Shown here piece by piece: positions 1 to 64,000 of a stretch of 64,000 bases of DNA. This DNA is from the human T2T-CHM13v2.0 reference genome, Homo sapiens. Location: NCBI RefSeq assembly GCF_009914755.1, contig NC_060933.1; one strand, written 5' to 3'. A program made the position numbers and the translations under genes. Position 1 is the first letter of the stretch, and every line of letters begins with the position of its first letter. The notes beneath the pieces are model-generated. The model searched no databases. It was not told the DNA's origin and worked only from the letters and a program-made list of their open reading frames with translations.

Positions 1-416
1 GGATCAGCAGAAAAGAATGTTAGCTCTGGCCCATGGGTATGACTTCCTTTATGCCTCTCAGGAAGAAATTTAGAACAAAGAAGAGCAGTCAGAATTTAGT
101 CCTCAGTTCCCGCTTATCTGAATTCTACAAGACAGCAGATCTGTTTGGTGGGGGTCTGAGTTTCTGAAAAACAACTCAGGAACATATGTTATGATGTTAT
201 CTTTAGTTTCTATAGGGAACCAAATATCTTGTGATTCTAACTTCCTTGGCTATTGTTTTACGCTACTATTACCCCCTTCTTGCTTATCAAGTGGTTCACT
301 TACTTCTCAGGGCTAGCTAAGTGCCTGGAATTTCCCTTGAAGGAACTCAAGATTTTCCTTTATTTTCATGTGTGAGGGGGGCCTGCAGGCCCATAAGAGG
401 GGTCCCTGCTCCCTCA
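1..416 (-). mobile_element. Nested ERV1 LTR fragments (MER34/MER39-like at 1-105 abutting MER31/MER67-like at 106-416)
   Basis: Reverse complement starts TGAGGACTAAATTCTGA (at 105) and TGAGGGAGCAGGGACCCC (at about 416), typical MER4-group LTR 5' ends. Subfamily names are tentative. Confidence 0.55.
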
Positions 417-649
417 TCAGTAGTTCATTCCTTTCTGTTGCTGAGTAGTATTTCATTGTATGAATGTAAGACAATTTATTTATCTGTTCACTAGTTGCTA
501 CACATTTGAGTTATTTGCAGTTTTTGGCAAGTGTTAATAAAACATACATAAGCATTTCCAGACAGATATTTTTGTGGACATGATTTCATTTTTCATGAGT
601 AAATACCTAGAAGTGGGATTGCCGGGTCATATAGTAAGTATATATTTAA

Positions 650-5300
<4,651 letters not shown>

Positions 5301-5559
5301 TTCTCAGCCCTGTCTCTTCAGCTTGACTTGCTGCCTGTGATAAGCCCACTCCTTTTGAGAGGAGTGGTTCATTTAGTTGAGCTTGCTCTGCCCTTTTGAA
5401 GTCTCAGGGCCTTGAATCACCTTGCTCCTTCAGTCTAGAATGAATCTAGTCTTTCTCTCCTAACTCCACCCCTTCAGGGATCATCCAGTTATTAGAACCC
5501 TCCAAACAATTTTTCTGGAGTTCTTTGGCCCTTTTTGCAATGCCCCCAATAATCCATGC

Positions 5560-6200
5560 AAATACTCATTCATAAGCTCAACAAATATCTATTGAGTGCC
5601 TGCCATGGGCCAAGTCCTGTTCCAGGACCTAAACACACAACCTAGAACAAATGAAATAAAAATACTTACTCTTCTGAAATTAGTATTCTACTGGAGAAGG
5701 CGGACAAGTAGTAAAAAAAAAAATTAACAAACCTATAGGGCATGTTAGAAGAGGAAACAAGAGTAAGGTGGGATTCCTATTTAAGTGGAATGGTGGGAGA
5801 GCTTCATTGAGAAGACCTGAAGGGATGAGAGAGCGGGCCGTATGGCCACTTAGGGAAGGAGCAGGTCAGCCGGAAGTACCTGGCAGGTTACAAGAAGAGG
5901 AAGGGGTCTATCAAGATTGGAGCAGGAAAGTGGGGAAGAGGTGCGGGAGGTTACAGGGGCTAGATTCCATCAGGCCTTGTAGGCCACTATAAAGACTTGG
6001 GTTTTAACTCTGAGTGAAATGGGAAACCATTGCAGGGTTTTAAGCAAAGGAGGGTCATAATTTGACGTTTTTAAAACGTCCGTCTGGCTGTGGAGAATAG
6101 CCAAGAGAAGTAAGGTATAATCAAGAAGCTATTGCAATAATCCAGGTGAGCCATGAGGGTGGACTGGACCATGGGGGCAGGTGTGGAAGTCATAAGATTA
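5560..6200 (+). mobile_element. L2 fragment
   Basis: cattca...caacaaatatctattgagtgcc and gactttggttttaactctgagtgaaatgggaaaccattgcagggttttaagc-like L2 signatures. Confidence 0.65.
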
Positions 6201-6549
6201 ATATGTGTTTAACTCAAGTTGTGGCATTAATTATGGCTTGCATTAAATGCATCGGTAATATGCTTCTGCGGTGGATTTTTCCACCTTAGATTTCAGGGAA
6301 TGGAAGTGATGGGAGCGGGTAGGGAAGGTCTGAGGTTACTAAACAGATGGAGCCTCCTGGATCTGCAAACCTCATATGATTCTAGGCCTCTGAGCCTCTG
6401 GCGCAGCAATAATTCTGCAGCCGAGCCCACTAGCCGCTTCCCAGTGACCATGCGCAACAGGCAGGTGGGAGCCTATGGAAAGCGCGGACTTTCGGAAAGC
6501 TGCACGAGCGCGTTCGGGGAGTCCGGTTCAGCGCCTCTGCGCAGGCGCA

Positions 6550-6644
6550 GTGGTCCCCGCAGGCTTGCGCGCGCACTCGCTGCGGGACAAGCTTCTGGAA
6601 GCTCTTTGCGGTGGCGTTGGTGCTGTTTGCGGATGCTGATGCAG
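6550..6644 (+). other. ZNF483: ZNF483 non-coding exon 1 (5' boundary approximate)
   Basis: Donor GCAG|GTACTG at 6644/6645 within the CpG island, just downstream of the NRF1 site. The TSS cannot be read from sequence. Confidence 0.7.
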
Positions 6645-6829
6645 GTACTGGTCGTCCCGGGCCCCGAGTTTCGGGGCCGTGGCCGGGTCGCCGGCTCCGA
6701 GGGCGCACCTGGGGCGGGATGGGGGCCGGGAGCAGCCTACCAACGGGCTGTGCGCTGCGCTGCTGCTGCTTCTGTGGGAGGTGCGCACTCCGCTGCGGGA
6801 TGGGGCTGTTGGCTTCCCTCCATCCCTCC

Positions 6830-7078
6830 CTGCGCCACTTGGGCACTGTTGACATTTTGGGCGGGATAATGCCTTGTTTTGTTTGTGTGGTGTGGCGGTG
6901 AGGGGGAGGCTCTCCCGTTGTTGCAGGATGTTTAACAGCGTCACTGGTTCTGCCCGTTAGATAACAGTACCACCTCTCGTCCCAGTCGAGCTAACCAAAA
7001 ATGTGTCCAGACATTGCCAGAGGACCGCTGGGGGGTGAAATCTCTCCTTTTTTCTTCCCTCTGGTTGAGATCCTCTGG
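6830..7078 (+). mobile_element. MER20 (hAT-Charlie non-autonomous) inside the CpG island
   Basis: ggcactgttgacattttgggcgggataat...aaccaaaaatgtgtccagacattgcc...tggttgagatcctctgg follows the MER20 consensus as I recall it. Confidence 0.75.
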
Positions 7079-8201
7079 CTGCGTCACATTTTCACCGGGC
7101 CTCCTATGTAAACTCCCTGTAGACGGAGCCGAGTGTCTTAGTCATCGCGGAGCCCCAGGTGCTCAGCACGGCGCCAGGTACGTGGTGGGCGCCTAATATT
7201 TGGCAGAGGAATAAATGACGTCATGCTGCTGTGTGCCGGGCGCTGTACTCGGAAGTGGGTTGTTATTGGTATGGTAGTTGCAATGCGAGGCTGTCACATC
7301 CTTCACTTGTCGCATTGTAGTCCCGCTCCGGCTGTATTGTCATTTCCTGGACCCTCTGTGAGCGTGAGGACCCTTTCAGGCCTGTCCACGCCTGGCCCCG
7401 CAGCTCATGGCCCCTGGTCTCGTTCCAGCTCATTGTAGTTGCTCCGTCACTTATAGAATGAATGAATGAATGCAACACAGGGCAGTCTGTGTGCAAAGGA
7501 GTGCTTTGGGATCAAGCAGAGCATCACACCAGAAGTGACAGTTGAAAGGAGTCAGGCTTTAAAGACGAATAAAAGTTTGGTAGGAGAAAGAAAGCAACAT
7601 TCCGAGGAGAGGGAATAGCCTTGGTGCAAAGGCTAGGAGAGTATGTAGAGAGAGAGGAGATACTAATTTATGGCTGTAGTGTCAATCGGGTAGCTAGAGC
7701 TCAAGAGGTGAGGTCATCAGACAGTGTCTCTAGATCACAATGCCATGGTCCCTGCATGTGAACTTTATCGAGAGACAGTTCGGTGGCTGGTGAGGGACTG
7801 TAAGCCGGGGAGTGATAAGATCATATTTTGCATGTTAGAAGGAATTTTTTGGCCACAGTGTGAGACTGGAGTGAAGAACCCTGTACTTAGGCAGTTTCAG
7901 AAGGATAGAATGGAGAGGTTCTTAGGAAATAAAATCGCCAGAACTTGGCGATTGATGGGAGAAGTAAGGAGGAAGAGAAATTTGAAAGTCAAATATTAAA
8001 TTGGGCTTCTGAGTTGAGCAACTAGTGAGAAATGTGTGCCCTTTCATTAAGAAAGGGTAGGAGTTGTTAAATAGCTTTGTGACTGGGTCCCCTTGTGAAC
8101 CTTTTCTGATAACATTTTGTTTAGGAGGAGTATTCAATCTAAAGCAACTGTTTCCTTAACCCTTAAGTAGCTCCCTGGTTTTTGACTATAAAGAAAATTA
8201 T

Positions 8202-8500
8202 GGCTGGGCACAGTGGCTCACGCCTGTAATCCTGACACTTTGGGAGGCTGAGGTGGGTGGATCGCCTGAAGTCAGGAGTTCAAGACTAGCCTGGCCAACA
8301 TGGCGAAACCCCGTCTCTACTAAAAATACAAAAATTAGCCAGGCATGGTGGTGGGCGCCTATAATCCCAGCTACTCAAGAGGCTGAGGTAGGAGAATCAC
8401 TTGAACCCAGCCGGGGCAGAGGTTGCAGTGAGCCGAGATCGCACCACTTCACTCCAGCCTGGGCACCAAGAGCGAAACTCCGTCTCAAAAAAAAAAAGAA
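8202..8500 (+). mobile_element. AluS
   Basis: Full dimeric Alu with A tail, about 150 nt upstream of exon 2. Confidence 0.93.
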
Positions 8501-8779
8501 AGAAAGTTATCCTTTTAATTGAGCAGGGCTTTTCTAGGCCTTTGCTGGTATGTGTGTGGATATATTTCTCTGAACCAAACCAAGAACGATGTTTTTAGGA
8601 CTAACAACAGTTTTTTTACTTATTTAATGCCTTAATATTTCTTCTTGACAGTTTCTGCAGGACTGTAAACTGGATTCCTGGAACCTTTGATATTCCTGGC
8701 TGTGTATAGTGCCTGTTGGTGGACTGTACTGATACTCAACTAGAGTGTGAAGGGACTGGATTCCTGCCCCTGAGACACA

Positions 8780-9191
8780 ATGCAAGCTGTAGTGCCCTTG
8801 AACAAGATGACAGCCATCTCACCAGAACCTCAAACTCTGGCCTCGACTGAACAAAATGAGGTCCCAAGAGTGGTTACTTCTGGGGAACAAGAAGCTATTT
8901 TAAGAGGAAATGCTGCTGATGCAGAGTCTTTCAGACAGAGGTTTAGGTGGTTTTGTTACTCAGAAGTAGCTGGACCCAGGAAAGCTCTGAGTCAACTCTG
9001 GGAGCTCTGCAATCAGTGGCTGAGACCAGACATTCACACGAAAGAACAGATTTTAGAGCTTCTGGTGTTTGAGCAGTTCCTGACCATTTTGCCTGGGGAG
9101 ATCAGGATTTGGGTAAAGTCACAACATCCTGAGAGTAGTGAGGAAGTGGTGACCCTAATAGAAGATTTGACCCAGATGCTTGAAGAAAAAG
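8780..9191 (+). CDS. ZNF483: ZNF483 coding exon 2 (start codon, SCAN domain)
   Basis: ATG at 8780 with A at -3. Translation [10 protein letters not shown]...[57 protein letters not shown]...LEEK is a SCAN box. Donor AAAG|GTGAGA; candidate acceptors at 8651/8652 and 8660/8661. 412 nt, phase 1. Confidence 0.97.
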
Positions 9192-10246
9192 GTGAGATTT
9201 ATAGATGGAGGGAGGAAGCGGGAGACATTGCCTCAAAGTCCGAAAGTAAATTCCTCAAAAGAAGGCAATTTACTGCTAAAGAGGAGTCTGAGGTTAGAAG
9301 TTGGGACTGGGTTTGAATCAGCCCTGCCATTTACTGTGTGATTTTGGGCAAGCTGTGTAAACTCTCAGAATGTAAATATTTTTATCTGTTAAAAAGGGAT
9401 TTTATCTTTCTTGTAGTTTTCTTGTAAAGGTGAGACAAGATAGGATATAATATATGGTGGATGCTCAAGAAATAGTAATTTCTTTCCCATCCCCTTCAAG
9501 AACACAAGTTATCTGTGAAAGTGTTTGGAGTCACAGGCAAATCAACCAGCTCAGGCCCTAATGCCTAGTTCCATTGTGTGGACTAGCACGTTGCTAGAGG
9601 GTGGCTGTGAGTGTCTTTGCTGATGGAAATGTTTCTGCACTGTTTTGCAATTCAAGTACATGAAAAGCAGCTAGTGCAAATAAGGAACTGAATTTTTTAA
9701 ATCAAATTTAAAGTTTAAATAGCCACATGCGACTAGTAACTATTTTATAGTGCAGTTCCACAGCCTTAGGGCAGGAAAACCTGGATATATGTATGTAATT
9801 ACATATTATAAATACAAATGTATAAACTATAAACTGAATTACGGTGATATCATTATAAAATATTGATGTAAAGTCTTCTAGGGTGAGTAGTCCTTTCAGG
9901 GAATGTGGCTCGCCTTTTTTCTCAAATTTGTAGCTATTTATGTTCTCAAATATGATACAAATATTTGTATTTTGCAGTGTAATATGCTACAAATATTTGG
10001 AATATTTGTAGTATATTATTTACCATAGGGCTCCTGACATATGTGTGACAGTTTGTATTCTGGAAGAGTTCTGAGATAGGGAAATAAATAGTATTTACCT
10101 CCATACACTTAATTCGCCATCACGCAGCTAATTAGTGTATCTCAAATTTGGGTTTCCTGACTCCTCTGTGATTTGTCACTGCAGTGTCATGCTTCTACAA
10201 AATTAGGGCCTCTTTGTGGAGGCCCCTGCAATAAAGAATTGATTTC

Positions 10247-10535
10247 GGGCTGGGTACGGTGGCTCACACCTGTAATCCCAGCACTTCGGGAGGCCTAGGC
10301 GGGTGGATCACCCGAGGTCAGGAGTTTGAGACCAGCCATACCAACATGGAGAAACCCCGTCTCTACAAAAATACAAACTCAGGCAGGTGTGGTGGTGCAC
10401 GCCTGTAATCCCAGCTACTCTGGAGGCTGAGGCAGGAGAATCGCTTGAACCGGGGAGGTGGAGTGAGCCAAGATCACGCCATTGCACCCCAGCCTGGGCA
10501 ATAACAGCGAAACTCCGTCTCAAAAAAAAAAAAAA
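10247..10535 (+). mobile_element. AluS (Sp/Sq-like)
   Basis: Full Alu with TSD close to A(A/G)GA(A)TTGATTTC. Confidence 0.92.
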
Positions 10536-11199
10536 GGATTGATTTCTAGGATTCTGTAGGGTGTAACAGTTTTCTTAAATTCACCCCACTTTTCTCTTTG
10601 ATTACGTAATTCTAATTCTTAATTTTTATTGATTGTCTAATCACTAAATTTGCCTAAAATTCTTTTCATAAGAAGGTAGAGTATGATTTGAAAAAATAAT
10701 TTTTCTTAATTGAAAAAGAGCTGTTGACATCCGAGGGTTTTTATGTATGTATTTTTTACTGCTCCTTGTGGAGCAGGGATCACTCATAGGCAGTATGCCC
10801 AGAATGGGCCAATCTGAAGGTACTGCATACATTTAGTTCCTATGAGTTTATTAGATGCCTCTTCTCTGTCTTAAGGAATCTGGTGGAGTCAACTCTTGAG
10901 ACTAACCTGGTGCTTTCATTCAGTTAGCAGGTTTGAGCAACTCTTGAGCAAGGCTTTGTACTAGGACTATGAAGAATACACAGTTTTACCTTACTACATC
11001 TTTTAAATTAGGATACTTCACAATTCATTATTGTTCAAATTAAATATTTTTAAACTGAGGGTATACAGAAAGAAGTTTTCGTGAGCTTAGGATTTGAAAA
11101 GATTTTTATATGAGCTAAGAGGAAATGCCTAGGTTTTCACAGGAAACTTTTATCTATGGCTGTTCTCTGTTTTAAAGAGTGGGACAACTTTTTGTTTCT

Positions 11200-12130
11200 T
11201 CTGACCTTTTTATCCAGAGAGGCTCAGAGCTCTTAGAACCCTTGTAATTTCCTGGGTGATTAGAACAGTAAGAGTATCTTTTGTTAAAATATTTGGCCTT
11301 TTGTCCGTGGTTCCTGAAACAGCTCCTGAGCTATAAAGGAGAAAGACAGTCTTTTTGTTATTTATAATAAGCTCCTTTTAACCACACTTGAGTTTATGTT
11401 AATGAGGTGATTTTTGGAAAGTCCTTAGATAACCCTGGAATTGGGGAAGGGTGCTGGTTGCCAGGGGAACCAACCCAGTTGCTTAGAGGGTTGGAACTCA
11501 GTTCCACCCCCCAACCTGTCAAAGGGGAGAGGGACTGAAGGTTGAGTTGATCACAGGACCAGTGATTTAATCAGTCATGCCTGTCTATGAAGCTTCCATA
11601 AAAACCCAAAAGGACACAGCTCATGAGAGTTTCCAGATAGCTAACCACGTGGCAGTTCCTGGAGAGCTGTGTACCCAGAGATGGCATGGAAGCAGCAAGC
11701 CCCTTGCCCTATGCAATGCCTCATCCATCTGGCTGTTCATCTGTATCCTTTGTAATACCCTTTACATTAAACCAGTAAACGTAAGTAAAGTGTTACGTGA
11801 GCCACTCTAGCAAATTACTGGAACCCAGGGAGGGGCTCATGGGAACCCCAATTTGTATCTTGTTGGTCAAAAGCCCTGGAGGGTCGGACATGAGACTGGC
11901 ATCTGAAGTGGAGGTCAGTCTTGGACTGAGGCCTTAACCTTTGGGAACTGATGCTATCTCCAGGTAGATAGCATTAGAAATGAATTAGAGGACACCCAGC
12001 TGGTGCCTGCTGGGGAGTCCAACACAGAACTGCCTGCTGGGTGTGGGGGAAACACCCCCACATATCTGGAGTCACAGAATTATTTTGTGTTGTGAGTATA
12101 GTAGGAGAAACTGACTTAGTTTTTTTCCTG
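11200..12130 (+). mobile_element. MER21-type LTR
   Basis: Characteristic gctggttgccagg...accaac...agagggttggaact...gatttaatcagtcatgcc...tctagcaaatta...ggaacccc...gacacccagctggtg. Confidence 0.8.
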
Positions 12131-12142
12131 TTTATCACTTAG

Positions 12143-12144
<2 letters not shown>

Positions 12145-12192
<48 letters not shown>
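12145..12192. repeat. (AT)24 microsatellite
   Basis: Pure AT dinucleotide run, about 60 nt upstream of the exon 3 acceptor. Confidence 0.97.
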
Positions 12193-12195
<3 letters not shown>

Positions 12196-12252
12196 ATTTT
12201 TAGTCTGAGGAATCTGTATGAACGACTGGACTGGTTTTCTCCCCTTTCCTAG

Positions 12253-12341
12253 ATCCAGTCTCTCAAGATTCTACTGTTTCCCAAGAGGAGAACTCAAAAG
12301 AGGATAAAATGGTCACTGTTTGTCCCAATACTGAGTCCTGT
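12253..12341 (+). CDS. ZNF483: ZNF483 exon 3 (linker DPVSQDSTVSQEENSKEDKMVTVCPNTESC)
   Basis: Acceptor cccctttcctAG|ATCC, donor TGT|GTAAGT. 89 nt restores frame (412+89=501). Confidence 0.95.
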
Positions 12342-12424
12342 GTAAGTTTCCTTTGATGGTTTTTATTCCTAAGTGAATACTTAATTGAGCTCCTACTGAG
12401 TGGTATAAAGATATAAAAATAAAA

Positions 12425-15060
<2,636 letters not shown>

Positions 15061-15116
15061 GTACTTAGGTTCTATTTGGGAATAATCCAATACAAAAGAG
15101 CTGTTTGGTGTTCTAG

Positions 15117-15243
15117 GAATCTATAACATTGAAGGATGTAGCTGTGAACTTTTCAAGAGGAGAGTGGAAGAAGCTGGAGCCTTTTCAAAAGGAGCTATAT
15201 AAGGAAGTGCTACTGGAAAACCTCAGGAACCTAGAATTTCTGG
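15117..15243 (+). CDS. ZNF483: ZNF483 exon 4 (KRAB-A box)
   Basis: ttctAG|GAA...CTGG|GTAAAG, the typical 127-nt KRAB-A exon. Encodes [42 protein letters not shown]. Confidence 0.96.
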
Positions 15244-15638
15244 GTAAAGACACCTTTTCTTCATTACCTAGCGTTTAACCTTGGGTCTCTTTTTGTTCCC
15301 TTTTATTGAAAGGTAAGTGCTGTGTGAAGTACTTGGTTTTGGCTGGGGACCCAGGGACTGATAGGACTAATCCTAAAAACTGGTTCTGAAAATGTGCTTT
15401 TCTGCAGCGTATCTTCTAGAAAAGGTCTTTGCTTCATTGAATTGGAAATGTGAAGCATCATTTTGATTTCATCAGTGGAATACCTTTTCCCATTTTTGTC
15501 TCAAGTTCCAGTATTTATGTCTGTGTATTTTGGTAGCATGTTTTTATCTTCCTTGGAGAACCAGAGGCTATATGTGAATGCTGGGATATCTTTACTCTAT
15601 GCAAAACAGCAATTTTCTGTTCTTTTCTCTATGAGCAG

Positions 15639-15731
15639 ACTTTCCAGTTTCAAAATTAGAGTTGATTTCCCAGCTAAAGTGGGTTGAATTGCCATGGCTG
15701 CTGGAAGAAGTCTCAAAAAGCTCCCGACTAG
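15639..15731 (+). CDS. ZNF483: ZNF483 exon 5 (KRAB-B box)
   Basis: atgagcAG|AC...CTAG|GTGAGT, 93 nt. DFPVSKLELISQLKWVELPWLLEEVSKSSRL matches the KRAB-B pattern (SK.ELISQL...ELPW). Confidence 0.95.
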
Positions 15732-15889
15732 GTGAGTTGGTGAAAAATACACAACGAAATTAAAGCAGTTGTTTAGCAAGTCTGTTGAGAAGACTCTTTG
15801 AAATGTTGGGCTGCCTAGATACTAAAATACAAAGATGATTAGAATAGAGCCCTTGCCTTCCTGAAATGTTCATTTTAGTGGGGGAGACT

Positions 15890-16630
<741 letters not shown>

Positions 16631-16921
16631 TTATGGACACTAGAGGACGTATCGAAACAAGAGTGTTAACACTGATGCATACTATATCAAGCACGTGTAT
16701 AAGGAGCTGTGGGAATATACAGGAGCAAGGTTTTAATTCGCATTTGAGTTGAATCTTGAAGGATGAGTAGGAATTCATCCAGTGGACAGCATGCATAATA
16801 ATTCCATTTTTGTTAAAGGGAAAAAATGTACATATAAATACATGCCTGAATACATAGAGTATATGGATTTTTAATATCTGGAAAACATTCATGTTAACAC
16901 TGGTTATCTTTGAAGAATTAG

Positions 16922-17948
<1,027 letters not shown>

Positions 17949-18040
17949 TTATCTTAAAAGAAAGAAGCAATGATCCATCTTGCTCTATTCCATCTTCTCA
18001 AACATTTATTGTAGTCAACTTATTGGCTGTTTCCAGTATA

Positions 18041-19938
<1,898 letters not shown>

Positions 19939-20209
19939 TGATTACATAAATAAAGGACAACAGTTGTTTTATCATATTTAAGTAGCATTTTGGAGAGGAA
20001 TTTAACAAATGGATTCTGAAAGTGTTTTGTGTAGTTCTAGCAGCACTGGTATAAATATATGTCCCTTCCCCAATTATCTTACATAAAAGAAAATGCCTCA
20101 TGTTGATACACAGCTTGTTTTAAAAGTTATTTACGACACACCGGAGAAAAAAGTTTTGACAGATACAGCAGAGTCAATGGCAATAATTAAAAAACAAACA
20201 AAAAAACTC

Positions 20210-22762
<2,553 letters not shown>

Positions 22763-23031
22763 CTAAACCTCTTAAAAAAATTCAAAATGAGGGTGAGAAC
22801 TTGCATCTAACTATAAAGCACAAACTTTTCATCTTTCTCAATGTTTTTCTTAACCCATGTGTTTACATTGTTTCCCTATATTGCCTTTTCCTTTTCTATT
22901 TTACAAAGCTCTTTTTGAGAACCATCGAAACTATATTCCTTATAGTTATTAATGTGTTCCTATTTCAGACCCAAAATACAACAGCTTCCTTTCTTGCAAA
23001 CAGGAAATATTCTATTTCTTATATCTTTTAG

Positions 23032-24545
23032 ATGAATCAGCTTTAGATAAAATAATAGAAAGGTGCCTCAGGGATGATGATCATGGCTTGATGGAAGAAT
23101 CCCAGCAATATTGTGGCAGCTCAGAGGAGGATCACGGTAATCAGGGAAATTCAAAAGGAAGAGTCGCACAAAACAAAACTCTTGGGAGTGGCAGTAGGGG
23201 TAAGAAATTTGACCCAGATAAAAGCCCCTTTGGACATAATTTCAAAGAAACTTCAGACTTAATTAAACATCTGAGAGTCTACTTGAGGAAGAAATCTCGG
23301 AGGTATAATGAAAGCAAGAAACCCTTCAGTTTTCATTCAGACCTTGTTCTGAACCGCAAGGAGAAAACCGCCGGAGAAAAGTCACGGAAATCTAATGATG
23401 GTGGGAAAGTCCTGAGTCACTCTTCAGCTCTTACTGAACATCAGAAACGTCAGAAGATTCATTTGGGGGATAGGTCCCAAAAATGCAGTAAGTGTGGGAT
23501 AATCTTTATTAGAAGATCAACTCTTTCTAGGAGAAAAACCCCTATGTGTGAGAAATGTCGGAAAGATTCATGTCAAGAAGCAGCCTTAAATAAAGATGAG
23601 GGAAATGAGAGTGGAGAAAAAACTCATAAATGTAGTAAGTGTGGAAAAGCCTTTGGCTATAGCGCCTCACTCACCAAACATCGGAGAATTCACACTGGAG
23701 AAAAACCCTATATGTGTAATGAATGTGGAAAAGCTTTTAGTGATAGTTCATCGCTCACACCACATCATAGAACTCATAGTGGAGAGAAACCCTTCAAATG
23801 TGATGACTGTGGGAAAGGTTTCACCCTAAGTGCTCACCTCATTAAACATCAGAGAATTCATACTGGAGAAAAACCTTATAAATGTAAAGACTGTGGGAGA
23901 CCCTTTAGTGACAGTTCATCTCTTATTCAACATCAGCGAATTCATACTGGAGAAAAACCCTATACATGTAGCAATTGTGGAAAATCCTTCAGTCATAGCT
24001 CATCCCTTTCCAAACATCAGAGAATTCATACTGGAGAGAAACCCTATAAATGTGGCGAATGTGGAAAAGCCTTTAGGCAGAATTCATGCCTTACCCGGCA
24101 TCAGAGAATTCACACTGGAGAAAAACCATATTTGTGTAATGATTGCGGAATGACTTTTAGCCATTTTACGTCTGTGATTTATCATCAAAGACTTCATTCA
24201 GGAGAAAAACCCTACAAATGTAACCAGTGTGAGAAAGCCTTCCCAACCCATTCACTGCTAAGTCGTCATCAGAGAATTCATACTGGTGTAAAACCTTATA
24301 AATGTAAAGAATGTGGGAAGTCCTTCAGTCAGAGTTCATCTCTTAATGAGCACCACCGAATTCATACAGGAGAGAAACCCTATGAGTGTAACTATTGTGG
24401 TGCAACCTTTAGTCGAAGCTCAATCCTTGTAGAACACCTAAAAATTCATACCGGAAGGAGAGAATATGAATGTAACGAATGTGAGAAGACATTTAAAAGT
24501 AATTCAGGCCTCATTAGACATCGGGGATTTCACTCTGCAGAGTAA
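23032..24545 (+). CDS. ZNF483: ZNF483 exon 6 (spacer plus 11 C2H2 zinc fingers, stop TAA)
   Basis: Acceptor atatcttttAG|ATGAA. 11 intact CxxC-x12-HxxxH fingers with TGEKP-type linkers at 23625-24533. Spliced CDS is 2235 nt = 744 aa plus stop. Confidence 0.98.
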
Positions 24546-25137
24546 TCCTGGAACTACATTAAAGTGGGGGGAATTTAATTCAAATTGTCAGTTACTGAAA
24601 CCCTGGGATGTAAACTTACAGTATTGATCAGTAGCTGCAGCTTTCGTAAATTGGCAGTTAGGAAAAATATTCTTTTGCCCATTCATCCCTCTTCTTTTCA
24701 AGGATGGCAACGACTGGTAAACAGTAATTAGTTGGTAAAGTCACTGGAAAGGGAAGAATGCAAAATGATTCTGAGGCCAGACGAATTGGAAAAGCTCTTT
24801 TCTTCAGGGGATTTCTCTCTGATTTCTTCTACTACCATGTAGTGTGATGGAGAGAACTTGACTGCAGTCACATAACTTGGATTCTGTCCCAGTTTGCCAA
24901 CCAACTTGCTGTATACACCTTGGACAAGTCATTTGACCTTTCAGAATTTTATTTTCGTCACCAGCAGAATGAAGGGATGGGATTAATGATTTTTGCCTTT
25001 TTTGGTTTTTTAGTTTTTTATTGGTATCCTGATAATCTCTGAAGCTGTGGATATAAGTTATTTTTTTTTATTTGTCATTACTTTCAAGTTTCTCTAGTAA
25101 AAAATACAATACCACTATTCAGGATGCTGGACTTCTT

Positions 25138-25297
25138 TTCTTTTTTTTTTCTTTTTTTTTTTTCAATTTTTCTTTTTTGGGATGGAGTCTCACTATGTTG
25201 CCCAGACTGGTCTTGAACTCCTGGGCTCAAGTGATCCTTCCATCTCACTTTCCTGAGTAGCTGACATTACGGGTACACTCCATCAAGCCTGGTTCCT
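25138..25297 (-). mobile_element. FLAM-type Alu monomer in ZNF483 3' UTR
   Basis: Monomeric Alu with T tail, flanked by TSD AGGATGCTGGACTTCT (25121 and 25298). Confidence 0.85.
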
Positions 25298-25712
25298 AGG
25301 ATGCTGGACTTCTAGCTTAGTGAGAATGCAGTATACTTTTTGAAAACTTCGTGCAGGAATCCCTCAAATGCTGTAACTAGGAATGGGTCAGTGAAGTTCA
25401 AACGACTTTTCCTTGAGGGAGTATTTTAATCGGACAAGGGAACTCTTTTTCTTTTGGGCATTGGCCAACAGGACTGAGAAGCCAGAGAGCTTGCACCTGA
25501 GCCATCTCAGCCGTGAGAGTAACAGTCCTAGGAAAATAGATGGGGGCTGGGGGTAAGGAAATGTGCTGAAGACAGAGCTATTCTGGATGGATTTTGGTTT
25601 GCAAAAATTCTACTTTAAAACAATTTTGCCTGTAGCAAGTACATTTTTTTGCAATTGGAGTGTAAACATTCTGTGTGGCAACAGTTAAAAGCTGTTATAA
25701 CAATTTGCTTGG

Positions 25713-25715
25713 GTG

Positions 25716-25748
<33 letters not shown>
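25713..25748. repeat. (GT)n microsatellite
   Basis: GT run with one GC interruption. Confidence 0.95.
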
Positions 25749-28007
25749 ATACATTGTTGCCACTATCTAAAATTAGGGCATTTCATACTAAAAACAAAGC
25801 TTGTCTTAAAAAAAATTATAAGGGCTAACAACACTGGGCTTTTATTTATGTAAAGCACTCAGCTGGTCCTGGGTAGCAGCTGCCACCTTTTGATGGGGAA
25901 TCAACTTTCTGACTTAGCTAGTTCTCTCATGTATGTCACCTGACTTTCCCACTGTATGAATGTTCTATTATAACCCCTACCATTTGGAGAATAGATACCC
26001 TAAAATCTAAAGAGACTGCACTGATAGCAAGTAAAGTTCAGGGAATGAATGTAGAATTGATACAGAAAAAATTTTCAGTTAAGTTTTCTTTTGTGAAATT
26101 AGACCTCAGAGGAATGGAATATACGGGTATTGGTGGATTATTCCTTATAAATTTCATTGGTGGAGTCTGAATAATAATTTCCAACTGAAAAAGGAACTTA
26201 AGGCCCTGAATGAGTGAGGTTTTGGCTTCAGGTCATAGGGTTCTGGAGGAACCCCATGGACTCAACAGTGGTCTAGAAATAAGTTCCTAAAGTTGAAATT
26301 GTGGGCACCTCCTATAAAAAGAGAGCTAAACCAGAAAACTCTTCACTTATGGAAGTAAAGCGATCCTTAATGCTAATCTTAGACTCAGGAACATTTACTG
26401 TGACTAATGTATGTAGGTGTGAAATGCTACCTCTGGGAGAAGGTTTTTGGTGCCTCCCCAGCCCCAAGCCTGCAGTTTAAATATTGCCGTGTGATAAATT
26501 GGTCCGCATAGTTATTGCTAAGCAGACCAACGAATCACATCCTAGCCATGAAAGGAATGTTTATTATGAGAATCATTCATAATGGTTTTAAGTTTTTTTC
26601 TGAAAAGACAGAAAACTTGTTGTAAGTTTTGTTTTCTGAAAAATATAATTTATAGAAAGTTGAAGAAATAACGTAAAAGTCTTCAGAAGAGGCTTGTTCC
26701 AAGATGATTACTCTTAGACTCCCTAACATTCATAACAATGTTTTATCCCAGTATCCATTGGGAATCTGGAGTATAAACTTTTTTTTTAAAGGAATTTATT
26801 GAGGTACAAATTACATATCATTAAAACCATTTCAAGTGTACAATTCAGTGAGTTTTAGTAAATATGCTGAGTTGTGCAACCATTACCATAATCCATTTTT
26901 TAGAACATCATCCCAGCAAGATCCGTTATTCCAGTTTACAGTTAATCTCCCGTCCAACCTCTAATCCCAGGCACCCACTACTCAGTCGACTTTGTGTCTC
27001 TAGAGTTGTCTTTTTCTGTACATTTTATGTTATATGTGATCTTTCTGTGTTTTTTTCATTAATGTGTTTTAAGTTCATCCATGTTGTAACATACTAGTAC
27101 TTTATTCCTTTTTATCATAAATAATATTACATTATGTGGATGCTTCGTGCATTCACTAGTTGAAGAACATTTGAGGTTTTTCCAGTTTTTGCCTGTTAGG
27201 AATAATGCTGCTTTGAACATTGGTATGCAGGTGTTTTGAACGTTAGTGTACAAGTCTTTGTGTGGACATGTTTTCATTTTTCTTAGGCAGATGCCTGAGG
27301 GGAGTTGCTAGGTCATACGGTAAATTTTCATTTAACTTTTTTAGGAAACTGCCAAATTGTTTTCCAAAGTGACCGCATTATTTTACATTCTGACTAGTAA
27401 TGTGTGGGGCTTCCCATTTCTCTACAGTCTTGCCAGTCATTGTTGTCTGTTTTTTAAAAATTATGCCCATCCTAGCGTTTGAAATGATATTCCTTTGTGG
27501 TTTTAACTTTGATTTTCCTGATGGCGAATAATGTCAAAGCATCTTTTATGTGCTCTTCAGCCATTCATGTATCTTAGTGAAATGTTTATTCAGATTTTTT
27601 GTCCATTTAAAATTGGAGTTTGCTGATACTGTGTTGTAGTCCTTTTTATTCTGGATATAAGTCCTTTATCCAATATGAACTTTCTAAATACCATGTACTA
27701 GCTACAGAGAGCAGCCCAAACTCTGTTGGATAATATTTATCAAAGTCTTGATTTCAGTAGTTAAGTCTGTATAATTGCCTGCAGGACATTCAGTCTGGCC
27801 CATCACCCAAATATTTAAATTCACTTTTGGATTAAGTCAGATTATCAAAAGGCTTTAAACGTCTTTTGATTCATTATAGGATTGCTTTTATGAAGAGCAC
27901 TGTGACACATTTTACTTTAAAATGAAGTCCTTGCTTTAAATAATGTTTCCTCTTAATGAGCGTGTATAAATTTTTTTCATGTCACAGGACAAGGCAAGGT
28001 TTTGGTC

Positions 28008-28013
28008 AATAAA
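28008..28013 (+). terminator. ZNF483: Candidate ZNF483 polyadenylation signal
   Basis: First canonical AATAAA I can find after the stop codon, followed by U-rich sequence. Further AATAAA at 30546, 35080 and 36827; ATTAAA at 24558. Confidence 0.4.
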
Positions 28014-30399
28014 GTCATTTTATTTATTTTAGAATTATTTTTTAATGTAGTAAGATACATATAGCTTAAAATGAACCATTTAAACACTTTTTGGTTATAC
28101 AGCTCAATAGCATTTAGATAGATGCACATTTTGTGCAGTCATCACCACTATCCATCTCCAGAACTTTTTCATCATCCCAAACTGAAACTCTGTACTCCTT
28201 AAACAATAACTCCCCATTTTCTCCTCCTCAGGCTCCTGGTAACCACTGTTCTACTTCCTGTCTGTACAAATTTGACTGTTCTAATTACTTGGTATGAATG
28301 GAATCATACAATATTTGCCCTGTTGTGTTTGGCTTATTCCACTTAGCATTATGTTTTCAAGGTTCGGCCGTGTTGTAGCACATATCAGAATTTAATTCCT
28401 TTTTAAGGCTGAATAATATTCCATTTTACTTGTATACCACATTTTGTTTATCCTTTTATCTGCCAGTGGACATTTAAGTTGTTTGCACCATTTTGGCTAT
28501 CAAGAATAACATTGCTATAATCAGTGGTGCTTTCTGTTCTTTTAAGTATATGCCTAGAAATAGAATTGCTGGATCTTATGATGATTCTATATTTAACTTC
28601 TTGAGGAAGTGCAACTACACTATTTTAAATTCCCACCAGCTATGTACAAGGGTTTCAGTATCCCCGCCCTTGCTAACACTTATTTTCTATTTCTTTTTTA
28701 TAATAGACATCCTAATGGGTTTGAAGTGGCATCTTATTCTAGTTTTGTTTTGCATTTCCCTAGTGATTAGTGATGTTAACTGTCTTTTTATGTGCTTATT
28801 GACCATTTGTATCTCTTCTTTGGAGAAATGTTTATTGAAGTCCTTTGCCCATTTTTTAATTGGTTTTGTTGGCGTTGTTGTTTAGTTGTAGAAGTTCTTA
28901 ATATATCCAGAATATATAAAGAACTTTTCAGATAAATGATTTGCAAATACTTTCTTCCATTCTGTGTGGGTTGCCTTTTCATTCTATTCCTAATGCCCTT
29001 TGAAAGAAGGTTTTAATTTTGGTGAAGTTCAATTTTTCTATTTTTTCTTTTGTTTCCTGTGCTTTTCTGGTCATACCCAAGAAACCATGGCCAAATCCAA
29101 TGTCATGAAGCTTTTCTCCTATTCTAGGAGTTTTATAGTTTCAGGTCTTATGTTTAAGTCTTTTAACCATTTTGATTTTTATGTATGGTAAAGGGTCCAT
29201 CTTCATTCTTTTGCATGCGAATATCCAGTTTTCCCAGCCCCATCTGTTGAAGAGACTATCCTTTCCACATCATGTATTCTTTGCACTCTTGTCAAAGATC
29301 ATTTGACCATATACATGCATGTTTATTTCTGGCTGTCTGCTCTGTTTCTTTGGTCTATATGTTTGTCTTTATGCCAGTACCATGCTATTTTGATTACTCC
29401 AGTAATGTTTTGTAATCAGGATTACACTACGTTTCCTGTAGTATGTTTTTGAAATGAGGAAGTGTGAGGCCTCCAGCTTTGTTCTTTCCCAAATTGTTTT
29501 GGCTATTTGGGGGTCCTTAAGATTTCAAATGAATTTTAGGATGGTTTGTTTGTTTTTGTGGAAAATGGCATGAAGATTGGGCTTGCATTGAATTTGTAGA
29601 TCGCTTTGGGTAATGTGGACATACTAACAATAACAAACATTACAGTCTGTGAACCCCAGGTGTCTTTCCATGTATTTGTGCCGTCTTTAATTTTTTCAGC
29701 AATGTGTTACAGTTGTCATTGTACAAGTCTTTTGCCTCCTTGGTCAAGTTTATTCTTGAGTATTTTATGTTTTTGATGCTGTTGTAAATGGGTCTTTGTT
29801 AGTGAAGCATAACTGAGTTTTGAGTGTTGATTTTGTATCTTGCAACTTTGCTGAATTTGTTTATTAGTCATAATAGTTTCTTGTGAAATTTTTGGGATTT
29901 TTAAATATAAGATTATGGCATCTGCAAATAGATAATTTTTCCTTCTTCCTAATTTGGATGGCTTTAACTTGCCAATGGCTCTAGCTAGGACTTCCAGTAC
30001 TGTGTTGAATACAAGTAGCAAAAGCAGGCATCTGTGCCTTTTCCTGAAATGCTTTCTATTTTATATCATTCCGTATGATGTTAGCTGTGGTCTTTTCATA
30101 TTTGACCTTTATTATGTTAAGGTAATTTCCTTTTATTGATAAATTCTTGTTTGAAGGACAGTTTTGCTGTATATAGAATTCTCAGTTGACAGTTTTTTTT
30201 TTTTCTTTCTGCATTAAGAGTATAACAACGCCACAGCCTTCTGGCTTCCAAGGTTTTTGATGAGCAATCAACAGTCTCACTGAGGATTTCTTTTATGTGA
30301 TGATTTGCTTCTCTCTTGATGCTTTTGAGATTCTCCTTTTGTCTTTGGATTTCAGCAGCTTGATTATAACTTGTCTTGGTGTCTCTGTGGGGTGAGGGT

Positions 30400-31195
30400 A
30401 GGAGTCAATTGCAGTGCTTGTTGCCATAGTTCAGAACCTGCACCACAAAGACCCTTCCAGTTCTGTAGAGTGGTTTATTGCTTTATTATCAGTGCAATAG
30501 AGAGTCACTGAGTCACTGGAGGTTCTCTGTGTGTGTGAGTGTATAAATAAAGATTTAATTTTGTTTTGCTCTTTTGTTTTCCCCTCGGAATAGTTTATCA
30601 GATGAGGAATTTCTTGATCACTGGGGAGAAATATCTTACAATTCTGAAAACACACTGTCAAAATGCTTTTCATAAAATGTAGCACATTTTAGGGTTTCTC
30701 CCTTGTGTGGAAATGTTAGTGTCTATAAAGGTCTGAACTAAGAAAGCTTCTCTCAAGCCACAACACATGTGAGGTTCCTCTGCTGAATGAATCTTTTGGT
30801 GCTCAGTAAGTTGTGATTTCCAAGCAAAGTGTTTTTCACCCTGAGAAATTGGTGAGGTATCTTTCTCTCAGAGTCTTTTTTATGAAGTCTGATGTTGAGA
30901 GGTTCTTCCAGGTTGGAGTTCTCAGGTCTGTCTCCCTTGTAGATTATCAGAGTGGGTCGATAATCTACAAGCTTTGCTAAACCTACCTGTAGCTCTTCTG
31001 GGGCAGCGGTCGTGGTGGTGGTGGCAGCGGCAGCAGGGTTCCCCATTGATTTTCTAAATGTTTGTAGTCCTTTTGTAAAGTGGACCCTTGCCTTCTAAGG
31101 TAATGGTGAATGATACATATTCCCTTCATTTTTCTGCTTTGAAGCTTCAATCTTCTTCATTTTCTCTTTTGATCTGTCAACACAATCAGAACATT
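30400..31195 (-). pseudogene. Decayed C2H2 zinc-finger exon relic
   Basis: - strand translation with frameshifts and stops: spacer ...[18 protein letters not shown]...[15 protein letters not shown], then [50 protein letters not shown]. Non-L1 sequence flanked on both sides by L1 ORF1. Confidence 0.65.
31147..31173 (-). CDS. PTGR1: PTGR1 alternative terminal exon (IKRENEED*, 301-aa isoform)
   Basis: Acceptor tgttctgattgtgttgacAG|ATC is phase 0, like the canonical last exon. ATC AAA AGA GAA AAT GAA GAA GAT TGA. Agrees with my recollection of PTGR1 isoform 2. Confidence 0.75.
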   Translation of the reverse strand: MKRENEED

Positions 31196-32405
31196 TAGCT
31201 CTTTGAGCATCTTTAAGGCAGTTGCTTTAAAGTCTGTCTAGTGAGTCAATGTTTGGTCTTCCTCATGTCCATTTTTTGTTGGTTTATTTTGTGCCTTTGA
31301 ATGGTCAATACTTGTTTCTTTGTATGCATCGTGATTGTTTTTGTTGACAGCTAGACATTTGAATTTTATAATGTGGCAACTCTGGAAATAAGATTATTCC
31401 TTTTTCCCCAGGGTTTATTTTTTGTTGTTGTTTTTTGTGTTGTGTGTTTTTTGTTTTCGTTTTTGTTTTACTGTCATAGGCTGTCTCTGTGCTAGGGATC
31501 AGCCTGTGTTGAATGCCTAAAGTTGTCTCAATTCTTTACAGAGCCTGCGTTTTTCCCTGGGCGGGAGCAATGGCTTTCTGAATTCACCTAGATACACAGT
31601 TTTTTGAATGTCCAGAAAAACAGGTTTCATCCCTTTTTTCTCCTGGAAGCCACTTTAGCCAGTTGGGGGTTGGGAGAATGGTAGCTTGCTTCTTTGTCTG
31701 CTCTTTCTCTGTGATCAGAAGTAGATATCTGCAATCAGAACCCTGATATTTGGAGGAAGTGGCTATTATTGTCCACCCTGGCTGCAGCAAGCTGACCCAG
31801 AAATGTGGGGTTGTGTCTCCACAGCTGCCTGCCATGGAGTGGGTGGGGATGGGTAGCTGCTACTTCACTGAAGGCTGAAATCCACCAATGTTAACTGCAA
31901 TTTACCACTCAGAATTTCCCCTAGAAGCTACAAGTGTTCAGATGGACTCATGTGCTCCCAAAATAATCACTTTAGGAACTTTCTGCCGATGTAATTATTA
32001 TCTAGGTGGAGAGGTGGATTCCTGGGCCACTCTATCCATGTCTTTGATTTTTCCTGCTTTCTTGAAGATTTCTTCAACTTTATCTTCCAGCTCTACTATT
32101 AAATGTTGTGAATGTTTTTATCTCTGCTGTCATATTTTTATTTCCAAGTGCATTATCTGATTCTTTCTTCCTTTTTTCTAATTGGTTTTGTTTCATAGGT
32201 GAAATATTTTTTCTCTGAGCATGTTAATTATAGTGTCTTTCTGTGTTATTCTGCTCCCTGCATTATCCCTGTTTCCTTTGAGTTGTTTTCACCTGTTTTC
32301 TGTCTCTCACACTGGAGGCTTTCCTGAAGCCTCTGATGATCTTTGACTATTTATATTTAAGAGCAGGGCTCTAAAAAGCTGATTGGAAGGTGTTTTAGGT
32401 ACTTC

Positions 32406-35040
<2,635 letters not shown>

Positions 35041-35848
35041 ATGCAATGCAGTGGTTAAAGTGAATTGTAGTTCTATCAAAATAAAGATACGTTTAGTGGA
35101 AAAGTATTTGACTCTGCTTCTGTTTTTAAAATTGTGAAATGTGGCACTGTGTGGATTTCCATTTCTCACCAGCCTCAAGTGACTACCATATTAAGTTGCT
35201 CTACGCAATCCTAGCCACAGAGAACCCAACAAATTGGAGTAGCTTAACTGAATGAAAGTTTATTCCCCAGGGGTCTTTCCAGCATTTTGTTGCTTTCCCA
35301 TATTTTGTAGTCATGCTGTGTGGAGCACATAACTTCCAACGTCCCAGAGGCAGGGAAAGGAAGAACTGGAGCATTGTGCAGTGTTTTTAAGCACTAGCCT
35401 AGAAACAGCTGAGAACCACAGGTTTCAAACTCGGTGCCAAGGTTTCCCATTCCACTCTAGAGATCTCACACAGGCTTCCCAGGATATTTTAAAATCTGGA
35501 GATTATCACAACTACAACTATTGACATCACAAACTACTACTATTATGTTATTGGAACTAACTACTTAGCAAATGGAATTGATAGTTAATGGGTTTTTTGT
35601 TTGTTTGCCTGGGAGCATTGTGGAAAAATGGCCATGGTACTACAGATCCTGTAACTAAGAAAGTCAACCTCTGTCTTAGAAGTCACTTCTACTCTTCCGT
35701 TGCCCAGAGATCAATCATATAACCCTAACCTAACTTAAAGGGAGGCTTGAAATACAGCTTTCCCCTCATTGTGGTGAGCACATAGATTATTTCTACCACA
35801 GTCTGTTCTTTCGGTCACCAAACTCTTTCTTCCCACACTTAATGCATA

Positions 35849-36192
35849 CAGTAGCCCCCTTATCCATGGGGGATATGCTCCAAGACCTCGAGTGGATGCC
35901 TGCAACCTCAGATAGTACCAAACCCTGTATGTTCTATGTTTTGTCAGTCTGATAACCCAAGAAGGCTACTAAGTGACTAACAGACAGGTAGTGTAGATGA
36001 CATGGATATGCTGGACAAAGGGATAATTTGTGTCCTAGGAGGCACGGAGCAGGATGGCAAGAGGTTTCATCAGGCTACTCAGAACATACTGGAATTTTTT
36101 ATTTCTGGAATTTTCTATTTAAAATTTTGGGGCCAAGATTGAGGGTAACTGAAACCACGGAAAGTGAAACTTTGAATAAGGGGAGACCACTG
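35849..36192. mobile_element. MER44A (Tigger7-derived) with TA TSDs
   Basis: ta|CAGTAGCCCCCTTATCC ... GAATAAGGGGAGACCACTG|ta. Confidence 0.85.
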
Positions 36193-36851
36193 TATTTTAC
36201 CCAAGGGAGACAATCCAAAGTCTAATCTGCTCAGGGTCTACAACTGAAGTCCAGGGTCTTTGAGTTAGATGCTTTGAGTGTGACCTACTTTTTGCCTTTG
36301 GGACCCTAAATGTCAGTGCCTGTTAATTTTTCTTTGAGAAGTGTAATTTCTCCAGAGGTCTGCTCTTTAATTTCCCCAGAGAAGGATGTTCTAGTCAGCA
36401 TGGGGGATATAAGCCTGGCTACCATTACTGGCGAGCAGGCAGAAGCACGCCACATGGTGGGATAGGAGTTGGAGTTCATCCCCTTTTATTCAGACTTCCA
36501 CTTAGTATCCTGTTTTTAGTCTTCTATCTTATTTCCATCCTCCTCCAGGCCCAGGGTACCCAAGTTAATAGCCTATCAAGTTCTATTTGGCAAAAGATAA
36601 TGCCTCTCATTTCCTGTGGGAATTGTGGTGAATTGATAATCACCTGGCAAAATAAGGTAGGAGTGGCATTTTGAGCTCAAACTGTTCTGTGCACATTTTC
36701 AAACTCTTTAGCCTCTGATTTTCTCCCTACTTCCAGAAAACCTGATGCCTCCACCTCCTAAATCTTTCCATATTTCATTAGTACCCCATCAGAAGGCCGT
36801 TGTGCTATTTTCTACTGTGCTCTGTTAATAAAATTTTTCCTCTGAACAATA

Positions 36852-39560
<2,709 letters not shown>

Positions 39561-40329
39561 TCAGTGTATTCAGGTATTTGTCTCAGTACGGACTCATGGT
39601 TTCCCTTTTTAATTCAATAGTATATAATCTGTAATTATCATTATCTACATGGAGCTCAAATTTTCCATGATTTGTCTAGTGGGAGCCCTTTCAAATTGGC
39701 TGTGTTCTTTCAACATGACTTCATTATTCTTTGAGCACTTCTTTGATTTATGGTATAAGATGCTCCAGGCTGGGCATGGTGGCACATGCCTGTTGTCTCA
39801 GCTAGTTGGGAGGTTGAGGTAAGAGGATCTCTTTAGCCTGGGAGTTTGAAGTCAGCCTGGACAACATAGCAAGAATCCTCTTAAAAAAAGAAAACTGAAA
39901 ATGTTGCAAGCTCATCTTGTATCTTCCCTACCCCAGCTCCAGAACAAACCATTTCTGGTTCCTTTTAGTAGAGAATAATATATAAAATCCACAATCTGGA
40001 ATTTAGATAAGTTCATTGCTATTGGAGTGTCACTACTTTCAGGCCCTCTTAGTGGGCAGAGTTATATATATATGTGCACACACACTCATTTATATGTGTG
40101 TCTATGTACATATGATATATACACACATACCTATTTTTTTGTCTCATACACATTGAAATTCATGAGTTCATACCAATACCTCCAATTCCAATCTAACACC
40201 ACAAGGTTCTTCCCATGTTTGTAACTCCCTTCTCTGACAGTGAGAAACTCTGGCTTCCCTTATCTTTAATTTACTTGTTTGATCAAACCTTCTGTATGTA
40301 ACCATCTTCTATCACCACCACTACCCCCT

Positions 40330-41130
40330 CTCCTGCAGATGCTCCTCCATTCCTCTCAAGCTCTGACATCCTGCAGCTCCTGGCCCCTACTCTTGCCTCC
40401 CCATGTGGTTAGTCTTTCCTTCCCAAAGCTCTGTCTGCTCATGCTGGGCCATGCTGCCAGGTAGAAGCTCCCCTCAGGCTCTGACCTCCCTGCCAAGCTA
40501 TCCATGCATCAGCACCTCCTCAGCCTCCTTGGGATCCAACCGCCCATACCAGGTCACTCACTCGCACGTGATACCCTCCTACCTCTGCTAGGGATCACGT
40601 ACTTCACACCAGGCCACCCCTTCACGTGCACACCTTCCTTACTTTGGGCCCTTAAACTCCATGCCAAGCTGCCCCCAGGCACGATGCCCTCCATACTGTG
40701 TGGACTTTGACTCCTCACACCAGGCAGCCCTGCGATTCCAATGCCCTTCTCACCCTACTTGGACTCTGACACCCTCAATCAGGCCCTGCTGCCCCTGCCC
40801 TACCCACACGGATGACTTCACTGTTGTTGGGCTCTGATACACCATCTGGGAAACCCTGCTATGACTCAAGCCATGTTCATTTTGCTTGGGCTCCAACTCC
40901 CCTCATCAGGCCACAACACACTGCCCAACCCCTCCTTCTTCCTGCTCACCAGTGTCCACACACACACACTCACACACACACATATACAACATACATATAT
41001 AACACACACACACATACAGCACACACACACACAGCTCTGGGCTTTGACTCCCTGTGCCAGGCAGCCAGCCTCGGTGCATGACCTCTTTGCTCTGCTGTGG
41101 GCCATAGAGGTTCTCCCACCCCAAACCCCA
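40330..41130. repeat. Highly degenerate ~57-nt C-rich tandem array with embedded (CA)n at 40957-41032
   Basis: Core GGGCTCTGAC-like word recurs at about 40358, 40426, 40477, 40531, 40590, 40646, 40702, 40761, 40829, 40888, 41039 and 41099, usually followed by a CCAGGC-like word. Confidence 0.7.
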
Positions 41131-41425
41131 GCAGACAGTCACCTTGCTTGGCTCCTTCTAATGTCTTTAGGATTGAATAGTTTGGTAAGAAAAGAGGACA
41201 CGGGCAGTGACTTTTTTTTCTCTTATCCCTGTCCTTCAGGCATTCCTTAGTTATCTTCCTTGAAGACAAACCATATTAGAAGTGTATTACATCTTTCCAG
41301 AGTTTTTGTACAGACACTCTTCTCCCCATTGTTTCATTGTACTACAATTTATTTAACCCCTTATCTCTATGATGGCAGAATTGATCAATAGAATTGACAT
41401 CTTTCTGACTGATACTGAATCTTCT

Positions 41426-42575
<1,150 letters not shown>

Positions 42576-42659
42576 TTCTTCCTGTCCAAGAGTATGGTAC
42601 CTTTCCATATGTTCAAGTCTTCTTTTGTGTTCATCAGTAATGTTGCTTTTGTTGTTGTT

Positions 42660-44240
<1,581 letters not shown>

Positions 44241-44373
44241 AAATTTTCACACTTCAAAGCCATTATTTTCTACCACAACTCAGAAGAAGCTGTAGTGAAC
44301 AGTGAGGTGACTGGTTGTTGTTGACTTTGAAACTTCCATCCTCCATCACTAATTACATACCACTTAAATGTAT

Positions 44374-44379
44374 TTTATT
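44374..44379 (-). terminator. PTGR1: PTGR1 polyadenylation signal AATAAA
   Basis: TTTATT on + strand about 130 nt past the PTGR1 stop codon. Confidence 0.75.
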
Positions 44380-44506
44380 AAGTAGCTCAAACTCATTATG
44401 AGTACTATTTCTTAAGACATTTAAGGTAGTATACATTTTTGCTAAATGGTGAAAAACAAATTAACTAATCATCTAAATGGCCTCCAGATTCCATGTGTCC
44501 TCTTTT

Positions 44507-44647
<141 letters not shown>

Positions 44648-44877
44648 TTAATTTAATATTCTCAATGATATACTGTTCTCATCCTAGCAACAAATTTATC
44701 AGGTACATCATTGGAAACCTTGAAAATAAGAGATGGAAGTCCTGTCCTCCATGAACTTGAAGTCAAGGTGGGGCAAGATCCACTTACACAGTACATGTAA
44801 AAAAGATTACAAAGTACACCTAAGAAGAAATAATAGGTGTCGGATCATAGTGCGAAATGTCATAAGGCAGTGATTAA

Positions 44878-45190
<313 letters not shown>

Positions 45191-45661
45191 GCGATTAAGC
45201 AATTTCTAAATAAGATGCATAGTAAAGTTTAATAACACAATGATCTCAGAGGAGGTACAAATAGACAGAGAAAAGAGCACCCTTCATTACCTCTGGCCCC
45301 TGAAGAGGCAGGTCCTATTCAGGAAATATAAATGGCAGGACAGTCTAATAATCTGTCTCCCCTTTAAGCCAAGGTTCTTTCAACATGTGTTTAACCTTTA
45401 TCTGGGAGTGTGGGAAGGAAGGGTTCATGTTAGTGAGAAAGGGTCTTCATTTCTCTTTCTCCTACAAGGCACAGCCTACTAATGGGAACTAATTTACATT
45501 TTCAGATTTTTTTAAGGGGTCTTATATAGAGACCTGAGTTACCTGATACAAGTTTTTCGCTAATGTATTCCAGTGATGGCTTAGCACTCTTCATGGATTT
45601 ATAGACAAGATTATTTGCTTGAAGTCAGTCAATTACAAAGTAGGGAAGCTGAAATTTAAAC

Positions 45662-48870
<3,209 letters not shown>

Positions 48871-49188
48871 AGACGGCACTTTTTAGCAAAGGCTTGCAGG
48901 ACGTGAGAGAATTCAGCAAGCAGTTACAGAGGGGTGGAGGAGACTGGGCCAAGTAAATAAGAGGATGAATACTAAGAAATGAAATCAGAGAGATATCAGG
49001 GGTCAGATTTTGTGTAAGCTTACTGAATATTAGCACTTTGGTTTACTTTAAGTGAAATGCAGAGCTTTGCATGGTTTGGATCATAAGAACGGCAGGATTT
49101 GATTTGTGCCTTAACAGATCGCTATGGCCACCACATTGGGAATTGTCTATAGGGATGCAAAGATGGGAGGCCAGGTAGAGTCCACTAC

Positions 49189-50215
49189 TGTTGCGGGAAG
49201 TCAGGGACCCCAAACGGAGGGACTGGCTGGAGCCATGGCAGAGGAACATAAATTGTGAAGATTTCATTTTAATATGGACATTTATCAGTTCCCAAATTAA
49301 TACTTTTATAATTTCTTACGCCTGTCTTACTTTAATCTCTTAATCCTGTTATCTTTGTAAGCTGAGGATGTATGTCACCTCAGGACCACTGTGATAATTG
49401 TGTTAACTGTACAAATTGATTGTAAAACATGTATTTGAACAATATGAAATCAGTGCATCTTGAAAAAGAACAGAATAACAGCGATTTTCAGGGAACAAGG
49501 GAAGACAACCATAAGGTCTAACTGCCTGCGGGGTTGGGAAAAACACAGCCATATTTTTCTTGTTGCAGAGAGCCTATAAATGGATGTGCAAGTAGGGAAG
49601 ATATTGCTAAATTCTTTTCCTAGCAAGGAATATTAATAATTAATATCCTGGGGAAGGAATGCATTCCTGGGGGAGGTCTATAAATGGCTGCTCTGGGAGT
49701 GTCTGTCTTATGCATTTGAGATAAGCACTGAAATACGCCCTGATCTCCTGCAGTACCCTCAGGCTTATTAGGGTGGGGGAAAAACTCCGCCCTGGTAAAT
49801 TTGTGGTCAGACTGGTTCTCTGCTTTCGAACCCTGTTTTCTGTTGTTGAAGATGTTTATCAAGACAATATGTGCACAGTGAACATAGACCCTTATCAGTA
49901 ATTCTGATTTTGCCCTTGTCCTGTTTCCTCAGAAGCATGTGATCTTTGTTCTGCCTTTTGCCCTTTGAAGCATGTGATCTTTGTGACCTACTCCCTGTTC
50001 GTACACCCCCTCCCCTTTTAAAATCCTTAATAAAAACTTGCTGGTTTTGTGGCTCAGGTGGGTATCACGGTCCTACTGATATGTGGTGTTGCCCCCAGCA
50101 GCCCAGCTGTAAAATTCCTCTCTTTGTACTCTTTCTCTTTATTTCTCAGCCAGCCAACACTTATGAAAAATAGAAAGAACCTATGTTGAAATATTGGGGG
50201 CAGGTTCCCCCGATA
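49189..50215 (+). mobile_element. MER11 (HERV-K11/HML-8) solo LTR
   Basis: Starts TGTTGCGGGAAGTCAGGGACCCC and ends GGTTCCCCCGATA, with perfect 6-bp TSD CACTAC (49183-49188, 50216-50221). TATAAA boxes at about 49575 and 49679; AATAAA at about 50029. Inserted into an L2. Confidence 0.92.
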
Positions 50216-50881
50216 CACTACAAGCATCCAGGCTAGAAGGCATGGTGCCTGGACCAGGGTGGTAGCAGGGAGGTGGGAGAAGTGTTCAGATTCTGTATAT
50301 ATTTTGAAGATAGAACCACCAGAATCTCCTTAGAGATTAGACATGGGTACGACAGAAAGACATCAAAGATGACCAAGGCTTTTGGATTGAGAAACTAGAA
50401 GTATAGAATTGTTATAACTGAGATAGTAAAGTCTGAATATGGAGCATGTTGAGCAGGAAAGATCAAAATATATTTAGTTTTCAAGATGTTATGTCAGAGA
50501 TGTGTATCAGGCATCCAGGTGGACATACTAGCCTAGAGTTAAGAGGAGAGCCAGGCTGGAGATAGAGATGGGAACTCCCAGCATACTGAGCCCAGACGAG
50601 CTAACTAAGGGATAGCTCAAGCGTAGATAGAGAAGAGCAAAGTCCCAGTGACCATGACCTGGGGCACTCTAATATTAATTTGGAGTAAAGAAAAGCTAGC
50701 AAGAGTCTGAGGAGGACCAATCAGTGAGGAAAACCAAGAGTTAAGGGAAGCCAAGGGAAGAAAGCATATCAAGGAGAGAATGATCACTATGAAATATTTC
50801 CCATAGCCAAGTGAGGCTAAGAATCAACCAGTGGATTTCACTATGTAAGGGTCCCCTGTGACCTTGACAAAAGTTAATTTT

Positions 50882-54337
<3,456 letters not shown>

Positions 54338-56035
54338 TTAAACCTGGAGGAAATCATTGCTTGCCTCTGAGCTATCCTAACAGTGGAATATGTTAGAATT
54401 TCTGGGGCTCTGTGGCAGGGCAGAATTCCATCTGATTAAAATGGAACGGACAAGGCCAGCTGACATCTCAAAGTCCTGTCTGAGCAGCTGAGCTTCCAAA
54501 GACTAATTGCTAAAAAGACTAGATCGAGTTACTGTATCCAAAATATTTGGCTATTCCTAATCGGACTGTGGTTAAGAAAAGGCCTCCTGCAGCTTTGCTC
54601 AGTTGGCAGGCAGACAATTTCCCATGATTCCAGCTTAGCACCAGTTAGAAAATTATAGGGGGAAAAAAAAGTCCCTAACAATAAGATTGCCAAGTAAATC
54701 TGGAGTTTCCTTCTTGGTAATGATTTTGATTTTTCACAACCTGAGAGGGAATCTACAAGTTGCCCTTTGTCAGCCCCTTCCTTTCTAGCCCCCCCATCTC
54801 CATACAGTTGTGTGGTGGTTAACCAGTGGGGCTATAAGGTTTCATTCCCATTAGTCAAGCTCATCATAGAATAAATAACCATTGATTTATGGTTGCCTGG
54901 ATCCTGATTAGAGTCTGGAAGATTCCTTTTTTTCCTACTTTCTCGTACTTTCTCCTTTTTTGGGGGGGGACCATAGGTAATTTATGATCTCTCTTAATAG
55001 CACAGAATCACTGTAGCAGAAACAGACTCTGTATGAGGAGCTTAGAAGACTGGTCTTTGTTTTGAGTCTGTTGCCAATAGGAGTTAAAGAGTCTCTGGTC
55101 CTCTTGGCCATTCCTCTCCACACCCATAAAATGAGAGGCCTGTACAAGGCATCTCACAGGACTGGGATTTAATGAATATGGTTCTCTGGTTGATACTGCT
55201 TTTGGACCTCAGAGTGTGGAGTGGGAGGGATGTGGTTTCAGCATAAGAGAGTAGGGAGTGGGGAATGGAGCGCATGGCAGGGCACCAGAGAAATAAAACA
55301 AGGACAATCAAGGAATGGAGGGAAGCTGCTGCTCCCTTCCCTTTTAGTGGCAATTGTCAGCCTGCTGAGGCCAAGACGCCCTACTGCTCCAAGAAGCACT
55401 GCCCAAGATTTCTGAAGGGCATGGCAGTCTGCTCTTCCCTTCACCCACAGCAAGTCACACTTTATTCCTCTCGCACCTCCAGCAATGTCTCTAATATCCA
55501 GAGGAACCTGAATATTTTACCAGCCAGACCAAGGTGTTCTGTTTCTAAATCAAATCATCACTGTCTTTTTACAGTTTTGCATTAAATGATAGGTAAAAAC
55601 TAAAACTTTTAATAACTGTTTCTTTTATATTTGTAGATCTTGCTGTTTCTCTACATAAAAATCTAATATAAGCTGATTTAGCACAAAATATGTGAAATTA
55701 TATATATTTTTATTTCTTTTGTTATTGTTTTTGTTATTATTATTTTGAGACAGGCTGTCACTTTGTCACCCAGGCTGGAGTGCAGTGGCAGGAACACAGC
55801 TCACTGCAGCCTCGCCTCCCAGGCTCAAGCAATCCTCCCACTTCAGCCTCTTGAGTAGCTGGGACTACAGGTGTACACCACCACACCCAGCTTATTTTTG
55901 TATTTTTTGTAGAGACGGCATTTTGCCATGTTGCCCAGGATGGTCTCAAACTCCTGAGCACTCACAAAGTGAGACTCTGTCTTAAAAAAAAAAAAAAAAG
56001 AATATATGAAAATCTTTCTAATAATTTCAGAGTCA

Positions 56036-56221
<186 letters not shown>

Positions 56222-56460
56222 CTAAACAGATAGCAAAGACAAAATGTTAAATAATCTAAATACTAGAGATTCAGGAGAATCATTAAGTCACAAGCATTAT
56301 TTTACAATACCTGTTTTAGCAGCAACAAAACTGACTGAATTAGCCCAACAGTGCAGAAGACTGCAGTTAGAAAAAGACATTAGAAACAGGCATTTTCGGC
56401 CGGGCACGGTGGCTTACACCTGTAATCCCAACACTTTGGAAGGTTGAGGTGGGTGGATCA

Positions 56461-56745
<285 letters not shown>

Positions 56746-57629
56746 TTATACATTTTCCTTTATTATATATTGAGGTTCTCTGATCAGTCCAATAACCTCA
56801 TTGTCTTATAATTTAAAGGTATGGAAAAATACTCAAAAGGTGTATAGAGAACAAAGTTGGAAGACTGGCACTTTTCAATTTCAAAACTTAATACAAAGCT
56901 AAATTAATTAAGATAGTGTGAGAGTAGAAATACAGATCAATGGAACTGAATCACGAGTCCAAAAATGAACCCTTACATTTAGGATCAATTGGTTTTCTAC
57001 AGAAGTGCTAAAGCAGTTCAATAGAGGAAAAATAGTCCTTTCAATAAACGTGCCGAACAACTGGATTTCCACATGGAAAATAATGCAATTGGGCCTCTTC
57101 CTTATACTACACACAAAAATTAACTTAAAATGCATCGTAGACCTGAATGTAACAGCTAAAACTATAAAACTCTTAGAAGAAAACACAGGAATAAATATTC
57201 ACGACTCTGAGAAAGGAAAAGCCTTCTTAGACATGACACCAAAAGCTCAAGGAACAAAAGAAAAATAGATTAATTGGGCTTCATCAAAATTTAAAACTTT
57301 CATGCTTCAAAGAATACCATCAAGAAAGTGAAAGCCAGCCTGGGCAACATAGTGAGACTCCATCTCTACAAAAAAAAAATACATAAAAATTAGCTGGGTA
57401 TGATGGTGCATGTCTGTGGTCCCAGCTACTTGGGAGGCTGAGGCAGGAGGTTGGCTTGAACCTGGGAGGTCAAGGCTGCAGTGAGCTGTCATCACATACT
57501 GCACTCCAGATTGGGAGACAGAGTGAGACTGGTGAGACTGAGTCTCAAAAAAAAAAAAGGGCAAAAACAAAAACAGAAAGAAGGTTAAAGGCAATTCACT
57601 GAATAGGAAAAAATATTTGCAAGCCATAT

Positions 57630-58306
<677 letters not shown>

Positions 58307-58309
58307 TTA

Positions 58310-58492
<183 letters not shown>

Positions 58493-58931
58493 TCACAAAT
58501 AACCTAGTTCAAAAATGGGCAAAGATTTTGAACAGATATTTCTCCAAAGAAGATATACAAATGGCAAATACATACGTTGAAAGATCCTTAATATTGTTAG
58601 CCATAGGGAAATGCAAGTCAAACTCAAATCAGAATGAAATATCACTTCAAACCTACTAGGATGGTTATAATAAAAAAGACAGACAATAGCACGTGTTGGT
58701 GAGTATGTAGAGAAGTTGGAACCCTCATACACTGCTTGTGGGAATGTAAAGTACTGTAGCCACTTTGCAAAACAGTTTGACAGCTCCTCAAAATGTTAAA
58801 CATGAAATTATCATATGACCCAGCAATTCTACTCATAGGTATATACTTAAAAGAAATGAAAAATCCACACAAAAACCTCTGCATGAATGTTCATAGTAAC
58901 ATTATACTTCATAGCCAGAAAGTATAAGCTA

Positions 58932-59291
<360 letters not shown>

Positions 59292-59576
59292 CTAAGTGAA
59301 AGATGCCAGTCATAAGAGACCACTTTTAGTGGGGAGGAGGGTGGTAATGGAGAGTGACTGCTAATGAGTAGCGTTTTTTGGGGGGGGTGATGAAAATATT
59401 CTTAAACTGGTTGTACAATTTTGCCAATATAGTAAAAAACATTGACTTCTACACGTTAAATGAGTGAATTACATGGTACATGAATGATATCTCAATAAAG
59501 CTGTTTTTTAAAAAAGGCATATATACTTTCTTCATGTACCCCAAAATGGAAACTCTAGGAATATATTCCCTTGTAT

Positions 59577-60121
59577 CAGCGGTCCTCAACCTTTTTGGCA
59601 CCAGGGAGCAGTTTCATTGGAAGACAATTTTTCCATCGATTGTTGGGGGGATGGTTTCAAGGATGATTCAAGTACATTGTGTTTATTGTGCACTTTATTT
59701 CTATTATTATTGCAATGTAATATACAATGAAATAATTATACAACTCACCATAACCATAGAATCAGTGGGTGAGTTTTCCTGCAACTAGACGGTCCCATCT
59801 GGGGGTGATGGGAGACAGTGACAGATCATTAGGCATCAGGCATCATCAGGCACCTGAGTAGTGCGATCTCCATAAGGAACGCACAACCTAGATCCCTCAC
59901 ATGCATAGTTCACAACAGGGTTTACACTTCTATGGGAATCTAATGCTGCCACTGTTCTGAGAAGAGGCGGAGCTCAGGCAGTAATGGGAGCAATGGGGAA
60001 GGGCTGTAAATACAGATGAAGCTTTGCTTGCTCACCTGCCCCTCACCTCCTGCTGTGCATCCCAGTTCCTGATAGGCTATGGACCACTAACGATCCATGG
60101 CCCAGGGGTAGGAGACTCCTG
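59577..60121 (+). mobile_element. MER1A (hAT-Charlie)
   Basis: CAGCGGTCCTCAACCTTTTTGGCACCAGGG...GGGGTAGGAGACTCCTG, about 545 bp. Confidence 0.85.
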
Positions 60122-60156
60122 CTTTATATAGTACTTCCATAATAAATTAGATATTA

Positions 60157-60330
<174 letters not shown>

Positions 60331-60769
60331 CTAAGTAGAAAAAAAAAAAAAAAGGAAACCATGAATAAGTCACAAGCATGGACCAACACTACTTTCCTGG
60401 TCTCGTATGCCTAGGTTCCCTAGGAACACTCTCTTAGGTGCTGAGCCACATATAAAAGGAATACCATAATGGGCTAACAGATCCCATAGGTGAAATCAGT
60501 CCCCGGACCATCCTACAACTCAGCTTCAGCTTGCTTCTGACCACCCAGCAGGTCCCTTCTGCATTTATTTGGTTCATAGTTCCACCAGCTGGTTTCACAA
60601 CCGATCCATTTGACTTCCTTGGTTCTTTGTTTCTGGGCTTCTCTTCCTTGCAATGCAGTGTATGCCATCTCTTGGTACAGTCATTCTTCAGACTATTATT
60701 TTGTCTCAGCTCTGTGACTCCCACATCACAGACAGCCCTCCTAGTAACTGCCCCCTTATCCTTTTTTGA

Positions 60770-64000
<3,231 letters not shown>

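What the first reader, a model, noticed from the sequence alone, without database searches (positions are those of the whole stretch)
30400..31195. Fossil zinc-finger exon inside an L1, whose splice acceptor is used by PTGR1
Seen: about 800 nt of non-L1 sequence replaces the middle of an L1 ORF1 on the - strand. It begins with an acceptor (tgttctgattgtgttgacAG, 31174-31195). One frame then reads SKEKMKKIEASKQKNEG...PLP*KARVHF...[18 protein letters not shown]...[14 protein letters not shown] with a single stop. After a frameshift come [27 protein letters not shown]..., SSDLYRH*HFH-TREKP-* and a third finger start (about 30660-30850), then two tandem AATAAA (30482-30487, 30474-30479). Established: acceptor, spacer, C2H2 array and polyA signal is the layout of a KRAB/SCAN-ZNF terminal exon. 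Inference: this is the remnant of a lost ZNF gene or transduced ZNF segment lying tail-to-tail with ZNF483, and the PTGR1 IKRENEED exon uses its acceptor in a different frame. I do not recall this relic being annotated.
Basis: partly seen in the sequence, partly recalled or inferred. Interest (0 to 1): 0.8.

Follow-up and report, generated by a model that had tools for sequence, protein, structure and literature searches.

The report
ZNF449-derived exon fossil inside L1
An 811-base decayed copy of the last exon of an X-linked zinc-finger gene sits inside an old L1 retrotransposon between ZNF483 and PTGR1, so it is a captured gene fragment and not the remains of a gene that once lived there.

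Summary
Window 31193-30383 (- strand, 811 nt) is non-L1 sequence that replaces about 450 nt of the ORF1 region of one old L1. It carries a decayed spacer, two C2H2 fingers, part of a third, and two AATAAA.

The segment has one relative in this genome: the terminal exon of a chrX gene with a SCAN domain and seven fingers. By recall this is ZNF449. The two share 81.7% of 437 aligned nt, with 19 indel events. They are colinear from the exon start to a 47-nt match 2.1 kb past the stop codon.

Both L1 flanks belong to one element. They are colinear and have equal divergence (K2P 0.127 and 0.128). The fossil is therefore nested in the L1 and cannot be an in-situ lost neighbour of ZNF483. No SCAN relic lies upstream in the window.

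The segment has no poly(A) tail. It probably keeps a few intron bases and keeps sequence past an AATAAA, so it is not a canonical processed pseudogene. I favour capture during L1 reverse transcription by two template jumps (about 0.45). Capture during later break repair is the close rival.

The AG used by PTGR1 matches bases 7-8 of the parental exon, not the parental acceptor. IKRENEED* is in the ancestral frame. Interest is modest.

The parts
31194..31613 (-). Upstream L1 flank (end of 5' region and N-terminal part of ORF1, ...LKMLKELN)
   Evidence: 40 L1 copies elsewhere match query 138-557, which is window 31613-31194. None passes 31194; other copies continue ...ctaaa|GGAAGATGTGGAGAAAG, with no GT donor there.
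31184..31193 (-). 10-nt junction stretch (tgttctgatt), possibly the tail of the parental intron
   Evidence: With the 6 preceding bases, which overlap L1's CTAAA, 9 of 16 positions match the chrX intron end, counted by eye. This is too short to be significant, so it is an inference.
30689..31183 (-). Fossil of the parental exon's first 471 nt: spacer, finger 1, finger 2 and the start of a third finger
   Evidence: 357 of 437 aligned nt identical (81.7%), K2P 0.217, 19 gap events, two in-frame stops. BLASTP E = 4e-10 and 2e-14 at orthologous positions.
31174..31175 (-). AG used as the 3' splice site of the annotated PTGR1 alternative exon; homologous to bases 7-8 of the parental exon
   Evidence: Supplied RefSeq table (exon 31096-31173) and the alignment.
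31096..31173 (-). PTGR1 alternative terminal exon; phase-0 reading is IKRENEED*
   Evidence: Supplied RefSeq table. The preceding intron is phase 0, because the canonical last coding part 44507-44617 is 111 nt. The TGA arises at a 4-nt insertion relative to chrX.
31004..31035 (-).
   Evidence: alignment: absent from the chrX exon.
30635..30711 (-). Third-finger remnant that also matches the last (7th) finger and the stop-codon region of the parent; fingers 3-6 are missing
   Evidence: 30711-30655 matches chrX-cat 22773-22828 at 75.9% of 58 (E = 8e-6 in the small search). 30649-30635 matches 22875-22890, 14 of 16, which is weak (E = 8).
30474..30487 (-). Two overlapping-spaced AATAAA hexamers
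   Evidence: No annotated transcript end lies nearby. Homology to a particular chrX AATAAA is not established (one search gives only 10-nt matches at E = 8).
30388..30434 (-). 47-nt match to chrX sequence 2.1 kb downstream of the parental stop codon; 3' end of the captured segment
   Evidence: 39 of 47 identical; z = 13.7, 0 of 300 shuffles, while against the 70 nt preceding the boundary in 11 L1 copies z runs from -1.2 to 2.3; the only such hit in the whole window, on the same strand and colinear.
30150..30382 (-). Downstream L1 flank (C-terminal part of ORF1)
   Evidence: 39 L1 copies match query 99-331. Tnp_22_dsRBD E = 8.6e-5 (22.9 bits, cutoff 22.2) and Transposase_22 profile 53-87 of 98, E = 0.028.
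27400..30137 (-). Rest of the same L1 (ORF2 remnants and 3' end) after a second internal discontinuity at 30150/30137
   Evidence: 5411 candidate repeats match from query 13 (window 30137) on. One search shows the ORFs. Their assignment to ORF2 and the 3' limit near 27400 come from recall of L1 protein sequence and were not measured.

Best explanation
**What it is.** Window 31193-30383 (- strand) is a single-copy, decayed copy of the 3'-terminal exon region of the chrX SCAN plus seven-finger gene. By recall of its place this is ZNF449. The architecture matches the published description of ZNF449.

**What the copy spans.** It runs from about 10 nt before the exon start, through the spacer and fingers 1-2, to a finger 3/7 remnant. 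Scraps of the 3' UTR follow, then two AATAAA. It ends at a stretch that lies 2.1 kb past the stop codon on chrX.

**Where it sits.** It lies in sense orientation inside one old L1, where it replaces about 450 nt of ORF1. It is therefore no older than that L1 and was never a gene at this locus. I hold this identity and nesting at about 0.9.

**Preferred mechanism (inferred, about 0.45; this is the confidence given for the whole statement).** While the L1 RNA was being reverse-transcribed at this site, the reverse transcriptase left the L1 template in mid-ORF1. It copied the 3' end of an unspliced or uncleaved ZNF449 transcript back to just upstream of the last exon. It then returned to the L1 RNA about 450 nt further 5'. 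The result is a tripartite L1 / pre-mRNA / L1 chimera.

**Later history.** Since then the insert has decayed neutrally. It has no zinc-finger function today.

**Present role.** Its only visible role is to give an annotated PTGR1 alternative transcript a 3' splice site (an AG internal to the old exon) and a 78-nt last exon. If that exon is joined directly to the exon ending at 51477, it adds IKRENEED*. That peptide is a fossil of the parental IGIENEED.
For: **Identity**
- The genome-wide DNA search finds one relative only, C23:133686011-133686457, E = 3e-48.
- That locus is an open 329-codon frame with 7 zf-C2H2 (Pfam E = 2.5e-41). A SCAN exon lies 13 kb upstream on the same strand (PDB ZNF24 SCAN E = 2.6e-32).
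- A spacer protein search ranks the fossil (63% identity, E = 1.5e-6) far above the next relatives: two chrX loci at 37% and one chr16 locus.

**Colinear chain to chrX**
- Exon nt 1-471, the finger-7 region, and the 47-nt match 2.1 kb past the stop.

**Nesting in one L1**
- The L1 boundaries are sharp at 31194 and 30382 (0 of 40 and 0 of 39 L1 matches cross them).
- Both flanks occur together on one strand in 15 of 22 other L1 loci. They lie 425-477 nt apart in 9 of those 15.
- Terminal-branch K2P is 0.127 and 0.128 for the two flanks.

**Age compatible with co-insertion**
- Fossil against parent gives K2P 0.217. Differences are nearly flat over codon positions (0.142, 0.194, 0.214). This is as expected if about 0.12-0.13 is neutral decay of the fossil and the rest is change in the living gene.

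**Not a canonical retrocopy**
- There is no A-tail at 30383, and the L1 copies have no GT donor at the 5' junction.
- The copy reaches past both of its own AATAAA.
- It is in the same orientation as the L1, as continuous cDNA synthesis requires.
- The same L1 has a second internal jump at 30150/30137.

**Precedent**
- L1 chimeras with mRNA fragments are reported (bioRxiv 10.1101/2025.02.02.635956, abstract and passages).
- Double template switches giving tripartite chimeras are reported (PMC2104539, abstract).
Against: - No cross-species data could be consulted. That the L1 and the insert arrived at the same time is not shown. The divergence argument rests on an assumed rate for the living gene.
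- The L1 branch lengths come from the 11 best-matching copies per flank and from a gap-tolerant alignment. They are probably underestimates.
- Published L1 chimeras mostly place the foreign RNA 5' of a truncated L1. A return to the same L1 RNA was not seen in the abstracts and passages I read.
- The start of the copy within about 10 nt of an exon boundary is an unexplained coincidence under simple template switching.
- About 2 kb of the parental 3' UTR and fingers 3-6 are missing. Window 30634-30435 has no significant match to chrX apart from a CA-rich stretch. Extra deletions or jumps must therefore be assumed.
- The ZNF449 poly(A) site is not known to me. 'Past the poly(A) signal' therefore holds for the fossil's own AATAAA, not demonstrably for the parent's used site.
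- The gene name and its chrX place are recalled, not given by a tool.
Confidence: 0.45

Rival explanations
1. Post-insertional capture. The L1 was already resident. A double-strand break in its ORF1 was repaired with loss of about 450 nt, and the gap was filled with a fragment copied from the ZNF449 locus or from its unspliced transcript or cDNA. This would be a templated insertion or microhomology-mediated repair.
For: - It has the same structural facts as the best explanation: no poly(A), no target-site duplication around the insert, and replacement rather than simple interruption.
- By-eye reading suggests short shared bases at both junctions: CTA at the 5' side, and CCCA(A/C)AG at the 3' side between chrX ...CCCAAG and L1 ...CAAAGAG.
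- It needs no return of a reverse transcriptase to the same RNA.
Against: - The sense orientation relative to the L1 would be a 1-in-2 coincidence.
- The fossil looks about as old as the L1 rather than clearly younger.
- The start near the exon boundary is equally unexplained.
- The microhomologies are short and were read by eye.
Confidence: 0.35
2. Ordinary 5'-truncated processed pseudogene of ZNF449 mRNA. It was inserted by L1 machinery into the resident L1 with a target-site deletion, and later lost its poly(A) tail and much of its interior.
For: - Retrocopies of mRNAs in L1-rich DNA are common (established knowledge).
- The fossil holds only last-exon sequence, as a 5'-truncated retrocopy would.
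Against: - There is no A-rich tail at the 3' junction, and about 90 nt follow the second AATAAA before the L1 resumes.
- The 3' end matches chrX sequence lying about 75-120 nt after one chrX AATAAA and about 210-250 nt before the next. It therefore does not end at an obvious cleavage site.
- Truncation within about 10 nt of the exon start would be a chance event. The 10 nt before the exon do not look like L1.
Confidence: 0.1
3. One reading: the terminal exon of a SCAN/KRAB-ZNF gene that once lay tail-to-tail with ZNF483 and was lost, with L1 sequence arriving later.
For: - ZNF483 next door is a SCAN-ZNF (supplied table).
- The fossil has the full layout of a terminal exon, with spacer, fingers and AATAAA.
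Against: - The two L1 flanks are colinear parts of one element of equal divergence, with about 450 nt missing exactly where the fossil sits. Two independent L1 insertions would not give this.
- The fossil's closest relative is the chrX gene, not ZNF483. The spacer has no match in ZNF483, and only generic finger similarity is seen.
- tblastn of 219 chrX ORFs against the window finds the SCAN exon only in ZNF483 itself.
Confidence: 0.03

Closest known systems
ZNF449 (ZSCAN19), X-linked SCAN-domain gene with seven C2H2 fingers
   Same: The spacer and fingers 1-2 align position for position: 81.7% of aligned nt, and 93 of 156 codons read alike. The order matches: spacer, fingers, stop region, then 3' sequence.
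   Different: - Only the last exon is present.
- It has 19 indel events, two in-frame stops and lost Cys ligands.
- Fingers 3-6 and most of the 3' UTR are missing.
- It is embedded in an L1 on chromosome 9.
- The name of the chrX gene is recalled, not given by a tool.
L1 chimeric retrocopies formed by RNA recombination or template switching (U6/L1, mRNA/L1 and tripartite chimeras)
   Same: Foreign cellular RNA sequence is fused in sense orientation to L1 sequence without a poly(A) tract at the junction. Double switches are reported (PMC2104539, abstract; bioRxiv 10.1101/2025.02.02.635956, abstract and passages).
   Different: - Here the foreign piece is internal, with L1 on both sides.
- It is a last exon with probable intron and post-AATAAA sequence.
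- In the preprint passages read, most of the 17 mRNA/L1 chimeras carry first exons 5' of the L1.
Processed pseudogenes (L1-mediated retrocopies of mRNA)
   Same: A dead copy of an expressed gene on another chromosome, decaying neutrally.
   Different: There is no poly(A) tail and no recognisable target-site duplication around the insert. It probably holds a few intron bases. It replaces target sequence.
Exonisation of transposon or pseudogene sequence as an alternative terminal exon
   Same: A host gene (PTGR1) splices into non-genic repeat-embedded sequence 13 kb beyond its normal 3' end (supplied table).
   Different: The splice site lies in a captured gene fragment, not in the transposon proper. 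The reading frame happens to be the ancestral one.

Membership tests
C2H2 zinc-finger (Pfam zf-C2H2) coding sequence | A recognisable C-x2-4-C ... H-x3-5-H unit scoring against the family profile | tested here: not met
   no zf-C2H2 match at E <= 10 for any of 6 single-frame pieces. The Cys pairs of fingers 1 and 2 are lost (QGEKHF, CCGLRE). Finger homology is shown only through the chrX gene (E = 4e-10).
Derivative (pseudogene fragment) of the chrX SCAN / seven-finger gene (ZNF449 by recall) | Closest relative in the genome, with colinear homology beyond the generic finger repeat | tested here: met
   the only DNA match, and the best spacer match (63% against 37% for the next loci); a colinear chain including unique spacer and 3' sequence.
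Processed pseudogene | Spliced mRNA copy ending in a poly(A) tract and flanked by target-site duplications | tested here: not met
   no A-tract at 30383. The flanks are non-adjacent L1 positions about 450 nt apart, so there is no duplication. Splicing cannot be judged because only one exon is present.
In-situ relic of a multi-exon SCAN-ZNF gene | Other exons (SCAN, linker) upstream on the same strand, and a position not nested in a younger or equal-aged element | tested here: not met
   the chrX SCAN ORF hits only ZNF483's own SCAN exon (8957-9184, + strand); nested in one L1.
L1 chimeric insertion (template switch or RNA recombination) | Foreign segment and L1 arrive in one event (same presence and absence across species) within one set of L1 integration hallmarks | not testable with these tools
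   No other mammalian genomes or whole-genome alignments were available. There is only indirect support: sense orientation, similar divergence and a second internal L1 jump.
LINE-1 element (host) | ORF1 domains and many dispersed copies | tested here: met
   Tnp_22_dsRBD at 22.9 bits against a cutoff of 22.2; 756, 486 and 5411 first-look candidates in the genome. The subfamily was not named because no repeat library was available.

The most novel reading that the evidence does not exclude
The insert is a cDNA of a splicing or 3'-processing intermediate of ZNF449 pre-mRNA. The L1 reverse transcriptase jumped from L1 RNA onto an uncleaved transcript downstream of its poly(A) signal. It copied the whole last exon and was stopped at or near the branch point of the last intron; the chrX CTA about 14 nt before the 3' splice site lines up with the junction. 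It then fell back onto the L1 RNA. This would be a fossil showing that L1 reverse transcription samples lariat-exon intermediates in the nucleus, and an internal L1 / pre-mRNA / L1 tripartite chimera.
Probability: 0.08. Interest if true: 0.5.

Novelty: new member of a known kind. Interest (0 to 1): 0.25.

Why it matters
- It removes a tempting false lead. No lost zinc-finger gene lies beside ZNF483.
- It adds one clearly dissected, apparently unannotated example of a host-gene fragment embedded inside an L1. The junctions do not fit standard retrocopy formation. Cases like this constrain how L1 reverse transcription or break repair shuffles exons.
- It explains the origin of an annotated PTGR1 alternative last exon. 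If the eight codons are translated, they are a leftover of a ZNF449 spacer.
- None of this changes what is known about PTGR1 or ZNF483 function.

Tried and rejected
- **Pfam on single-frame pieces.** It found no zinc-finger call. This is uninformative because the ligand residues have decayed.
- **L1 splice donor joined to the ZNF exon (L1 read-through or trans-splicing).** Rejected. 11 other L1 copies were examined at that boundary. The 8 aligned to it continue ...ctaaa followed by G, A or C, with no GT. In addition, 10 non-L1 nt precede the exon.
- **The 47-nt 3' match as L1 sequence shared by chance.** Rejected. Neither the window stretch nor the chrX stretch resembles the corresponding L1 region (z from -1.2 to 2.3 against 11 copies). 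L1 copies resemble each other there (z 7-18 in 10 of 12 pairs shown).
- **The chrX 3' UTR as younger repeats, to explain the missing 2 kb.** Not supported. The 2421 nt after the stop are unique in the genome apart from a CA-rich stretch.
- **Relics of fingers 3-7, the 3' UTR or upstream exons elsewhere in the window.** None was found.
- **Assigning the fossil's AATAAA to a particular chrX AATAAA.** Only 10-nt matches at E = 8 were found, so this is left open.
- **An L1 fragment in the last intron of the chrX gene (chrX-cat 17600-19303) as a possible bridge.** It is antisense to the gene and only 64-66% identical to the window's L1, so I did not pursue it.
- **Literature.**
  - 'ZNF449' + 'pseudogene': 6 papers, 5 listed, none about this by title or abstract start.
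  - 'ZNF483' + 'PTGR1': 8 papers, all association or expression studies by title.
  - The L1-chimera preprint has 0 occurrences of ZNF449, ZNF483 or PTGR1 in its main text. Its supplements could not be seen and may list this locus.

Full report
**1. What is there**

On the - strand, window 31193-30383 (811 nt) is not L1, while the sequence on both sides is.

- With window 31750-31150 as query, 40 other L1 copies match up to query 557 (window 31194) and none goes further. 33 of 40 end within 10 nt of that point.
- With 30480-30080 as query, 39 copies match from query 99 (window 30382) and none starts earlier. 28 of 39 start within 6 nt.
- The downstream flank carries L1 ORF1 domains: Tnp_22_dsRBD at E = 8.6e-5, just above the curated cutoff, and Transposase_22 profile 53-87 of 98 at E = 0.028.

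**2. One L1, not two**

Of 22 other L1 loci fetched, 15 contain both flanks, always on one strand. The L1 sequence between the flanks is 425-477 nt in 9 of the 15, 317 nt in one, and 695-1099 nt in five, presumably with later insertions.

Terminal-branch K2P distances were estimated from pairwise distances to 11 copies per flank. They are 0.127 for the 5' flank and 0.128 for the 3' flank, with mean pairwise distances of 0.229 and 0.239.

The 811 nt therefore replace about 450 nt of the ORF1 region of a single old element. The copies used were the best matches and the alignment tolerates gaps, so the absolute ages are probably underestimates. By recall of published L1 divergence scales, this is the range of L1PB to middle L1MA families. 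No repeat library was available to name the subfamily.

**3. Where the insert comes from**

A search of the whole assembly with the 796-nt finding gives one other place, C23:133686011-133686457, E = 3e-48.

- That place is an open frame of 329 codons preceded by a ...tctcag acceptor. It encodes a spacer and seven C2H2 fingers (Pfam zf-C2H2 E = 2.5e-41, 7 stretches).
- A SCAN-domain exon lies 13 kb upstream on the same strand. It matches the solved ZNF24 SCAN domain at E = 2.6e-32.
- That this chrX gene is ZNF449 rests on that match of architecture and on my recall of its map position. No tool named it.

A protein search with the 99-aa spacer ranks the window's fossil second after the gene itself (63% identity over residues 50-99, E = 1.5e-6). 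Next come two chrX loci at 37% and one chr16 locus at E = 0.46. By recall these are ZNF75-family exons. The fossil therefore belongs to the lineage of this particular gene, not to ZNF483. ZNF483 shares only generic finger similarity.

**4. Anatomy of the fossil**

The homologue of the parental exon start (GTTTTGAGATC...) is GTGTTGACAGATC... at 31183.

- From there to 30689, 437 nt align with 357 identities (81.7%), K2P 0.217 and 19 gap events.
- One of those gaps is a 32-nt GCY/ACC insertion (31035-31004).
- Read in the parental frame, 93 of 156 codons give the same residue and two are stops.
- The Cys ligands of fingers 1 and 2 are gone, which explains why Pfam sees no finger.

Further 3' the picture is patchier.

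- The third finger remnant (30711-30655) matches the seventh parental finger (75.9% of 58) as well as the third.
- A short stretch, 30649-30635, resembles the stop-codon region (14 of 16, weak).
- Fingers 3-6 are thus missing.
- Of the 2.1-kb parental 3' sequence, only a CA-rich patch and a 47-nt stretch (30434-30388, 39 of 47 identical) can be recognised.

That 47-nt match is real. It scores z = 13.7 with 0 of 300 shuffles. It is the only such hit in the whole window, and it is colinear and on the same strand. It is also not L1: against the corresponding part of 11 L1 copies, z runs from -1.2 to 2.3.

The chrX 3' sequence is itself unique in the genome. The missing 2 kb are therefore deletions or skipped template in the fossil, not later insertions in the parent.

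**5. What kind of copy it is**

It is not a canonical processed pseudogene.

- No A-tract precedes the L1 at 30383.
- About 90 nt follow the second AATAAA.
- The flanking L1 positions are 450 nt apart, so there is no target-site duplication.
- The 10 nt before the exon start (31193-31184) are neither L1 nor obviously anything else. Together with the overlapping CTA they match the end of the parental intron at 9 of 16 positions by eye, which is suggestive only.
- The L1 copies have no GT at the 5' junction, so splicing from an L1 donor is excluded.

It is not an in-situ gene relic either. It is nested in one L1, and no SCAN or other upstream exon relic exists on the - strand of the window: tblastn of 219 chrX ORFs finds only ZNF483's own SCAN exon.

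**6. Age**

Differences from the parent are almost flat across codon positions (0.142, 0.194, 0.214), which indicates mainly neutral decay. Suppose the fossil's own branch is about 0.12-0.13, as for the L1. The living gene would then have contributed about 0.09, mostly at third positions. That is plausible, but it cannot be checked without an orthologue. The fossil is thus about as old as its host L1.

**7. Mechanism**

Two routes fit.

(a) **Two template jumps during reverse transcription of the L1.** The path would be L1 RNA, then the 3' end of an unspliced or uncleaved ZNF449 transcript, then back to L1 RNA.
- In favour: the sense orientation, the similar age, the replacement of L1 sequence, and a second internal jump in the same L1 at 30150/30137.
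- Precedent: L1/mRNA chimeras and double switches are reported (bioRxiv 10.1101/2025.02.02.635956, abstract and passages; PMC2104539, abstract).

(b) **Repair of a break in the resident L1**, with a fragment copied from the ZNF449 locus or its RNA.

I put (a) at about 0.45 and (b) at about 0.35. An ordinary retrocopy that later lost its tail gets about 0.10, and the lost-gene reading about 0.03. The remainder is unassigned. Presence and absence across mammals would decide between (a) and (b).

**8. PTGR1**

The supplied table lists an alternative PTGR1 exon at 31096-31173.

- Its AG (31175-31174) aligns with bases 7-8 inside the parental exon (GAG|ATC on chrX, CAG|ATC here, after a 2-nt insertion). 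The position of the parental intron's AG now reads TG. PTGR1 therefore uses an internal AG and not the fossil's acceptor.
- The canonical last coding part (44507-44617) is 111 nt, so the preceding intron is phase 0.
- A direct join to 31173 reads ATC AAA AGA GAA AAT GAA GAA GAT TGA, which is IKRENEED*.
- This is the ancestral frame (parental IGIENEED, 6 of 8 identical). The TGA arises at a 4-nt insertion.
- If the transcript instead passes through the other alternative exon, 45544-45648, it meets a stop after 7 codons and the fossil exon is untranslated. The table does not say which.
- The exon's annotated end (31096) has no AATAAA or ATTAAA within the exon. The transcript model may therefore be incomplete.

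**9. Verdict**

It is wrong on three points: the origin (a lost neighbour gene), the acceptor, and the frame.

It is an unannotated but ordinary kind of object: a gene fragment captured in a retrotransposon and later partly exonised. Its junction structure is somewhat unusual.

Noticed in passing
window 30137-30150 (- strand): The same L1 has a second internal discontinuity. ORF1-type matches stop at 30150. A different, far more abundant L1 segment starts at 30137 (5411 candidates). By recall of L1 protein sequence, this joins the end of ORF1 to the middle of the ORF2 reverse-transcriptase region, so roughly 2 kb are missing. The size was not measured.
   Followed up: partly
window 45544-45648 (- strand): The other alternative PTGR1 exon has good splice signals (tttcag|c and cag|gtaact). 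In phase 0 it carries a stop after 7 codons (LPYFVID*). It abuts a masked repeat at 45649-45996.
   Followed up: partly
window 44353-44379 (- strand): The 'exon 44353-44617' of another PTGR1 transcript ends 21 nt after an AATAAA and is followed by TT, not GT. It is therefore a proximal poly(A) site of the normal last exon, not a spliced exon.
   Followed up: yes
L033 / L034 (G000:C23:133461785-133462084 + and 133562065-133562364 -): Two chrX loci about 100 kb apart, in opposite orientation, match the ZNF449-type spacer with identical scores (37% identity, 1 TAG each). They look like an inverted duplication carrying a related zinc-finger terminal exon, ZNF75-type by recall. A weaker relative lies on chr16 (L035).
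   Followed up: no
L005 about 3990-4240 (chrX-cat 23990-24240): The 3' sequence of the chrX gene holds a tandem duplication of about 110 nt, and each unit ends in a CA-rich run. The fossil has one CA-rich patch at the colinear place (30561-30524).
   Followed up: no
L004 about 7600-9300 (chrX-cat 17600-19303): An old L1 fragment lies antisense in the last intron of the chrX gene, 2.7-4.4 kb upstream of its terminal exon. It is 64-66% identical to the window's L1.
   Followed up: no
window 23032-36790 (+ strand): The whole L1, the fossil inside it and the PTGR1 alternative exon all lie antisense within the annotated 13.8-kb last exon (long 3' UTR) of ZNF483. Transcripts of the two genes would therefore overlap here (supplied table).
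   Followed up: no
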